Positions 1 through 64,000 of a stretch of DNA of 64,000 bases are shown in pieces; positions within the stretch are counted from its first letter, which is position 1, and every line of letters starts with the position of its first letter. A program made the position numbers and the translations under genes. This DNA comes from Candidatus Poribacteria bacterium. Its GTDB lineage: Bacteria; Poribacteria; WGA-4E; WGA-3G. The notes under the pieces were generated by a model. It was not told where the DNA came from. It made no database searches and saw nothing but the letters and a program-made list of their open reading frames with translations. The stretch covers positions 1,344,001 to 1,408,000 of the forward strand of contig OZ244048.1 in assembly GCA_965215265.1 (NCBI GenBank), in the 5' to 3' direction.

Positions 1-202
1 CTAGGGATACAGCACCAACACACTCAGTCAAACGGCTTATCTGGCAACTTCAGATGTTTGGCTTCAAAGTATGCCATTCACGAAAAGTTTCACGAGAGGT
101 TTTCGTGAGCTTCACACATCGTGCACAGACATCACTAGCTGCCCAAAACTAATAAAGAAAATCCCCCTCTGATGAAGGGAGGGGGATTTATAAGTGAAGT
201 CC

Positions 203-500
203 CTACTTCCGGATGAGCATCTTGCATATGGCAGCGAACTCACCCGCCGTGAGCGTGTAGAAGTAGACACCGCTGGTAACCGGTTCACCGGCTGCGTTCC
301 TGCCATCCCAATAAGCGGCACGGCTCCGCTGCAGGTACAGCCCCGCCGGCTGATGCCCAAGCGACAGTGTCCAAACTAACTTGCCTTGGGCGGAATAGTT
401 TCGCACTGTCACGTCTGCCGACTCTGCCAGGCCATACGGCAGACACGTCCCCGGGTTGAACGCGCTCGGGAAATTCTACAACAGCGCGTCCACCACGCCC
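203..500 (-). pseudogene. Remnant of a secreted protein C-terminal FlgD-Ig/T9SS-A-like sorting domain
   Basis: Reads ALL*NFPSAFNPGTCLPYGLAESADVTV...LGHQPAGLY..RSRAAYWDGRNAAGEPVTSGVYFYTLTAGEF..KMLIRK, a degenerate NYPNPFNP...YWDG.N..GE.V.SGVYFY domain. In-frame TAG at 476-478. Confidence 0.75.
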
Positions 501-850
501 ATTACCAATACATCCGGCACTGCTGGCGCTGCCGATGTAAACGTAACATCGATTAACCCCGGAGACGTGGCGGGCACAGTGTATAAACCGATCGTATTTC
601 CCTGCGTCAGCGATGCAAAAGTTTTACCGTTTGTTGACTAATTAGATTCTGATGTCATATTGACATTGGCGCTCGTCCATAATGGCAGACGCGTGCCTAT
701 CCGGCAGAATCTTGAACTGTCTCAATTGAAAAGGCCAACTCCGCCTTTCATTAAATAACGAACACCCGGAACCAAGTAAGAAGAACTGTAAACCCTCACA
801 CCCTTGGCAATTTCGCAACTATAGCACATTTTAGACACAATTCTAGCGGT

Positions 851-951
851 TTGGCATAGAACTTGCACTATTATACGCAATGGCAAAGTTAGCAGATGTT
901 TGCAATAAATGATGCCCAACATTAGAAACAGACTTTGGCATAAAACTTGCA
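851..951 (+). promoter_or_regulatory. Two tandem sigma-54 (-24/-12) promoter motifs upstream of hsp20
   Basis: TTGGCATAGAACTTGCA (851-867) and TTGGCATAAAACTTGCA (935-951), both with exact GG-N10-GC spacing. Confidence 0.7.
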
Positions 952-1015
952 CATATTATGATGTCTAATAAGCCAAGATTAAGGCAATACTTAAACACAA
1001 AGGGAGAAACTAAAA

Positions 1016-1468
1016 ATGGCATACTTAGCAAGACGCAGACCCGTAGGAAATCTATTCAGCCTTCACAATGAGATGGGACGGATTTTTGATGACCTATTTG
1101 CAACCGAGGATCGGCAGCACAACGGCAACGACTACGACTGGTTGCCCGTTGTCGATATTTCAGAAGAGAAAGGGGGTTTCAAAATTCATGCCGAACTTCC
1201 TGGGATTTCAGAAAACGATATCCAGGTCTCTGTAACAGATAATGTGCTTGCGATTAAAGGCACGAAGAACCAGGAAACAGAGTCCGATACGAAAAACTAC
1301 CACCGGGTAGAACGCCGTTATGGGAGCTTCCAACGGAGTTTCACACTCCCACGGAGTGCCGATGCTACGGATATCAAAGCCGATTTCAAGGACGGCATCT
1401 TGGAACTCACGATTCCCAAACTAGAGGCCGCGCAAACCAAGGAGATACCGATTACGGTGAATTCCTAA
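1016..1468 (+). CDS. Hsp20/alpha-crystallin small heat shock protein
   Basis: P.VDI.E...AELPG, ERRYGSFQRSFTLP, DGILELTIPK and C-terminal IPI motif; SD GGGAG upstream. Confidence 0.95.
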   Translation: MAYLARRRPVGNLFSLHNEMGRIFDDLFATEDRQHNGNDYDWLPVVDISEEKGGFKIHAELPGISENDIQVSVTDNVLAIKGTKNQETESDTKNYHRVERRYGSFQRSFTLPRSADATDIKADFKDGILELTIPKLEAAQTKEIPITVNS

Positions 1469-1517
1469 CCCGAACCCTCAGTAACGTGAAATTTGCTGAA
1501 GAACCACGGGCATAAGT

Positions 1518-1572
1518 AAAAAGAGCCAGAGAAGGAAGCAAGGTCAAAACCCTTTTCCTCTCTGGCTCTTTT
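1518..1572. terminator. Bidirectional intrinsic terminator between convergent hsp20 and aquaporin
   Basis: AAAAGAGCCAGAGA...TCTCTGGCTCTTTT inverted repeat with A and T tails. Confidence 0.8.
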
Positions 1573-1597
1573 GTCTAATTGGATAAACAGACCACGT

Positions 1598-2239
1598 CTA
1601 TTCTTTCTCTTTCAATACACCGATATAGAGCAGCGCAGCGAGCACTGCACCGATGCACGGACCGACAAAATAGAGCCAGATGTCAGCATAATTGCCGCTA
1701 ACAATCGCAGGCCCTAACGTCCGTGCAGGATTCAGCGAAGCACGCGTCAGCGGACCGCCCATCAAGATGCATAAGACCAACGTTAAACCGATCGCCAGCC
1801 CTGCGAAGTTGCCCGCTTTTCCACTCACGGCAGTGTTGAAAATCGTATTGACGAGGAAGAAGGTGAGCACGATTTCGACGATGAGCCCTTGAACGGGGGT
1901 TACGCCCTCACTTAATATTGTCACACCGAGGTCACCTGCCTCCGGCAGAACCGCGTTAAGCAAGACTGCACCTAAAATTCCGCCTATAAACTGCGCAAGC
2001 CAGTAACCGATCGCCGCCACAAATTCTATTTCGCCTGCAATCAGCAGGCCGAGCGTCACGGCAGGGTTGATGTGTGTACCGGAGATGTGCCCATACGCGT
2101 AAGCGAATACAACAATCACTAAGCCGTGTGCAAGCGCAACCCCGACTAAATTCGCCTCGGTTATTGCCAACGCACCCGCACCGATAAAAATCAACGCGAA
2201 GGTACCGATAAATTCTGCTACTAAATTTTTTGTGTTCAT
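1598..2239 (-). CDS. MIP family channel (aquaporin)
   Basis: AEFIGTF, HISGTHINPAVT and SLNPART (two NPA motifs); six hydrophobic helices. Confidence 0.95.
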   Translation of the reverse strand: MNTKNLVAEFIGTFALIFIGAGALAITEANLVGVALAHGLVIVVFAYAYGHISGTHINPAVTLGLLIAGEIEFVAAIGYWLAQFIGGILGAVLLNAVLPEAGDLGVTILSEGVTPVQGLIVEIVLTFFLVNTIFNTAVSGKAGNFAGLAIGLTLVLCILMGGPLTRASLNPARTLGPAIVSGNYADIWLYFVGPCIGAVLAALLYIGVLKEKE

Positions 2240-2422
2240 GAAAACCTCCTCTTGGAGTGTAAACTTCCTGTTTTACGTTACATTTGAAAATTGAACCCCG
2301 TTTTATTTATAGCAAAATTGCAATTTTCAGTCAATAGAATTTCGCTTGCAATCTGCTCCAAAATGCGATATAATAACGCAAAACAATTAAGTCTTGTGAC
2401 ATTGTAAAGATGGAAAGGTGTA

Positions 2423-3301
2423 ATGGCGACTGATAACACAACAACCGAACACAATTTTCTTGATCCTGTCTTCAAAGAAGTTTTGACAGCTAACTTCGGG
2501 CAACTCGCCATCCCTATCCAAACACAAGTGGAGGTGAGCCGGCTCCCACGCACCATCGATGCGCTGCTCGTCTTGGAAACCGCTCAACAGCGCGAGAGAG
2601 TTCAGACGCAAACCGCTTTCAACTATTTCCGCCGCTACAATCAGATTGAATTCAAAGGCAAAGCCGATGCTCTCACACGAGACGGATACCACCTCATTCG
2701 TGGGCGCAGCCACCTCTACCTGGCCGAGCAGAAACTCTCGGCAGCTGACATGACGGTGACAATCGTCTCCGCGCGTCAACCCAGAAGCGTGTTGAACCGC
2801 TGCCCATCTGATGTGAGGTGGGACTCCGTAGGTATCGGGCATTATCAAAGCACGGACTTATTGCCTGTGAACCTATTTGTGTGTAATGAATTGGAACTGG
2901 TGGCGAAAAATTACCCTCTGCTGCTCTTTGCCTCGTCCAAACGGAAGTTTTACCAGTTTGTCGAGCAGCTCATCGGCGAGGATAATCTGGCTTACCTCTC
3001 CTATGCGGCACGCGTAGCGCCAGAAATCACAATGGAGGTCTTCAAAATGGCAAAAAGAGAGAATTTATACGATAAACAGCTCCGGCGGATTATTGATGTC
3101 ATGGGCCCGGACTTGCTCAAAAAAATGACACCCCAAGAAAGGTTTCAAGGCATGACACCGGGAGAGAGGCTTGAGGGCATGACACTTCAAGAACGGCTTG
3201 AGGGCATGACACTTCAAGAACGGCTAGCTGGGCTGAGTTCAGAAGATTTACGCTCCTTAGACCCGGAAACCAAAGCAGAACTCCTGAAGTTGTTAACCTA
3301 A
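2423..3301 (+). CDS. PD-(D/E)XK nuclease-like (Rpn-related) protein with C-terminal 9-aa tandem repeats
   Basis: D.F.K N-terminus, IDALL and IEFKG motifs; clear paralog of 28567-29727; ERLEGMTLQ repeats. Confidence 0.7.
   Translation: MATDNTTTEHNFLDPVFKEVLTANFGQLAIPIQTQVEVSRLPRTIDALLVLETAQQRERVQTQTAFNYFRRYNQIEFKGKADALTRDGYHLIRGRSHLYLAEQKLSAADMTVTIVSARQPRSVLNRCPSDVRWDSVGIGHYQSTDLLPVNLFVCNELELVAKNYPLLLFASSKRKFYQFVEQLIGEDNLAYLSYAARVAPEITMEVFKMAKRENLYDKQLRRIIDVMGPDLLKKMTPQERFQGMTPGERLEGMTLQERLEGMTLQERLAGLSSEDLRSLDPETKAELLKLLT
3125..3232 (+). repeat. 4 x 27-bp coding tandem repeat (MTLQERLEG)
   Basis: atgacacttcaagaacggcttgagggc-type units read directly. Confidence 0.9.
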
Positions 3302-3439
3302 TTAGACGAAACCGCCCAGCAAAAATAGATTGCCCTTCTTACTCACCTCTCCTACTTTTTGTAGAAGGCTGATAAGAAAAGGGCTTGGAAATTTGACTCA
3401 GGGCACCGCGTTATCAAGTGCACACTCGCTGCCGCTGCT

Positions 3440-4096
3440 TTCGTAACGTTTTTAAAATAGGCAATCAGGCAGCAGGCATAATTTACCGGTTCCCCATGGG
3501 CGTTTTCTGCCGTCCCAATACGCAGCACGGGCCCTAGCCAATACGCAGCACGGGCCCGAGACGGATAAAATCCTGATTCCTGGCCGGTGAGGTCTTCGAC
3601 ACGGAAGGGCATTGAGCTAGGGGTGGAGGTCCCAGAGCAGCACGGTGCCGTCCCGACTCCAACTTGTGAGAGCGCTGCCATCTGGGCTGAACGCTACGCT
3701 CCTGACATCATCCGTATGCTCTATGAGGGTTCGGACGGGTTCGCCTATGTTGACATCCTAGAGACGAACGGTTTTGTCCGAACTAGCACTAGCGAGCGTG
3801 CTACCATCTGGGCTGAACGCTACGCTCCTGACATCATCCGTATGCGCTGTGAGTAGGTCGTGCGGCTCACCGCTCTCCGCATCATACAGCCAAATACCGA
3901 TACTACTTGCCACTGCAAGCTGCGACCCATCCGGCGGATACTGCACTTCATTTATCTCACCTTTACCGAGACGCGCAATCGCACCCTCCGGTAAACCCAA
4001 CTGCGTCTCCGCCGGATACTGACGCGACACAACCGGTAGAAAAACACTTGACAAGGTAACACTTAAAAAACAGAATAACGTTAAGCACTTTTTCAT
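3440..4096 (-). pseudogene. Collapsed secreted WD40-repeat protein with C-terminal sorting-domain remnant
   Basis: SD AAGGAG plus MKKCLTLF signal peptide, [40 protein letters not shown] (stop at the WD position), a second WD unit 126 bp away, then GFYPSRARAAYW disrupted by a 23-bp tandem duplication at 3515-3557. Confidence 0.8.
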
Positions 4097-4195
4097 CTTA
4101 CTCCTTCCATTGACTGTTTTTTGCCTGCATGCCGCAAGCTGCTTTCTTTCCAGTTTACCACTTGCCTTATGCTCCGTTAATAGCTCTTTTGCCAT

Positions 4196-4273
4196 AAGGA
4201 AATACTCCTTTGGGCGTGACTGACAAGGTTTCTAGCACAGATACGCCACTATCGTCCCTACCAGCAACTCACC
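4196..4273. repeat. Dispersed ~80-bp intergenic repeat, copy 1 (copy 2 at 11161-11241)
   Basis: Shared gtgactgacaaggtttctag.acagatacgcc...taccagc..aactcacc. Confidence 0.75.
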
Positions 4274-4308
4274 CGAAAAAATAGGGGTAGGGGAGAATAG
4301 GTTTTGGC

Positions 4309-4337
4309 TTGACAAATTTCGACTGATATGATACACT
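4309..4337 (+). promoter_or_regulatory. Sigma-70 promoter of the cupin gene
   Basis: TTGACA-17 nt-TACACT with an extended -10 TG. Confidence 0.6.
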
Positions 4338-4366
4338 GGTAAAAAAAAGAGTAAGGTACTATTATT

Positions 4367-4672
4367 ATGGCAAGCACAGTGAGAAATGATATCAAAGGAA
4401 TAGGGCGCTTTATTTTTGAAGCAGGCGCAGATCCACAGCAGCTACATCTCCATATTTCCGAGGTGGAGCCCGGCACGCGCGCACATCCACCGCATCAGCA
4501 CGACGGACAGGAGATTTTCTACGTTTTTTCCGGTCGAGGTGAAGTACTCTTTGGTAAACACACGCACCTGTTGACTGATAACCAGGCCATCCAGGTGGAC
4601 TGTCGTGTGCTGCACGGCATCCGGAATGTTGGCCAAACACCACTCCGGTACGCTGTCATTATCGCACGATGA
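4367..4672 (+). CDS. Cupin domain protein
   Basis: HPPHQHDGQEIFYVFSGRG and HGIRN cupin motifs. Confidence 0.9.
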   Translation: MASTVRNDIKGIGRFIFEAGADPQQLHLHISEVEPGTRAHPPHQHDGQEIFYVFSGRGEVLFGKHTHLLTDNQAIQVDCRVLHGIRNVGQTPLRYAVIIAR

Positions 4673-4696
4673 ATATACCGATATAAGGGAGACTGT

Positions 4697-5152
4697 CTAT
4701 TCCGTCTGATTGTTTTGAAGCTCTGTCCACAATTTGTATAGACCATTTATGCCACCTGCGATGAGAATAATCCCTGCGGCTGCTACAGCACGCCGGATCC
4801 ATAGCGGTTGTAAGTACTCCGGGAGACCCACCGAAATCCAATTCGGTTGCAGAAACGGAGAAAGGGCGATATTCAGATAAAGCGCCCCATAGGCGATATA
4901 ACTTAAGTCGCTCGCTAGCTCCTGTTTGTTACCAGTCACCGGCAGCCTAAATACGTTAATCAGATAGTCACCCGCGAAAATCAACGTCAAGCCTATCAGT
5001 AGAAAAGCACACAACGTCCATAGAGAATACGTGCCACGTCTCAGTGTCACTGATAGCACAATGCTCAGACCTCCCAACGCAACACTAACCAGCCCTTGTA
5101 TAATTTGAAAACTCCTATTCTCTGATACCATTTTCCTCCTTCGCTTACTCAA
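4697..5152 (-). CDS. Hypothetical membrane protein (4 TM)
   Basis: Four hydrophobic segments; directly downstream of the permease; start may be 5130. Confidence 0.65.
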   Translation of the reverse strand: MSKRRRKMVSENRSFQIIQGLVSVALGGLSIVLSVTLRRGTYSLWTLCAFLLIGLTLIFAGDYLINVFRLPVTGNKQELASDLSYIAYGALYLNIALSPFLQPNWISVGLPEYLQPLWIRRAVAAAGIILIAGGINGLYKLWTELQNNQTE

Positions 5153-6125
5153 ATCGAATCCGCGGGTCCACTAAAGTGTAACTTATGTCTGTTAGCAGCA
5201 AGCCCACAATATACAGTAACGCCCCCAAATATACCATGCTCCGAACGATTGCGAAATCTTGTGCTTGAATCGCTTCTATCGTAAAACTTCCAAGTCCCGG
5301 AATCGCGAAAAATGCCTCCATCACCAGGCTCCCTACAAACAGAAACGGAATCGCTAACACAACATTGGTCAATATCGGTATCATGGCGTTTTTGAGCGCA
5401 TGCTTGAACAGCACAACCCCCTCGCTCATCCCTTTCGCACGTGCGGTCCGAACATAGTCCTGATTCACTTCCTCTAGAAATATAGTTCGATAAAAACGGA
5501 TACCGCCCCCTATACCGCTGATGATGCCGATAATTACCGGAAGAATCACGAATTTCAGCAGATGCACCCCCGAATCATACCCGGAGATGGGGAACAGACG
5601 CAACATCTTACCAAACAACCATTGACCTCCGATTATGTAGAATAACTGCGAGATAGACATCACGATCACCGCGGCGATTGTCCCCCAGAAATCAACGTAG
5701 GTGGCACGGTAGTACGCCACGATCATTGAGACGGTAATATTCACGCATAAGCCAATCACGAACGTAGGAAGCGCTATTGTGAGGCTCGGCCACATACGTT
5801 GCAAAATTTGAGAAGTTATGTCGACGTTGTTGGTATCTGAAGTACCGAAATCAAATAGAAAGAGTTTTGCCGATTTCTGAAAAAAAAGCGTCTCTGTGAA
5901 TTTGGCGACACCCGAGGCCCCCGGATTAATGAACAGCGGGAGATGGTAACCGTTTTGCCGCTTCCAATTCTCAACATCTTCTTGTGTGATATTCTTTTCG
6001 CCCAGCATCGTCCGTGCCATGCTATCCGGCGAATTGACGATGAAGAACAGCAAAAACACAATCAGGTTCACGCCGATTAAAATCGGAATCGCGTACAGAG
6101 TTCGCCGGATAATGTAGGTTAGCAT
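5145..6125 (-). CDS. Peptide/nickel ABC transporter permease (DppB/OppB family)
   Basis: MLTYIIRR N-terminus; DYVRTARAKG..E..V..KHALKNA EAA loop; DPRIR C-terminus. Confidence 0.93.
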   Translation of the reverse strand: MLTYIIRRTLYAIPILIGVNLIVFLLFFIVNSPDSMARTMLGEKNITQEDVENWKRQNGYHLPLFINPGASGVAKFTETLFFQKSAKLFLFDFGTSDTNNVDITSQILQRMWPSLTIALPTFVIGLCVNITVSMIVAYYRATYVDFWGTIAAVIVMSISQLFYIIGGQWLFGKMLRLFPISGYDSGVHLLKFVILPVIIGIISGIGGGIRFYRTIFLEEVNQDYVRTARAKGMSEGVVLFKHALKNAMIPILTNVVLAIPFLFVGSLVMEAFFAIPGLGSFTIEAIQAQDFAIVRSMVYLGALLYIVGLLLTDISYTLVDPRIRFE

Positions 6126-6470
6126 GAAATCTGTTCCTCTGCCAAATCTTATAATGCTGTGATTTTTCTATGAGCACCGAGAAAAATTATAGCATAAGTT
6201 ATGCTATTACGTCAAATTGGCAGGTCGGATTTGAGAATATAGCGTAGAGGTAGTTTTTAGGTATCGCGAGCCCGAAAGCTTGCCGCTGCATGAAATACAA
6301 ACGCATACGAATCTAATTCCTAGTGAGAACCGCATAGGTTGGAGCCGCTGTAATTCATCAAAATGGAGCCACGGCATCTCCGTGCTGCACATTCGGCTCC
6401 ATAGAGAACCCCCAATATTTCCCGGGCAATTGCAGATGCCGAAGTGCGCAGGGGCAGGTGCATGTCTCTT

Positions 6471-8678
6471 TTAGCCTTTTTCATGCTCGCGCCTCCACAT
6501 AACAATCGCAGCGGGAATTGTCACAACGACGAAAAAACCGACAAAAACCCAGATCGGCCAGAAAATCGGCTTGTTCCATTCTAAACGGCTTTCCGCACGC
6601 AGACTTGCATCAACCCGAATATATTTGAGATGGTTCGCACCGATCGCGCTCGGTTTACTATTCTTCACCCACTGATGCGACAGCCCAAAGTTAATCGGAT
6701 GATACGTAAATACCCAAGGTGCATCTTGTTGCACGATCTGTTTCATTTGACGAATGATGTCCAGACGCTCACCGGAATTCTCCATGTTTTTCATCTGTTC
6801 AAACAGTCTATTGTATGCCCGGTTGTCGTAGTTGGCGGCGTTTTCACCGCCGTGTTTCGCTTTGCTGTTTGGGCCGTAGAGGAGGAACAGGAAATTTTCG
6901 GCATCCGGGTAATCCGCGTGCCAGCCCCACGAAATTATCTGGAAATTTGCGTTCTGCACCTTGTCCCGGAATCGGTTGTAGTCTGTCGTCCGGTTCTCCA
7001 TGGTGAGCCCCAACTTCTCAAATCTGCTCCGCATCCACGCTAATATCGGAGTCGCACCTGCCGAGGTCCAAGCGTTATCAAAATGGAGGATTAGCGGATT
7101 TCCGTTCTTATCGACTCCGTCACGGTAACCTGCCTCAGCGAGCAGTTCTCGAGCTTCCTCGATCGATTTGCGCTGAGGGGTGCCGGTTTTCGGATTCCAA
7201 TTATAGACGTACGGGTTCATCCCCTGCTCACCTGCTTCATGCCCGAAAATGCCAGGCGGAATCGGACTCTGCGAACTCAGTCCACGCCCATTCAGAAAAA
7301 TGTCTATGTATTCTTCATAATCTAATGCAATCGAGATGGCTTGACGCAGCTTCTGTTTCTCTACCGTGTAACCGCCCACTGTTTCGTCTTGCATGTTGAA
7401 GCCGAGATAGTAAATAGTTGGGCTCACGCTGGTGCGTAGCACGATATTCTTCGCTTGTAAGAATTCGCTTGCACGCGGGTCGCCGGTATCATCAAGCGTA
7501 ATTGCCTTATCAAACGTATCCGATGAGATGCCGGAACTATCGTAGTAACCTTGCAAGAATTTATTCCACCGCGGTATGTACTCTTTTTCCAGTTTGTAAA
7601 CCACTTTCGGAATAAACGGAATAATTTCCCAGGCATCGGCTAAGAGCCCTGCTTCCCTATCGCCCGGTGCACCGTTTCCAGGGTAACGTTCAACCCGAAA
7701 ATTCTCATTTTTCACAAGGGTTATCTCTTTATACGGCACGAGATTTTCAATACGATACGGGCCGGTACCCACAGGAAACCGATCTATTGTGATATTCCGT
7801 TCTTTGAGCACCGGTTGACTGTAGAACTCGATTGCTTCTCGCGGCATCGGTGAGAAGAAGGGCATCGCTAACCAATAAGCGAACTGCGGGTACTTTGTTT
7901 GCAGGATAATCCGGTAGGTATACCTATCCACGAGCGCAACGCCCGCAAAAACTGCGTCTTCTACGGAATGCGAGGCGGGTTCGGCATCGCTCAGCACATC
8001 TGAGTACGTTTTCATGCCCAAGATATACTCTTCCAAGGTGCTCCGTATCGGACAGGCGACGCGTGGATGCGCTAGTCGTTGAAGTTGGTACACATAGTCC
8101 GCCGCTACAAGCTCCCGCGTACCTGTGACAGGAAAATCGTTGATTTCTCTGAAACCATCGCCTTTTTTCACGTTCCGGTAAAGCCTTTCTCCGTTTTTAT
8201 CCTTAGCGAAACATGGATGCGGCTGGTACAGAATGCCGGGGCGGATGCGTACCTCATAAACTGCACGTTCTACCTGCTCAGATGACGCATCTTGTGGTAA
8301 TGCCCGGCCGTTGGCATCAAAATAACGCGGCTCTGGCACTTTTTCTGCTGTAAGCGGGATGAGTTCATACGGTCTTTTAAGGTAGTGGTATTGTAGCGGT
8401 GGTTCGTAAATTTGCTCAATGAAACGGTACTCATCTGAACTATAGGAGACCGCCGGATCGAAGTGCTTCGGCTCTTCACTAAACGTACTATAGTAGATTT
8501 CTTGGTTGTGTTCAGATTTGGGATACGGATTATTCGGCACCTCGCATCCAATAAAAAACGGGAGAACCGCTAGCAAAAATAAAGCTCGCAACGGTTTGGC
8601 CAGCAACACCTTAGACTTGGTGTCGCCACTCTTGCATAACCGAATGCGAAAATAAAAAAAATCTCTAAAAGAGCACAT
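6471..8678 (-). CDS. ABC transporter substrate-binding lipoprotein, family 5 (DppA/OppA-like), with C-terminal TM anchor
   Basis: Lipobox FFIGC, PVGTGPY, LRQAISIALD, GWHADYPDAENF; the true start is probably downstream of 8678. Confidence 0.88.
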   Translation of the reverse strand: MCSFRDFFYFRIRLCKSGDTKSKVLLAKPLRALFLLAVLPFFIGCEVPNNPYPKSEHNQEIYYSTFSEEPKHFDPAVSYSSDEYRFIEQIYEPPLQYHYLKRPYELIPLTAEKVPEPRYFDANGRALPQDASSEQVERAVYEVRIRPGILYQPHPCFAKDKNGERLYRNVKKGDGFREINDFPVTGTRELVAADYVYQLQRLAHPRVACPIRSTLEEYILGMKTYSDVLSDAEPASHSVEDAVFAGVALVDRYTYRIILQTKYPQFAYWLAMPFFSPMPREAIEFYSQPVLKERNITIDRFPVGTGPYRIENLVPYKEITLVKNENFRVERYPGNGAPGDREAGLLADAWEIIPFIPKVVYKLEKEYIPRWNKFLQGYYDSSGISSDTFDKAITLDDTGDPRASEFLQAKNIVLRTSVSPTIYYLGFNMQDETVGGYTVEKQKLRQAISIALDYEEYIDIFLNGRGLSSQSPIPPGIFGHEAGEQGMNPYVYNWNPKTGTPQRKSIEEARELLAEAGYRDGVDKNGNPLILHFDNAWTSAGATPILAWMRSRFEKLGLTMENRTTDYNRFRDKVQNANFQIISWGWHADYPDAENFLFLLYGPNSKAKHGGENAANYDNRAYNRLFEQMKNMENSGERLDIIRQMKQIVQQDAPWVFTYHPINFGLSHQWVKNSKPSAIGANHLKYIRVDASLRAESRLEWNKPIFWPIWVFVGFFVVVTIPAAIVMWRREHEKG

Positions 8679-8691
8679 TTACCCAGCCCTC

Positions 8692-9768
8692 TTAAAATGC
8701 GTGGAGTATAGTTAAAGAGATTAAAGGACCGAATTTAAACGCATCGCTTTCTTCGTACGTGCCGTCTAAAAGTGCCTCGCTATCGTCATAAAGCGTTTCT
8801 TGCGTCAACGGCAACATGAACGTAGCCGATAACGACATATTAGAAGGCACTGCTACAGATGCCCCTAAGGATGCCATGCTGAAACGGAGCCCGGTATTAA
8901 TGTCTTGTTCGCCTGCCCAATAGGCGTAAGATTGATAAAACCCCTGATAACTCGCCTGAACCGACACACGCTCAAAGAGGTGATAATTCAAGCCCGCAGT
9001 GTAGGTGAGCCCGCGAGAGCCGCGATAGGTTTTGCTGTTTTCATAGAACGGCAGCTTCCCGCGCAGTGAAGCACTCACGGATAGGCCGCCGTAGAGCGGA
9101 ATTCCATAATGCACCTCAGCAATCGGGTTAAAGGTACCCGTGCCGAATTGGATGTGCAGATGCTCAAGCCCATTATCACCGAGCATCCACGGGTCTTCTT
9201 CCGTTTTTCCGAGCGGCACCGTCGTACCGAGGCGTGTCAATAACAGGTCGTCACTTTTAAAGATGCCTTGGAACTTATGTCCTAGCAGCATATCCATATC
9301 CGTTAAACCTGTATAGGTCTCATTTCTATGGTGAATATCCCTATTGCGTTCAATCGCTTGCAAGTCTGCCGACGTGACCGGCTCAATTTCCTCAACCGTT
9401 GCGCTTTGTTCCTTAAGTTCATACGGGATATTTGCTTCCAGGGTCCACCGTGTGTTAAGGTTGTATTTCAAACCGACATTAACACGGAAGATATTTAAAG
9501 TCACGTGGTGCCTATGCAACGGTACATCGATAACACTTCCATCCGAAGCGAGCCCTTTTGTCTCAAGATGTCCGCCCTCGGCGTCGAACCAACGCATCAT
9601 GCTGAAAGATGCCTGGAATCGCTTCGCTTCTTCTGAAGTCAAACTGACTTCACCTATCCCGCCACGTGGGATCGCGGGATTACTTCAGGCACCTCAGCTA
9701 TCCTGGGCGAATCCGATCAGGAGCGTCATCAATTGCATTATCAGCATTGCCAACACGATTTTTTGCAT
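8692..9768 (-). CDS. Secreted/outer-membrane protein with two in-frame UGA codons (U25, U28); candidate selenoprotein
   Basis: SD GGAG plus ATG at 9768, signal peptide MQKIVLAMLIMQLMTLLIGFA, then QDS-TGA-G-A-TGA-SNP in frame with track ORF 8692-9642; amphipathic beta-strand-like body ending in F. Confidence 0.7.
9656..9680 (-). promoter_or_regulatory. Candidate bacterial SECIS hairpin
   Basis: mRNA AUCCCGC-GAUCCCACGUG-GCGGGAU stem starting 4 nt after the second UGA; loop begins with G. Confidence 0.45.
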
Positions 9769-9804
9769 GTTTTTCTCCGTAAGTGTTTTTTGGTGCACAG
9801 TTAT

Positions 9805-10755
9805 TCATAGCGGTGAATCTTCACGCTGTAGATTTAGCCATTCCATTTCCGAATCGGTGAGGTGCAGTGCTAATGCATCGACGGAAGAACGCATCTCGTC
9901 CAAGTCTGCCGGCCCAATGATCGGGAAGATCGGGAACGGCAGCTGTACGACGTACGCAAGTGAAACCTGAATAGCGGATGAGTTGTATTTTTTCGCCAGT
10001 TTAGTGGCGCGGGCGAGCCTCTCAAAATTATCTGTGTTGTAATACACACGCACCATATCCCGGTTATCTCGTTTCTCTGGTGTCCACGCACCGCCGAAAA
10101 AACCTCTCGCTTGCGAAGACCACGGCATCAATGGAAATTGGTTTTCCTGATGCCAACTCCGTCCTGCTTCATCAACGCATACGCAACCGCCCCACATCGG
10201 CTCCATCGGGACAGCGAGACTAATGTTATTGCTACAAGAGACAAAACCGTGCAACCCGTTGGCAGACGCGTAGCTGTTGGCGGCGGTAATCCGTTCTGGA
10301 TGCCAATTGGAGGCCGATATCGCACGAATCCGGCCCGCACTCATTTCATGATTCAGATAGTCGATAATCGTGCTAACCGGTATGACCGGGTCATCGCGAT
10401 GCAGCATATAGAGATCTATATACGAGGTACGTAGCCGGATGAGGCTTTCGTCCAAGTCGCGTTTTAGCTCTTCCGGTGACAATCTCGGACGAGGAACTCT
10501 GCCGTTTGGATGCCCGCCTTTATCTATGAGGAAAACGGCATCGCGGTTCTGTCGTTGTTGCATCCACAAACCGATTAACATTTCACTGCTGCCCCCACCG
10601 TAACCGTGTGCCGTGTCAAGCGCGTTCCCACCCGCATCACAGAACGCGTCCAGCAGGCGAGTACTATGTTCATATTGCACTGGCGACAGCATCATCGTCC
10701 CCAGAATTAACTGTGAAATCTCTTTGCTAACCCCAGGAATTTTTATCTGATTCAT
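9805..10755 (-). CDS. Aldo/keto reductase
   Basis: LILGT, DTAHGYG, SLIRLRTSYIDLYMLHRDD, PWSSQARG, PIIGP. Confidence 0.93.
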   Translation of the reverse strand: MNQIKIPGVSKEISQLILGTMMLSPVQYEHSTRLLDAFCDAGGNALDTAHGYGGGSSEMLIGLWMQQRQNRDAVFLIDKGGHPNGRVPRPRLSPEELKRDLDESLIRLRTSYIDLYMLHRDDPVIPVSTIIDYLNHEMSAGRIRAISASNWHPERITAANSYASANGLHGFVSCSNNISLAVPMEPMWGGCVCVDEAGRSWHQENQFPLMPWSSQARGFFGGAWTPEKRDNRDMVRVYYNTDNFERLARATKLAKKYNSSAIQVSLAYVVQLPFPIFPIIGPADLDEMRSSVDALALHLTDSEMEWLNLQREDSPL

Positions 10756-11160
10756 TGATTCTCCTAATTCTCACCAAATCTGTTTCCTCATATTATAGCA
10801 TACTTTATCTATAAAATGGAAAGAGAAACAGCGGCATTTTAAAGTATATAACGTTGTATCTTATCTGAATCTCGCAAAATATATCAAGCATTCTAAAAAT
10901 AAAACTAAATACGCCCAATAAATCCGCTAACTCACTTACCCCAATTTTCTAGGGAAGTGTTGTGTGATGAGGTATTTCCTTGAAACTGTGTGGTGTGAGT
11001 TATCAGAATCCGGATTTGCAGGATTTTCAGGAGAAGCGGTTTTTCGTGCAGTCGGCGAGTTCCCAGAAAAGTTTATGCATGGCTCCGCCTGATCAAGCAC
11101 CCCGACGCGATGTGTGACACGTGGGCGTTCTGGTCTGCTTTTTAGCAGGGCTCTTACCTC

Positions 11161-11241
11161 AAGGAGATACCGCTTTGGCGGGTGACTGACAAGGTTTCTA
11201 GGACAGATACGCCGCCATCGCCTCTACCAGCGCAACTCACC
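11161..11241. repeat. Dispersed ~80-bp intergenic repeat, copy 2
   Basis: Matches 4196-4273 in the same orientation. Confidence 0.75.
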
Positions 11242-11482
11242 AAGTGAGAAGATAAATCAGGCAGAGAAATCGGTATCGCCTCAAACAGAAAGAGATGTAA
11301 TAGCATTCGGCACACGGCCTACTCACCATCACACCTCTGCTTTTATCTTTCGCATATCTCACACTGCATAATACGCAAACCCCTATGCCCCTTGTCAGGC
11401 GGTATAATAACGGTAGGGTTCCTACCTGACACTACCAACCCGAGCGGACCGGGGTCTGCCATGGTGTTCCGTGCGTGCCGTC

Positions 11483-12631
11483 CTATAGTTCTAACGCCTG
11501 TAGGAATGCTTCAAAACTGTCGGCTTTGACGGCTGTCAGCAGCAGCTGCTCGAGGTGTTCGAGGTTAGAAAGGGTTTCGAGTTGCTGCGTGGCAGTGTGT
11601 ATGTCACAATGAGGGAATCGCGCATTGAGGACGGCGGTTATATTTTTGATAGCATTCTGGCACGCCCCTCGCTCAATCCCTTCTTCTCTCCCTTGTTCTC
11701 TCCCTTGTTCTCTCCCTTGTTCTATGCCTCGTTCTATGCCTTGTTCTATGCCTCGTTCTATGCCTTGTGCTATGCCTCGTTCGAAGAGGAATTCGGCCAT
11801 TGTCTCTGCCATCGGTGCTACCTCCATGTCACTCGTATGCCGGTCTATCAACTCTATCAACTCTTCTTGTTCTTCCTTTGAACGCTGATGCTGAATCAGC
11901 AACACCAGATACATTATCGCTTCCCTACGCTGCCCGGAATCGACTGCATCAAGCGTCTCCAGCTGCGTCAAAGTCTCTCGTAACGCGCGGCTTATAGACG
12001 CTTTGTCCGAATCTTTTTGTTGAAGCACTCTCATCAGCCACCCGAATGGATGCGCCGCCTCTGTCAGCGTCGCCTTGTCTGTGCCTTTCAGATTCAGAAA
12101 CAGGATGTCAAATCTCGGAACGAATCTAGAGAGCGCCGCGGGCAAATTCATCATCGCCTCAAGTGTCAGTGGCTTCTCCCACCGCCGCTCCCCTGTGTAA
12201 AACACCACGGGCAAAATCGGCGGCAATACACGCTCACTTCTCGGCACCTTCTCTGCCGCCCACCGCCGCCGCTCTGCGTCCCAAATTAGCATCATGTAGA
12301 AAAGCACACGAAACCCCATCGTCGCATCTACCGTCGATTGATGTTCAATCAGCAGATAGATGAGCAGCTCTGCCGCACCCTCATCACCATCACTTTTGAA
12401 GGGCACCCGATATACAATGTCTGCCTCTTGTTCTCGGAGAGTGGCGGGCAGCAGACTCCTATTCATTGGAACCAGCTGCTCAAAGTCAATCAACGCGGCG
12501 AGTTCTGCCGCAACGAGTTCTAACAAGCCCCGGACGTTTTCCTTGTTTTCTAATAAGCGGCGTATACTCCGATCGGAAAAGTTCGCAACAGACATCTCGG
12601 ACAAAAAGTCGTGGATGTCCTTCTTCTGCAT
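11483..12631 (-). CDS. Rpn/YhgA-like recombination-promoting nuclease (PD-(D/E)XK, transposase_31 family)
   Basis: EADIVY, YLLIEHQSTVD..MGFR, LPPILPVVFYTG..W motifs; GIEQG/GREQG C-terminal repeats. Confidence 0.9.
   Translation of the reverse strand: MQKKDIHDFLSEMSVANFSDRSIRRLLENKENVRGLLELVAAELAALIDFEQLVPMNRSLLPATLREQEADIVYRVPFKSDGDEGAAELLIYLLIEHQSTVDATMGFRVLFYMMLIWDAERRRWAAEKVPRSERVLPPILPVVFYTGERRWEKPLTLEAMMNLPAALSRFVPRFDILFLNLKGTDKATLTEAAHPFGWLMRVLQQKDSDKASISRALRETLTQLETLDAVDSGQRREAIMYLVLLIQHQRSKEEQEELIELIDRHTSDMEVAPMAETMAEFLFERGIAQGIERGIEQGIERGIEQGREQGREQGREEGIERGACQNAIKNITAVLNARFPHCDIHTATQQLETLSNLEHLEQLLLTAVKADSFEAFLQALEL
11664..11783 (-). repeat. 12-bp coding tandem repeat (GIEQ/GIER/GREQ, about 10 units)
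   Basis: ccttgttctatg / ccttgttctctc units. Confidence 0.9.
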
Positions 12632-12873
12632 ATTAGACTCCTAAAACGTGGCAGTTGTCAAGTGCTTCCCTTCTTAAAACGGCTACGTCTTTATAATAAC
12701 ACATCAGGGAATCATTGTCAAGCAGAGATAAATCCTCACTTACCGCCATTTTTTAAAGAATCTAAAAAGGGCGTAAATGAGAATCCGCTAACCATTGCAG
12801 AAAAACGGATGTCATGCTATAATAGAAAATAGAATTCAACGAGGCATGCTCCTATTACTAACAGAGAGAGGAA

Positions 12874-13962
12874 ATGATAAAAGCGAAACCCGGTATTGAC
12901 ACCATTCAGCCGTACCAAGCAGGTAAACCGATTCAAGAAGTACAGTGCGAATTGGGCATCACCGATATTATCAAACTCGCCTCCAATGAGAATCCGCTTG
13001 GACCCTCACCGCTGGCGATGCAAGCAATCGCCGGCAGTGCCGCACAGGTACATCTCTATCCGGATGGAAACGCCTATTACCTCAAAGCAGCCCTGGCAGA
13101 ACACCTCGGTACCTCCGCAGAACATCTCATTTTGGGCAACGGCTCCAATGACGTGCTGCAGCTAGTCGGCGAGACATATCTCGTACCCGGCGATGAGGTT
13201 ATCTACGCAGCCGGGGCTTTTGTTGTCTATAGCCTGGTAACCACAATTTGTGGGGCAAAGCCTCTCATTATACGCATGCATAATAACACGCACGACTTGG
13301 ATGCCATGGCCGCAGCGATTACGCCCAGAACAAAACTCATCTTTATTGCAAACCCAAATAATCCTACAGGCACTATGGTTACAGCATCCGAGACAACCCG
13401 CTTTATGGAACAGGTGCCGGACCACGTGCTCGTTGTTTTCGACGAGGCGTATTATGAATACGTCACCCGGCATGACTATCCCCAGACGTTTCCTTACGTC
13501 CTAGCCGGACGTAATCTCATCATCACCCGCACCTTCTCCAAAATCTACGGACTCGCCGGGCTACGTATCGGTTATGGCATCGCACCGCCTCATATAGTCG
13601 AAATGCTAAATCGCGTCCGGCAACCCTTCAACTGCAACTCGGTCGGACAAGCAGCCGCGTGCGCTGCACTCAAAGATATCGCACACGTACAAAAAAGCCA
13701 ACAGTGCAACGATGCAGGCAAAAACTTTCTATACCAAGCACTGGACGATATCGGATTGCAATACATCAAAACCTATGGAAACTTTATTATGGTGTTTCTC
13801 ACAACTCCGTCAGGAGCAGACATCGCCGCGACGCTTATGAGAAAGGGGGTTATCGTACGGCCGATGGCAGGCTACGGTTATCCAGACGCTATCCGCGTCA
13901 CCATCGGCACACAGCAGCAGAATGAGCGGTTCATCGCCTGCTTAACTGAGGCCATCGCCTAA
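12874..13962 (+). CDS. hisC: Histidinol-phosphate aminotransferase
   Basis: KLASNENPLG, NPNNPTG, DEAY, RTFSKIYGLAGLRIGY. Confidence 0.95.
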   Translation: MIKAKPGIDTIQPYQAGKPIQEVQCELGITDIIKLASNENPLGPSPLAMQAIAGSAAQVHLYPDGNAYYLKAALAEHLGTSAEHLILGNGSNDVLQLVGETYLVPGDEVIYAAGAFVVYSLVTTICGAKPLIIRMHNNTHDLDAMAAAITPRTKLIFIANPNNPTGTMVTASETTRFMEQVPDHVLVVFDEAYYEYVTRHDYPQTFPYVLAGRNLIITRTFSKIYGLAGLRIGYGIAPPHIVEMLNRVRQPFNCNSVGQAAACAALKDIAHVQKSQQCNDAGKNFLYQALDDIGLQYIKTYGNFIMVFLTTPSGADIAATLMRKGVIVRPMAGYGYPDAIRVTIGTQQQNERFIACLTEAIA

Positions 13963-14026
13963 CCGGCTGTTTTTACCATCACCGGTACCCGAAATTCCTG
14001 ACGCACCCTGTTATGGAACCAAAAAG

Positions 14027-15142
14027 ATGAAACAACTGATACAACTTAACAATAGACGAACCACGCGAAAAATCGCAGTCGGCGACATTCCCATCGGCGG
14101 CGGCAGCCCCATCTCAATACAGACGATGACGACCACTTTAACACACGACATTGACGCGACTCTAGCACAGGTAGAACGCTGCGCTGACGCAGGCGCACAG
14201 ATTGTACGTGTCGCCGTCCCTGAAGAGAAGGACGCGAAGGCACTCCCCGCACTTGTCAAACGTGCACCCGTGCCTATTGTGTCGGATATCCATTTCAACT
14301 ACCGATACGCACTCGCTGCTGTTGATGCCGGTGTCGCCAAAGTACGAATTAATCCCGGCAACATCGGCAGTGAAGAACGCATCGAGCAGGTGTTATCCGC
14401 CGCGAAGGCAGCCAATATACCGATTCGCATCGGTGTCAACGAAGGCTCGCTTGAAAAAGAGGTATTGGAGAAATACCCCTCTCCAACCGCAGAAGCACTC
14501 GTGGAAAGCGCGATGCGCCACATCAATATCTGTGAAGCGCATGATTTTACGGACATCGCTATATCAGTGAAATCGAGTGACCCGCTGCGCATGATAGAAG
14601 CCAACCGGTTGCTTTCAGCGAAAGTCGCCTACCCGTTGCACCTCGGCGTAACCGAGGCCGGCACACCGCGACGCGCGCACGTCAAATCCACGCTCGGCAT
14701 CGGCACGCTCCTTTTGGACGGCATTGGCGACACAATCCGCATCTCTATTACCGGAGACCCGGTCGAGGAGGTACTCACAGCTAAAGAACTGCTGCGGGCA
14801 CTCGGCATGGCTGAAGATATGCTGGATGTCGTGTCTTGCCCATTCTGTGGCCGCGGAGACGCTGACGCAGATTACGAAAACATCGTCGCTACGGCAGAGG
14901 AACTTTTGGAAAAACACGGTATAAAAATTCCAGTCGCCGTCATGGGATGTGAAGTCAACGGACCCGGCGAGACACGCAATGCCGAAGTCGGAATCCACCT
15001 AGGCGGTAAGGAACTCGCCGTGCTAAAGGTCCGGGGACAACGCGTACGAACCTTCCGCGGTAGAGAACAGGTTAACCCGCAATTTTTGGCGAATGCGTTA
15101 CTGGAAGCCGCACAGCAGCTGCAGGCAAAACAGAGCCTATGA
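14027..15142 (+). CDS. ispG: HMBPP synthase (MEP pathway)
   Basis: IQTMTTT, DIHF, RINPGNIG, RIGVN, PLHLGVTEAG, CPFCGR, VMGCEVNGPGE. Confidence 0.96.
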   Translation: MKQLIQLNNRRTTRKIAVGDIPIGGGSPISIQTMTTTLTHDIDATLAQVERCADAGAQIVRVAVPEEKDAKALPALVKRAPVPIVSDIHFNYRYALAAVDAGVAKVRINPGNIGSEERIEQVLSAAKAANIPIRIGVNEGSLEKEVLEKYPSPTAEALVESAMRHINICEAHDFTDIAISVKSSDPLRMIEANRLLSAKVAYPLHLGVTEAGTPRRAHVKSTLGIGTLLLDGIGDTIRISITGDPVEEVLTAKELLRALGMAEDMLDVVSCPFCGRGDADADYENIVATAEELLEKHGIKIPVAVMGCEVNGPGETRNAEVGIHLGGKELAVLKVRGQRVRTFRGREQVNPQFLANALLEAAQQLQAKQSL

Positions 15143-15328
15143 AAATGAATATTTGCCTCATTCCGCAACGACAACTGCTTTGAAGTACTCTCGCAGGGTA
15201 AAACGCCTTGTTACCGTTGATTAAACTTGACGCTGACTCGCCCATCGAAACACGAAATTCACGAAAAACAGTCAGCTTTAACCAAAGTGCCTCACCACGC
15301 CAGTGAAGGAAAAACCGAAAATAAAAAG

Positions 15329-16816
15329 ATGCCTCTCTTTCAAAAAGCGATTAAATCCATTGCAATCCAGACTGCGGCCTTAGCGCTCTTTTTCTTACTA
15401 TATCATAAATTCTTGCACTACGCGATGCGTGAGGCATCTATTAACCTCGGCGCAGTCAAATTTAATAGCCACTTTGTACCTCTATACGCTGAGCCGAGAC
15501 TCGACCTCAGTTGGTGGCTGCTGCCCGCACTGTTCGTCTGCGGCGGGTTCCTCTATCTCTGCTATAGATATTTCATAAACCGTGCGTGGGAACCTGTTCG
15601 CATCATCGCCATCGCCATCGTCTGCTTCACGGCTATTCATATCACCGTCGCACAGATTGATGGGTATAACGAACTTCCTGAAGAGCAGGGACGGATATTG
15701 GCGTTTTTGGAGCCCTATACCCGCACTTCTCTCGAGTACTACGGAGATGTACCGCGGCTTAATGAAATGGGACTCCGCGCCTTTTTAAGAGATTACAGCC
15801 ATCCGGAACTGTTCAATACCCTCTCCGGCCACACTCGGACGCATCCCCCAGGCGGGGTGGTTTTCTTATGGGGTGTGAGCAAAATTTTCGGGTACAATCT
15901 CCTCTCGGCATCGTTGGCATCCGTCCTCTTTACCGCTCTCACGGTGATACCTATTTACCGGCTTAGCACGCACCTTTACGATGAAAAGATTGCACGCTAT
16001 GCACTCGTGCTTTTCCTAATCACTCCCAATTTCGTGATGTTTACCGGAACGTCCATGGACGGCCCCTTCAGCGTTTTCCCTATCTTCAGCGTGTATCTGT
16101 TTTATGAAGCACTCTCGCGCTTTTCTTCCGCAGAAGTGCAGCCATCACGTTTCCACAAGGCACATCTCTATAGCCTCTTAACAGGGCTTTCATTGGCGTT
16201 TGGCATGTTCATGAGCTATTCAACCGTGGTAATCGGCATCTTTCTATCCGTCTTGCTACTCCTCTCTCTCTGTTGTTCTCGTGAACACACTTCCTTTAGG
16301 ACGCATGTGAAGGTGCTTTTATTCGCAGGCATCGCCTTCATCGGCTTTTACCTTCTGCTCTTCCTGCTCACAGGATTCCGGCCGGTCGAGGCACTCTGGG
16401 CAGCTATTAAAAAAGATGAGGCAGGCATGGGAACCGGGTATGAAACTGTTGAACGCTATTTCCACCTGAGCTTTGCGAATCTCTTCGCCTTTCTCATCGG
16501 GGTAGGAATTCCCATAACAACTGTCTGGATTCGGCAGCTGGTACGCACGCTCCGCCCCGCAATTCGTCACAGACGGATAGATGCTACACCAGACACAAAT
16601 TTTGTCATCGGCTACCTCATTACCCTGCTCTTTTTCACATTTTCAACGTTGTTTACCATGGAGGTCGAACGCATCTGGATGTTCATGGTCCCGTTTCTCA
16701 TTATTCCTGTCGCGAAATACTTGACAGAACAGCCACGCTCCGATTTTTATGCCGTCTCTGCGATGCTCGCCGTCCAACTCATCCTCTCGGAGGTCTTCCT
16801 CTATACATATTGGTAG
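15329..16816 (+). CDS. Polytopic membrane glycosyltransferase (GT-C, ArnT/PMT-like)
   Basis: THPPG motif, many TM helices, EVERIW; ATG at 15329 preferred over TTG at 15227. Confidence 0.7.
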   Translation: MPLFQKAIKSIAIQTAALALFFLLYHKFLHYAMREASINLGAVKFNSHFVPLYAEPRLDLSWWLLPALFVCGGFLYLCYRYFINRAWEPVRIIAIAIVCFTAIHITVAQIDGYNELPEEQGRILAFLEPYTRTSLEYYGDVPRLNEMGLRAFLRDYSHPELFNTLSGHTRTHPPGGVVFLWGVSKIFGYNLLSASLASVLFTALTVIPIYRLSTHLYDEKIARYALVLFLITPNFVMFTGTSMDGPFSVFPIFSVYLFYEALSRFSSAEVQPSRFHKAHLYSLLTGLSLAFGMFMSYSTVVIGIFLSVLLLLSLCCSREHTSFRTHVKVLLFAGIAFIGFYLLLFLLTGFRPVEALWAAIKKDEAGMGTGYETVERYFHLSFANLFAFLIGVGIPITTVWIRQLVRTLRPAIRHRRIDATPDTNFVIGYLITLLFFTFSTLFTMEVERIWMFMVPFLIIPVAKYLTEQPRSDFYAVSAMLAVQLILSEVFLYTYW

Positions 16817-16854
16817 ACATGTCAAACACAGTTCTATTCATAAGGAGAAATTCA

Positions 16855-19626
16855 ATGCCGAAAAAACCTATTGAGCATTATGCACACCCTGATAAACTGA
16901 CGAACAACCCGACCCAAGAACTCAGCGGCTTTGCCGAACCAGAAGAACACGCACCGACGCGCTACCCACGCGATATCGCACTGGATCCGCAACTCGTCTG
17001 GAAAGGCAAAGAACAGCAGAACAACACCGACCTCGAAGTAACGGCTCCACCTATCTACACTCAAGAGCATATCCAACCTCAAGCCATCATCGAAATACTA
17101 CGCACGCAACAACAGCAGAAGGACGCACCTCAAACCGAAATGCTCTTCGAAGGGTTCAACGAGCTCGATTTTAACCAACGGATTGAGTTCTACCAACACG
17201 AACAGAACTGGCATAACCGCTTCATCCTAGGCGATTCGCTCGTCGTCATGAACTCGCTCGCCGAAAAAGAGCAGCTCAGAAACGCAGTGCAGATGATCTA
17301 CTTTGATCCGCCATACGGAATTAAATTCAAAAGCAATTGGCAAGTCAGCACCCGAAGGCGAGATGTCGGCGATACGAAGCCGGAAGACGTGACACCCCAA
17401 CCGGAACAGGTTAAAGCCTATCGCGATACCTGGGAACTCGGGATCCACTCATACCTCGCCTATCTCCGCGACCGGCTGACTGTCGCGCACGAACTACTGA
17501 CGGATAGCGGCAGCATCTTCGTACAGATTAGCGATGAGAATGTGCATCTCGTCCGATGCCTGCTTGACGAAGTGTTCGGCAGTGAAAACTTCGTTAACAC
17601 GATTACATGGACTCGTGCCGGTATGACTTCTTCTAAGTTATTAGCTTCAGTCTCTGATTACCTTTTGTGGTACGCAAAAGATAAACCACGGATCAAATAT
17701 AATAAACTTTGGGTTGAATGGAATGAACGGACTCCGGATCCGCTCCTTAAGTCCTATACGCAAGTTGAATTAGAGGATGGAACCCGGCGAAGTATGACCC
17801 GAGAGGAGAGAAAAAATCCCGCATTGTTACCTAAAGGGTCTCGGCGATTTCTAGAAATCTTGGCATCATCACAGACGGGTAGTGGTGCTACATACAAATA
17901 TAATTTTGAAGGACATGATTTTATACCAATAGGTAAAAGTCGAGGTTGGCCAACAACTCTTGAGGGCTTAAATCGCCTTGCAAAGCAGAAAAGACTGGTA
18001 GGCAGAAAACGTACTTTGCTGTATATTCGATACGCAACTGATTCATCAGGGCGTGAAAGAACTAACCTCTGGACAGACACCGCCGGGTCAACTCCTGAAA
18101 GAAGGTACGTCGTAGAAACCAATCCCAAGGTTATCCAACGGTGTATTTTGATGACGACAGACCCCGGCGATCTCGTGCTTGATCCGACGTGTGGGAGCGG
18201 CACCACCGCTTATCTCGCAGAGCAGTGGGGCAGACGTTGGATAACGGTAGACACCTCTCGCGTCGCGCTGGCGTTGGCACGAACCCGCCTCATGTCCGCC
18301 AAATATCCGTACTACAAACTTGAAGATGCAGCTGACATCAAGCAGGGATTTGTTTATAAAACCGCACCGTATGTCAGCCTCTCAGACATGGCAAATAACA
18401 CTGAAATTGACGATATTCATGCCAAATATGCAGAGAAACTGGATCCACTGATTAAATACTTAACGTATACAAAGGGGGGGGCAAAGACGCGGAAAGAACC
18501 GGAAGTGTCAGATAAAAGTCCTCAAAAGTTTAAAAACCGTTCGGACAAATCGGACAATAGAAAGACGTGGAAAGAGTGGGAAGTGCCGACAGAAACTGAC
18601 CCGGAATGGGATGCAGAATTTCAGAAGGTGCACCGGCAATGGCTCGAGCTCAGGCGGGAGCGGCAGCGTGAGATGGATGCCTCGACTGCGAGACGTGCAA
18701 AAAACGAAATTCTCATAGATCAGCCGTTCCAAGACAGAAAACGGGTGCGTGTGAGTGGACCCTTCACGGTAGAGAGTTTATCCCCGCATCTTGTGTTTGA
18801 CCCGACTGATGCTGAGCAGGCTCCCCCAATGTCCGTTCCCTCGAAAAGCTCGCAAGATTACCATAAATATATCCTTGAATACCTCAAAACCAGCGGTGTG
18901 CAGAATCGGCTTAAACAACAGCGGATAACCTTTGACTGGGTGGAGGCACGTGCGAGTGAGTGGCTTCATGCTGAGGGCGTATATACGGACGCGAACGGAA
19001 AAACCCAAACTGCTGCGATTAGCATCGGACCACAATACGGGACTGTCGGAAGAGAGTGGATCAACGAAGCCGCCAAAGAAGCCGTCCGCCGGGTACCCAA
19101 GTTCGATCTGCTCATTGTTGCCGGTTTCGCCTTTGAGGGGTATACCGCCGATGAATCCAAACGCCTGGGCAGCTTGACTATTCTTCCTGTTAAGATGAGT
19201 CCAGAATTAATGGTGCCCGAGCTCAAGAACACAGGCCAGGGCAACCTATTCATGGTATTCGGGGAGCCGGACGTGGAGATTGTGACGCATGAAGATGGCA
19301 ACCTCTCTGTAAAACTTTTGGGTGTCGATGTATACGATGCGGTGAAGGGATTAATCCGTTCGGAGACACCAGCCGACATCGCGTGTTGGTTCATTGACAC
19401 TGCTTATAGGGATGAGGCGTTCTTCGTGCGACATGCATACTTTACCGGTGAAGGTGAACCGTATCAGCAGCTGCAGCGTGCACTGAATTCCGAGATTGAC
19501 GAAGTGGCGTGGGAGGCACTCTATCGGACCGAAAGCCTCCCGTTCGCAAAGCCTGCATCTGGCAAAATCGCAGTGAAGGTCATCAACCATTATGGCGACG
19601 AAGTGATGAAGACTTATAACGTATAG
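16855..19626 (+). CDS. Type III R-M DNA methyltransferase (Mod)
   Basis: SD AAGGAG; DPPYG motif IV precedes LDPTCGSGTT motif I (beta class); adjacent Res gene. Confidence 0.93.
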   Translation: MPKKPIEHYAHPDKLTNNPTQELSGFAEPEEHAPTRYPRDIALDPQLVWKGKEQQNNTDLEVTAPPIYTQEHIQPQAIIEILRTQQQQKDAPQTEMLFEGFNELDFNQRIEFYQHEQNWHNRFILGDSLVVMNSLAEKEQLRNAVQMIYFDPPYGIKFKSNWQVSTRRRDVGDTKPEDVTPQPEQVKAYRDTWELGIHSYLAYLRDRLTVAHELLTDSGSIFVQISDENVHLVRCLLDEVFGSENFVNTITWTRAGMTSSKLLASVSDYLLWYAKDKPRIKYNKLWVEWNERTPDPLLKSYTQVELEDGTRRSMTREERKNPALLPKGSRRFLEILASSQTGSGATYKYNFEGHDFIPIGKSRGWPTTLEGLNRLAKQKRLVGRKRTLLYIRYATDSSGRERTNLWTDTAGSTPERRYVVETNPKVIQRCILMTTDPGDLVLDPTCGSGTTAYLAEQWGRRWITVDTSRVALALARTRLMSAKYPYYKLEDAADIKQGFVYKTAPYVSLSDMANNTEIDDIHAKYAEKLDPLIKYLTYTKGGAKTRKEPEVSDKSPQKFKNRSDKSDNRKTWKEWEVPTETDPEWDAEFQKVHRQWLELRRERQREMDASTARRAKNEILIDQPFQDRKRVRVSGPFTVESLSPHLVFDPTDAEQAPPMSVPSKSSQDYHKYILEYLKTSGVQNRLKQQRITFDWVEARASEWLHAEGVYTDANGKTQTAAISIGPQYGTVGREWINEAAKEAVRRVPKFDLLIVAGFAFEGYTADESKRLGSLTILPVKMSPELMVPELKNTGQGNLFMVFGEPDVEIVTHEDGNLSVKLLGVDVYDAVKGLIRSETPADIACWFIDTAYRDEAFFVRHAYFTGEGEPYQQLQRALNSEIDEVAWEALYRTESLPFAKPASGKIAVKVINHYGDEVMKTYNV

Positions 19627-19678
19627 TCGCGCAATATGAATCCGCGGCAGTCCAATCTCTAAAGAGGAAGAGATATAG

Positions 19679-22600
19679 ATGTCAAAAATTACCATAGAAA
19701 ACCCAGTGATTAATAGTCCGTTTGAGGAACCGCAGCGGCATTTCAGATTTAATGCACGCGGACTCACTGAAGAGATTGTTGAGGGGAGACGACGGAGTGA
19801 ATACTTCATGCCCTTCCCAAAACCGAAAAAGCAATCTCAGGGTACCCAGATGCAATTTGAACTCCCCGAGCGGGATCTGCGGGAGGCAAATACGTTTATC
19901 AACAACGTTCGGACGCAGGTGGCGGCGTGGCGAAACAGCGGTTACCCCGGCGTAACCCCGACGACGAAACGGTTGCTCGAACACTGGAACAACCCTGAAA
20001 ACGAACCCCGGCTCTATTTCTGCCAACGCGAAGCCGTAGAAACCGCCATCTATCTCAACGAGTATGACAACAGGCGACGAAACAATTCATTTTATACCCA
20101 GCTTGTCACAGCGAACGAAGAGGCAAATCCGGACCTCTTCCGCATCGCCTTCAAAATGGCGACGGGCAGCGGTAAGACGGTTGTGATGGCGATGCTCATC
20201 GTGTACCATACGTTGAATAAGCGTGCGAACCCTCGGAATAGCCGCTTTAGCGATGCTTTTCTGATTGTCACACCGGGGGTAACCATCCGCGATCGACTCC
20301 AGGTCCTCCGTCCAGAAGAGCCGGAAAATGACTATCAGAAAATGAATCTGATCCCGCGAGATGGGTATGATGCCCTCGGTCAGGCGAAAATCGTCATCAC
20401 GAATTACCATGCATTTTTGTGTCGAAAGAGAAGCGAATTAAGCAGAATAGGAGAAAAAGTACTGGGCGAAAATGCTAAAAACTTCAGAGAAACGCCGGAA
20501 GAGATGGTAGCACGTGTCTGCCGTGGGCTCGATAAGAAGAAAGATATTGTTGTGCTAAACGATGAGGCACATCACTGTTATCGCCCCAAAACCGATAAGG
20601 AATCCGCACCCACAGAAGACGAGGCGCGTTTATGGATAAACGGGCTTGAGGCCGTGGAAGCGAAACTCGGCATAAAACAGGTTTATGATCTGTCTGCTAC
20701 CCCGTTCTTTCTCAAAAACGCCGGTTATTCAACCACTACGTCGAATGGGAAGAAATTGAAAGAAGGAGTCCTATTTCCGTGGGTAGTCTCCGATTTTGCG
20801 TTAATTGACTCGATCGAGTGCGGTATCGCCAAAGTCCCACGTGTCCCAGTCGCTGATGATACAATGAGAGGCGACCCGATTTATCTATGTCTCTGGGAGG
20901 TTGTGCGCCCCAAACTCAGGGGTATACCTTCTCGCGGTGAGCCGCAGCTGCCACAAGAATTAGAAACCGCGCTCCAAACCCTCTATAGCAATTATGAGAA
21001 GACGTATGACTTGTGGCAGAAAGAACCGCACGGGTTAACCCCACCTGTCATGATTGTCGTTTGCAATAACACGAAAGTCTCCAAACGTGTTTACGACTGG
21101 ATGGCTGGGTGGGAGAAAAAGACTGCTGCTGGTGACAAGGTCGTTGTCAAAGGCAAACTCCCAATTTTCAATAACGAGCGTGACGGGCACTGGAGCGATA
21201 AACTGAACACACTTCTCATTGATAGTAAGCAGCTGGAATCCGGCGAGGCTCTGAAAGGTGAATTTAAAAAAGCAGTTCGCACTCAGATAGAACAGTTCAT
21301 GCGCAAGAAGAACGTGGAGAAAGTTACAGATGCCGAACTATTGCGCGAAGTGATGAACACCGTTGGGAAGCGTGGTCAGCTCGGTGAACACATTAAATGT
21401 GTCATCTCCGTCTCCATGCTAAGTGAGGGCTGGGATGCGAAGCGTGTGACGCATATCCTTGGCGTGCGTGCCTTCAGTACGCAGCTGCTCTGTGAACAGG
21501 TCGTCGGCAGGGGTTTACGACGTTCCAGTCACGAGGTCGAACACAGAATTCTTAATGTAAATGGAAAGCAGCTCGAATTAGAAACGTTTCCGCCAGAATA
21601 CGCGGAGGTCTACGGGGTTCCGTTCTCATTCATTCCTGCGACGGGGAGTGGTAGAATCATCCGTCCGTTACCTTCAACCACAGTGGAGGCGCTCCCTGAA
21701 CGGAAAGGAGCATGTGAAATTAAATTTCCGAAGGTCGTGGGGTACCGTCGCCAATTGCCGCCTGACACGATTCGCGTGCTTTTCACGCAGGCATCGCGTT
21801 ATGAGCTCTCTACTGCTGAAGTGCCATCTATGACAGAAATTGAGGGGATAACAGGCGGTATTGAAGAGGTCCGCTTGCGTGTCGCGGAGGAACGCCTCCA
21901 GAAAAGCGAGTATTTTCTTGCGAACGTCGTCTTGCAGATGCATGAGCAGGATCCGGCTAACGACGCAAGGTGGTGGCTCTTCCCACAAGTGCTCCGCATC
22001 ACACGCCAATGGATGAAAGAGTGCGTTACCTATAAAGACAATACTTATCCGCAGTTTTTCCTGATTGGTGAAATCGCACGCAAAGCAGCACATCGGATTC
22101 ATAATGCAATCCTTAGGGCAGAACAACAAGCCCAAACCAGTCAATCGGCATCGGAAAACGAGCCATCACTGCAGGGGTTTCGCCCAATTTTTCTAGACAA
22201 AATGCACGTCGGATCCACTGAAGGTGTGTGGTTTGAAACAACCCAGCCCACCTGGGAGACACATCCGCAGAAGTGTCATATCTCGCATGTCGTCGCGCAG
22301 ACAGACTCATGGGAGCAGAAAACCGCCCAGGCATTAGAACAGATGCCGGAGGTGCTCGCGTACGTTAAAAATCACAATATGGATTTCACGATTCCATACA
22401 TCAATCACAACGGAGAGAGCCGACAATATGTTCCGGACTTCATCGCTCAGATCCGGAAACAGCACACGGATTCTGACGACGATATCGTGAATCTTATCTT
22501 GGAAACTTCCGGCAAAGCACGCGAAGATAAGGTGCAGAAGGTAAACACAGTCGAAAATATGTGGTTACCGGCTGTGAACACCCATGGTGAGTTTGGCGAG

Positions 22601-22690
22601 TGGACTTTTCTAGAAATCACCGATCCGTGGGATATGCAGAACACTATCCGTGAATTCATGAACGAATATAGTTCGTCATCGCTACGGTAG
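19679..22690 (+). CDS. Type III R-M restriction subunit (Res): SF2 helicase plus nuclease
   Basis: MATGSGKT, DEAHH, LSATP, EGWD, QVVGRGLRR and C-terminal YVPDF...LETSG. Confidence 0.93.
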   Translation: MSKITIENPVINSPFEEPQRHFRFNARGLTEEIVEGRRRSEYFMPFPKPKKQSQGTQMQFELPERDLREANTFINNVRTQVAAWRNSGYPGVTPTTKRLLEHWNNPENEPRLYFCQREAVETAIYLNEYDNRRRNNSFYTQLVTANEEANPDLFRIAFKMATGSGKTVVMAMLIVYHTLNKRANPRNSRFSDAFLIVTPGVTIRDRLQVLRPEEPENDYQKMNLIPRDGYDALGQAKIVITNYHAFLCRKRSELSRIGEKVLGENAKNFRETPEEMVARVCRGLDKKKDIVVLNDEAHHCYRPKTDKESAPTEDEARLWINGLEAVEAKLGIKQVYDLSATPFFLKNAGYSTTTSNGKKLKEGVLFPWVVSDFALIDSIECGIAKVPRVPVADDTMRGDPIYLCLWEVVRPKLRGIPSRGEPQLPQELETALQTLYSNYEKTYDLWQKEPHGLTPPVMIVVCNNTKVSKRVYDWMAGWEKKTAAGDKVVVKGKLPIFNNERDGHWSDKLNTLLIDSKQLESGEALKGEFKKAVRTQIEQFMRKKNVEKVTDAELLREVMNTVGKRGQLGEHIKCVISVSMLSEGWDAKRVTHILGVRAFSTQLLCEQVVGRGLRRSSHEVEHRILNVNGKQLELETFPPEYAEVYGVPFSFIPATGSGRIIRPLPSTTVEALPERKGACEIKFPKVVGYRRQLPPDTIRVLFTQASRYELSTAEVPSMTEIEGITGGIEEVRLRVAEERLQKSEYFLANVVLQMHEQDPANDARWWLFPQVLRITRQWMKECVTYKDNTYPQFFLIGEIARKAAHRIHNAILRAEQQAQTSQSASENEPSLQGFRPIFLDKMHVGSTEGVWFETTQPTWETHPQKCHISHVVAQTDSWEQKTAQALEQMPEVLAYVKNHNMDFTIPYINHNGESRQYVPDFIAQIRKQHTDSDDDIVNLILETSGKAREDKVQKVNTVENMWLPAVNTHGEFGEWTFLEITDPWDMQNTIREFMNEYSSSSLR

Positions 22691-22696
22691 ACGAAG

Positions 22697-23794
22697 ATGC
22701 GAATTCTCTATGTGATCGATTCCATGACGAAAGATGGGGCTGAATCGCAGTTGCTCAAAACAGCCGCCCGCTTGTCCCCAGCACAGTATGAGGTATATGT
22801 AGTGTTGAGTCGCGCAGTTGGAGAATACGCGGATAGGTTAACCGCATGCCCGGCTGTACGCGAGGTTATTGCCATAGGGCGGGAGCGGAAGCGGATGCAT
22901 ATCGTCGAAAAGGCGTTCAGTTTGGCTGGAATTATCAGGGCAATTCAACCGGATGTTGTTCATAGTTGGCTATGGTACTCGAATTTTCTATGTGGTTTGT
23001 CTCGGAAGCTCGGTTTTTGGCGGTGCATCCCGTTCATCGCATCGCAGCGCGGGGATTATCAGGCACGGTACGGCAGCTTTCGACTCTGGTTGACCGAGAA
23101 GATTATCTATAATACTGCGGATACGCTGCTGACAAATTCCGAACGAATCCAACGGAACCTCCGCGAGCAGTATCCAGAGAAAAAAATCTTTGCTATCCCC
23201 AATCTATTGGAATTACCGACTCTCGAATTGCGGAAGTGTGGGGATAAAGAAGAAAAATTGATTGTGAGCGTCGGGCGATTCGCGCCAGAAAAAGGGCACC
23301 GTTATCTGATAGAGGCCTTGAAACTCCTCAAGCAAGACGACAAAGAATTAACCTGGCGATGCACGTTCCTCGGCGACGGTGAACTCAAAGGCGAGCTGCA
23401 TAACCTCACTGCACAATACAAACTCACGGAACAGGTTACGTTCCCCGGATTTTGTGAAGATGTTTTCTCTTTCTTATCCATGGCTGATGTCTTTGTGCTT
23501 CCGTCTCTGCATGAAAGCTCGCCGAACGCACTGATTGAGGCGATGGGTATTGGACTGCCGTGTATTGCCTCAGAGGTAGGCGGTGTAACCGATCTGATCG
23601 AGCATGAGAAAAATGGCGTTTGCGTCGTGCCGCGGAATCCTACCGCTTTGGCGGCAGCACTGCGGCATATTTTGTCCGAGCCGGCCATCGCCATAGAGCT
23701 CGGCAAAAACGCACAACTAACGATTAAGCAGAAATTCAACAGTGCCGACTCTCTCCAGAAGTTGGAGGAGATTTATCACGGCTTTTTGAGGTAA
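22697..23794 (+). CDS. Glycosyltransferase family 4
   Basis: VGRFAPEKGH, DVFVLPSLHESSPNALIEAM. Confidence 0.92.
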   Translation: MRILYVIDSMTKDGAESQLLKTAARLSPAQYEVYVVLSRAVGEYADRLTACPAVREVIAIGRERKRMHIVEKAFSLAGIIRAIQPDVVHSWLWYSNFLCGLSRKLGFWRCIPFIASQRGDYQARYGSFRLWLTEKIIYNTADTLLTNSERIQRNLREQYPEKKIFAIPNLLELPTLELRKCGDKEEKLIVSVGRFAPEKGHRYLIEALKLLKQDDKELTWRCTFLGDGELKGELHNLTAQYKLTEQVTFPGFCEDVFSFLSMADVFVLPSLHESSPNALIEAMGIGLPCIASEVGGVTDLIEHEKNGVCVVPRNPTALAAALRHILSEPAIAIELGKNAQLTIKQKFNSADSLQKLEEIYHGFLR

Positions 23795-23863
23795 CGCTGC
23801 CAATGAATACTCCGCTTTCCATCTTGAGCTACCTCTCTTATCGCTACTATAGAGAACCAATAG

Positions 23864-24739
23864 ATGCGTCAATTTCTTAAAAATCTGATCGCAGCCGTAG
23901 TCTATTTATCAGGTATGCCGTTCTTGACTCGGGAGTGGGGGTGCCGCAACAGGGTAGGCATCCTCATGTATCATGATGTCACACCGGAACTTTTCGCAAA
24001 ACATCTCGACTATCTCTCGAGACACTATAGAATTATTCCGCTGGATAGACTCATCACTGCCATTCGCTGCCAAAGTTTTTCACAGATGCATCCAAAGAGC
24101 GTGGTGATTACCATTGACGATGGGCATGCTGGCAACGTCGCACTGTTGCCGCTCTTCAAAACCTATAATATTCGTCCTACTCTCTACGTATGCACCCAGC
24201 TGATCAATACGCATCGGCACTTCTGGTTTAAAATAGCAGGACAGTCAAAGCGTTACAAAGAAGGATTAAAAAAAGTGAGGAATTCAGAACGGTTGGCACG
24301 GCTGAAACGGGATGCTAATTTTGAACCTGAGACGGAATTTCCGGAACGGCACGCGCTCAATCTGGCGGAATTGCGCCAGATGATGACTCAGGTTGATTTT
24401 CAACCGCATAGTCAATTTCATCCGATTCTCCCACACTGCACACAAGCGGAATGTCAGAAAGAGATCCTCGGCAGTAAACACGATTTAGAACGACTTTTGG
24501 ATATTGAATGCACTCATTTCAGTTATCCGAATGGGGATTATACGCCGCGTGAGATTGAGCTCGTCAAAGCTAGCGGCTTTCGTTCTGCACGAACGACGGA
24601 TATAGGGTGGAATACGTTACAGACAGATGCATATCGGTTAAAAGTTATACCGATAAGCGATGATGCAGGGCTGCTACGATTTCGTGCCGAGTTAACAACG
24701 ATTCCACAACGGCTCTATCGGTTTTTTCGGCGGAGGTAA
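23864..24739 (+). CDS. Polysaccharide deacetylase (NodB family)
   Basis: ILMYH, ITIDDG, HS..HP, FSYPNG. Confidence 0.9.
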   Translation: MRQFLKNLIAAVVYLSGMPFLTREWGCRNRVGILMYHDVTPELFAKHLDYLSRHYRIIPLDRLITAIRCQSFSQMHPKSVVITIDDGHAGNVALLPLFKTYNIRPTLYVCTQLINTHRHFWFKIAGQSKRYKEGLKKVRNSERLARLKRDANFEPETEFPERHALNLAELRQMMTQVDFQPHSQFHPILPHCTQAECQKEILGSKHDLERLLDIECTHFSYPNGDYTPREIELVKASGFRSARTTDIGWNTLQTDAYRLKVIPISDDAGLLRFRAELTTIPQRLYRFFRRR

Positions 24740-24741
24740 GC

Positions 24742-25431
24742 GTGAAGCAGGACTTAGGGCGGTGGCACCGCGCCTATATTAAGAACGCGTACCGGGAGTT
24801 GGAACGCGGCACGACGCGAAAACAGATTGATGCGCTCGGTATTAACGCTACCCGGAAAAAGGTTTTGGACGTAGGATGCGGTGCAGGGAACCTCCTCGTC
24901 GCGCTTGCTCTGGATGCACCGAGCCTCTTAGTCGGAGTTGATGTGGATATGACGTTCTTGGAATTCACACCGCCAGTTCACTTGAGGCACAACGGTGAAA
25001 TACCAATACGAAAACTTCGTGCCGGGCTGCCCGCCTTGCCGTTTAAAAACGAAACGTTTGACTTGGTAACCTGCTTCCTCGTTATGCCACATGTTCCGGA
25101 GGACAAAGCCGCTTTAACAGAGCTCGCACGTGTGTTGAAACCCGGAGGCACCCTCGCACTGTCCGGGCATGGATTCGGATTCCCGCTCAGTTATCTTAAA
25201 CGTCTTAAATTAAAACCGTTGATTATGTATCTCGCCACCCTGATTTATAGATGCACAGGAAAAAAGTGGATCCGGAACACGCTTCAGAGTGATAAAAAAG
25301 TGTGCGATATCCTCCGCAGCATCGGCATGAGCCCGGATAGGCAGCTCCGCCCTAAAAAGACGTTCGGGCACGTCACGACCTATTGCATCCGTGCAATGAA
25401 GAACGATACAAGCCCCAGCCCGATGCAGTAA
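24742..25431 (+). CDS. Class I SAM-dependent methyltransferase
   Basis: VLDVGCGAG, LPF..ETFDLV, ELARVLKPGG. Confidence 0.9.
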   Translation: MKQDLGRWHRAYIKNAYRELERGTTRKQIDALGINATRKKVLDVGCGAGNLLVALALDAPSLLVGVDVDMTFLEFTPPVHLRHNGEIPIRKLRAGLPALPFKNETFDLVTCFLVMPHVPEDKAALTELARVLKPGGTLALSGHGFGFPLSYLKRLKLKPLIMYLATLIYRCTGKKWIRNTLQSDKKVCDILRSIGMSPDRQLRPKKTFGHVTTYCIRAMKNDTSPSPMQ

Positions 25432-26204
25432 TAGGAAAAAACCGAGAATTTGCCGCGGTTTAGCATCGCCAAAAGAATTCGCAAGGCGATGTAACCCACA
25501 ACGAACGAGGCGAGCATCCCACCGCCTATGATGTGGATAGGTATGGCGGTATCCACAACATCGCGCATTTTAAGTACAACAGCACCGAGTATCGCCGGCA
25601 GCGAAAGCAGGAAAGAGTATTCCGCTGCTGTTTTTGCAGGAATGCCGCACAACAGCGCAACCGAAATCGTTGTTCCAGAACGGGAGATGCCGGGCGTAAT
25701 TGCACACCCTTGCGCTACGCCGATCAGCGGCGTATGCCACGCCTTGAGCGGCTGCTCTGTTTGGTCACGCCGCCGCAGACGCGGCAATTGGAGAATGCCA
25801 CCGGTGAGAATTAACATCACGCTCACGAGCTGCACCTCATCGAAAAACGATTCAAGCGTGTCCTTAAATAGCACAGCGATGAGACCTGTTGGAATAGAAC
25901 CGAGCAAGATTAACCAGATAAACTTCAACTCTGAGGAGGTGCTGAGCGTCCGGATCGGATGCCTATAAAGTTGCGGTGTCGCTACCGCAGAGAAGCCGCC
26001 TTTTAAGAGCCGCACGATTGCATACCGATAAACGAGCACAACCGCCGCTAACGTGCCGAGGTGGAGCATCACATCAAAGAAGACAAGCGGCTCGTTCAAG
26101 CCGAGGAATGTCTGTGCTAAAACCAGATGTCCCGAGCTGCTCACTGGCAGAAATTCGGTTAAGCCTTGTAAAACACCGAGCAGAATTGCTTCAAGAAAGG
26201 TCAT
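25380..26204 (-). CDS. uppP: Undecaprenyl-diphosphate phosphatase
   Basis: QGLTEFLPVSSSGH, PGISRSG, SFLLSLP. Confidence 0.95.
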   Translation of the reverse strand: MTFLEAILLGVLQGLTEFLPVSSSGHLVLAQTFLGLNEPLVFFDVMLHLGTLAAVVLVYRYAIVRLLKGGFSAVATPQLYRHPIRTLSTSSELKFIWLILLGSIPTGLIAVLFKDTLESFFDEVQLVSVMLILTGGILQLPRLRRRDQTEQPLKAWHTPLIGVAQGCAITPGISRSGTTISVALLCGIPAKTAAEYSFLLSLPAILGAVVLKMRDVVDTAIPIHIIGGGMLASFVVGYIALRILLAMLNRGKFSVFSYYCIGLGLVSFFIARMQ

Positions 26205-26695
26205 GGGTAGTATGATAACAGTTTTGTGAAATTATGTCAATGATTTTAGCAGCGCATTTACCCCACGGAAACTAAGTCACGAATACAGAAAAAGAGTGGA
26301 CATTTCTTTTAGATTGCAGGTATAATTAACTTTACAAAGTGAGTTGCCGAAACCGTTTGAGGCAACATCCGTAAAATGGATTGACATTTTTTGTATTGTA
26401 ACCCTTTTACAACCCATAACGTTTCTATAAGTGTGACGAAGTCGTTTGGAGCCCTGTGTCTAAATTCGTCTGCAAATAGATACAAGGCTCAATTTCAGGA
26501 ATTCGAAAAAAAGAATTGAATTTTCTCAGATTGCGGGTATCATGATAGATATAAGAGAAAAAAGTCGGCTTTTTTTCGCGTTTTGTTTTATGGTATAATA
26601 TAGCTAAAGTGTTTTTTTTTGGGTTCTATAACTTAGTCAGAAGACTATAAAGTTTATTCCGTCACGGGATAAAGAATAACAAGGAGTTAGATAAG

Positions 26696-28351
26696 ATGAA
26701 GAGAAGAATGCACCCCCCCCACCTCCTTCTATATGTTAAGTATTTTATTTGCGTGTTGAGTGGCGGATTTATCTCATCTGTAATTTCGATAGCCGGGATT
26801 GCGATGTTAGCCGCACCGATGGCTACCGTGGAGGCAGCGAAACCGACGTTAGAGTCTGTTGAGATAGAGAGTGAAGGTCCACATACAGGCGATTCGCTCT
26901 ATTCGTACAGCAGGCAAAGGTTAATTAGAGATTGGGAGGATAATACCGATCCCGCGAGTAGAACCGCGGCTCGGGAGGATCTAGTAGCAAACCATACATC
27001 GGGCATTCTGACTGCTCCGGGGTACTCCAACCCCACCATGGGCCAAGAGGTTAAATTTTTCAGTAGTACAGATAAAATCGTTTTTAAGTTGACATTTAAT
27101 ATAGATGTCAAAGTCCAGCACGATGGAAGGTCCGCTCTGCCGGCCCTGGCGCTAGATATGGACGGTGAGAGCGACCTCGTTGGCACTACACTACGTGCCG
27201 TCTATGATCCAGTAAAGACCGGGGCGCGAACCGATGATAAAGTCGTATATTTCACATACACGGTGCAAGACGGTGATGACGTTTTCGGCGATGGCGTTGA
27301 TATAGATCGCGATCCGGATCCCTATTATGACGATGCAAATAATTTCATCATAGATAATGATGCTACCGTCGAGTCCCCCCCCGCGAACACCGGCGATACT
27401 GATAAGTGGAAAACTAGCTCGACTTATACGCGGATATACTTTGACAAGCTTTGGTCGGGCTTTTACGGCCGGGTTTGGCCGCCGCCGAACCCTTCTGATC
27501 ATGACGGTCTTAAGTATCTCATAGATACTATCCGGGCGAATGTGAGGATCCCTGGGCTGATCAAGGCCGGGACTCATGATGAGATGGGTTTCCGCACCGA
27601 CTATGTGGATTTTTCAACGACAGCACCCGATGCGGCTGTTACCGAACGTGACACTCAGACAGAGTCCTTTGATGTGGAATTTCTATTCTACAATTATGGG
27701 ATTGGAACTGACGATGATGGTGTGATTGCAGATACCACGCGAGGCTTCGAGGCGACGGACATCACGCTCAAGGTAGATGACACCGCGGTGACACTGGGCA
27801 CCACCGCGGCTGATTGGCAGGTTTCAGCCCCGATGTTAATCGGCTTAGACCATCGGGATCCCGGTTTTAATAATCCGAGTATAGATGATAGCGGGAGGGT
27901 GAAACATAGTTCCGCCTTCAAAGTCTACAGAGCGACTATCACGCCGCCGTCGGCTTTTGACGGAAATGTGGAAATAACGGTGCCAGAGAATGCCACCATG
28001 GACATAGCGGGCAACCTGAGCCTGGCCTCGAATACGCTGACGGTGCCTGTAAATACAAGCGTCGAGGTGACCATTCCGGATGAGACGCTCCGTGCGAAAA
28101 TCAAGGAGACACTCAACATCGCCGCGGGGACGGCTGTGACCTCGGTACATATGCTAGACTTGACAAGCCTAGATTTAGGTGGCTCAGACGTTAGCAAGCT
28201 GACTGGACTTGAATACGCCACCAACTTGGAAGAGTTGGATCTCGGGGGTACGCAAGTAGAGGATGTCTCGCCGCTGGCAAACCTCACGAACTTGAGAGTG
28301 CTGGATCTCAGTGATACGCAAGTATCGGATATCTCGCCGCTGGCAAATTAA
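26696..28351 (+). CDS. Secreted surface protein with Ig-like region and C-terminal internalin-type LRRs (possibly truncated)
   Basis: SD AAGGAG, long hydrophobic N-terminus, FTYTVQDGD and ATMDIAGN Ig-like motifs, IPD..LR cap, LTGLEYATNL..L.L and DISPLAN LRRs ending abruptly. Confidence 0.8.
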   Translation: MKRRMHPPHLLLYVKYFICVLSGGFISSVISIAGIAMLAAPMATVEAAKPTLESVEIESEGPHTGDSLYSYSRQRLIRDWEDNTDPASRTAAREDLVANHTSGILTAPGYSNPTMGQEVKFFSSTDKIVFKLTFNIDVKVQHDGRSALPALALDMDGESDLVGTTLRAVYDPVKTGARTDDKVVYFTYTVQDGDDVFGDGVDIDRDPDPYYDDANNFIIDNDATVESPPANTGDTDKWKTSSTYTRIYFDKLWSGFYGRVWPPPNPSDHDGLKYLIDTIRANVRIPGLIKAGTHDEMGFRTDYVDFSTTAPDAAVTERDTQTESFDVEFLFYNYGIGTDDDGVIADTTRGFEATDITLKVDDTAVTLGTTAADWQVSAPMLIGLDHRDPGFNNPSIDDSGRVKHSSAFKVYRATITPPSAFDGNVEITVPENATMDIAGNLSLASNTLTVPVNTSVEVTIPDETLRAKIKETLNIAAGTAVTSVHMLDLTSLDLGGSDVSKLTGLEYATNLEELDLGGTQVEDVSPLANLTNLRVLDLSDTQVSDISPLAN

Positions 28352-28408
28352 CAACTTAACTCGGAAGAATAAACTCAGTGAAATCTAAGTTAACCTAGCC
28401 TAACCTAA

Positions 28409-28451
28409 ACCAGGGGCAGCCACCTTCATATGGCTGCCCCTGGTTTTTTTT
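28409..28451 (+). terminator. Intrinsic terminator
   Basis: ACCAGGGGCAGCC...GGCTGCCCCTGGT followed by a T-run. Confidence 0.85.
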
Positions 28452-28503
28452 GTTTTCAGAGAAGCACCGAGGCCGCCTTGAGAAGCGACATCTGGAGACG
28501 GCC

Positions 28504-28533
28504 TTGACAAAATAATAGGGAGGCTGCTATACT
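28504..28533 (+). promoter_or_regulatory. Sigma-70 promoter of the Rpn-related gene
   Basis: TTGACA-18 nt-TATACT. Confidence 0.65.
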
Positions 28534-28566
28534 TTATTATGAGAAGTGGAGCGTCTAAGCAGATAG

Positions 28567-29727
28567 ATGAGGCAAACTACGGCACCAGAGACATCCAAAG
28601 AAACACAAAGCAAACGGCAGTTTTGGGACCCTTTCTTCAAAGAGTTCCTGGCCCTGCTGTTCTCTGGGCTGGGTGCCTCTATCCAGACAGAGATAGAAGT
28701 CAACCGGTTACCGCAGCGTATAGATGCACTCGCTCTCCTCGAAAGTGCCGCAGCCCGGGCGAGAGTGCGGGCCAATCCGCTGCTCTCTTACTTACGCACG
28801 TATAATCTGTTCGAGTTCAAAGGGCAGAACGACCTGTTGAATGGTTCGGAGTATCACCGGATTTCTATGCGTGCGTGCGGCTATCTCGCAGCGCATAAGG
28901 TGCCAGACACGGAAGTTACCTTGACGATAGTGTCGTCTCGGAAGCCGCGGGCACTGCTTACCCACCCGCCTTTTGGGGTATCCTGGGTGCAGCTCGCCCC
29001 TGGACATTATCGGCACCGGGAAGATCTGCCGGTGCATCTATTGGTTTGTAATGAAGTGGAGGTGGTTGAGCCGAATTATTGGTTGCTGCTGTTTGCGTCG
29101 TCGCGGAAACAGTTTCGTGCGTTCCTGCGGCGGGTGATAACGGAAGAGAATACGTTATATTTTGACTCCGCGTTGTATTTGCAGCCGGAAGTCACGGAGG
29201 AGGTTTGTGAAATGGAAGGACATCAAGATTTATTTCAGAGTCGTCTTCGCGAAGTTGCGACGACTTTGGGTCCGAAGTTGCTGTCTGCACTGACATCGGA
29301 GGAGCGTGCGGACATGCTGGCCCGCTTGAGTCCTCAAGACCGGGCGGATCTGCTCGCACGGCTGCCCGCTGAAGACCGGGCGGACATGTTAGCAAGGTTA
29401 TCTACGGCAGACCGTGCGGATATGTTGGCGAGTTTACCGGTTGCGGAGCGTGCGGATATGTTGGCGAGTTTACCGGTTGCGGAGCGTGCGGATATGTTGA
29501 CGAGTTTACCGGTTGCGGAGCGTGCGGATATGTTGGCGAGTTTACCGGTTGCGGAGCGTGCGGACATGTTGGCACGGCTGGGTCCCGAAGCGCGTGCGGA
29601 CATGTTGGCACGGCTGGCGGCGATGCCTGACGCTGAATGGGTAGAGGTGCTCCGGGGCTTGTCGATGGAGATGCGTGTGAAACTGGCGCGGCAGTTGTTG
29701 GCTGCAGAGAATCGAACGGAGGAGTAG
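28567..29727 (+). CDS. PD-(D/E)XK nuclease-like (Rpn-related) protein with C-terminal 12-aa tandem repeats
   Basis: WDPFFKE, RLPQRIDAL and LFEFKG; paralog of 2423-3301. Confidence 0.72.
   Translation: MRQTTAPETSKETQSKRQFWDPFFKEFLALLFSGLGASIQTEIEVNRLPQRIDALALLESAAARARVRANPLLSYLRTYNLFEFKGQNDLLNGSEYHRISMRACGYLAAHKVPDTEVTLTIVSSRKPRALLTHPPFGVSWVQLAPGHYRHREDLPVHLLVCNEVEVVEPNYWLLLFASSRKQFRAFLRRVITEENTLYFDSALYLQPEVTEEVCEMEGHQDLFQSRLREVATTLGPKLLSALTSEERADMLARLSPQDRADLLARLPAEDRADMLARLSTADRADMLASLPVAERADMLASLPVAERADMLTSLPVAERADMLASLPVAERADMLARLGPEARADMLARLAAMPDAEWVEVLRGLSMEMRVKLARQLLAAENRTEE
29302..29625 (+). repeat. 9 x 36-bp coding tandem repeat (ERADMLASLPVA)
   Basis: gagcgtgcggatatgttggcgagtttaccggttgcg units; the central ones are near-identical. 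Confidence 0.93.
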
Positions 29728-29947
29728 CACGGTAGGTGCACCTGCGGCTCACCCGCTGCTGCTTTTGTCAGCGAGATAATGGTAAACAGGAATGACGGCC
29801 GCCAACTGCAGAGGCCTGAACTTCACAATAAGTCGCATACGCAAGGGGCCAACCTTAATCAGTTTTTGGTTTTGGGGAAAGGTGATGACAGTTCCGATGT
29901 GAGCAAGGGGCCGGGCGGATAGCGTGCTCCGCCCGGAACTTAGAAAG

Positions 29948-30170
29948 GTTGATGGTACGGAGAGATATAAAAAATGGATATAAACATAAGCAGGCTCTGG
30001 CGAGATTTACATCTGATTTTACACAACCTAAGCACCGATGGTATTGAAATATACAAAAAAATGAATCTAAACAGAGAGAGGATTTGGGGTCGCCCGCCCA
30101 CCCAAATCCTTGAGATTTGACACAGTTTTATCAAAACATCAGGCGTTGCCGTGCTGCAGTATACAAAAAA
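29948..30170. repeat. Palindromic-arm repeat family cluster; near-identical inverted copy of 37795-38005
   Basis: Three reverse-orientation arms (CGAGATTT...GATGGTA.TGAAATATAC). Confidence 0.88.
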
Positions 30171-30176
30171 AATGTT

Positions 30177-31253
30177 TTACGGGATGGGTAAATGTGCGAC
30201 AACGCCTGCATGGTCTGATGGCCACAGCCCGGACGGTAGCAGGTCTGAAGGCTTATCCCCCACGGTGTGTGTGATGATAGGCATTCCTACTTCAAAATTC
30301 TTGACAAAAATCTGGTCAATGCGCTTTGTTAATTGACTGCTTTGATTTTCCAGCATTGCAGCTTGACAACAAGTGTTTCCAGTGCCTTCTGTAGGCATCT
30401 GCCAGGTGTCGACGTATCCGTCTGACAGTAAGATTTGATAAGCTGTTCCGTCTGGCGCTGCGGTGTTGAAATCTCCCAATAAGATAATAGGCAAAGTTTC
30501 ATCGCGAAGTGCCTGAATCAGTTCGTGAGTTTGGGCGATGCGAATCGTTTCGGCAAACGCCTCCAGATGTGTATTGACAACGCGATAGGTAACGCCGGAG
30601 ATAGTTGCGTCGATTGCTGTATATCCGCGTGGTACGCTAAAGTTAAGGGGTTCAATTAACAGGGCTGTCGGGTACGTTTGACTGCTGCTCCGTGATACTT
30701 CAACGTCGCTGCGTGCGAGGATAACATCATAGTCGGTTAACCGAATATCATCAACGCCGGTATCGGAAAACATAGGCATTTCAATGTCAATGTTTTGAAC
30801 TTTAGCAGCAACTTTATAATTTAAGTCCTCGGCTTGCAGTGCGGCGAGCAAAATTTCAAGGAAATCCAAAATGACTGTTTCAGCAGGGACTTCACCGCCT
30901 GCGATTCTATCGCCAGGGGTTTGCCGTCGCACCAATGAAATTTCCTGCAATCCAATGAGGTGAGGCTGAGATGCCTGGATGGATTTAACAATCGCCTTAG
31001 CTCGTGCTGGAAAATCAGAGGCGATGACTTGATTGTACATATCAGTGACTGCCCGGGGTATCTCCAATAGATTCGTTGTATCCAAAATGGATTCAGCACT
31101 TGCCCCTACATAGACGTTGTAAGTCATCACCGTAAGCGGTGCGTCAAAAGAGATAGAAGTGTCAGGGGGTGTGACGGTATCGGTTATTTTTTCGCAGGCT
31201 GAAAGGGTGACTAGTATTAAGATTAACGAAAAAAGAATTTTTACTCTATACAT
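30177..31253 (-). CDS. Endonuclease/exonuclease/phosphatase family lipoprotein
   Basis: Lipobox LSAC, MTYNV, GLQE, NTHL, GDFN, RIDQI, SDH; start at MYRVK (the upstream extension is repeat-derived). Confidence 0.9.
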   Translation of the reverse strand: MYRVKILFSLILILVTLSACEKITDTVTPPDTSISFDAPLTVMTYNVYVGASAESILDTTNLLEIPRAVTDMYNQVIASDFPARAKAIVKSIQASQPHLIGLQEISLVRRQTPGDRIAGGEVPAETVILDFLEILLAALQAEDLNYKVAAKVQNIDIEMPMFSDTGVDDIRLTDYDVILARSDVEVSRSSSQTYPTALLIEPLNFSVPRGYTAIDATISGVTYRVVNTHLEAFAETIRIAQTHELIQALRDETLPIILLGDFNTAAPDGTAYQILLSDGYVDTWQMPTEGTGNTCCQAAMLENQSSQLTKRIDQIFVKNFEVGMPIITHTVGDKPSDLLPSGLWPSDHAGVVAHLPIP

Positions 31254-31254
31254 A

Positions 31255-31322
31255 TTTTTGTATATTTCAGCCCTCCAACGGCTGATGTTTTTTGTATATT
31301 TCAGCCTAAAAAGTAGACGAAA
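31255..31322. repeat. Repeat family cluster (partial arms)
   Basis: tttgtatatttcagcc present twice; gtagacgaaa. Confidence 0.7.
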
Positions 31323-32700
31323 TAGACATTGCACAGTTTGCTTTTATAAGTTCTCCGTCCAAGGTTGTTAACTTGACTCGCAAAATGTGGTTAATGGTTG
31401 AAACTGGTGTTTGTACTAAAACGCGTAGATAGTTATCAGTAAAACCGGCCAGTTGTTGTGGTTTTCCTTCGGTGCTATGTTCAACTAACACGTTCTTATA
31501 TTTTCCAAGCATGCGTCTGCGAAAGGCGATGCCGAGTTGTTTCCCGACTTCAATCATAATACGGCTTCGCGCTGCAGAGACCTCAGGTGAGACGTGTGCC
31601 TCGTAATTCGCAGCCGGGGTCCCTTTACGCGGCGAGTAACGAAACACGTGCATCTGACTGAACCCAATTTTTTTAACAAACTGGAGAGAGTTTTCGAAAT
31701 CAGCAACCGTCTCGCCGGGGAATCCTACCATAATATCTGTGGTGATTCCGACATCGTCTGTAAAGAGGGTGCGTAGCCTATCAACGAGGTGCGAAAATTG
31801 AGAAGTGGTATACCGTCTGCGCATGCGCTGCAAGACGTTATCCGACCCGGATTGAATAGGGAGATGGAAGTGTGGCATACATTTCGGCAGTGCGGCCATC
31901 CGCTCGGCTATGATGTCGGGGAAGTACATGGGCTCAATTGAGCTGAAACGGATGCGGGCGATGTCATCAATACGATGAATACGCTCTAATATGTCTGCAA
32001 TATCTTTATCTCTTCCGGTGTCTACCCCGTAAGCCCCAAGATGCACTCCGGTAATAACAATTTCCTTGATGCCGCTGTCAGCGAGGCGGCGTGCTTCATC
32101 TACGATATCAGCGAGCGGTCGACTAGTCATTCTGCCGCGTACATAAGGGATAATGCAGTAGGTACAGAAGGCGCTGCACCCGTCTTGAACCTTTATTAAT
32201 GCCCGCGTCCGTTTTCCGGAATTGCTGATACCGCTGCTAAACCGCGCGTGTTCTCGGACAGCATCATGCTGCACGGGTTTTAGCGATAGAAGGTTCCGTT
32301 TTTTCGTATCTTTCAGTTTTGAACGAGAAGAATTTGGTTTCTCTGCTCCCGGTTCAGCGGTATGTAATGCGTCCAGGTAATCCTGAAGTTCAGCTTTTTC
32401 ACGGTTGCCGAAGACAAAGGTTACGCCTGGAATCTTTTGAATTGCGGTCCGGTCGCTCTCGGCGTAACAGCCAGTGACAAGCACTTTAGCGTTGGGGTTC
32501 TGTCGGAGAGCGCGTCTAATTGCTTGGCGTGCCTTCTGGTCGGCCGTATTGGTTACAGTACAGGTGTTGATGAGATAGAGTTCTGCTGGGTCCGCATCCC
32601 CAACTAGACTATATCCGTTTCGGAGGAGTGTCTCCTGCATAGATTGCGTGTCGTATTGGTTCACTTTGCATCCCATCGTGATGAGTTTTACTGTTTTCAT
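31306..32700 (-). CDS. mtaB: tRNA t6A37 methylthiotransferase (radical SAM)
   Basis: TMGCKVNQYD, INTCTVT, KVQDGCSAFCTYCIIP, TDNY; start at MKTV. Confidence 0.93.
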   Translation of the reverse strand: MKTVKLITMGCKVNQYDTQSMQETLLRNGYSLVGDADPAELYLINTCTVTNTADQKARQAIRRALRQNPNAKVLVTGCYAESDRTAIQKIPGVTFVFGNREKAELQDYLDALHTAEPGAEKPNSSRSKLKDTKKRNLLSLKPVQHDAVREHARFSSGISNSGKRTRALIKVQDGCSAFCTYCIIPYVRGRMTSRPLADIVDEARRLADSGIKEIVITGVHLGAYGVDTGRDKDIADILERIHRIDDIARIRFSSIEPMYFPDIIAERMAALPKCMPHFHLPIQSGSDNVLQRMRRRYTTSQFSHLVDRLRTLFTDDVGITTDIMVGFPGETVADFENSLQFVKKIGFSQMHVFRYSPRKGTPAANYEAHVSPEVSAARSRIMIEVGKQLGIAFRRRMLGKYKNVLVEHSTEGKPQQLAGFTDNYLRVLVQTPVSTINHILRVKLTTLDGELIKANCAMSISSTF

Positions 32701-32707
32701 GTTTTCG

Positions 32708-32865
32708 TTTTTGTATATCTCCGTACCATCAACGCTTATGTCGTGATAACGCGTGTGTAAATCTCGTAGGAGGTTATCTAGGTATAGTTTTGTATATTGT
32801 AGCATATGAATGAGGTTTGTGCTAAGGTTATCATTACAGCCGGCATTGTCGTGCTGAAATCTACC
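32708..32865. repeat. Repeat family cluster (inverted arm pair)
   Basis: gtatatctccgtaccatcaacgcttatg...gtgtgtaaatctcg...gtttgtgctaagg...gtgctgaaatctac. Confidence 0.88.
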
Positions 32866-33565
32866 AATATTCATAAGCGGCCAGGGCGATCCCGGCAATG
32901 GCGGCGGTTTCTGCACGCAGTCGGTGCGGTCCAAGTGTGACAGGGATGCATCCGTTTTGAACAGCAGCCGCAATCTCTCGCTCTGCAAATCCACCTTCCG
33001 GACCCACAAAAAGGGCTATAGATTCCACTGCGGGGGCCGTCCGGAAGGCCTCTTTGATGTGCCGCTCCTTTTCATATTCACTGCAGATAAGACAGAGCGA
33101 TTTTTTTTTGAGTTGCCCTAGGCACGTTGGGAACTGTTGCACAGTTAACAATTCCGGCATCCATGGGCGTTTGCACTGTTTCGTTGCGGAGATAATAACG
33201 CGTTTCCAACGTTCATACCGTCTTTGTCCCGGTTTTTTCAACGAACGTTCTGAGTGGATAGGTACAACGTTTGTTACACCGAGCTCGGTAGTTTTTTGTA
33301 GAATTAGTTCCATCTTGTCATTTTTCGGCAGCGCCTGAAAAAGCGTGAAGGTAGGCAGCACCCGTGCGTGAAATTGCTTGCTTACCAGATGTGCCTTTTC
33401 TGGGCTGAGTATTTTCGCGAGGTAGATAGTGCCTTCCCCATCAATAATTCTGATTGTATCGCCGGCGGTTATACGCAGCACATTGTGCAGATGGTGCTGC
33501 TCCGTTTCTGGAATCGTGGCAATGTCGCCGCGCAACTGTGAAGGCGGAACATAGAAGGTGTGCAT
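32861..33565 (-). CDS. rsmE: 16S rRNA m3U1498 methyltransferase
   Basis: HHL.NVLR, QKTTELGV, VGPEGGF, LG..RLRAETA. Confidence 0.95.
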   Translation of the reverse strand: MHTFYVPPSQLRGDIATIPETEQHHLHNVLRITAGDTIRIIDGEGTIYLAKILSPEKAHLVSKQFHARVLPTFTLFQALPKNDKMELILQKTTELGVTNVVPIHSERSLKKPGQRRYERWKRVIISATKQCKRPWMPELLTVQQFPTCLGQLKKKSLCLICSEYEKERHIKEAFRTAPAVESIALFVGPEGGFAEREIAAAVQNGCIPVTLGPHRLRAETAAIAGIALAAYEYW

Positions 33566-33661
33566 CGTTTTCTAAGCCGTTTTCGTCTACTATCCTATGA
33601 GCGGGTTTTGCGTAAGACCTTTTGTTTATATCCTTCGCTGCTGTCTCATCAGTCGTGCCTA

Positions 33662-34333
33662 TCACGATAAGCGTCGCAATTTTTCGATCACGTTTTCGGG
33701 TGCTGCGCTACCAAAGATAGCCGTTCCAGCGACTAGGATGGTTGCTCCGGAGTGTATAGCAAGTGGCGCGACTTCCGGGGTTATGCCGCCATCTACGGAG
33801 AGTTCAATAGATAAATCAAGCGCCTGAATCATTCGCGTGAGGGCAGAGATTTTTTCAAGTGCAGTGGGTTGAAATTTTTGTCCGCCCTGCCCCGGCTCAA
33901 CGCTCATCGTTAAAACTAAATCAACCTCAGGAAGGTAAGGTGTGACAGTCTCCACAGGTGTTTTCGGTGACAGTGCCAACCCGGCTCGGATATTCCGTGC
34001 TTTAATCGCTCGGATGGTTTGCATCGGTTCATCAACACTTTCAATGTGAAAGGTAATGAAATCGGCACCTGCGTCTACAAGAGCATCAACATAACGGAGG
34101 GGCTGGTTGACCATAATGTGGACATCAAAGGGCACATCAGTCAATTGTCTGAGTGCAGCGATAGTGAGTGGGCTGATGGCGAAATTCGGCACGAACTCCC
34201 CGTCCATGACATCTAGATGAAGTAGATCTGCACCTGCGTGGACGATGCGCTGTACTTCCTCTCCGAAGCGAGTGAAATCTGCCGCTAAAAGAGAAGGGGC
34301 AATTTTAACTGTTGTATATCTTGGTACCATCAT
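33662..34333 (-). CDS. rpe: Ribulose-phosphate 3-epimerase
   Basis: IAPSLLAADF, HLDVMDG.FVPN, DVH.M, VDGG. Confidence 0.96.
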   Translation of the reverse strand: MMVPRYTTVKIAPSLLAADFTRFGEEVQRIVHAGADLLHLDVMDGEFVPNFAISPLTIAALRQLTDVPFDVHIMVNQPLRYVDALVDAGADFITFHIESVDEPMQTIRAIKARNIRAGLALSPKTPVETVTPYLPEVDLVLTMSVEPGQGGQKFQPTALEKISALTRMIQALDLSIELSVDGGITPEVAPLAIHSGATILVAGTAIFGSAAPENVIEKLRRLS

Positions 34334-34880
34334 CGCTTTTTCGTATATCTCCGTACCATAAAGGTTTATGTTTTGTAAATTACTGTATAAATCTCGCCAG
34401 AGCCTCCTGATGTATTGAATCTAAACATCGGAAACCTTCCGACGAGATTTGTAAAGGGTTTAAGATTGCAGCAGCCTTTATGGGGCTCCTGTAGACGAAA
34501 GAATCTCCGTACCATCATCGCTTATGTACTGATAACTCGTGTGTAAATCTCGTTTTCTTGTATACAGGAGCCCAATACTGATTGATGTTTTGATAACCCT
34601 TGCATAAATCTTGTCGCCTGCCCACCCAAATCCTTTGATGTATAGATTCATAGCATCGGAAGGCTCTGGCGAGAGCAGAATTGTCCCCGCAAGCGGGGTG
34701 AATTCTTTACACAGGACTTAACATTGCAGCAGCCTTGTATCGGGCTGAAATGTACGAAAGAACGAGATTTGTGCTAAAGTGTTCATTCAATATGTTAATG
34801 TTGTGCTGAAATATACGAAAGAACGAAATTTGTGCTAAAGCGTTCATTCAATATGTTAATGTTGTGCTGCACTATACTAA
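34312..34880. repeat. Large repeat family cluster (about 8 arms, including a 61-bp tandem pair at 34757-34880)
   Basis: Repeated gtatatctccgtacc / taaatctcg and cgagatttg / gtgctgaaatatacgaaa units. Confidence 0.9.
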
Positions 34881-34881
34881 A

Positions 34882-35859
34882 TTATCGATAGTGCTGTTCG
34901 GGCAATTTGTTTCCATTTTCGTAGGTAATGACCCGGACCTGGCCAAAGACGCGCAAAGCTTGTTTTTCCAAATCGATCACCGTTCCGGGTGCGTAATACC
35001 CATCAACCACAGTACGCTCGCCGGAGTCATCCTTGACAACAATTTTGACATGGTGGGAGACATTCCCCTGTTCGCTAACGGCATGTTTGAACGGTAGGAG
35101 TCTTCCGGTAATATCGATTTCATCTCGTACCCCGCTCACCTCAAGGACTATCAAGTCCCCACTCTGAATATGCACTCCATCTGCAGGTTTGTGTGTAATA
35201 ATGTCGCCGGACGGGATTTTTGGATGCGGGCTGTACTGAATTTCAACATTGAGTCCTGCGGCTTCAAGATCTGGTAGTACCTGATGGATAGATTGGTTCC
35301 GCAAGTCGGGTACCTGAATGTATTGCATCACCTTGCCGAGGCTCACCAATAGATTGACAGTGCTGCCTCTTGGTTGGCCTCCTCCCTCGGGTGGGGTTTG
35401 CGCGATAACGATATCCGGTGGATAATTGAGCGAATGAACGTACGCGATGCGATTTGGCAAAAATCTTGCGGCTGCGAGTGTCTCACGTGCTGCATCTACT
35501 GACTTACCGATTACAGAAGGCACAGGTTCCAACTCAGCGCCGATGCTCACCGTGAGTTCAACAGTCTGATGCGATTTGATTCTAAAGTGCGCGGGTGGTT
35601 TTTGTGAGACGATTTGACCTTTCTTGGCTTCACTGCTAGCCTCCCGGACCGGGTCTGCCACCTTAAGTCCTACCTCATCAAGATGCCGTATCGCCTCAAA
35701 GTAGGATTTGCCGGTAACGTTTGGTACGAAGACCTCCTCTGTGCGGACCCAATGTGGTATAACGACGAAAACCACCAACACTCCGACGATAGCAATAAGA
35801 ATGAGGCAGTAAAGAGAAACCTTGATTATAGCAAATAACGTATTGTTAAGGCTTTTCAT
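34882..35859 (-). CDS. Membrane-anchored PASTA-domain protein (3 PASTA repeats)
   Basis: N-terminal TM; VPNVTGKS, VPSVIGKS and VPDLRNQS repeats; start at MKSL. Confidence 0.88.
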   Translation of the reverse strand: MKSLNNTLFAIIKVSLYCLILIAIVGVLVVFVVIPHWVRTEEVFVPNVTGKSYFEAIRHLDEVGLKVADPVREASSEAKKGQIVSQKPPAHFRIKSHQTVELTVSIGAELEPVPSVIGKSVDAARETLAAARFLPNRIAYVHSLNYPPDIVIAQTPPEGGGQPRGSTVNLLVSLGKVMQYIQVPDLRNQSIHQVLPDLEAAGLNVEIQYSPHPKIPSGDIITHKPADGVHIQSGDLIVLEVSGVRDEIDITGRLLPFKHAVSEQGNVSHHVKIVVKDDSGERTVVDGYYAPGTVIDLEKQALRVFGQVRVITYENGNKLPEQHYR

Positions 35860-36290
35860 ATTTTTATATATCTCCGTACCGTCAAAGGTTATGCATTTGC
35901 TGGTTCGTGTGTAAATCTCGTTTTTTCGTATATCTTGGTAAAAAATTGGCCCTGCTTGCAGGGTGAATTCTTGTCCATCAACGCTACTTGCCAACTGCTA
36001 TTTACAAACCTTTACAAAACTCGCCAGAGCCGCTTTATGCTACGCCTAAGGAATCTCCGACGAGATTTTCACGGAAATTAACATAACATAGAGCCGTATC
36101 GGGCTTAACTATACAAAAACGTCAAAACACCAGACGGCTCAGACGAGAAAGGAATTGTCCCTGCAAGCAGGGATGAATTCTTCTACAAAACATAGAGCGT
36201 CATTGGGTGCCTGTAGACGAAAAAGCGAGATTTGTGCTTGCGTGTTCATTAAATCCATCGGTGACGTGCTGCCGTAGACGAAAGCCTGTT
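35860..36290. repeat. Repeat family cluster overlapping the fmt 3' end
   Basis: Multiple arms plus two CCCTGC-AA-GCAGGG-type hairpin inserts. Confidence 0.85.
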
Positions 36291-37204
36291 TGCAGTTGAT
36301 AACCGTTAATAAAATCGCGTGCATCCATAGCTTTTTTAGTGGCTGGTTGAAGTAGCAAAAGTTGAAGTGTGCCGTTCCCTGTTGCTATGAGCAGTTCTTG
36401 TTCAGTGCCAATGTGGAGCGTTCCTGGCGGCAGACCTAATGGCTGGGGTTTCGGCAGACAGCGTAGAATCTTCACCCGCAAATTCTGTGGAAAAAAGGTA
36501 TAAGCGCCGGGCCAAATGATGGTGCCGCGCACAAGATTGTGAATCTCCGTTGCCGCCTGCTGCCAGTTAATACGGCCACTCTCTTTTGTCAAACGTGGTG
36601 CGTATGTTGCAGCGGCGTGGTTCTGTGGAGATGCCGGAGGTGGCCGGTCGCTTGGCATTTTACGAAGCAGGCGTACCAATTGCTTAGCACCCAGGGCCGC
36701 TAAGGTATGCGTCAGCGTTGCAGCAGTCTCCTGGCTCCGAATCGGGATGTGCTCTTGGTAGATAATATCGCCAGTATCCTCACCGGCATCCAATAACATC
36801 AAAGTGATGCCGGTCTCCGTTTCGCCGTTAATCAACGTCCATTGAATGGGAGCAGCGCCTCGATATTTCGGCAGGAGTGATGGATGCAAGTTAATGGTGC
36901 CACACGGTGGAATATCCAACACTACCTGCGGAAGGAGTTGACCGAAGGCTGCAACGACGATGTTATCTGGTGCCAACCGTTCCAAGGTTTTGACAAAATC
37001 GGTGCGTCTCACCTTATCAGGTTGATAAACCGGCAGATTATGTCGCGCGGCCTCCACTTTCACGGGCGGCGGTGTGATTCGCTTTCCGCGGCCGCTGGGC
37101 CTGTCGGGTTGTGTGACAACTCCAATAAGTTCAAATTTGTGAGCAATGAGTGCTTGCAATGATGGTATAGCGAATTCACTGGTGCCCATAAATAGAATTT
37201 TCAT
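36200..37204 (-). CDS. fmt: Methionyl-tRNA formyltransferase
   Basis: FMGT.EF, VTQPDRP.GRG, NLHPSLLPKYRGAAPIQ; the last ~25 aa are repeat-derived. Confidence 0.96.
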   Translation of the reverse strand: MKILFMGTSEFAIPSLQALIAHKFELIGVVTQPDRPSGRGKRITPPPVKVEAARHNLPVYQPDKVRRTDFVKTLERLAPDNIVVAAFGQLLPQVVLDIPPCGTINLHPSLLPKYRGAAPIQWTLINGETETGITLMLLDAGEDTGDIIYQEHIPIRSQETAATLTHTLAALGAKQLVRLLRKMPSDRPPPASPQNHAAATYAPRLTKESGRINWQQAATEIHNLVRGTIIWPGAYTFFPQNLRVKILRCLPKPQPLGLPPGTLHIGTEQELLIATGNGTLQLLLLQPATKKAMDARDFINGYQLQTGFRLRQHVTDGFNEHASTNLAFSSTGTQ

Positions 37205-37229
37205 ATAGTGCAGCCCCCTAACGCCTGAT

Positions 37230-37892
37230 CTAAAATCGGATTTGAATGAGCTGGAGGGTTAGACCGCCCAGCGGTTCGCTTCTAGACGTGTTCACTGTGT
37301 GCCTTAGACGGTTTTGTAAGGCTGGATAAAATCCGGTGTTTATTGAAGTTGCACGCGGATACGGCGAATGCCCATCCAGCAGGCGAGCGACGACACCTTC
37401 TGTTGGTTCTTCGTCTTCAATTGGAGGCGGTGGTTCCGGCTTTTGAATACGTGGTGTTGCAGTATCTACCGAGCGTGTGCGCCACCAATCCCATACGCCG
37501 ATGAAAATTGACAACGAAACGGCACCGATGCCAATAATACGATAATCCTGCGGTGTTAACTCTGGCGCGAATTGCTTTTCACTATACATTTTTATCCCGC
37601 GCACCGCGACGTAACTGTGAATCGAGGTAAACGGAAGGGCGCTTAAGGTGATAATCTCAAACCGGCGTAGTGCATTCTCCTGATATCCTTCGACAGGAGC
37701 CGGTGCTTGCTCCTCTGGAGGCATCGGCCGTTTTTGCGCGCTTGTATACGACACGAACCCAAAAATAAAAGCGGCGCTAAGTATGAATACCTGCTTTTTG
37801 TATACTGCAGCACAGCAACGCCTGATGTTTTGATAAAACTGTGTGAAATCTCGTCGCCCGCCTACCCAAATCCTCTCTCTGTTTAGATTCAT
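37230..37892 (-). CDS. Hypothetical membrane/secreted protein (start uncertain, lies within repeat)
   Basis: Signal-like FILSAAFIFGFVSYTSA, LRRFEII..SALPF and TM segments; the only in-frame ATGs upstream lie inside the repeat. Confidence 0.6.
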   Translation of the reverse strand: MNLNRERIWVGGRRDFTQFYQNIRRCCAAVYKKQVFILSAAFIFGFVSYTSAQKRPMPPEEQAPAPVEGYQENALRRFEIITLSALPFTSIHSYVAVRGIKMYSEKQFAPELTPQDYRIIGIGAVSLSIFIGVWDWWRTRSVDTATPRIQKPEPPPPIEDEEPTEGVVARLLDGHSPYPRATSINTGFYPALQNRLRHTVNTSRSEPLGGLTLQLIQIRF

Positions 37893-38380
37893 TTTTTTGT
37901 ATATTTCAGTACCATCGGTGCTTAGGTTGTGTAAAATCAGATGTAAATCTCGCCAGAGCCTGCTTATGTTTATATCCATTTTTTATATCTCTCCGTACCA
38001 TCAACGCTTATGTTTTGATGGTGCGTTTTTTCGTATCTCTCCGTACCTAAAAAGTTTTTATTGTGTTAAATCCGATATAAATCTCGTCTTTTTGTATACT
38101 AGAGCCCTACAACGGCTGATGTATTGTCAATAACTGTGTAAATCTCGTTTTTTTTGTATGCAGGTGCCCGATGCCAGTTGCTGCAATTTAAATCTTGTGT
38201 ACATCTCGTCGCCCGCCCACCCAAATCCTTCTATGCTATGATTCGTAACATAAGCAGGCTCTGACGAGGTTTGTAAAGCATTTATCAAAACATCAGGCTT
38301 GATTGGGCTCCTGTAGACGAAAAGGCTCCTGTATACAAAAGAACATAACAACCGCCTTTGTTGTGCTGCACTATACGAAA
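37795..38380. repeat. Large repeat family cluster
   Basis: About 7 tandem forward arms followed by reverse arms ending at the lspA stop. Confidence 0.88.
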
Positions 38381-38862
38381 TTCCGGTTACGGAGTAGGTA
38401 AAGGACCAGCATACCTGCTCCGATACAGACAGAAACGTCAGCAAAGTTAAAGGTTGGCCAAAACAGTCTGCGGCTTTCTATGCCGAACTGCAGAAAATCA
38501 ATGACTTCTCCGATGCGTATCCGGTCGATGAAATTTCCAACCGCGCCGCCAAGTAGAAAGCCGAGGGCAATTTGCATCCAACGGCTCTGCCGAAATTGGA
38601 TTGAATATACCAGAATGAATCCTAAAGCAACAAGGGTGATCAAGATGAGCAAGGAGCGTTGCCCGGCTAATACCCCAAAAGCCGCGCCACTGTTCTTATC
38701 ATGGCGAAGATTGAAGAAACCGGGGATAACCGGTATAACTTCAGTGATATACGTAATGTGTTTTTCAACAAGCCACTTGCTCAGCCAATCTACGACGAAT
38801 ACCGGAATCGCTATTCCTATAAGCGTGAGTGAAACTTTCCAATTTTTCGTATTTTTTAGCAC
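38371..38862 (-). CDS. lspA: Lipoprotein signal peptidase II
   Basis: DWLSK, NSGAAFG, GGAVGNFIDR, VIDF, FNFAD. Confidence 0.96.
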   Translation of the reverse strand: MLKNTKNWKVSLTLIGIAIPVFVVDWLSKWLVEKHITYITEVIPVIPGFFNLRHDKNSGAAFGVLAGQRSLLILITLVALGFILVYSIQFRQSRWMQIALGFLLGGAVGNFIDRIRIGEVIDFLQFGIESRRLFWPTFNFADVSVCIGAGMLVLYLLRNRNFV

Positions 38863-38864
38863 GT

Positions 38865-39120
38865 TTTCGTATATCTCCGTTTTCTTGCATCTTTCAGCCC
38901 CATCAAGGGTTATATTTTTGATAATCCTTTACAAATCTCGTCGGAGGTTTTCGTATATCTCCGTACCGTCAACGCTTATGTCATGAATACTCGTGTGTTG
39001 GCAGGATAGGTATTCTTTTTCACTCCTTTTAGGAGTGAAAAGATTACGAAGTTGAGGGTGGCGAGATTTGTGCTAAGGTTATCATAAAATCAATCAGTGT
39101 TGTGCTTCCGTAGACGAAGC
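38865..39120. repeat. Repeat family cluster with nested hairpin element
   Basis: Arms plus a ggcaggataggtattc-tttcactcc-tttt-aggagtgaaa insert. Confidence 0.85.
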
Positions 39121-41787
39121 TTTGAGAGATTCCCATTCCGCTTTGGCGTTTTCTGCAGCAGTTGCTAGACATCCCCAGTTTGTCTGAAAGATGCTGTCTG
39201 GCAGGCTTGCAGCTGCTGGGACAACAATCAACTCGGCGGCATCTTCCAAAGCGCCATTTTTAGTGAGAGATTCAGAGAGCTGCTTATAAAACCGTTCAGC
39301 CAAGAAAGGTGTCAACGGTGCGAAACGTTGAAGCAGCAAAGTTCCTATTATGGATAGCGTCCGTCGTGCTGCATAGGAGGTTTCATGACTGCCCATAGGG
39401 ACGAATTGAAGATAAAACCGGAGATCTATGTCACAGAAATCAAAAAGCAGTTCCCACATTTTGTGAAAATTCCGATTCCGATAGGCTGCTTCTACCTCTT
39501 TCAAACGTGCCTTCGTTGCATCCAGGGCGAGTTCATCACGCTGGTTCTGCCCTATCTCGTCCGGTACGTTTGGTGCTTCGAATTCAGAAGTCTCCCCTGC
39601 CTTGTCTGTATCCTGACAAAGTGTGGAAACCTGCTCTAATAACTGCTGCAACCGTTCATATTTGGACCAGTACTTTTTGGCAAGCGTCCCAAGTTGCCTG
39701 CGTGTTACGTTCGGTGCAATTGCCAGGAGCCGACAGACATCAGCAGGATATTGTGCAATAAACGCATCTTGAATTTCAAAAGAGCGCTCTTTTTTTCCGT
39801 CTAAAATTGGCAGTGCTTGGAGGATAAGCTGCTTAAAGGGTTGGCTCTCTTTAATCGGTCGACTTCGGCTCAGTGCTGCGGAGATAACACTCACCTCCGA
39901 CAACCATTTTGAAAGGCCGGCTTGCGGGCCGAATATGACGCTAACAGGTCCCCCCAGGGGTTTCTTAAAATCGGAATTGTGAATCACCTGAAGCAGATTG
40001 CCGAAATGCGTATCAATCAATGTGGCTTCCTTCCGGAATTCCTTTGAATTGCACTTGGGACAGAAGGTATCGGTCGGTAAGAGTTCTTCTACACTCAAGC
40101 GAAACCAATATTCAGGCCCGCGGCGGATAGAGTTCCGGATAGCCAATAGTATATTTTTATTCGTAAGGGGTTCATCACACCCATCACAGAACAAAATAGG
40201 CAGCGGCATGCCCCACTGCTGCTGCGCGGAAACCTGCAAGTCAGTGAAATTGGCTGTGGTTTTTTGGACATCGACGAGAGCCTCTGGATGCGTGGGACAG
40301 TAATTCTCCCAATATTCTGGTGCGTTAATAAGTTCCGCTGTTGGCTGATTCTCGGATAGTGAGAAGACCCATTTTGAACAGGGGCGAAAAACGGCTAGCG
40401 TCTGGCACCGCTGGCAGTGGAGCCTCGGTCCTTCCGGAGCTGAGCTCTCATTATTAGTACCTGGACGAAATTTTAAGAGATAGCCGAACTGCTCTAACTC
40501 AGGAACGATAAATTTTTCAGCATCATACAGATTCAATCCACAGAGCGTGTCGCCTTCTTCGGTGAACTTGCCGGTCTCATCAAAAACAGACGTAGAACTT
40601 CTTTTTAAGAGCTGCGCAATATAGTAACTTAACGGGTTGTGCGCAGCATTTAGATGAATAACCCCGGCAAATCGTTCGTTTTGATGCGCATCGCCGCCAT
40701 ACCGATTCTCTTTCAGCATCCGGGCTGCTTCCTCGACGACGTTTTCGGGAATTGGAATAATCTTTAAAATTTTTGATGTAAAAAGTGGATGGGATACCGT
40801 GCATTTTGTGAGTTCAGAACTGCGTAGTTGCCTTAAGACTTCAAGAGTCTGGCCGGTTTTCGCCAAATGGTTTTGAAAAATCTGCAGCTGCGGTTCGGCA
40901 AAAAGCAGGTATTCACTTTCAAACCGAGTGAGGTAATAGGTAGCATTTTCACTAATTCCGAGTTCTGTCGTGCCTGCTATTTCCCAAATATGAGCGAACT
41001 CAAGACAAAAGAAGACATCGATGCCAAATTCCTCGAAACCGGTGCTGAAAGGAAATTTCACAAACGCAGGCAATGTGTCTGTTACACGATGTTCAGTTTT
41101 GCCAGTCTCAAGCGGTGCAGAGCACTTGGGACACCAAGCGCCAAGATGTGGCAGGTCTTGTAAATAGTGATACTCACGGAGCCGGCTGAGCAGTGGAATC
41201 AACTTTGACTCCTGCCGTGCGTCATGGTTTTTCAGTGCCAACTCCCAAGCTGCAAAACAGCCGAGTTGTTTTAATTTTTCTTGATTCGCTTCTAATTGCT
41301 TTATATAGAGTGTGTAGCACTGCTTCCGGAAGCGAAACATATCCAGCGGCGATTTAGAATTGGCTGCAGCTTCCGTTGCGATTTTATCTTCAATATAGGC
41401 AGGATATTTCTCCCAAGCAGGTATATATATCACTTCGCGTGCTTGCAGCATTTCTGCCTTAAGGAATATGTCTTGACAAATTTTTCTACAAAGCGTCCGG
41501 TGGTTGAGTGCATGAGTGGGAGCCGGCATTTCTCGAATAACATAAGTGACCGTATCGTTCTCTTGCGGGGTCTCATCAACTGGCGGTGTGTGTGCGGCAA
41601 TATCTACTGATGGGGAGGCTTTAGCACGTAGCACCGTCACCGATTGCAAAGGGTAAACTCCGGCGTTATCCCAGAGATTTAAAATTGATTTTTCTTCATG
41701 TCGACTGAGATATTCTGCAGACCTCGATGGAATTTTAGCGTTCCCGTTTTTACGTTGTACACTTTTGGTAGAAGCTCTTTTTTTCAT
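39094..41787 (-). CDS. Isoleucyl-tRNA synthetase-like protein with degenerate catalytic motifs
   Basis: IleRS-like order of motifs (WCPKC..PL, VKFP, HPL, G.FTEE, WG.PLP, CPKC..KE, YPAD..RL, AP..PF.AE) and the ileS-lspA position, but no HIGH or KMSKS. Confidence 0.8.
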   Translation of the reverse strand: MKKRASTKSVQRKNGNAKIPSRSAEYLSRHEEKSILNLWDNAGVYPLQSVTVLRAKASPSVDIAAHTPPVDETPQENDTVTYVIREMPAPTHALNHRTLCRKICQDIFLKAEMLQAREVIYIPAWEKYPAYIEDKIATEAAANSKSPLDMFRFRKQCYTLYIKQLEANQEKLKQLGCFAAWELALKNHDARQESKLIPLLSRLREYHYLQDLPHLGAWCPKCSAPLETGKTEHRVTDTLPAFVKFPFSTGFEEFGIDVFFCLEFAHIWEIAGTTELGISENATYYLTRFESEYLLFAEPQLQIFQNHLAKTGQTLEVLRQLRSSELTKCTVSHPLFTSKILKIIPIPENVVEEAARMLKENRYGGDAHQNERFAGVIHLNAAHNPLSYYIAQLLKRSSTSVFDETGKFTEEGDTLCGLNLYDAEKFIVPELEQFGYLLKFRPGTNNESSAPEGPRLHCQRCQTLAVFRPCSKWVFSLSENQPTAELINAPEYWENYCPTHPEALVDVQKTTANFTDLQVSAQQQWGMPLPILFCDGCDEPLTNKNILLAIRNSIRRGPEYWFRLSVEELLPTDTFCPKCNSKEFRKEATLIDTHFGNLLQVIHNSDFKKPLGGPVSVIFGPQAGLSKWLSEVSVISAALSRSRPIKESQPFKQLILQALPILDGKKERSFEIQDAFIAQYPADVCRLLAIAPNVTRRQLGTLAKKYWSKYERLQQLLEQVSTLCQDTDKAGETSEFEAPNVPDEIGQNQRDELALDATKARLKEVEAAYRNRNFHKMWELLFDFCDIDLRFYLQFVPMGSHETSYAARRTLSIIGTLLLQRFAPLTPFLAERFYKQLSESLTKNGALEDAAELIVVPAAASLPDSIFQTNWGCLATAAENAKAEWESLKASSTEAQH

Positions 41788-41813
41788 ACACCTATTATCC
41801 TTAGATTTATCCG

Positions 41814-42065
41814 CTAAAGCATTCTTATCAAAAGGGATAGCAGCATTATGAGTATCCAGGGTGAAAAGTCAATCCCAAGATTCCGGGACACCGGGTCAAG
41901 CGCACGACGAATAGGATTTAGAACAGGATCCACGATAGAATTCGTCAAGGAATAAATTTGCCTGACAGTGGCGTTCCGAGTACCGAAGACAAAGTACGAA
42001 AGAATAACATTGGCCAAAACAACAAAAATATAAATTTCGAGTAGGTGTTTAAGTATATTAGCGAT
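41814..42065 (-). CDS. yggT: YggT family membrane protein (start codon unclear)
   Basis: LLEIYIFVVLANVILSYF...DPVLNPIRR...GIDFSP; similarity extends upstream of the TTG at 42017. Confidence 0.82.
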   Translation of the reverse strand: MANILKHLLEIYIFVVLANVILSYFVFGTRNATVRQIYSLTNSIVDPVLNPIRRALDPVSRNLGIDFSPWILIMLLSLLIRML

Positions 42066-42424
42066 TTTTTTGTATCCTTCAGTGCCATCAACGCTTATGA
42101 TTTTGATGGCTCGTGTATAAATCTCGTTTTTTTGTATATCTCCGTACCATCAACGTCTCTGTTTTGATGAGTCGTGTGTTGGCAGGATAGGTATCTTTCT
42201 CTGTCCATGAGAGAAGATAACCTTTTACCTGCCAATCTATAGATAAATCTCGCCAGAGCCTACTTAGGCATAGTCTTTTGAAGTCAAAGCATCAGAAGGC
42301 TCCGACGAGATTTGTAAAGTTATTAACATTGCAGCAGCCTTGTATCGGGCTCCTGTAGACGAAAGAACGAGATTTGTAAATGTTTTATCAAAACAAACGC
42401 TCTTATTGTGCTGCACTATACGAA
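42065..42424. repeat. Repeat family cluster with nested hairpin element
   Basis: Two forward and two reverse arms; insert at about 42179-42244. Confidence 0.88.
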
Positions 42425-43234
42425 TTATGTATTGCCAAGTTGTTTTGAACGTTCTGTAGCGGCAAGGATAGCTTCCGTAACGGTGGCACGTAATCGCCCT
42501 TTTTCGAGTGCATGGAGTCCAGCTGCGGTTGTTCCGCCGGGTGTCGTCACACGATTTTTAAGAACGGCTGGATGTTCATCCAGTTGGTCTAGCATCTGTG
42601 CGGTTCCTAAGACTGTATATGTTGCTAACTGTTGTGCAGCATTCCGGGGTAATCCGACCTGTACACCGGCATCTGCTAAAGCCTCTATAAAGAGTGCGAC
42701 GTAGGCGGGTCCGCTGCCGCTGACACCAGTTACAGCGTTGAGATGTTGTTCATCCATAACTAAAGTAGTGCCACAAGCGTTGAAGAGTTCCAAGGTTATC
42801 TGAATATGAGTTTCATCTGTGCAACTGCCTTTTGCGAGTACAGATACAGCGGAACGTGCGGCTGCGGCGATGTTCGGCATAACGCGAACGATAGGGGGCG
42901 TTGCTTCAAAGTAAGATTCAAGCGTTGCAGTTGAAACGCCAGCAGCGATACTAATTACCCATTGCGGTGATAAAAGGTTTTTCGCTACCTGAGGCAGAAT
43001 GTGTGGCACTGCTCCGGGCGGTACTGCACAGAGAATCGCGTCTGTGTTTTCGAGGAGTTCGGCGATATTTGATACGGCTTTCACATTCTGCTCCTCGACA
43101 AGTTGCGCGACAAGATTCTTATCAATATCCGTAACCCAAATCTGATTTTCAGGGAGCAGGGTGCCGGCGACATTTCTCACGATAACGCCGCCCATTTTTC
43201 CGATACCGATGACTCCCAATTTAAAGTTGTTCAT
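42425..43234 (-). CDS. proC: Pyrroline-5-carboxylate reductase
   Basis: IGIGKMG, ISIAAG, RVMPN, SGSGPAY, VTTPGGTT. Confidence 0.96.
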   Translation of the reverse strand: MNNFKLGVIGIGKMGGVIVRNVAGTLLPENQIWVTDIDKNLVAQLVEEQNVKAVSNIAELLENTDAILCAVPPGAVPHILPQVAKNLLSPQWVISIAAGVSTATLESYFEATPPIVRVMPNIAAAARSAVSVLAKGSCTDETHIQITLELFNACGTTLVMDEQHLNAVTGVSGSGPAYVALFIEALADAGVQVGLPRNAAQQLATYTVLGTAQMLDQLDEHPAVLKNRVTTPGGTTAAGLHALEKGRLRATVTEAILAATERSKQLGNT

Positions 43235-43239
43235 CTTTT

Positions 43240-43740
43240 TGTTTTTTTGTATATCTCCGTACCATCAACGCTTATGCTTTTGCTAACTCGTGTGTAAATC
43301 TCGTCGGAGATTCCTTAGGTTATGTCTTTAAAAATCTAAACATCAGAACCCTCCCAGTGGGTGGCAGGTGGCGGGGTTCGGTTATCTTTTCACTCCTTGC
43401 AGGAGTGAAAAAGAACCTATAGGTGGCAGGTAAAAGGTAATCTTATCTCTCCTGAAAGGAGAGATAAAGAATACCTATCCTGCCATACCTTATCCCCGCC
43501 ATCTATAGATAAAAGGTAATCTTCTCTCATGGACAGAGAAAGAATACCTATCCTGCCACTGGCGAGATTTGTAAAGTTATTAACATTGCAGCAGCCTTGT
43601 ATCGGGCTGAAATATACGAAAGAACGAGATTTTCACAGATTTTTACAAAACATAGAGCGTCATTGGGCACCTATAGGCGAAAGAACGAGATTTGTGCTAA
43701 GGTTTTCATTAAATCCGTCTTTGTTCTGCTGCACTATACT
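43240..43740. repeat. Repeat family cluster with triple nested hairpin element
   Basis: Arms flanking a ~210-bp insert (43350-43560). Confidence 0.88.
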
Positions 43741-44488
43741 AAAGAAAGATTGCCCGTCCGATTCTTACTAAGTTGGCGCCCTCTTCAATCGCTATTTCAA
43801 AGTCGTTTGTCATTCCCATAGAGAGGTATCGCATGATAACGTCAGGAAATTGCTGTGCTTCTATCTTCTCGGCGACGGTTCTCAACAAAGCGAAAGCCTT
43901 GCGATTTGTCGCTGGCGGAGCGTCTAACTGTCCGATTGTCATCAACCCAAGGATGCGCACGGCTGGATATCCTAAAGATTGTTCAATAAACCGGGGTACA
44001 TCTGCTGCATGTACACCATATTTACTTGCCTCACCGGTAGTATTTACCTGAATTAAAACATCTGTCTGCTGCCGGGGCGCTTCGGACCGACGTGCTATTT
44101 CTGCGAAAAGGCGCACACTGTCCACTGAATGAATCAGCGAAAACATCTGGAGTGCGGTTTTCACCTTATTGCGCTGTAAATGTCCGATAAGGTGCCAACG
44201 ACACGTTTTATCACCGACTGCATGGTACTTCTGTTGTGCTTCCTGCACCCGGTTTTCACCGATATTGGCAACCCCTGCAGCGATGGCTGTCTCGATCTCC
44301 ATGACGGAACGTCCTTTGGTGACTGCGACGAGCGCTATCGTATCAGGTGAGCGGCCGCTTCGTTCCGCGGCAGCTGCCAATCGTTCGTTCACTCTGGAAA
44401 GGTTTTCCGCAATTTTTTTTGCGTGCTCCGTGCAAGAAACCGGTTGTGTTGCTAAAATAGAATTGTTCGTATCTCTTAGTACCATCAA
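43739..44488 (-). CDS. yggS: PLP homeostasis protein (YggS/PROSC)
   Basis: LVAVTK, GENRVQE, WHLIGHLQRNK, HSVDS, LSMGMT.DFE.AIEEGA..VRIG. Confidence 0.96.
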   Translation of the reverse strand: MMVLRDTNNSILATQPVSCTEHAKKIAENLSRVNERLAAAAERSGRSPDTIALVAVTKGRSVMEIETAIAAGVANIGENRVQEAQQKYHAVGDKTCRWHLIGHLQRNKVKTALQMFSLIHSVDSVRLFAEIARRSEAPRQQTDVLIQVNTTGEASKYGVHAADVPRFIEQSLGYPAVRILGLMTIGQLDAPPATNRKAFALLRTVAEKIEAQQFPDVIMRYLSMGMTNDFEIAIEEGANLVRIGRAIFL

Positions 44489-44615
44489 GATTATGTATTG
44501 TTAATAACTGTATAAATCTCGTAGTAGGTTCCTTAGGTATACCTAAACGGCTCAGACGAGGTTTGTGCTAAGGTTTACATCACATCAGGCGGTGGCGTGC
44601 TGCCATAGACGAAAA
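44465..44615. repeat. Repeat family, single inverted arm pair
   Basis: ttcgtatctcttagtaccatc...aaatctcg...gacgaggtttgtgctaagg...gtgctgccatagacgaa. Confidence 0.85.
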
Positions 44616-44675
44616 ATTGGCGTCTCCTGTCCTCAGGGCACCCACCTTTCATCTATCACCTATTCTCCGTGGTGT

Positions 44676-45002
44676 CTATGCATTATCCTCGCTTGAAGGC
44701 TCAGTTGTTTCTGATGTCCACAACGTTTTTTGGATGTCATCTGGCGTTTGCTCATTGATAAGCCTTTGGCTGTTGAACGAAAACAGGATACCGATAACTG
44801 CCATGAGTACTGCCAAGCTAACGATACCTATGCCGACTGTCAGGGTATGTGTAGCTTCCGTGTAGATCTGTGTAACTTGAACTGCAGTTGTTGGTTCTGA
44901 TAAGGTTTTCTGATATTTTGCAGGATAGATGCCGCCCAGAACAATGAAAATGAGTCCTATGATACCTATAACTATTGAAAGAATTAGAAATAGAAACCTC
45001 AT
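44676..45002 (-). CDS. Hypothetical membrane protein (2 TM)
   Basis: Two hydrophobic helices; co-oriented with its neighbours. Confidence 0.65.
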   Translation of the reverse strand: MRFLFLILSIVIGIIGLIFIVLGGIYPAKYQKTLSEPTTAVQVTQIYTEATHTLTVGIGIVSLAVLMAVIGILFSFNSQRLINEQTPDDIQKTLWTSETTEPSSEDNA

Positions 45003-45078
45003 TTCATCGGGGCCTCACTGCCGAAAATTAAAAACATTAATTTAATGATACCACATTTATGAAGAGAATGCAAAAATT

Positions 45079-45915
45079 TTATGGTTTTTTGGTTTGGAGC
45101 ATAATAAAGGAGACCATTCGGCCAGTTTGTCCGGTTGATGCGCGATGTGAATAAAACATTTCTGTGCAACAAGCAGTACAAAATGGCGAGACGGAAATTG
45201 TCGACGGTGGCACCCCATACGCCACCAATTGGAGGATGTTAGCAGTTTGCAGACTTAGATGTGTCCCCTTCCGCACAGTTTTCCCAAAGTGTGCCTCAAA
45301 CTGAAAGAGGAGCTCTGGACTTACGGTATAGCAACACTTCTGGATAGATGGACCTAAATGGATGAGACAATGGTCGGCGGCAGTCCCGAGCTGTGCTTTC
45401 ATACGCGATATGACGTTTTGTACGATACGTCCTAAAGTGCCGCGCCAACCTGCATGCACAATACCAATAGCAGGCGTGACTGTATCTAAGATGAAGATAG
45501 GTACGCAATCTGCAGTAAAAATTCCTAACCCAAGCCTGTGCCGTGCTGTAATGAGGGCATCCGCCGCTTGGATGTCATCGCTTACCAGTTCTCCACTGAA
45601 ACATCCAAAGGGCAAATACGAATCGCCGGGAATATCCTCTGGTGCCCCACACAATTTTTCAGTTGATAAAGGTTCTACATCTACATTAATAACACAGTTA
45701 CTATGAATTTGATGGCAGTAAACAAACGGTGCGAATCCGGTCCGCCGCAAAAAAACGTGCCGGTTGCTCGCGACAGCGTCCGGCTCATCACCTACGTGCG
45801 ACGCGAGATTCAGTGACGTATAAGGTGAGCGGCTGGTTCCTCCGTGGCGTAGGCTTATCCCTGCTTTCACGAGTCCTGTAGACTCAAGTTGATAAATCGG
45901 GTGAAAAATTTCCAT
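45079..45915 (-). CDS. pgeF: Peptidoglycan editing factor / purine nucleoside phosphorylase (YfiH)
   Basis: SLNL..HVGD, QIHS, ADALIT, TADCVP, HAGWRG, GPSI..CCY, FYSHR. Confidence 0.93.
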   Translation of the reverse strand: MEIFHPIYQLESTGLVKAGISLRHGGTSRSPYTSLNLASHVGDEPDAVASNRHVFLRRTGFAPFVYCHQIHSNCVINVDVEPLSTEKLCGAPEDIPGDSYLPFGCFSGELVSDDIQAADALITARHRLGLGIFTADCVPIFILDTVTPAIGIVHAGWRGTLGRIVQNVISRMKAQLGTAADHCLIHLGPSIQKCCYTVSPELLFQFEAHFGKTVRKGTHLSLQTANILQLVAYGVPPSTISVSPFCTACCTEMFYSHRASTGQTGRMVSFIMLQTKKP

Positions 45916-45937
45916 GAATCTTTTTCCGTCTAACAGG

Positions 45938-46264
45938 TCAAGATTTGTAATCTTCCCGGGGTGGACTAAAAATATCTAACGCAGCAGCAGGCTCGTTAAA
46001 CGTTCTTGCACTGTGCTTTGCATTGGAAGGAATTAGGTAGGCATCCCCTTGTTTGAGTATCTGACTCTCTCCATCAATGGACAACTCAAATGTTCCTTCC
46101 AGCACCATGCCCATCTGTTCATGATAGTGGCTATGTTCCGCCACCACACTGTTGGGTTGAAGATTGACGAAGGACATCATCAACTTCTCGCCGTGAAGGG
46201 TACGAATGGTAGCACCATCAAAAACAGGTTTTTCGGGCTGCTCATCAATCTTATAAAAAGGCAT
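45938..46264 (-). CDS. Cupin domain protein
   Basis: HSHYHEQ, IPSN.KH, DIFSPPREDY. Confidence 0.9.
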   Translation of the reverse strand: MPFYKIDEQPEKPVFDGATIRTLHGEKLMMSFVNLQPNSVVAEHSHYHEQMGMVLEGTFELSIDGESQILKQGDAYLIPSNAKHSARTFNEPAAALDIFSPPREDYKS

Positions 46265-46858
46265 AAGTTCTCATCCACTCCTTTGAATCTATGCGCGAAC
46301 CTCGCCGCAATCCGATGTTATGTGCCTATATGCTAATTTCTTTAACCGAAAAATGATGCGAGAATTAGGCGTAACGGTTATAGAGCGCTCTGCCCCTGAT
46401 CCCATCGTTAAAATGATAACAGATTTCAGGAAAAGAGTCAACCCCAAAATATCAACCGATTTAGCTGGATGGCTTGTCGGCAATGTGTCAGACGTGACGA
46501 AAATCACGGCATATCGCAGGCATAGGTGAGAAACGTTGTTGAACTTGTGGTGCCGATTGGAAGCACGAGGTTCATTCATAATCTGTGTGCGATGTTTGGT
46601 GTTGGGTGTCTGAATCAGGATTTGCAGGATTTCCGGATGGGCAGCTGATGCGGAGATTTGCGGGATGGAAATCTCAGGGGTGCTCGGGTGTGGTTAGGAA
46701 ACCACACCTACGAGAAGGGGAGCCGATAAGCATCTCTATTGCAAAGGGTCTCCGGGGAAAAGCAATTGGGTGGTTCACGCGATGTGGTGTCAAGGTGGAT
46801 GGCATTTTAAATCGTTGCGATAGGCCACAGTGCCTCATTATTTCGTTAATATCCGCTT

Positions 46859-47614
46859 TCATGGAAAGGGGATATCCGGAGAAGGCGGTTGCACGTAAAG
46901 TACTCTCCTGCAGCTTGAACAGTGAACGAATTTCTCGTATTTTTGTGCGTCCTTGACTGTTTGCGGCTGGATTGCGATGCGGCAGCTGCCACAGATGGCC
47001 TCCGTCTCTGTAACAAGCCCCAAGGCAACAAAATCAGTTTTCTGCAGGTCAACCCATCTATGGTATTGGTTACTAAAACGTTCCTCTATTTTGGGTAGAA
47101 ATTCTCTGCGCTCCTTCAATTTTTGGGTTAATTGTGCTTCTATTGTCTTCCGTTCTGCTTCGAGGCTGGCTTTTTTCTGTTCATTTTCCTTATGAATTCG
47201 GTTTGCTTCAGCCTCAAGTTTGTCTAATGCAGCTTTAAGCCGGTCGCTATCTTCCATTGCTTCTAAAATTAGGTCTTCAGCTTCTGCATCTTTCAGGTTT
47301 AGGAAGTCAATTTGGTTTTCCAAAGCACGATACGCTTCGTTTGATTTGACTTCGCGCTGCTCTGTCCTATATTTTTCCCGTTGCTGGGCGTTCATTTCGA
47401 TTTCAGCGTTCTTGGAACGCTGCACTTTCTCTGATTCTGCGAGTTCTGCAGAGGTTACTGCGATGTCCTTTTTATATTTAGCGGCAGCAGTCTCTAACTC
47501 TTGAATGTAGGGTGGAATCTCTTGGAGGCGTTTGTGGATTGACAACAGTTCCCTGTCGCGTTCTTGGAGTTGATAGAGCAGGGCTAGTTGTTGCCGTAGA
47601 GATGGGTTCGCCAT
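46859..47614 (-). CDS. Coiled-coil C4 zinc-ribbon protein (CT398/HP0958-like)
   Basis: L..LQE.D N-terminus, long coiled coil, CGSC...CSSCRRVLY. Confidence 0.9.
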   Translation of the reverse strand: MANPSLRQQLALLYQLQERDRELLSIHKRLQEIPPYIQELETAAAKYKKDIAVTSAELAESEKVQRSKNAEIEMNAQQREKYRTEQREVKSNEAYRALENQIDFLNLKDAEAEDLILEAMEDSDRLKAALDKLEAEANRIHKENEQKKASLEAERKTIEAQLTQKLKERREFLPKIEERFSNQYHRWVDLQKTDFVALGLVTETEAICGSCRIAIQPQTVKDAQKYEKFVHCSSCRRVLYVQPPSPDIPFP

Positions 47615-48435
47615 TATATTTCAGTCTCCTTTTCGACAAGATAAGCGAAGAAAATGCCGAGTTGATATAGCACAAAGAGCGGTAGCGCCATCAAAAGCAT
47701 TGAGCCAGGATCTGCTGGCGTTAATAGTGCTGACATGACACAGATGCCTAACAGTGCGTAACGCTGCTTTTCCCGGAAGCCTCGGGAATCAATAATGCCA
47801 ATCCGGGCGAGAAATGCCATCACAATTGGTAACTCAAAAGCAATGCCGAACCCCAGAATCAGCCGAGTGACAAAGGTCACGTATTTTTCCAAATCCCACC
47901 GGTTAGGTAACTCTGGCAGCAGCTGCGCTGAGAATTGCAACACCACTGGCGTAACGATGAAGTACGCGAAAACGGCACCAAAAATAAAGAAGATTACAAT
48001 AATGATAAAAAGCGGGATGCCGAATTTGCGTTCTTGTTGGTTCAGCGCTGGAAACACAAAAGCCCATACCTGATAGAGGATTATCGGCAAAGCGAGAACG
48101 ATGCCAGTCGTAATGCCGAGCCTCAAGTAAGCCATTATCCCTTCAAGCGGTCCTACCTTAAACAGTTCAGCGTCGATATCTGATGTCCCAGCGCGTAAAG
48201 AGAGCGCGAAGAACCCCATTATTGATGCCTCTGTCCCCACTATTGCCTCAATGGTTGTAGCCAGCAGATTGTTAATCGAAGTTTTGAGCGGAAACAGAAT
48301 GACCTTTTCAATGGGTTTACTAAAAGAGAGACTCAGAACCGTGAAAACACCGATTGCGCTGGCTGACACAATAATGCGCCTGCGCAGCTCCTCAAGGTGC
48401 TCCCAAAAAGTCATTGCTACATCGTCTGGTGCCAT
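47614..48435 (-). CDS. tatC: Twin-arginine translocase subunit TatC
   Basis: MTFWEHLEELRRR, YQVWAFVFPAL, FGIAFELP, LTPADP. Confidence 0.96.
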   Translation of the reverse strand: MAPDDVAMTFWEHLEELRRRIIVSASAIGVFTVLSLSFSKPIEKVILFPLKTSINNLLATTIEAIVGTEASIMGFFALSLRAGTSDIDAELFKVGPLEGIMAYLRLGITTGIVLALPIILYQVWAFVFPALNQQERKFGIPLFIIIVIFFIFGAVFAYFIVTPVVLQFSAQLLPELPNRWDLEKYVTFVTRLILGFGIAFELPIVMAFLARIGIIDSRGFREKQRYALLGICVMSALLTPADPGSMLLMALPLFVLYQLGIFFAYLVEKETEI

Positions 48436-48449
48436 AGTCTCCTTGCTAG

Positions 48450-48677
48450 TTACGAGGATTCGGGCGGTTTCGTCCGTCTCGAAACTGTTTCTGTGTTAGA
48501 ATTCTTCTCGGGTTCATTGGCTGCCCGTGTCAATTCATCTTGGAGCTCGCTGCCGGCGCTCTTAAATTCTCGAATTGCCTTCCCTAAAGAACGTCCCATT
48601 TCCGGTAGTTTTTTCGGGCCAAAGATTACGAGTGCAATTGCCAGGATAATAAGAATCTCCATTCCGCCTAACCCCAT
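48450..48677 (-). CDS. tatA: Twin-arginine translocase subunit TatA
   Basis: MGLGGMEILIIL...FGPKKLPEMGRSLGKAIREFK; SD AGGAGG. Confidence 0.95.
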   Translation of the reverse strand: MGLGGMEILIILAIALVIFGPKKLPEMGRSLGKAIREFKSAGSELQDELTRAANEPEKNSNTETVSRRTKPPESS

Positions 48678-49003
48678 CTTCTTGATTCCTCCTTTGGTGA
48701 ATAGTGTCGTCGATAATAGACTAGTCTTGTTACCTAAGGTGCAACAGTCAGACAAGCCCCCAACGTGACCTAAATCATTATACCACATAGTTATCCACTT
48801 CGCAACTAAAAATCCGAAAAAAGGTTGAACTGATTTGCCTAAAGTGGTATGATATATCGCGATGCTTGGATTTTTCTTACAGTTGGAGCCTGTTTATATG
48901 GTGCTTTAAAGCAGTAACGACGTGTGGCGTTCGATTTCCTCAGTGACTTTTTGAAAGGTCTACGTGCTATTTCTAAATCAAAGTCCGTATGTCAGCTGAT
49001 ACC

Positions 49004-50194
49004 TTAGCGGCGCGGGAAAAACGTATCAATACCGGCATCAATATCCTCAATAGGATGGCCGTATTGTTGTTGGTAACTGTCGTGAATTTCACGTTCTGTT
49101 TGAGTGAGTTCTGTCAACGGGAAAGTGAGGGTTTCTCGAGAACGTTTGCTTGATTCGCCCATCGCAATGTTCATCTCTTGGTCTTGCCTACCGCGCATTG
49201 CGCCGTACTCCGGTTGCATGTCATGAAGAACGGCTGTAGCGATGCTGAGCAATTCATCGGCTACAGCAATCTGCCCCTCGGAAAGAGGATAGTGCTTGAG
49301 CGGGTTTTCCCATATTACTGTCTGGTGGGGGAGTTCTAAGGTAATTTTCTCCAGTACAGTCACACCGTCCACATCAATTGTCGTACGTTGGGGCTGGTAA
49401 GCGATGCCTTTTGCCCCGGACTCCAGTGCATCCGTAGGTGTTACATAGATGTCTTCACCTGCGATGGTACCTTTGCTCCCATCAATCTGGGAGATGCCAG
49501 TTTGCCCCCTGCCTAAGGAACGGGCGTGTATAACGTTAGAATAGACCATCAGTGCTGTTGCACAATTATCAAATTCAATGAACCCGAGGCTCCAATTTTC
49601 CTGGGTGTGATGCCGTTTCATCCGGTCGATAATCGGAATGACTGAGCTGGTCTGCGTGATGCCAAGTATGGACATCGGTTCGCCCCCGGCACGAAGCCTC
49701 AGCATGCTCATGCCATGATAACCGCCTTCATAAAAAATCCGGTAGATGCGGGCGACCTCGCCAATGACATCTGCAGCAATAACCGCTGAGAGGAAGCGTT
49801 CACGTGGTGCGCGGTAGTAATTCTCTGCGACTTCCAACTTGACGTTATTCGTGTTAGCACGCGCAATCATTAAATCAGTCGTCGGTAACGTCACAGCGAT
49901 GGGCGTTTCACACAGAATATGAACACCGGCATCAGCCATGAAGCATGCAATCGCATGATGTGCAACACCCGGAACAGTTATATCAACGACATCAAGTTCT
50001 TCATGTGCCACCAGGTCCCGGACGTGCGTGTAAGGTGTTGCACCGTATTGATTCGCGTAACGAACGGCTGTCTCTTCATCTATGTCGCAAATCGCGACCA
50101 GGTTGTAGACATCTTTGAGTTTTGCAATAACCGGCAGATGTGCACCACCGCCGCGCCGTCCTGCACCAATCAAAGCAATATTGAGTTTCGACAT
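49004..50194 (-). CDS. Gfo/Idh/MocA family oxidoreductase
   Basis: IALIGAG, AICD, HILCETP, VAENY; SD AGGAGG before MSKL. Confidence 0.9.
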   Translation of the reverse strand: MSKLNIALIGAGRRGGGAHLPVIAKLKDVYNLVAICDIDEETAVRYANQYGATPYTHVRDLVAHEELDVVDITVPGVAHHAIACFMADAGVHILCETPIAVTLPTTDLMIARANTNNVKLEVAENYYRAPRERFLSAVIAADVIGEVARIYRIFYEGGYHGMSMLRLRAGGEPMSILGITQTSSVIPIIDRMKRHHTQENWSLGFIEFDNCATALMVYSNVIHARSLGRGQTGISQIDGSKGTIAGEDIYVTPTDALESGAKGIAYQPQRTTIDVDGVTVLEKITLELPHQTVIWENPLKHYPLSEGQIAVADELLSIATAVLHDMQPEYGAMRGRQDQEMNIAMGESSKRSRETLTFPLTELTQTEREIHDSYQQQYGHPIEDIDAGIDTFFPRR

Positions 50195-50450
50195 AAAAGG
50201 CCTCCTAATCCATGGAACACACCGTTTGATGAAGTTAGAAAAAATAGGCGACATCTACTCATCCAGATAACGTGTTTTACTGCAACCCGATGTGAAGCGG
50301 TATTTAACATATATAGGATACAGCGCGACACGTGTTTTTAAAATAGCAGCTGCGCTATAAACTGTCAATAAAATTTTTTGTACTCACTTACCCCCATTTT
50401 TTTCTGAGAGTCGTCTGTGTGTGATATTGTTACGGTTGTCTGTGAGAAAA

Positions 50451-50575
50451 GTGGCAGGATAGGTATTCTTTGTCTGTCCTGAAGGACAGTGGCGAGATAG
50501 GTATCTCGCCACCCATTGGGATAACCTTTTACCTGCCACCCACTGGGCAGCCTGGATTGGGCACCTGTAGACAAA
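50451..50575. repeat. Hairpin element copy plus partial arm
   Basis: gtggcaggataggtattc...gataaccttttacctgccac followed by gcagcc..gggcacctgtagac. Confidence 0.8.
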
Positions 50576-50597
50576 CAAAAAATCCGTGAGAAAGGGC

Positions 50598-50626
50598 TTG
50601 ACAATTCGGCAAAAATTTTCTATACT
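50598..50626 (+). promoter_or_regulatory. Near-consensus sigma-70 promoter, leaderless configuration
   Basis: TTGACA-17 nt-TATACT; ATG starts 7 nt downstream (50633) with no SD. Confidence 0.75.
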
Positions 50627-50632
50627 TGAGAT

Positions 50633-50976
50633 ATGCAAAGTCGCACCAGCGAGATACTCGTCTATACTACGCCAAGCGGACTTAGTCCTTATTGGCAATG
50701 ATACACGCGGATTAAAGATGAAAAGGTGAAGATAAATATCTCTCATAGAATTGGACTTTACGAGCAGGTAACTTTGGCGATTTCAAGCAACTGAGCGCGG
50801 TTTTATATGAATGGAGAATCTACTACGTCCCTGGATACCGGGTTTATTTCGGCGTGTTTCGAACCACAGTTATTCTGCTTTGTGGCGGAACTAAACGCAC
50901 ACAACAGCAAGACATTGCCAGAACACAAAACTATTGGAACGACTTCTTAGAACACAGGAAAGAACAAGGAGAATGA
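50633..50976 (+). pseudogene. RelE/HigB-like addiction module killer (HI1419-like) pseudogene
   Basis: MQSRTSEILVYTTPSGLSPYWQ*YTRIKD..., then a frameshift, then GNFGDFK...YEWRIYYVPGYRVYFG...ILLCGGTKRTQQQDI; absent from the ORF track. Confidence 0.8.
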
Positions 50977-51365
50977 ATACCAAAACCAAGCTTCAGAAGT
51001 GCACAGTGCCTTTCAATCCCCCTCTTCTTAAAGAGCTTGCTGAACCGGGGTTTGCCAAAGGTTATCTGGAAGCTGCATGAGCCGATTTTGACAAGGATGG
51101 GAACATTGAAAGACTATTGCACGCCATAAAAGAGGTAGCAGAAGCAAAAGGCGGAATTGCTTTCCTTGCTGCATGGACACAACTCAGTTATCAGAATCTT
51201 GCTTATCTTCTTCGTGTCAAACATCCATCGCAATTAGATAAAAGGTTAGATATTCTCTCAGGGGTAAAGGATTACTTCCGCACACATCCGGCTGAGGAAA
51301 TGCGTTCTGTGGCACATGAAAAATCTGGAGATTCGGAGGAACACGATGAAAATCAGCCCTGTTAA
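50973..51365 (+). pseudogene. HTH addiction module antidote (HI1420-like) pseudogene
   Basis: ATGA overlap with the toxin; ELAEPGFAKGYLEAA*ADFDKDG...LLHAIKEVAEAKGGIA.LA..TQLS.QNL; TGA at 51078-51080. Confidence 0.78.
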
Positions 51366-53090
51366 AGGGAGAGCGATGCTGCACTGGGTGGGCAAACGCC
51401 CTCTCGAGACGGTGAGCAACTATCCCGCACAATTGGTGGAAACTTATAACGTTGAAAACCCGGAGAAAGAGCCGCTATATGATAGATTTTTGGAGGGGCC
51501 GAACCTCCTCTTTCACGGGGATAACAAGGAGATCCTCTCCACCTTACTTGTCAACGGTTTCCGTGGCAAGGTAGATCTCATCTACATCGACCCGCCCTTT
51601 GCTAGTGGTGCAGACTACGTTCGAAAGGTAAAACTCCGCGGCATTCCGGGAACCTCGATGGGTGAAGGTGCTGGGAACCCAGGTGGGAGTAGGGGGGGGG
51701 TAAACCTGCTTCTTTAACAGGCGAAGGCCCCTCCATTATTGAACAGACACAATACACCGACATCTGGGCGAATGATAACTATCTCCAATTCATGTTTGAA
51801 CGCCTGATCTTGATGCGAGAGCTGCTGAGTGAAAAAGGGAGCATCTACCTGCACTGCGACTGGCATAAGAGCCATCATCTCCGTATGCTCCTCGATGAAG
51901 TGTTCGGCGAACAGAACTTCGTCAATGAGATTGTCTGGTGGTATAAAGACCCGTCCGGTGACACTTCTCGCAGTTTTAAGCGGAAGCATGATACCATTTT
52001 CTTTTACGCGAAAACGCGACATTATGTTTTCAATAGAGATGCAGTACGGATGCCATATTCGGAGGGTACCCTTAAACAAGCTGAAGCAGGTGTTGTATCC
52101 TTCGGAAAAGTAGTTAAAGTAAATCCACTCGGTAAGGCACCTGATGATGTGTTTGAAATCCCAATTATCAATTCACAAGCAAAAGAGCGAACTGATTATC
52201 GGACACAAAAACCTGAAGTTCTAATAGAACGTATCATCAAAGCGTCAAGCAACGAAGATTCCATTGTGCTGGATTGCTTCGTGGGAAGCGGCACCACCGC
52301 AGTCGTCGCTGAAAAACTCCGCAGACGCTGGATTGCCGCAGATCTGAACAGAGGGGCCATACAGACGACAATGAAACGCATCCAGACAACTATTGACGAA
52401 CACCGCGGCATCGCTCACTATCGCATCAATAACTATCACTTTAGCGAACAACAGGAACTCCGCAGGCTCCTCATCGAAAAGTATGGTGTCGAAACGGACA
52501 AGAAAGACCGCTTCTTTGACGGCACCGTAGACGGAACCCTCGTCAAAATCGTTGAGTTGACGAAACCGCTCACCCGATTAGATATTCAACTTATCAAAGA
52601 CGAACTGCAGCACCGCCCTGATGAGACGCGCTCGGTAACGGTGCTATGCAACGGCAGCGAGCTGGGAATACAAACCGAACTTGACGCAGAAAACAAGCAT
52701 CACCCGATTAATCAACTCATCGTGCGGGACATCCAACGCGACGGTGTCACCACCTTCGCCCCTGCTGAAGCAGAAGTTGACTTCAAAAGAGACAGGCAAC
52801 ACGTCACCATCACCCTCGTAGATTATATCAGTCCGAGCCTCTTAGGGCGTTTGGAGATAGCCCGCACCCTCTTTGACGAACAAATAGATGATTTCCGTGC
52901 GCAGATTGATTGCGTGCTGATAGATACGGACTACAACGGCACGCATTTCAGAATCGTTGCGAGTGATGTGCCGGAGAAGCAGAGCGAATTTATCAAAGGC
53001 CAATACACGGTAGTGCTGCCGCGCCGTGATGCCCGTGTTGCCGTCAAGATTATTGATATGCTGGGTGAGGAAACCGTGGTAACCGAATAA
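51346..53090 (+). pseudogene. Orphan type III-like Mod DNA methyltransferase, frameshifted at a G9 tract (possibly phase-OFF)
   Basis: Frame A: LHWVGK, GDNK, DLIYIDPPF. Frame B: EQTQYTDIWANDNYLQFMFERL, TQKPE, LDCFVGSGTT. One extra G at 51692-51700 fuses the two frames. Confidence 0.88.
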
Positions 53091-53094
53091 ATAG

Positions 53095-53253
53095 TTCGTA
53101 TCTCTCCGTACCGTCAACGCTTATGTCGTGAGTCCTCGTGTGTAAATCTCGTCAGAGGGTTCGGATGTTTAGATTCATAACCTAAGCAGGCTCCGACGAT
53201 ATTTGTGCTAAGGTTTACATCACATCAGGCGGTGGTGGGCTGAAATAGACGAA
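53095..53253. repeat. Repeat family, cleanest single 159-bp palindromic unit
   Basis: TTCGTAT...AAATCTCGTCAGAG-spacer-CTCCGACGATATTT...ATAGACGAA. Confidence 0.9.
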
Positions 53254-53484
53254 TATTTAGATTCAATACATCGACTCTTGAAAACGGGTTATCATAGATG
53301 TTGGATTTACCCATTTCGGGGCTTTTCTCATGCTTTTCCAAACAAAAACCTTTCACGACAAACCTTCAAAAAAAATGGGGTAAGTGACAATTTTTTGTAG
53401 GATTGAGTCCGATGATGCTTGCTGCTATAGTAAATACTAGGTAAATCTTACTAGAGGTTCCTGAGGCGGCAACACTATTTTATT

Positions 53485-54264
53485 ATGTTCGCTATTATTT
53501 TGAAAGAACTCCGTTCATATACACATACGCGCAAATACCGCCGAGTACATTTCATGATTCTATGCGTGTTGGTGCTTCTGCTGTTTGCTGCCATCCTTGA
53601 ATTCTACGCGCACAGTCGAACTGGTACTACCATTGATGTAGGAAAACAGACATATACCGTTTTCATTATAGCTCTCTTCATTGCCAATTTCTTAGTCCCC
53701 AGGCACGCAGTGGAATCACTACACGCAGAGCAATATAGTCGACATTTATTCCGAAGCGCCGAAAATTCGAGCGCGAACGGTCTATTGATTCGGTTAACCC
53801 CTATCACAGATGGAAAAATCTTGGCAGGAAAGTTGAGTGCGGTTGTCGTTTGGACATTGTGGGGGATATGGCTAGCGATGCCGTTGTTAGCACTTTCAAG
53901 TTACATCGGTGGGTTCGCACTTGTGCAATTGCTGAAATGTGGCACGGTGTTAGTCGTCAGTTGCATTTTCTTCGCAATCATCGGGACGGCTTTCGCCTTA
54001 TGGCAAGCCTCTGCTCCTGCAAAAGGATACAGTTACCTTGTTATCCTATTGGTGACTTTCCTACCACTGATTCCGTTTGCAAGTTTTGAGTTGAGTGCAA
54101 TGTTAGAAGTGATAAGCCCACTCTGTACACTGTTCTCCGTGCTTCATTCGGGGCCAACACAGTTGTGGATATGGCATGTTGCTTTGTTGGCTGTGTTATC
54201 CAGTCTCATTTTTCTAATATGCGTGAGGCGATTGGGTCGGAATTCCATGAACCCGTTTGCTTAG
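53485..54264 (+). CDS. ABC-2-type permease-like membrane protein
   Basis: IILKELR N-terminus, L..LTPI....ILAGKL, six TM helices. Confidence 0.72.
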   Translation: MFAIILKELRSYTHTRKYRRVHFMILCVLVLLLFAAILEFYAHSRTGTTIDVGKQTYTVFIIALFIANFLVPRHAVESLHAEQYSRHLFRSAENSSANGLLIRLTPITDGKILAGKLSAVVVWTLWGIWLAMPLLALSSYIGGFALVQLLKCGTVLVVSCIFFAIIGTAFALWQASAPAKGYSYLVILLVTFLPLIPFASFELSAMLEVISPLCTLFSVLHSGPTQLWIWHVALLAVLSSLIFLICVRRLGRNSMNPFA

Positions 54265-54361
54265 GGCCCTCCGTTTGTTAGTTTAAAAGTCGTGCTTGAA
54301 TAAACCCGCCAAATCATGTATAATCTAAAATTAGACTCCTTTTTATTTCTCCAGAAAACCT

Positions 54362-56299
54362 ATGCCAAATCCAGCACTGTCTAGAGAATATACGCAGCCT
54401 CAAGAGACACACCCCGGTGTGACATTTCGCTCGATTCTGCTCGGCATCCTTCTCATTGCGCCTAATACCTATTTTATTATGGCAAATCATCTCCGTTACT
54501 GGAGTACGTTGCCGACGACGATGTCCCTTATTTACAACGTCGTGGTAACACTGACCGTATTGACGGTTCTCAATTTCCTAATAAAAAAGTTAGTGCCTCG
54601 TTTCGCGCTGCGGCAAGGTGAGCTGCTGACTATCTACGTCATCCTCTCGATTTCTTCAGCCATTGCAGGGCACGACATGATGCAAACCGTCGTGCCAGTT
54701 ATTCCCAACGGATTTTGGTTTTCGACCCCGGAGAATGAGTGGCAACAACTCTTCTGGCGTTACCTCCCGAATTGGATGACGCTGAGTGAACTCTCTGTTT
54801 TACAAGATTTTTATGATGGCGATACAACCTTTTACACGAAAAGGTACCTCGCCGCGTGGTGGGAACCGATATTGTGGTGGACCGTGTTTTTGTCCGTGTT
54901 GATGTGGGTGATGATCTGTATAGATTTGCTTCTGCGGAAGCAGTGGATAGAGCGCGAACGTTTAACCTACCCGATCGTCCGGCTGCCGATAGAATTGACG
55001 TACTCTGACGGGAGACTTTTTAAAACGAGAATGCTCTGGGTGGGTTTTGCAATTGCAGGCGGCATCGATTTGCTCAACGGCATCCACGCCTTTTTCCCGA
55101 CATTTCCTGAAATCCCCGTTCGCAAAGCGGATCTGGGTCTCTACTTCAACGAAAAGCCGTGGGACGCAATAGGGTGGACACCTGTCTATATTCTCTCATT
55201 CGGTGTCGGCTTGGCATTCTTAATGCCGTTGGAGATGTCGTTCTCACTCTGGTTTTTCTATCTTTTTTGGAAAGGCGAACGTGTATTAGGGAGAGCGATG
55301 GGGTTACAAGTTTTACCGGGCTTCCCTTATGACGGACCGCAAGGTGTCGGTGCGTATCTGGCCATTGCGTGTTTTGCCCTCTATGGCGGACGGAAGCACT
55401 TTTACGGCATCATCAAAAACATAAGCGGGAAAAAGCGGCACCTCCCGGAAGAGCTGCAGGATACCACAAATTACCGTTGGCCAATCGTAGGGTTAATCGG
55501 TGGCGTGCTTTTCCTCTTCATCTTTTCACACCGTGGCGGTATGGCACTCTGGATGATAGTGCTGTATTTTCTAATCTATTATCTGCTCGCGTTGGGCATC
55601 ACGCGTGTCCGTGCGGAAGTCGGACCGCCAACGCACGAAATGTTTGTTGCCAATCCCCGGCAATTCATCATTGACATGCTCGGCTCACGCCCTATTTCAC
55701 CGCCGAGTTTGACGATGATGTCGCTTTATTTCGCCTTTAACCGGGGCTACCGTGCGCATCCGATGCCACATACATTGGAAGGGTTTAAACTCGTAGATGT
55801 CGCCACCATGAGAGTCGGACGCATGGTAATCGCCATGATGTGTGCGATCTTTTTCGGTATCTTGGCATCATTTTGGGCGTACCTTGTTGTCTCCTATAAT
55901 ATCGGCGCGAATCCTGGATTGGGAAGTGGCGGCTATAACCTGCTCCGTTCGTGGCTCTATTATCCAACGGAAACGAACATACCGGCTGTCACATTTATGG
56001 GCGTTGGATTTCTCTTTACCGGACTGCTATGGTGGCTGCGTACCCGTTTTCCGATGTTTCCTTTTCATCCAACAGGATATGCTGTGGCAAGCAGTATGTG
56101 GACTTTTGGATGGCTCTGGTTCTCAGTATTGATAAGCTGGGGTATCAAGAACCTCATTTTGAGATTCGGAGGCATCCGGCTGTATCATCGCGTGCTACCG
56201 CTCTTTTTGGGGTTAATTCTGGGACAATTTATTGTGGGTGGGACGTGGGTGCTGATTCGGCTTATCTGGGGCGTATCGGTTTATTCGTTTTACCGTTAG
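54362..56299 (+). CDS. Polytopic membrane protein (DUF6785/DUF6784-like putative transporter)
   Basis: TFRSILLG, ELLTIY, LLRKQW..RERLTYP, RVRAEVG, FPFHPTGY, RFGG..Y....PLFLGLILG. Confidence 0.75.
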   Translation: MPNPALSREYTQPQETHPGVTFRSILLGILLIAPNTYFIMANHLRYWSTLPTTMSLIYNVVVTLTVLTVLNFLIKKLVPRFALRQGELLTIYVILSISSAIAGHDMMQTVVPVIPNGFWFSTPENEWQQLFWRYLPNWMTLSELSVLQDFYDGDTTFYTKRYLAAWWEPILWWTVFLSVLMWVMICIDLLLRKQWIERERLTYPIVRLPIELTYSDGRLFKTRMLWVGFAIAGGIDLLNGIHAFFPTFPEIPVRKADLGLYFNEKPWDAIGWTPVYILSFGVGLAFLMPLEMSFSLWFFYLFWKGERVLGRAMGLQVLPGFPYDGPQGVGAYLAIACFALYGGRKHFYGIIKNISGKKRHLPEELQDTTNYRWPIVGLIGGVLFLFIFSHRGGMALWMIVLYFLIYYLLALGITRVRAEVGPPTHEMFVANPRQFIIDMLGSRPISPPSLTMMSLYFAFNRGYRAHPMPHTLEGFKLVDVATMRVGRMVIAMMCAIFFGILASFWAYLVVSYNIGANPGLGSGGYNLLRSWLYYPTETNIPAVTFMGVGFLFTGLLWWLRTRFPMFPFHPTGYAVASSMWTFGWLWFSVLISWGIKNLILRFGGIRLYHRVLPLFLGLILGQFIVGGTWVLIRLIWGVSVYSFYR

Positions 56300-56390
56300 T
56301 GTCCATAGTCGCTTAGAATCAGGGCCGGCGAATTTATTATTTATCCGATGGACAAAGAAGCTTGTCCGAATCCGTGACAGAAAAGCTCTA

Positions 56391-57197
56391 CTACAAATAC
56401 CCGGCGAACAGATCTCGCACGCGTATCTTATCGGCCTCGTCCCCGAACCCTAAGCTAAACCAGCCATCATAACCACGACGGTTTAACTGCGTGAACAACT
56501 GCACAAAGTCAATCGTTCCTTCACCGGGGACAAGGTGGACTTCGTAATCGCCCGTGTTATCGTTAAGACGCACCTGCCCAATGTTCTCGACACCGAACGC
56601 CTCCAAAAACCCTAACCACCCTTCTGGGACCAAATGCCCATGCGCCACATTGAACGCCCATTTGAGGTAGGGCGAGTCAATTGCATCAAAAAACCAGCGC
56701 GTTTCATCTATATTATGCGGGATGTAGTGCATTTCTGAGCGTTCAGGTTCACGGTTGTGGTTTTCAAAGAAGATAACTACGTCTGCGCGTTCTGCCTCCT
56801 CGACTAACTTCTGGATGCGCTGAAGCGCCGCAGTGCGCCGTTGCTCAACATCACCAAAATGGTATCCACCGTGCCCAATAAGCCATCCGCATCCCAACCG
56901 CTTCGCAAGTTTTAAATTCGCTTGGAGATAACTATCGACTGCTTCAGACAAAATTGGGACGTATTCCGCATTGTTAATCGCTGAAGAAGGATGAATGCCG
57001 ATAGAAATTGTATGCGTTTCACACAACCGTCGCACGGTGTGAACGCGCTGTGCATCAAATGACTCAATATCATTGGGTGGAACATCAGTTTGAAAATCGA
57101 TATATTGAAACCCATTTTCTGCTGCCCACTGGATAGAAACTTCAATTGGTTGCTGCTTGGGTGCATCAAAGCCGAATCGTTTTTTTTTCTCTTTCAT
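56391..57197 (-). CDS. Sugar phosphate isomerase/epimerase (xylose-isomerase-like TIM barrel)
   Basis: GHGG, FENH, NVAH, RLNDN.G..EVHL.PGEGTIDF, GYDG. Confidence 0.85.
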   Translation of the reverse strand: MKEKKKRFGFDAPKQQPIEVSIQWAAENGFQYIDFQTDVPPNDIESFDAQRVHTVRRLCETHTISIGIHPSSAINNAEYVPILSEAVDSYLQANLKLAKRLGCGWLIGHGGYHFGDVEQRRTAALQRIQKLVEEAERADVVIFFENHNREPERSEMHYIPHNIDETRWFFDAIDSPYLKWAFNVAHGHLVPEGWLGFLEAFGVENIGQVRLNDNTGDYEVHLVPGEGTIDFVQLFTQLNRRGYDGWFSLGFGDEADKIRVRDLFAGYL

Positions 57198-57347
57198 ACG
57201 GTTTTCCCTAACTACGTTTTGGCATGCGAGGTAATTTTTACGTTATAGTGAAAGTGCCTATGTTCTGTTTTTTTGAGTTATTCTCCAAACAGGCATCCAT
57301 CGCGAGAGACGATATCGTTCATGAGAAACCTGCGCTCTCATGTTATG

Positions 57348-58724
57348 TTACAAGAGTTGGTGTTCCCACCAGGCGAGGTAATCCGCATCGTTTATATCTG
57401 GTGAAAGCCCCCGTTTTTCCATGCCGTCTCTGAAACTTTCTGCCATGTGCTCATCCCAATAGTTGGTAATGTCGGGCGGTTCTGGTATCTCGCCCATATC
57501 CGCCGTGGCTTGTATCCAATTATCTAACTGACTGCTCAACTCATTTCGCACAGGTTCATAACGTTCATCATCGGCGAGGTTGTTAACTTCATAAACATCT
57601 GCGTCAAGGTCGTACAATTCTTCAGCAGGCCGAGTGGGTTTTAGGAACAGCTGTTGGGCTGGGGATAACAGCCCTTTTGCGGCTAACACCTGCATCAACG
57701 TCCAGACCGGATACTGCTGTTTTTTGTATCCATTGAATTGCATATAGGGTTGTTCCGGATGATAGTTACGAATATATTTATAGCGATGTGTCCGGATGCA
57801 CCGGATCCGGTCGTCGGTGCCGTCACACCGGTCACGCGCAGCAAAAACGGCATTCCGCCGCGTTGCATCTGCGCCAAGGAAAGTTTGGCCGTGCATATAG
57901 TCAGGAATATCTATTTCAGCGAGTGCCAACGTTGTTGGCGCGAAATCTACGCCGCTGATGAGTTCATCTCGGACAGTTCCTGCGTCAAACTGCCCTGGCC
58001 ATCGGACAATCAGCGGAATGTGAATCCCCCCGTCGTATAGGAACTGTTTGCAACGGACATGTGCGCGGCCATGGTCACTCATGAAAAAGATGATGGTATT
58101 TTCAGCAAGTCCTTCTTCATCTAGGCGGTTGAGAATCTGTCCTACTTTGCGATCTAAGATCTGAATGCTCTCAAGGTAGAGAGCCCAATCTTTCCGGGTG
58201 AGCGGATGGTCGGGATAATAGGACGGCAGGTGCACATCATCCGGTGCAATTGGACGTTCCGGATCCGGTTTAAAGACCCGGTGTGTATCCGGAATATTAA
58301 TTTGCGCGTAAAAAGGTTGTCCGGCTGCTCGTTCGCTCCAATCTATTCCATCAAAAGGTTGTTCACGTTTAAAGTTAAAATCTGTCTTCCCGAGGCGGTG
58401 GTACGGCGGTCCTGGGCTATTGCACGTAAAATAGCCGGCTTCTCGGAAACAATCGGTGATGAGTTTCATATCAGCCTGCAACGGTTTATCGCGATTGCTC
58501 CGATGATTGTGTGCATCAAAATGTGTTTGGTAGGTACCCGTGATTAAAGCGGAGCGGCTCGGTGAACAGACTGGACATGTAACGAAAGCATTCGTCCAGC
58601 GAATGCCTTCTGAGGCAAGCCGGTCAATATTCGGCGTTTGCACAGCTGAAGTCCCGTAACAGCCAAGATCGGGCGAAAGATCTTCGCCATAAATCCAGAG
58701 TACATTTGGTTGTGTTGTGGGCAT
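57348..58724 (-). CDS. Sulfatase (Cys-type, formylglycine-dependent)
   Basis: PNVLWI..ED, CSPSRSALITG, SDHG, EELYDL. Confidence 0.95.
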   Translation of the reverse strand: MPTTQPNVLWIYGEDLSPDLGCYGTSAVQTPNIDRLASEGIRWTNAFVTCPVCSPSRSALITGTYQTHFDAHNHRSNRDKPLQADMKLITDCFREAGYFTCNSPGPPYHRLGKTDFNFKREQPFDGIDWSERAAGQPFYAQINIPDTHRVFKPDPERPIAPDDVHLPSYYPDHPLTRKDWALYLESIQILDRKVGQILNRLDEEGLAENTIIFFMSDHGRAHVRCKQFLYDGGIHIPLIVRWPGQFDAGTVRDELISGVDFAPTTLALAEIDIPDYMHGQTFLGADATRRNAVFAARDRCDGTDDRIRCIRTHRYKYIRNYHPEQPYMQFNGYKKQQYPVWTLMQVLAAKGLLSPAQQLFLKPTRPAEELYDLDADVYEVNNLADDERYEPVRNELSSQLDNWIQATADMGEIPEPPDITNYWDEHMAESFRDGMEKRGLSPDINDADYLAWWEHQLL

Positions 58725-58903
58725 AATTCCTCCTTTTAACGTGCTTTTATGAAAGCAAAGCTGATTCCATCATCGCGAGCGCTGCAGTAGTCACCGATTG
58801 GTACGTTCTAATTCTATTTCAATGTGCTAATGTGCTCTAGGCGTTGCCAGTTGTTTGACATCGGTCACGTAAAAGGTGCAAGTAACGTCTGATAACCCCA
58901 AGC

Positions 58904-59773
58904 CTAGATTCCTCCATTAAGAGCGCCCACGACGTACCGAGCTCGGAAAAGTGTCTGGCGTAGGGGTGGCATTTCCGAAAGCAGCTTCGGATGCGGCTGG
59001 TAAACGTTCGCGAAACCGCTATCGACAGGACTGTATAGACTAAAAATCGCAAGCCTATCATTTTGAGTATTTGTCCATGTGGTAGCACTATGTGTGAGTG
59101 CCTCTGTAAAAAAGAGCAGTGAACCGGCGGCACACCCGTAGGTGCTCCATATATCTGAATGCGGATGCTGAATCTCACCGGGTGCGGTGTAGACAGATTT
59201 ATGACTTCCTGTCACCAATAGGGTGCCGCCTTGCCCCTTTTTCACTTCATTCAACTCCCACACAATCCGTGTGTGCGGACTGTAACCTTTGCCGGGAAAC
59301 GCGTTATAGTAATGCACATCCCCCGGAAAACGAAGTAACCCGTTCCCGTTATGAGGTCCAAAATTTCCCATACCGGGCGCACGATAAAACAGTGTTGTGC
59401 TCTCCACAGAAAATCCGTAGCATTCCGGGCTAGTCACAGAGGGATGTGCGGTAAATTCGTTAAGGAGCGAGACGACAAGCGGATGATCTATTAATTTTTG
59501 AAGCGGCCCGCCAACCGTGCTCCGTTCGTGTTCCGGAATTGAGTCTGGTTGATGGTGCAGGCGTGATGCAAAGTCTTGCATTTCAGCCAATTCACTCCCT
59601 GTGAGTACCTCTGGAACCAGAAACCACCCATGTGTATCAAAAGCGTATTTCTGTTCGGAAGTCAACTCCGGAACCGCTATTCCGTCGGCATTAGATGTCG
59701 GAAATTGGCACTCCGTTGCATGCAAGACGGTGCTCAACGAAGGCTGAAGTTTATTCGGTATCTGTTTTTCCAT
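58904..59773 (-). CDS. PhyH-like Fe(II)/2-oxoglutarate dioxygenase
   Basis: QKYAFD.HGW, PHNG, GGT....GSHKS, AGSLLFFTEALTH, R in the final strand. Confidence 0.82.
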   Translation of the reverse strand: MEKQIPNKLQPSLSTVLHATECQFPTSNADGIAVPELTSEQKYAFDTHGWFLVPEVLTGSELAEMQDFASRLHHQPDSIPEHERSTVGGPLQKLIDHPLVVSLLNEFTAHPSVTSPECYGFSVESTTLFYRAPGMGNFGPHNGNGLLRFPGDVHYYNAFPGKGYSPHTRIVWELNEVKKGQGGTLLVTGSHKSVYTAPGEIQHPHSDIWSTYGCAAGSLLFFTEALTHSATTWTNTQNDRLAIFSLYSPVDSGFANVYQPHPKLLSEMPPLRQTLFRARYVVGALNGGI

Positions 59774-59825
59774 TTCTTGTTCTCCCACTCTGATTTTACG
59801 AGATGCCCGGCAACGTTTGCTGAGG

Positions 59826-60740
59826 TTAGTTCTCTATTGGATATGCAGAGGTGCGATTTCCAAAATCCCCGTTAACAACATTACCACCGGCGTAGACTGC
59901 GCGAAAGAGCGTCTGCCGTTTTGGTGGCATGGCTTCCAAAAGTTGTGGATGTGGTAACCAATTTGACCAGCGGCTCGCCACGGTGTTGTACAGATTAGAG
60001 ATGCGTACCCGAGCAACATTATCCGGCTGAGTGCTTAGCTTGATATTTGTCATGGATTCTGTGAAAAGGATAAGCGAACCGGGTGGACATGTATAAGTCT
60101 CCCACAGAGATGAATTTGGATTTTGAATTGCATCAGGGAGTGGATACGCGGCTTTGTGACTGCCCGAGATAAACCGAATGCTGTTTGTTGCAGCGTCGAC
60201 CTCTGTCAATTCCCAAATAGCGCGCGTTAAGCCACTCCAGCCTCGCCCGGGCACGCAGCGGTAGAGGTGCGAATCTCCGGGTAACCGAAACAACCCACTC
60301 CCTTTGTGCTGTGGAGGCACGACTTCACCGGAATCCATAACCAATTCTGATTCTTCGAGCCGAAAACCGTAGCAATCCTCACTTGCAGCCGGTGGATATG
60401 CCAGAAATTCGTTCAGAAACCCGACCACAACCGGATGGTCAGCCAGTATCTGCAACGGACCTCCAAGCGTGCAGCGTTGGGGCTGCGGCATGCTATCTGG
60501 TTCAAAGCGGAGACGTTCACAGAACGTTAGCATTTCCGTACATTCTGTATCCGATAAAACGCCGGGAATCGCGACCCAGCCATTACGGTCGAAATTGTAT
60601 TTCTGCTTCTGTGTCGGGATAATGACCGGTGCCCCATCGGCGTTGGTTTTCGTCAACTCCTCAGGTTCAATCTCAACAGCACTTCCCAGATTTTTATTCA
60701 CAATAAACGGTTTAGTTGTCGCAAGTTCTTTGTAACCCAT
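59826..60740 (-). CDS. PhyH-like paralog lacking the distal His ligand
   Basis: Collinear with its neighbour, but TESMTN replaces TEALTH; SD GGAGG before MGYKE. Confidence 0.8.
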   Translation of the reverse strand: MGYKELATTKPFIVNKNLGSAVEIEPEELTKTNADGAPVIIPTQKQKYNFDRNGWVAIPGVLSDTECTEMLTFCERLRFEPDSMPQPQRCTLGGPLQILADHPVVVGFLNEFLAYPPAASEDCYGFRLEESELVMDSGEVVPPQHKGSGLFRLPGDSHLYRCVPGRGWSGLTRAIWELTEVDAATNSIRFISGSHKAAYPLPDAIQNPNSSLWETYTCPPGSLILFTESMTNIKLSTQPDNVARVRISNLYNTVASRWSNWLPHPQLLEAMPPKRQTLFRAVYAGGNVVNGDFGNRTSAYPIEN

Positions 60741-60842
60741 AAGGATGCTCCCTCCGTGCAATGTTCACCTAGAAAGTATACCGCGAAGCCCAAAAATTGT
60801 CAAATCGTAACTAAGCCAACGGGAACGTTGCCTTCGTCCGGC

Positions 60843-61659
60843 TCAAGGCCAAGGAAAAAACGGTACGGGTACATTCGTCACCCAACTGATAACTGTCCAC
60901 ACCAATGCCATGCTAAACTCACCGAAAACCAAGCCTAAAAAGAAAGGACGAAACCGCTGATACTGTCGTATGCCGCTGTAACGCACCAGTGGCACTTTTA
61001 TGCTCCATGCAATGAGGACAAGAAACCAAAACACGATAAGCGTCCACGAAGCGGATAAGGCGTAACCAAGGGGATGCAGGGGCCACCACCAATATAACAT
61101 TCGTAAGGCAAACAGACTCACCGTAACCAGGGTGCCAATGCCGAAATCAAAATCAAACTGAGGATGAAACCCCAGACTGCTGTCCGGTAACGGAGGATCT
61201 CCCCAGAGTCATCAATTTTGCCAGAGGTGAACGCATCACGAAAGACACGGCGGAAGTGCGGCAAACCGAAGACTGAAAAGCATCTGAGTGGGAAGTAATT
61301 AGAAAAATCCTACTGCAGCGAAGGAGAGAAAAATCGGTGTATACGTAACCGCGTTGAACGGGCAATCGGTGAGATATTGATTGAGAAGATTTCGTATATT
61401 TCAGCCCCATCAACGCCTAGGTAATCATAACTCGTGTGTAAATCTCGTCGGAGCCGTTCGATGTATTGATTCTGAAGAAAAACAGACCAATAACTGCTGG
61501 CGGCAGTTGTAAAAAACCGATTTGAATGTAAGTCAGTACCAATTCTGCATAGGAGACAATACAACAGATGGCAATAACGAAACAGATACCTAGTAGTAGG
61601 AAACGCCATGATAGCCGATCTTGAGTTGTGTTAAGCACTATCCGCAGTCCTTTATTCAA
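60843..61659 (-). pseudogene. Collapsed paralog of the DUF6785-like membrane protein
   Basis: N-terminal fragment (SWRFLLLG..LPPAVIGLFF) and C-terminal fragment (WPLHPLGYA...YSG...RPFFLGLVFGE) with most of the middle missing. Confidence 0.75.
61390..61470. repeat. Repeat family arm inside the pseudogene
   Basis: ttcgtatatttcagccccatcaacgcc...ctcgtgtgtaaatctcgtcggagcc. Confidence 0.85.
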
Positions 61660-61841
61660 TTTTCTGTTTGAAAAAATATGTACCGACGCTAAAAAACTTG
61701 TAAACTGCCAGAAAAAAGTAGCGAAAAGGTAAAAATTTTCACGTTTTTTGAAACCTTTTCTTATGTATAGACGTTATATATAGATAGAAGTTATATATAA
61801 ATAAAATAATTAAGTGTAATTTGATTACCAGAAAGGCTAGA

Positions 61842-61926
61842 TTTGTATATCTTTGTACCATCACCGCTTATGTATTGTTTAATCGTGTGTAAATCTCGTC
61901 GGAGCCGCCCGGTGTTTAGATTCATA
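61842..61926. repeat. Repeat family arm
   Basis: ttgtatatctttgtaccatcaccgcttatg...tcgtgtgtaaatctcgtcggagcc. Confidence 0.85.
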
Positions 61927-62019
61927 GCAATAGTGCTGAACAAATACCGCAAATCCTTCGTAATCGTGAACGAGACGAACTACGTCGATGCAAAGTTTCC
62001 GTTTAGGGAGAATGAGCCA

Positions 62020-62280
62020 ATGCTGCGATATAATACCAAAAATCCGCTTGCCGAACTCCCCGTGCAAACTCAGCGATTATACAGCGCGTTAGAAGTTTTT
62101 AGATGCACATATTCTTCTCATGAAAAGCCAACATGGTTCCGGGCCCCGAAACGAGACGTGCTTCTGAAAAAAATCGGGTTTTCCGCAAACGATATTGATA
62201 TCGGCATTAAAGAATTGATTCAATCGAATCTGTTGCAAATCCAAAAACAGCAGAATATTGACTGGTACCGACTCAAATAA
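62020..62280 (+). CDS. Small hypothetical protein, possibly winged-helix
   Basis: SD GGGAG plus MLRYN; C-terminal GIKELIQSNLL..Y.L pattern; the longer track start is repeat-derived. Confidence 0.5.
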   Translation: MLRYNTKNPLAELPVQTQRLYSALEVFRCTYSSHEKPTWFRAPKRDVLLKKIGFSANDIDIGIKELIQSNLLQIQKQQNIDWYRLK

Positions 62281-62281
62281 C

Positions 62282-62878
62282 ATGGCACCGTTAGAGGAAA
62301 TGCGAGCGTGCGGAGACAGCACTCTCCGGCTTGTGTTAGCATCGGCATCTCCACGTCGCGCCGAACTGTTGTCGCAGATTGGCTTAACCTTTGAAGTCTG
62401 TCCGAGTCATGTCGAAGAACCGTTGCAGAGCAGGGAGGCGGTAGAGGTAACGCAAAACCTTGCCTTACTGAAAGCAAGGACTGTCGCGCAGTATTTCACC
62501 GAGGCGGTTATTATCGGCGCGGATACATTGGTTTCATTAGATGGAGAACTACTCGGTAAGCCTGCTGATGCAGTACACGCCAAACAGATGCTGCACGAAC
62601 TGAGTGGTGCATCCCACGAAGTTGTGACAGGAATTGCTTTAATTCAGGCAAAAACAGCCAAGGAAATCGTCTGGGCAGAGACAACAACGGTTTACTTTCG
62701 AGAGTTGTCCGATGCTGAGATTGCTGCCTATATCAGCAGCGGAGAAGGGTTGGATAAAGCTGGTGCATACGGCATTCAAGGACGAGGGGCAGCGTTCGTT
62801 AAACGGATTGTGGGATGCTATTTCAACGTCGTTGGATTGCCTCTGGCCAGTTTAGTTGAACAACTTCGGAAATTTTAA
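62282..62878 (+). CDS. maf: Maf family nucleotide pyrophosphatase
   Basis: LVLASASPRR.ELL, GADT.V, LGKP, DKAGAYGIQG, NVVGLP; exact start uncertain. Confidence 0.93.
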   Translation: MAPLEEMRACGDSTLRLVLASASPRRAELLSQIGLTFEVCPSHVEEPLQSREAVEVTQNLALLKARTVAQYFTEAVIIGADTLVSLDGELLGKPADAVHAKQMLHELSGASHEVVTGIALIQAKTAKEIVWAETTTVYFRELSDAEIAAYISSGEGLDKAGAYGIQGRGAAFVKRIVGCYFNVVGLPLASLVEQLRKF

Positions 62879-62943
62879 AGCGCAGCTGGCTGTTTTGTGC
62901 AGGTACCTGAGGCGACGCACTTGCGTGCTTATTGGAATCTTAG

Positions 62944-63621
62944 ATGCCGCCATATAAAACCTATATTCCCATCCAAGGCTACACTGACATTATCAACCCC
63001 GGCGAGCTCGGCATCACACAACTGCACTTCGGCATATTAAACCTTGCCCCGAAAACAACCTTTTTCGACCATTCTGATGATACTGAAGTTGCGTTAATTG
63101 CCTTGAGCGGTTCCGCCACCCTATTAGTTGGGCACAACGGTAACAAAGCAAACGGAATTTTAGGTGAACGTCCGGATGTCTTTGACGGCGAAGCGTGTGT
63201 AGCATTTATACCTTACTACACAACGTACGAACTCATCACGAGTGGGACGGGTAGTGAAATCGCAGTTTGCAAAACACCCTCTGATTCTGAAGCTGTAGCG
63301 GCGATACTAGGCCCCGGAGAAATACTCGATGAAACCGACTCTCATCTCAGAATTCGCGAATTTCAGACAGAAGAAGTTTCGAATAAGTTGCAACACTCAG
63401 AAGCAGTCTGTCTCTACAAATTCTGGCAAGAAGAAGGCAGTGCTGTCGTATGGATGGAGAGTGCCGCCGCCGAGGCCAAGCCCATCGTCTTACATCACAA
63501 CAATGTACTCGCCGTTCCAGCTGGCACTCGTTTTAGTTTACCTGACTCTGAAGTCACATGGCCGCGTCGTCATGCCATCCATAGTCGCAGCTACACTTTA
63601 TGCATTGAACACACCGGTTAA
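62944..63621 (+). CDS. Divergent IolB/KduI-like cupin protein
   Basis: L.FGIL.L, E.ALI.LSG, GER.DVF.G N-terminal half resembles IolB; the C-terminal half is diverged. Confidence 0.55.
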   Translation: MPPYKTYIPIQGYTDIINPGELGITQLHFGILNLAPKTTFFDHSDDTEVALIALSGSATLLVGHNGNKANGILGERPDVFDGEACVAFIPYYTTYELITSGTGSEIAVCKTPSDSEAVAAILGPGEILDETDSHLRIREFQTEEVSNKLQHSEAVCLYKFWQEEGSAVVWMESAAAEAKPIVLHHNNVLAVPAGTRFSLPDSEVTWPRRHAIHSRSYTLCIEHTG

Positions 63622-63625
63622 TGCC

Positions 63626-63928
63626 TTACTCACCTTCAATTAACTCACCGCCTTTTTTCAAAAAAGCGACAGCGCTCCGGGAAATTTGGACCTTCACCTC
63701 TTGGCTGTTCAATTCTCCGACAGCAATCAGAATGATATTCTTATCATTGCTAATGCCAAGAATTTTGCCATGCAACCCGCCGTTTGTGACGATTTCGTCG
63801 CCTTTTGACAGATTCTCAAGCATATTTTGGTGTTTTTTACGCTTCGCTTGTTCAGGGCGCCATAGCAGAAAGTACATGATAGCAAACAACGCAATGAACG
63901 GAACAAGCATACCGCCTATCTGTTCCAT
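63626..63928 (-). CDS. yajC: Preprotein translocase subunit YajC
   Basis: MYFLLWRPEQ.KRK, L.KGDEIVTNGGLHG; SD AGGAG. Confidence 0.95.
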   Translation of the reverse strand: MEQIGGMLVPFIALFAIMYFLLWRPEQAKRKKHQNMLENLSKGDEIVTNGGLHGKILGISNDKNIILIAVGELNSQEVKVQISRSAVAFLKKGGELIEGE

Positions 63929-64000
63929 GAAATGTCTCCTTCTATATTTTTTAAAGAATCAGCATGGCATCGCCATAACTGTAGAACCGGTAGTTATGGC

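Follow-up and report, generated by a model that had tools for sequence, protein, structure and literature searches.

A Poribacteria outer-membrane barrel gene interrupted by two UGA codons and its probable reading as a double selenoprotein

In the window, the whole 64,000-nucleotide stretch of Candidatus Poribacteria DNA analysed here, table-11 gene calling finds an open reading frame on the minus strand that starts at a TTG and has no signal peptide, and the same frame continues upstream through TGA codons. We asked whether this short call is the gene or whether the gene starts further upstream, how its UGA codons would then be read, and what the protein might do. The original prediction had proposed an exported selenoprotein, with the frame running through exactly two TGA codons up to an ATG that has a GGAG in front of it and a signal peptide behind it.

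A single reading frame and its conservation

The features of the gene, in window coordinates, are the following:
8692-9768 (-): complete gene, 358-aa precursor with signal peptide, U-G-A-U segment and barrel; TAA stop at 8692-8694
8692-9642 (-): table-11 ORF (short call), TTG start, 316 aa, without signal peptide and without the Sec motif
9775-9778 (-): Shine-Dalgarno-like GGAG, read directly, followed after 6 nt by the ATG at 9766-9768
9706-9768 (-): signal peptide, residues 1-21, predicted cleavage after G-F-A; a signal peptide is found in 30/30 orthologues
9694-9696 (-): first UGA, residue 25, read here as Sec; Sec or Cys in relatives
9685-9687 (-): second UGA, residue 28, read here as Sec; TGA in 55/55 genes inspected, Cys in uninterrupted homologues

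Reading of the sequence agreed with the prediction on the short ORF and on its upstream extension: exactly two stops, both TGA, interrupt the frame between 8692-9642 and the ATG, and 8692-9768 forms a single intact gene composed of start codon, signal peptide, Q-D-S-U-G-A-U-S-N-P and barrel. At the precursor N-terminus a basic residue is followed by a hydrophobic stretch and G-F-A, then by Q-D-S; the cleavage site was placed from an A-x-A-like pattern, and removal of the signal peptide would leave Q-D-S-U-G-A-U-S-N-P as the mature N-terminus. The remainder was also as described, intact and rich in histidines (HRHH, IHH and EHLH motifs) with a terminal F, and 13 nt separate the stop from the start of the family-5 binding-protein gene.

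We then looked at relatives, in which the TGAs were expected to be conserved. In a profile search of the phylum the gene turned up in 140 of 176 genomes, all within one order, with two TGAs in 148 of the 150 matches listed; the gene was also present in 37 of 41 relatives. Full-length orthologues with the same layout were recovered at 30 loci, and in strain X6 the start codon is a GTG, still a valid one. Among 55 genes inspected, 41 were U-x-x-U and 14 C-x-x-U, the first position being TGA in the former and a Cys codon (TGC/TGT) in the latter, and none was without the second TGA. In a separate listing of 120 database relatives, all cover just 84-91% of the query. The UGA-interrupted barrel is a previously uncatalogued family that gene callers shorten in every such entry. 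As the calls lack the signal peptide and the probable active site, an abundant protein found across an order of sponge-associated Poribacteria is left mislocalised and functionally blank.

A pseudogene, or a gene split into two ORFs through an assembly error or a chance pair of nonsense mutations, would agree with the fact that table-11 callers see just the short ORF, and with one orthologue (G024) in which a conserved Trp position holds a third TGA that may represent damage. However, the same two TGAs are retained at 37-72% protein identity across the order, a pattern far beyond chance, and start codon and signal peptide are kept in 30/30 orthologues. Outer-membrane targeting of a barrel requires a signal peptide, and the product of the short call could not reach the outer membrane. 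Moreover, contigs spanning the site from three runs of three studies show no difference at either TGA, two of these runs being near-identical and possibly the source sample (the contigs of a further run, X8, do not reach the TGA sites). Conservation and independent contigs together rule out an assembly error or a decayed gene, to which we assign hardly any probability.

Decoding of the two UGA codons

The prediction had called for a search for selA, selB, selC and selD, and all four were found in the genome, above curated cut-offs: selA (588.6 bits), selB (336.5 bits) adjoining selC, the tRNA-Sec (80 bits, cut-off 47), and selD (359.6 bits), which itself holds one TGA. Across the phylum selA is nearly universal (164 of 176 genomes), also in lineages that have no barrel, so that its co-occurrence with the barrel, though consistent, does not discriminate. 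TGA is a normal stop in this genome, terminating 257 of 1,265 long ORFs, and 4 of the 30 orthologues use it as their terminal stop as well as holding both internal TGAs. The UGA columns align with C-P-A-C, C-A-G-C, C-A-A-C or C-S-G-C in eleven uninterrupted homologues. Homologues thus have Cys or Sec at both sites, as the prediction required, and not variable residues. A reassignment of TGA is ruled out by stop-codon usage and the Cys homologues.

Two hairpins follow the UGA codons:
9656-9680 (-): hairpin H1, 7-bp stem and 11-nt loop, starting 4 nt after the second UGA and 13 nt after the first
9634-9652 (-): hairpin H2, 7-8-bp stem and G-U-U loop, the loop beginning 40 nt after the second UGA

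H1 is the 7-bp hairpin that had been noticed 4 nt past the second TGA, with arms at 9674-9680 and 9656-9662, and H2 encloses the TTG start of the short call. Both were predicted by RNAalifold. The arms of H1 differ in sequence among divergent members and still pair, and the pairing of H2 is kept at 97.9-98.6%, with compensatory changes in 3-4 of 7 pairs. Over 30 sequences, 95.2% of the hairpin cells were paired and 5 pairs showed double changes; none of 500 shuffles reached the observed value on 4 of 5 measures, while the observed count of pairs with double changes was reached by 23/500. In an alignment of 45 sequences, fitted to the model and made of relatives that are not independent, 90.8% were paired versus 24-54% in slid controls, with double changes in 7 of 14 pairs and H2 paired at 97.9%.

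The published bacterial SECIS model has a loop of 3-9 nt, a stem of 4-16 bp, a distance of 16-37 nt from the UGA and a G among the first two nucleotides of the loop. Compared with it, H1 has a loop of 11 nt and lies 11 nt from the second UGA and 20 nt from the first; H2 fits in loop and stem, at distances of 40 and 49 nt from the two codons. Neither hairpin falls within all the published constraints for both UGAs. In C-P-A-U paralogues H1 does fit the model (spacing 16-19 nt, loop 3-6 nt, G second), and in the selD and Sec-HMA genes of the same genome the loop is 13-17 nt from the UGA.

Could the codons be read by a near-cognate Trp, Cys or Gly tRNA, or through a local code change, instead of as Sec? 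This alternative can cite the departure of both hairpins from a textbook SECIS and a W at the UGA positions in two database entries, although such entries are most simply explained as TGA translated by the caller under another table. It is contradicted by the homologues, with Cys and not Trp or Gly at both columns, by the TGAs that end 257 of the long ORFs and 4 of the orthologues of the barrel gene itself, and by the complete Sec machinery; we regard it as very improbable. Both in-frame UGAs very probably encode Sec, which would make this a true double selenoprotein: codons 25 and 28 would be decoded by SelB and tRNA-Sec, directed by the downstream mRNA hairpins. The claim of a UGA-encoded selenoprotein is strongly supported, and nothing that the original prediction had named as speaking against it was encountered.

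How the hairpins would share this work is more speculative. They may be tandem SECIS elements that serve the close UGAs, each pre-loading its own SelB complex, a tentative proposal that we make jointly with the metal relay described below. If true, such an arrangement lies outside the current bacterial SECIS model. Two UGAs about 6-9 nt apart, followed by two covarying hairpins with unusual spacing, offer a natural test case for the action of SelB on close Sec codons.

Barrel fold and invariant residues

The prediction of an exported outer-membrane protein agrees with the signal peptides of the orthologues and with structure prediction, which had been proposed as a check. The AlphaFold model is a barrel of roughly 12 strands (pTM 0.72, mean pLDDT 74), and the best Foldseek matches were FapF (E 3.8e-13) and the COG4313 channel 4RL8 (E 3e-12), with target-normalised TM of 0.68-0.74 (0.68-0.72 for 4RL8). 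Sequence searches gave PF13557 at 18.0 bits, below its gathering cut-off of 22, and a precomputed PF13557 hit in 3 of the 120 database relatives listed; in NCBIfam the sole match was TIGR04565 at 21.1 bits versus a cut-off of 60, and the family profile, searched against PDB sequences, returned 0 matches at E up to 1. Modelling supports the assignment to an outer-membrane barrel of roughly 12 strands and of the FapF / COG4313 fold type.

The likeness to COG4313 (PF13557; Pput2725, PDB 4RL8) and FapF (PDB 5O65/5O67) lies in the predicted monomeric barrel of about 12 strands and, for Pput2725, in a sizeable N-terminal segment before strand 1. In Pput2725 this segment folds into the lumen from the periplasm. 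The proposed cargo is hydrophobic molecules for COG4313 channels and unfolded amyloid subunits for FapF. Unlike our protein, these barrels lack selenocysteine, an N-terminal CxxC/UxxU and an invariant set of histidines, and their sequence relation to it is below family cut-offs. The N-terminal segment of our model has low confidence (pLDDT 35-48; residues 13-46 below 50). By standard barrel topology, and taking the N-terminus of COG4313 as a model, the selenol pair would face the periplasm or enter the lumen from below.

Alignment of the Sec and Cys forms, at 24-48% identity, revealed as invariant both Sec/Cys positions, N30, P31, H67 and H87, as well as H146, H147, R148, E150, H203 and H205. 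The six histidines of this set lie in strands 1-2 and in two long loops of the predicted model.

Exported barrel selenoproteins have precedent, since the GSU2204 / MtrB-PioB barrel (NF041027) and the FCYXU-type TonB-dependent receptor (NF049945) are likewise outer-membrane barrels that contain Sec. These have one Sec each and belong to other barrel classes with other motifs, and our protein matched neither model. Neither NCBIfam nor a 2026 catalogue of 119 selenoprotein families includes the family, and literature searches found no description of it; with it, the two catalogued types of outer-membrane barrel selenoprotein are joined by a double-Sec family, with two selenols in the oxidising cell envelope. 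The logic of U-x-x-U/C-x-x-U, a soft-metal CxxC with Sec replacing Cys, is shared with the UxxU metal-binding seleno-protein (NF041115), and the same replacement occurs in Sec forms of the mercury/heavy-metal proteins MerT and MerT/CopZ (PF02411, NF045683). Those proteins, however, are small soluble HMA-fold or inner-membrane helical proteins, and the barrel has no match to them.

Gene neighbourhoods and possible functions

In the window, the barrel gene lies among the following genes:
9805-10755 (-): aldo/keto reductase, upstream, 36 nt from the start codon; PF00248, 165.5 bits
6471-8678 (-): family-5 ABC solute-binding protein, 735 aa, downstream of the barrel gene
5145-6125 (-): ABC permease, PF00528
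4697-5152 (-): membrane protein of 151 aa

The aldo/keto reductase is adjacent in 8 of 15 orthologue loci of relatives and the binding protein in 5 of 15, the permease being found in the same 5. The gene for the 151-aa membrane protein is present at 7 of 15 loci, directly following the barrel gene where the ABC genes are missing; a protein atlas gave no informative match for it (scores <=0.89), and neither it nor the 173-aa Cys-rich protein, the other small partner, has a Pfam family. Twenty Poribacteria loci gave 120 neighbours, in which the commonest families were aldo/keto reductase (8), family-5 binding protein (5) and permease (5). The 25 commonest families included neither HMA nor thioredoxin nor MerT. 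In the target genome neither MerT nor MerA was found above cut-off, and three exported HMA proteins carry Sec in their metal loop. The link to the ABC binding protein that the original prediction had drawn holds as adjacency in the window but is weak as synteny.

A different picture emerged for the Cys-type homologues. A 7-sequence alignment search with the pattern C[PG]ACSNP gave 22 Bacteroidota loci, all with Cys at both positions, whose 119 neighbour ORFs include HMA (35), thioredoxin (20), MerT (10), ArsR (7), CsoR (5) and multicopper oxidase (4). In 20 of the 22 loci a gene of 213-260 aa lies directly upstream on the same strand, and the two such genes scanned individually are HMA-thioredoxin fusions. 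MerA, with a cut-off of 454 bits, scored 501 and 514, and MerTP reached 285 bits where the cut-off is 180, with the gene orders MerTP - MerA - HMA-thioredoxin - barrel and HMA - MerA - HMA-thioredoxin - barrel in Bacteroidota MAGs; merA and merT/merP are co-encoded with Cys-type homologues at loci L101 and L104. The likeness to mer operons belongs to these MAGs and not to the target genome. Among distant homologues, one has a fused C-terminal HMA domain and four have C-terminal thioredoxin domains above the Pfam cut-off.

The original guess of a metal- or redox-related role is thus favoured indirectly, by the invariant histidines, the HMA and thioredoxin fusions and the mer context in another phylum, but the neighbours at the Poribacteria loci gave neither a metal nor a redox signal. 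For the U-x-x-U of the barrel, we give a function with thiophilic metals about an even chance. The U-x-x-U pair and the histidine cluster would bind an ion of such a metal, for instance Hg(II) or Cu(I), and pass it on at the outer membrane or through it. The periplasmic partners known from other phyla, of the thioredoxin and HMA types, would serve as reductant and acceptor; the identity of the metal and the direction of its transport are inferred. The whole account, namely an exported barrel with two Sec, UGAs decoded via SelB and tRNA-Sec, and a putative metal relay, is one that we consider highly likely.

In another reading of a real double selenoprotein barrel, U-x-x-U would be a redox centre instead of a metal ligand, as selenol/diselenide oxidoreductase or redox gate at the outer membrane, with the thioredoxins of other phyla as partners. 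CxxC spacing is a classic redox motif, most catalogued selenoproteins are redox proteins, and this reading would also suit the four thioredoxin fusions, the 20 thioredoxin-type genes among the Bacteroidota neighbours, and Poribacteria loci with an aldo/keto reductase and no metal genes. We nonetheless find it rather unlikely: metal coordination accounts for six invariant histidines more readily than disulfide exchange does, one homologue has an HMA domain alone, the gene preceding the barrel at 20 of 22 Bacteroidota loci combines HMA with thioredoxin in the two cases scanned, and at some loci the barrel gene shares an operon with MerA and MerTP. The two readings may even be compatible, with thioredoxin simply keeping a metal-binding dithiol reduced. 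Uptake of a hydrophobic or organic compound, as in COG4313, with the selenol pair as gate or sensor, appears improbable. The 4RL8 fold match, the weak PF13557 match and the lumen-inserted N-terminus of COG4313 channels, which are thought to carry hydrophobic molecules, agree with it, as do the binding protein and permease that follow the barrel gene in the window and 5 relatives, an ABC importer perhaps fed by the barrel. On the contrary, PF13557 remains below its cut-off, ABC synteny is missing at 10 of 15 relative loci, and the invariant histidines and the context of HMA, MerT and MerA would be left unexplained.

Returning to the thiophilic metals, a more specific and more doubtful proposal is that the barrel is an unrecognised outer-membrane step of their trafficking, acting in Poribacteria as part of a relay made entirely of selenols. 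A histidine cluster at the exterior or in the lumen would capture Hg(II) or Cu(I), and a mobile dithiol/diselenol arm would hand the metal to periplasmic HMA proteins, here also with Sec. If so, the barrel would be the missing outer-membrane component of mer systems. In the accessible part of a 2021 survey of mer genes, no outer-membrane Mer component is described and passage through the outer wall is drawn as diffusion; set beside that part of the survey, the Cys-type relatives in operons with MerA and MerTP suggest an outer-membrane protein component of mercury handling.

Two UGA codons in the barrel gene and their conservation

We re-read the barrel gene in the sequence, and the original prediction had its coordinates and features all right (two TGAs, ATG, GGAG, signal peptide and His-rich body). 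The elements of the gene and the two hairpins (H1 and H2) predicted in its mRNA are as follows:

9766-9768, minus strand: ATG start, preceded by GGAG
9694-9696, minus strand: first in-frame TGA (UGA1)
9685-9687, minus strand: second in-frame TGA (UGA2)
9656-9680, minus strand: H1, beginning 4 nt after UGA2
9634-9652, minus strand: H2, whose G-U-U loop starts 40 nt after UGA2
8692-8694, minus strand: TAA stop

The two TGAs are the only in-frame stops between the ATG and the TAA, and table-11 ORF finding gives just a 316-aa part, from the TTG at 9642. The read-through product has 358 aa, with a signal-peptide-like N-terminus leading into Q-D-S-U-G-A-U-S-N-P and then a His-rich body with a terminal F. 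All of the 120 best entries in a 90%-clustered database span just 84-91% of this query and therefore lack the N-terminus; the few names given read "hypothetical protein", from Candidatus Poribacteria.

A six-frame search detected the gene in 37/41 related genomes, where nearly all full-length matches held two TGAs and a paralogous group held one. With a profile of 29 orthologues, the gene was found in 140/176 genomes of the phylum, in one order only (family f1 111/111, f2 11/11, f4 7/7, f3 10/29, seven others 0/17). Conservation of the TGAs in relatives, on which the prediction depended, was borne out: among the 150 matches listed (99 more lie beyond those), 148 had two TGAs, one had one and one had three. 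The N-termini of 55 genes (30 + 25) were inspected, and each showed [U/C]-x-x-U-[S/T]-N-P behind a signal peptide. The second Sec position is TGA in 55/55; at the first, 41 genes have TGA and 14 have a Cys codon. Those 14 comprise one C-G-A-U orthologue, one C-S-A-U gene and twelve C-P-A-U paralogues, one of which belongs to the target genome (C1:2131528-2132559). The three-TGA orthologue (L028 / L092, G024:C5:4400-5479, in a related genome) carries its extra in-frame TGA at a Trp conserved in the others and may be damaged; this third TGA could reflect sequencing error, decay or further recoding. Contigs from 3 runs of 3 studies cover 9500-9900 and neither TGA differs in them, two of the three being near-identical and possibly derived from the source sample. 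One strain among them has seven substitutions nearby, one of which turns the ATG into GTG.

We also looked beyond the lineage for homologues. Exhaustive searching of 1.84 billion representatives with the profile yielded 443 hits (E <=0.001); 16 of the 150 listed start at profile position <=23, reaching its N-terminal part. The expectation of Cys or Sec at both sites held in most of these sequences and in the inspected relatives: 11 full-length homologues have C-P-A-C, C-A-G-C, C-A-A-C or C-S-G-C, then x-N-P, straight after the signal peptide, and three fragments also have C-P-A-C or C-P-V-C. Two homologues have W at the would-be TGA, presumably a TGA translated under another table. In the alignment of Sec and Cys forms (24-48% identity), both Sec/Cys positions, N30 and P31 are invariant, as are H67, H87, H146, H147, R148, E150, H203, H205 and a few Gly/Pro.

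Selenocysteine machinery and RNA hairpins

TGA ends 257/1,265 stop-to-stop frames of >=400 codons in the 4.83-Mb genome, and 4/30 orthologues terminate at TGA yet hold both internal TGAs; TGA is not a general sense codon in this genome. All four sel genes called for by the prediction are present: tRNA-Sec (80 bits, cut-off 47) lies directly after selB (336.5 bits), and selA (588.6 bits) and selD (359.6 bits) were found as well. The selD gene (L019, G000:C1:4044300-4045226) has one in-frame TGA and is itself a selenoprotein gene; a small hairpin, its loop C-G-G-G-U, begins 11 nt 3' of the UGA.

RNAalifold predicted both H1 and H2. Across 30 orthologues 95.2% of cells are paired, vs 24-60% in slid controls, with double-sided changes in 5/14 pairs. 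None of 500 shuffles matched the observed percentage paired, the pairs or cells with double changes, or the covariation score, while the value for further pair types was reached by 101/500. In divergent members both stems still pair though nucleotides and encoded amino acids differ, and G-U stands in the H2 loop of every member compared. After covariance-model realignment of 45 genes, 90.8% of cells are paired (24-54% in slid controls), with double changes in 7/14 pairs (reached by 23/500 shuffles) and 32 cells (0/500), and H2 is 97.9% paired with 4/7 pairs compensatory; because the model shaped this alignment and its sequences are related, these figures count as support and not as probabilities.

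Set against the published bacterial SECIS model, the spacing of H1 is correct for UGA1 (20 nt) and too short for UGA2, and its loop, at 11 nt, departs from the model. The loop and stem of H2 resemble the model but lie 40 and 49 nt from the UGAs. Neither hairpin fits the model for both UGAs. H1 of the C-P-A-U paralogues does agree with it (16-19 nt; loop 3-6 nt, G second), and in selD and the Sec-HMA genes of the target genome the loop is 13-17 nt from the UGA.

Taken together, sequence comparison indicates that the gene at 8692-9768 is a genuine, conserved double selenoprotein gene, consistently mis-annotated, and support for recoding of both UGAs is at the limit of what comparative genomics allows.

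Fold and comparison with known families

Pfam and NCBIfam gave only sub-threshold outer-membrane-barrel hits for the target, and the family profile matched no PDB sequence. AlphaFold2 (29-sequence alignment) returned a model of ~12 strands with mean pLDDT 74 and pTM 0.72, in which N-terminal residues 13-46 are poorly defined. The N-terminus of such barrels is usually periplasmic. Given that orientation, the secondary-structure string would put H67, H85 and H87 close to where strands 1-2 end on the outer side, and would have the H-H-R and H-x-H motifs on the long loops that follow strands 3 and 5. The best Foldseek matches were FapF (E 3.8e-13) and the COG4313 channel Pput2725 (E 3e-12), then FadL-type channels. 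Pput2725 has its 14 N-terminal residues folded inside the lumen, which they enter from the periplasm.

Table 1 of a May 2026 review covers 119 families and subfamilies of prokaryotic selenoproteins, among them Sec-containing outer-membrane proteins (an MtrB/PioB-type barrel and a TonB-dependent receptor) and UxxU metal-binding, MerT and other metal-related selenoproteins. No family in the whole table resembles the double-Sec barrel, and the target matches none of the NCBIfam models of the catalogued outer-membrane and metal-related selenoproteins. Full-text literature searches gave no description of the family, which might appear under a generic label in supplementary tables of metagenomic selenoproteome surveys. 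The barrel selenoprotein constitutes a new family of an already known kind.

Metal and redox context

A C-terminal HMA domain (E 5e-11) occurs in one homologue. In four, His/Asp-rich linkers lead into C-terminal thioredoxin domains that score above the Pfam cut-off, and for a fifth the thioredoxin and cupredoxin-like hits are sub-threshold. P0213, P0224, P0227 and P0228 combine the barrel, a long His/Asp-rich linker and a C-terminal thioredoxin; their database forms start with L or V, without the N-terminus, and may be truncated at upstream TGAs as well.

The C[PG]ACSNP pattern gave 22 Cys-form loci, all in Bacteroidota MAGs, and in 20 a 213-260-aa gene stands immediately upstream on the same strand; the two scanned singly were both HMA-thioredoxin fusions. 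Among the 119 nearest ORFs (three per side) were HMA 35, thioredoxin 20, MerT 10, ArsR-type 7, CsoR-type 5, multicopper oxidase 4 and P-type ATPase 3. The neighbours include MerA in two loci (501 and 514 bits against a cut-off of 454) and a MerTP fusion in one (285 bits, cut-off 180). Two Bacteroidota mer operons (L101:4127-8056 and L104:3919-8014) run from MerP-like or MerTP through MerA and the HMA-thioredoxin fusion to the Cys-type barrel. The fusion and barrel are not mentioned in the available passages on mer genes, and the available part of a 2021 mer-gene survey describes no outer-membrane Mer protein.

In the target genome, three genes for exported HMA-domain proteins have an in-frame TGA, read as Sec, within the metal-binding loop (G-M-T-U-G-A-C): L125:1276-1704 (= G000:C1:2909770-2910198), G000:C1:2910249-2910614 and G000:C1:3279415-3280506. 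Two of the genes are tandem and lipoprotein-like, the third is a WD40-HMA fusion, and the NCBIfam models that match best (CopZ, MerP and UxxU-metal-binding) all score below cut-off. On our reading, chances are about even that the Sec/Cys pair and the histidine cluster form a thiophilic-metal site.

Two results speak against a direct transfer of the Cys-form metal context to Poribacteria. The target genome has no MerT or MerA above cut-off. At 20 Poribacteria loci, with 120 neighbours in all, aldo/keto reductase (AKR, 8), the family-5 ABC solute-binding protein (5) and ABC permease (5) lead, and HMA, thioredoxin and MerT are outside the 25 commonest families. The order AKR, barrel, binding protein, permease, 151-aa membrane protein occurs in 5/15 relative orthologue loci; two have AKR, barrel and membrane protein, one has AKR and barrel, and six distant loci share none of these neighbours. 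In 5/5 paralogue loci, including the target genome's own, a 173-aa Cys-rich exported protein without a Pfam family is encoded upstream of the barrel. One example, with several Cys and Cys-Cys motifs, lies directly upstream of a C-P-A-U paralogue (L052:10950-11471, minus strand), and the protein also adjoins one orthologue (L058).

Within the window, the binding protein gene (6471-8678, minus strand) is unusually long at 735 aa, and its Pfam domain begins only at residue 189, after an unexplained N-terminal extension. Downstream of the 151-aa membrane protein gene, 2200-4700 (minus strand) holds WD40-like repeat fragments broken by stops, with no second permease or ATPase gene of the ABC system seen there. 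Just upstream of the operon, ~0.7 kb past the AKR gene, lies a YhgA-like putative transposase (PF04754, 99 bits) at 11483-12631 (minus strand).

Follow-up and report, generated by a model that had tools for sequence, protein, structure and literature searches.

A type-1 isoleucyl-tRNA synthetase without its catalytic motifs is retained upstream of lspA in Poribacteria

What does an isoleucyl-tRNA synthetase (IleRS) homologue do for a cell once its catalytic signatures have eroded? The question is raised by a gene on the minus strand (39094..41787) of the window, the 64,000-nucleotide stretch of a Poribacteria genome analysed here. The original prediction described an uninterrupted 897-aa ORF with IleRS architecture, degenerate catalytic motifs and four persisting CxxC pairs at an ileS-lspA locus, and each of these statements is borne out below. 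The gene opens with an ATG and contains 0 stops in the ORF list. Its product matches the profile TIGR00392 (isoleucine--tRNA ligase, EC 6.1.1.5) at 144.6 bits (E = 3.4e-42; 144.1 bits in the genome search), 477 bits short of the curated cut-off of 621.4 bits. It also matches Pfam tRNA-synt_1 (2.7e-12) and Anticodon_1 (1.8e-08) and, by sequence against the PDB, the type-1 enzyme (IleRS1) structure 8c9f (1.5e-22). Chance is far exceeded, and on these scores the protein is homologous to IleRS. Protein-atlas matches are generic class-I synthetase clusters only, without a structure entry, and profiles of mupirocin-resistant IleRS (MupA/MupB, NF000257/NF000258) give 23.2 and 28.3 bits against a cut-off of 1900. 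We refer to the gene as pseudo-ileS and to its product as pseudo-IleRS, a type-1 IleRS-derived protein without catalytic motifs, an assignment that combines ORF, family scores, motif alignment and structure.

Motif positions were set by a MAFFT alignment of the window protein with E. coli IleS, in which every string quoted in the original prediction lies at its expected place. HIGH (E. coli 65-68) reads LNHR(T), GWDCHG (94) reads AWEKYP, DWCISRQR (461) reads DLQVSAQQ, DVWFDSG (532) reads DTHF-GN and EGSDQHRGWF (561) reads FGPQAGLSKWL; neither form of the class I HIGH signature (HxGH, or the G/AxHH of IleRS2) is found in the protein. Among the editing residues, the T-rich WTTTPWT (240) has become EFAHIWE, GTGAVH has become FAGVIH and the D342 region ..PLSY. 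The claim that KMSKS reads KKERS needs refinement: the string, as GKKERS, does occupy the place of the KMSKS loop (602), but the loop is shortened, the string is not kept among relatives, and K602, S604, K605 and S606 are all lost. HIGH and KMSKS are missing from 17 of 17 aligned lineage representatives. Across 71 family members, 86 of the 130 columns that are at least 90% conserved in canonical IleRS1 (68 sequences) are lost and 37 are kept, the losses including all HIGH, GWDCHG, T-rich, D342, DVWFDSG, EGSDQ and KMSKS positions. The Zn-finger domain found at the C-terminus of type-1 IleRS (E. coli C901-C924, two CxxC) is wholly absent, the window protein stopping after its helical domain; this feature did not figure in the original description of the gene.

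Structure prediction, which had been proposed as a check, returned a full IleRS fold. The AF2 model (pLDDT 82.6, pTM 0.83) finds 8c9f in Foldseek (E = 1.6e-31) and aligns with S. aureus IleRS 1qu3_A over 736 residues (Z 26.8, rmsd 11.8). As modelled, the class-Ia architecture is complete, with a Rossmann fold split by CP1 and CP2 and then a helical anticodon-binding domain. Residues 1-22 (41722..41787; this and all following features are on the minus strand) form a disordered Lys/Arg-rich N-tail, recognised by pLDDT <50, alignment and charge, with a net charge of +8 over the first 30 residues and a pattern, MKKR..KS..RK.GK, conserved in family f1 only. The N-terminal half of the Rossmann fold (residues 79-205; 41173..41553) carries the family's own REMP, QDIFLK and PxWE in place of HIGH and GWDCHG. 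The CP1 (editing-domain) fold (residues 206-445; 40453..41172) has lost the T-rich peptide and the equivalent of Asp342 and contains C219/C222. The CP2/Zn-knuckle region (residues 446-590; 40018..40452), supported by alignment and dN/dS, contains C458/C461, C534/C537 and C576/C579 together with the family motifs QRQWGMPLPIL.CD.CDEPL, WFRLSVEELLP and FRKE. It is followed by the C-terminal half of the Rossmann fold (residues 591-695; 39703..40017), where the degenerate DVWFDSG and EGSDQHRGWF and the shortened KMSKS loop lie, and by the anticodon-binding domain (residues 696-860; 39208..39702), recognised by Pfam Anticodon_1.

Conservation within the family is distinct from that of the parent enzyme. 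The eight cysteines of the CxxC pairs are 97-100% conserved in the family versus 31-60% in canonical IleRS1, and 58 columns are invariant across members as low as 22% identity. Fifteen of 22 family-specific conserved residues fall in the Rossmann/CP2 regions, and E86, Q105, R191, R551 and R556 are family-specific invariant polar residues of the core. At the positions that we take to form the isoleucine pocket, E. coli P57, W95 and W569 are kept and D96 is replaced by Glu, with identity at only two of the five positions considered.

The original prediction held that aminoacylation has moved to another ileS, and we identified such a gene. An intact ileS lies elsewhere on the same single contig (G000:C1:2010651-2013158; 1052-aa ORF) and scores 962.5 bits with TIGR00392. 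Its best PDB match is the IleRS2 structure 8c8w at 1034 bits, IleRS1 structures reaching 334-353 bits, and it carries the non-canonical GVHH together with KMSKS, a combination found in the true IleRS of 10 of 10 genomes checked in families f1 and f4. Isoleucine charging is, by these matches, encoded by a separate IleRS of the antibiotic-resistant type (type 2). An IleRS above the TIGR00392 cut-off is found in 39 of 41 related genomes; the two in which none reached it (G008 and G010) are multi-contig MAGs of 120 and 210 contigs. Contamination as the origin of the second ileS was rejected because the two genes share one contig.

We next consider where the gene came from. Of 151 Poribacteria genomes, 135 are matched by its family profile. 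All copies examined are uninterrupted ORFs between yggT and lspA in the order proC-yggT-pseudo-ileS-lspA; nine copies initially flagged with internal stops all turned out to be open throughout (771-906 aa). In the tree, all Poribacteria copies form one clade nested in IleRS1 (SH-aLRT 100; 23 of 70 rows). A profile built from 63 family members scores IleRS1 structures at 278 (8c9e) and 260 (1ffy) bits, and IleRS2 and T. thermophilus IleRS at 157 and 149 bits. In G041, the least diverged relative, the type-1 N-terminus, the C-terminal CxxC...CxxC finger and part of the editing T-rich peptide persist; that peptide is lost in all other lineages, and the editing Asp (D342) is still present in lineages g11, g13-15 and f5. 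Judged from these comparisons, pseudo-ileS goes back to the ancestral bacterial type-1 ileS and still occupies the usual site upstream of lspA; the ATP-handling motifs (HIGH, KMSKS loop, DVWFDSG) were lost before the sampled Poribacteria diverged, as apparently were the editing residues, and the C-terminal Zn domain was lost in the window's lineage. The gene is cleanly missing in family f2 (0/10) and genus g8 (0/4), where proC sits directly beside lspA, and a tblastn search with seven family members detected no remnant at the lspA loci in five gene-less genomes (best E 0.092). Its function is therefore dispensable in some lineages. An Armatimonadota genome provides an independent case of the same pattern, also upstream of lspA.

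The neighbours of the gene are yggS, proC, yggT, lspA, one unknown ORF and fmt. Immediately downstream on the same strand is lspA, encoding signal peptidase II (38371..38862; Peptidase_A8 138 bits, TIGR00077 119 bits), as in E. coli, where ileS likewise lies upstream of lspA; in several relatives the two genes abut or overlap. Upstream are a small membrane protein of the yggT family (41814..42017; PF02325, 48.9 bits), proC (pyrroline-5-carboxylate reductase; 42425..43234), which forms the conserved upstream flank, and a yggS-like PLP-binding protein (Ala_racemase_N; 43739..44488), completing a conserved yggS-proC-yggT-ileS-lspA order. Between the yggT stop and the ATG of pseudo-ileS lie 26 nt, and the real yggT start probably lies further upstream, at a start codon outside those listed. 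Positions 36000-45000, searched against Rfam at E values up to 1, contain neither a leader nor a T-box nor any further RNA family. A promoter scan was uninformative, with 4 sites versus 7.8 expected, among them TTGACT-16-CATAAT 58 nt before the start codon of pseudo-ileS, and terminator-like sites numbered 10 versus 4.6 expected. A search of sequencing runs listed none of RNA that contains the gene.

Selection on the divergent copy, the remaining element of the original prediction, is evident between species. Pairwise dN/dS is 0.14-0.26 for pseudo-ileS (7 pairs), well away from 1, versus 0.05-0.10 for the true enzyme (5 pairs), and the orthologues are free of frameshifts. By domain, constraint is strongest in the N-terminal Rossmann half (0.08), followed by CP2/Zn (0.10) and CP1 (0.135), and weakest in the anticodon-binding domain (0.34). 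These values indicate that pseudo-ileS is under purifying selection phylum-wide and is not a decaying relic. Within species constraint is less clear: contigs of three other studies, some of low depth, show 8 distinct synonymous changes and 11 that are non-synonymous.

Taken together, several features by which a pseudoenzyme is recognised are found here: clear homology, missing catalytic residues, a working enzyme elsewhere and long retention under purifying selection. Pseudo-IleRS is very probably dead for aminoacylation but functional. Two readings depart from this conclusion in opposite directions. If the gene were a relic without protein-level function, its frame kept open only because reading through it drives the essential lspA, its close abutment or overlap with lspA in relatives and the recurrence of the arrangement in the Armatimonadota genome would be accounted for. 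Such coupling requires an open frame, though, and not sequence conservation, and the low dN/dS, the invariant columns and the confident fold indicate constraint on the protein; lineages without the gene, moreover, keep lspA directly after proC. We regard the relic reading as very improbable. A strongly divergent yet working IleRS with relocated catalytic residues is hardly credible: although IleRS2 tolerates the swapped G/AXHH signature (PMC10485003), even the GXHH swap is not tolerated by IleRS1 (Brkic et al., PMC10485003), and pseudo-IleRS is missing both signatures, the KMSKS loop and two-thirds of the conserved columns, falls far below the TIGR00392 cut-off and shares its genome with a normal IleRS2.

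Other readings accept that adenylation is lost and differ over what replaced it. A non-catalytic tRNA(Ile)-binding protein would dock as IleRS does and sequester, chaperone or sense uncharged tRNA, and uncharged tRNA is what the HisRS-like domain of Gcn2 senses. The complete class-Ia architecture, the Anticodon_1 domain that is still detected, the retained S-x-Q-R-x-W-G-x-P (E. coli S465-P473) and the Lys/Arg-rich N-tail of family f1 are consistent with such docking. We nevertheless consider it unlikely, since dN/dS peaks in the anticodon-binding domain, which is also more acidic than its counterpart in true IleRS1 (median net charge -7 vs -1, although the pI of the whole protein does not set the family apart, with medians of 6.38 here and 6.22 in true IleRS1), the conserved class-Ia residues on the tRNA side (E. 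coli R656/N657/T658/R660 and K732/D733) are lost, and the absent C-terminal Zn domain is the one that reportedly touches the anticodon in type-1 enzymes, as in the S. aureus complex. Of the original suggestion of a non-catalytic role in tRNA/RNA binding or as a scaffold, the non-catalytic part thus agrees with motif loss and retention, and tRNA binding is weakened. It is still less probable, in our estimate, that the remodelled cleft houses a new enzyme, be it a transferase that uses aminoacyl-tRNA independently of ATP or some other catalyst. A reaction that needs no ATP could do without HIGH and KMSKS, constraint is highest in the core, which also holds the invariant polar residues, and precedents exist in the cyclodipeptide synthases and in SbzA, an IleRS copy with transfer chemistry (PMC12945691, PMC9437257). 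SbzA retains weak aminoacylation (PMC12945691), whereas pseudo-IleRS is without any supporting motif; its tRNA-side motifs are eroded, and around it we found housekeeping genes and no natural-product biosynthetic cluster.

On balance we favour, as the probable overall explanation, a displaced type-1 IleRS that is dead as a synthetase and retained for a binding role. Such a protein would be unable to adenylate isoleucine or charge tRNA and would act by binding instead of catalysis. Its former active-site/CP face may bind a small ligand or a partner (a protein or an RNA 3' end); we point to this face because the remodelled Rossmann core and both Zn-knuckle/CP modules are where constraint is concentrated, because the former isoleucine subsite is partly retained and because the anticodon-binding domain is relaxed. 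Catalytic cores are the most constrained regions of ordinary enzymes too, for packing, and for that reason the dN/dS pattern leaves a new binding site unproven. The basic N-tail is excluded as the family's common mechanism because it occurs in family f1 only. By analogy with HisZ, the protein could tentatively be a sensor or adaptor rather than a reader of the tRNA(Ile) anticodon, a sub-mechanism that we hold possible and somewhat doubtful. A broader and unlikely proposal is that a stable pseudo-synthetase is a recurrent fate of type-1 IleRS displaced by a G/AXHH IleRS2, with the remodelled cleft and its two invariant Zn knuckles as a new functional site. The cleft would then be a sensor of isoleucine or another small ligand, or host an ATP-independent aminoacyl-tRNA-using activity, and would couple amino-acid status to another process.

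A comparison with known systems places pseudo-IleRS closest to bacterial type-1 IleRS (E. coli IleS; S. aureus 1FFY/1QU2/1QU3; P. megaterium IleRS1 8C9E), with which it shares the overall fold, the order of domains (Z 25-27 with about 740 residues aligned), tree placement and, with E. coli, the locus upstream of lspA. It differs from them in lacking HIGH, the KMSKS loop, the editing T-rich peptide and Asp, and the C-terminal Zn domain. The working analogy for its retention is HisZ, a HisRS paralog that serves as the regulatory subunit of ATP phosphoribosyltransferase and in which the amino-acid subsite outlasts catalysis; here too a synthetase paralog would be kept for binding or regulation. 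HisZ is nonetheless a class II protein with HisG as its partner and without an anticodon-binding domain, whereas the Poribacteria protein is class I and keeps that domain.

Further parallels come from duplicated synthetases. PMC9437257 lists HisZ among synthetase paralogs, gives IleRS2 and SbzA as the only IleRS entries of its table, and reports, from Weitzel et al. 2020, that LeuRS-I of Sulfolobaceae still makes leucyl-adenylate. On that account LeuRS-I is likewise a duplicated class-Ia synthetase that is important to the cell, apparently not via normal tRNA charging; it is archaeal, whereas the Poribacteria protein is bacterial and without ATP motifs. SbzA, from the SB-203207/8 cluster, uses Ile-tRNA according to PMC12945691 and is likewise an extra IleRS copy with a non-housekeeping function, but it is encoded in a biosynthetic cluster. 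Zanki et al. (bioRxiv 10.1101/2022.02.09.479832) describe a single ileS as the rule, from which Bacillus species that carry a genomic ileS2 depart, and report complementary roles for the pair. Such ileS1/ileS2 pairs also place a type-1 and a type-2 gene in one genome; unlike them, the Poribacteria pair, compared on that description, would have a dead type-1 copy and the type-2 gene as its only plausible synthetase.

All 158 IleRS1 sampled by Brkic et al. carry HXGH (PMC10485003), and our search of open-access and bioRxiv literature found no description of a dead bacterial IleRS. Current annotations name the Poribacteria copies 'class I tRNA ligase family protein', and in other phyla some degenerate IleRS1-like proteins are labelled 'isoleucine--tRNA ligase'; predictions of metabolism and resistance would be misled if such genes were scored as synthetases. 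Synthetase paralogs without tRNA charging (HisZ, LeuRS-I and SbzA) are thus known, and what appears new is a near-phylum-wide type-1 IleRS that lacks the signature motifs, is under selection and stands beside a GVHH IleRS2. With more than 130 genomes and identities down to 22%, Poribacteria offer a natural system for the uses to which an IleRS scaffold is put after catalysis, one that bears on the replacement of IleRS1 by IleRS2.

The pseudo-ileS of the window (39094..41787, minus strand) is a single ORF of 897 aa that opens with ATG and runs without interruption, and lspA follows it on the same strand (38371..38862, minus; Peptidase_A8 138 bits, TIGR00077 119 bits), which bears out the original prediction of a full-length isoleucyl-tRNA synthetase (IleRS)-type ORF at an ileS-lspA locus. 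Homology to IleRS is evident from the Pfam domains tRNA-synt_1 (2.7e-12) and Anticodon_1 (1.8e-08); on the NCBIfam ileS equivalog TIGR00392 the protein scores 144.6 bits, below the curated cut-off of 621.4. We read its motifs from an alignment of the protein and its relatives with E. coli K-12 ileS-lspA as reference. Every catalytic signature that had been named as eroded is degenerate at the homologous position: LNHR stands at HIGH, AWEKYP at GWDCHG, EFAHIWE at WTTTPWT, DLQVSAQQ at DWCISRQR and DTHF-GN at DVWFDSG, and the KMSKS loop is shorter, with a GKKERS that is unconserved among relatives. The same alignment gives FAGVIH for GTGAVH, PLSY at D342 and FGPQAGLSKWL for EGSDQHRGWF. The four predicted CxxC pairs persist (C219/222, C458/461, C534/537 and C576/579); the Zn-finger domain at the C-terminus of type-1 IleRS (IleRS1) is absent, a loss that the original prediction does not mention. 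An AlphaFold2 model (mean pLDDT 82.6, pTM 0.83; residues 1-22 and 48-76 disordered) finds its best structural matches in full-length IleRS, as the predicted architecture implied (Foldseek E 1.6e-31 to 8c9f; Z 26.8 to S. aureus IleRS 1qu3_A over 736 aligned residues, with a high rmsd of 11.8 that reflects domain orientation).

A comparison of 71 family members with 68 canonical IleRS1 (HxGH and KxSKS, 860-1010 aa; drawn from the database search with the G041 copy described below, plus E. coli) delineates what has been kept and lost. At 37 of the 130 columns that are at least 90% conserved in canonical IleRS1, at least 80% of family members share the enzyme residue; at 86 columns, fewer than 50% do. 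The lost columns include the entire PPYANG-HIGH stretch, G94/D96/H98/G99 (D96 is Glu in 80% of family members), W240-N250, G328/H333/D342, W462/C463/R466, V533/W534/S537/G538, E561/G562/Q565/R567/G568, K602/S604/K605/S606 and the C-terminal cysteines; the helical domain has also lost R656/N657/T658/R660 and K732/D733. The kept columns are largely W, G, P and Y, with P57, D76, W95, W569 and S465-x-Q-R-x-W-G-x-P473 among them; the residues of the isoleucine pocket we take to be those of the T. thermophilus structure. Twenty-two residues are conserved in the family only, including E86, Q105, F108, L109, R191, R551, R556, A596, L598 and L599, and the eight CxxC cysteines are 97-100% conserved in the family versus 31-60% in canonical IleRS1. 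The disordered N-tail of family f1, to which the window copy belongs, is Lys/Arg-rich (net charge of the first 30 residues +8 in the window protein, family median +7, enzymes +1), and the anticodon-binding domain is more acidic in the family (median charge -7 vs -1 in enzymes).

The original prediction placed aminoacylation in another ileS, and such a gene is present. A TIGR00392 search of the window's genome, a single 4.83-Mb contig, recovers an intact 1052-aa ORF at C1:2010651-2013158 with 962.5 bits; the window gene ranks third (144.1 bits), and the remaining matches fall within genes for other class-I synthetases. With P. megaterium IleRS2 as its best PDB match (8c8w, 1034 bits, vs 334-353 bits for IleRS1), the 1052-aa protein is a type-2 enzyme (IleRS2), and at its locus, L001, KMSKS is present and GVHH occupies the HIGH position. 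GVHH and KMSKS recur in 10/10 f1/f4 genomes from which the true ileS was fetched, with an identical PPFANAPPGVHH string in all 10. Three f2/f3 genomes encode a longer variant, with GVHH in the two that could be read by eye and the KMSKS pattern unmatched. GVHH is an instance of the non-canonical G/AXHH signature. Brkic et al. 2023 (PMC10485003) connect this signature in IleRS2 with mupirocin hyper-resistance, report that IleRS1 does not tolerate it, and record HXGH in 158/158 IleRS1 sampled. An IleRS above the TIGR00392 cut-off is found in 39/41 close relatives, all of 1049-1194 aa and none of type-1 length. The other two, G008 (120 contigs, 99% completeness) and G010 (86%, in 210 contigs), carry the degenerate copy and yielded no IleRS above the cut-off, probably through assembly gaps. 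The distant genomes G105, G044, G041 and G063 also encode an IleRS of 1051-1095 aa (920-996 bits); in G139 the best match is interrupted by a contig end.

The degenerate copy itself descends from IleRS1. A profile built from 63 family members (A1) favours the IleRS1 structures 8c9e (278 bits) and 1ffy (260 bits) over the IleRS2 structure 8c9d (157 bits) and T. thermophilus IleRS (149 bits). The least diverged relative found, from another class of the phylum (G041), is a 943-aa ORF with 445.5 bits on TIGR00392 that retains a type-1 N-terminus and, at its C-terminus, the CxxC...CxxC finger; its HIGH and KMSKS loop are gone. In a maximum likelihood tree of 70 rows (IQ-TREE quick search, LG+C20 PMSF, rooted on the genome's own IleRS2), 18/18 Poribacteria genome copies and five metagenome proteins form one clade (SH-aLRT 100) nested among canonical IleRS1, the exact sister group being unsure given long branches and uneven composition in many rows, of which the tree tool warns. 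Branching order within the clade tracks the taxonomic codes: f1, then f3, f4, other orders and f8.

Retention of this gene extends across much of the phylum. A sequence search with the window protein returned 219 proteins at E <= 0.001, of which the best 120 are 837-957 aa long, and cover 93-100% of the query at 45-63% identity (besides the window's own 100% row). Those that carry a name in their source are assigned to Candidatus Poribacteria, as 'class I tRNA ligase family protein' or 'hypothetical protein'. By the A1 profile (E <= 1e-40), 135/151 sampled genomes carry the copy. Excluding the window's genome, it is present in 99/99 genomes of family f1, 22/26 of f3 (genera g11 20/20, g14 1/1, g15 1/1 and g8 0/4), 4/4 of f4, 5/5 of f5, 2/2 of f6, 1/1 of f7 and 1/2 of f8, and in 0/10 of f2 and 0/1 of f9. 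Nine copies flagged for internal stops (G001, G023, G030, G144, G054, G085, G095, G098 and G103) all proved to be intact ORFs of 771-906 aa spanning the family N- to C-terminus, with stops outside the ORF ends, so the orthologs are not frameshifted; the G150 match is truncated by a contig end and that of G038 is split at a circular contig start.

Gene order among the relatives compared is also conserved, as proC-[gene]-lspA-unknown ORF. In two genomes without the copy, G037 (g10) and G029 (g8), proC directly adjoins lspA, and tblastn detected no remnant at the lspA loci of genomes lacking the gene (best E 0.092). As the clean loss of the gene from f2 and g8 shows, some lineages can do without its function. 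In the window, a yggS-like gene lies upstream of proC, and a yggT-family gene (41814-42101, minus; PF02325, 48.9 bits) lies between proC and pseudo-ileS. The listed TTG start of the latter falls within the conserved domain, and its frame stays open further upstream (..LKHLLEIYIFVVLANVILSY..) without ATG, GTG or TTG, so another start codon is probably used. The unknown ORF downstream of lspA (37230-37979, minus; 249 aa) matches no Pfam family, nor do the ORFs of 175-215 aa that occupy this position in relatives, including genomes that lack pseudo-ileS.

Two repeat families punctuate this region. A dispersed repeat of ~35-40 nt (37979-38017, 38947-38985, 42066-42104, 42128-42166, 43243-43281, 44463-44501 and others) sits immediately 5' of the start codon in lspA, the unknown ORF, yggT, proC and yggS and holds a GGAG ~10 nt ahead of the ATG. 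Its 21-nt core occurs in 11 copies in the window (<= 3 mismatches) versus 0 expected, with no copy of the repeat upstream of pseudo-ileS. A second family of ~58 nt (36225-36282, 38264-38321, 38344-38379, 39061-39118, 42367-42424, 43624-43742 and 44556-44613) lies at or just beyond the 3' ends of minus-strand genes, and the copy at 39061-39118 overlaps the final eight codons of pseudo-ileS. Contigs from other runs stack to a summed depth of 130-650 over 39000-39096, in line with a multi-copy element.

We estimated selection by the Nei-Gojobori method with our own script. Seven within-genus pairs of degenerate copies give dN/dS of 0.256, 0.188, 0.201, 0.141, 0.195, 0.162 and 0.179, well away from 1; dS ranges from 0.39 to 1.64, its high values being saturated, and the three pairs with the least saturation fall at 0.18-0.20. 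In five of the same genome pairs the true IleRS2 gives 0.047-0.096, so the degenerate copy evolves at two to three and a half times the rate of the enzyme, yet far more slowly than expected under neutrality. When six f1 pairs are pooled, dN/dS is 0.168 for the whole protein, 0.081 for Rossmann-N, 0.102 for CP2/Zn, 0.135 for CP1, 0.146 for Rossmann-C, 0.25-0.29 for the N- and C-tails and 0.340 for the anticodon-binding domain. Near-identical copies occur on contigs from three other studies. One, from run X7, covers the gene from end to end without indels and differs by 15 substitutions in the ORF (8 synonymous, 7 non-synonymous), and runs X6 and X9 add four further distinct non-synonymous changes, some at low depth. 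In these small numbers, near-identical copies show a weaker sign of constraint than the between-species figures.

The degenerate copy derives from IleRS1, folds well, has lost every ATP-handling and editing motif, and has been maintained by selection for a very long time beside a working IleRS2. The original observation is confirmed and its interpretation supported on every testable point; the role of the protein we infer. It presumably neither adenylates nor charges, and the selected function would be binding. Our best guess, a tentative one, is that it may act as a sensor or adaptor at the former active-site/CP face, a role suggested by the constraint pattern, the invariant Zn knuckles and a partly surviving amino-acid subsite, together with a relaxed and acidified anticodon-binding domain and the lost C-terminal Zn domain. 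Jointly, these features lead us to rank it above the alternatives.

Canonical tRNA(Ile) binding, for which the still detectable Anticodon_1 domain speaks, seems rather unlikely when that domain is the least constrained part of the protein. A new ATP-independent enzyme has a possible model in SbzA, a transferase recorded for IleRS alongside mupirocin-resistant IleRS2 (PMC9437257, PMC12945691), and we consider it improbable. A functionless relic we regard, given purifying selection between species, as very improbable. An odd but still-working IleRS is the least credible reading of all.

Chaliotis et al. 2017 (PMC5388404) count IleRS among the synthetases most stable as to paralogs. Pairs of ileS1 and ileS2 are described from Bacilli by Zanki et al., and a literature search of limited coverage turned up no publication about a bacterial IleRS that is catalytically dead. 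Searching 1.84 billion representatives with the G041 copy gave 12,687 matches (1,252 at E <= 1e-30), and the best 150 include, by alignment, several full-length IleRS1-like proteins without HIGH and KMSKS outside the Poribacteria clade, with named sources in a Bacillota MAG (P0129) and in Armatimonadota (P0241, P0155). Within the Poribacteria-type clade, one cluster has a member labelled Deltaproteobacteria. Many full-length IleRS1-like metagenome proteins (for example P0125, P0132, P0141, P0151, P0167 and P0168) show HxGT, HxGQ or HxGS for HxGH, with KMSKS, GWDxHG and the T-rich peptide intact. In an Armatimonadota MAG (L064, 4001-8891), the gene for P0241, which lacks HIGH/KMSKS and scores 497 bits on TIGR00392, below the cut-off, precedes a DksA/TraR-type zinc-finger gene, lspA and lgt. 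This MAG also encodes a separate 1113-aa IleRS (918 bits), and four related genomes have only a normal IleRS1 of 940-961 aa. A degenerate IleRS1 beside a separate IleRS thus seems to have arisen independently at least once more at the same locus. The Poribacteria copy joins the known synthetase-derived pseudoenzymes, among which its age and phylum-wide retention are noteworthy, as are its ancestral ileS-lspA position and its pairing with a GVHH-type IleRS2.
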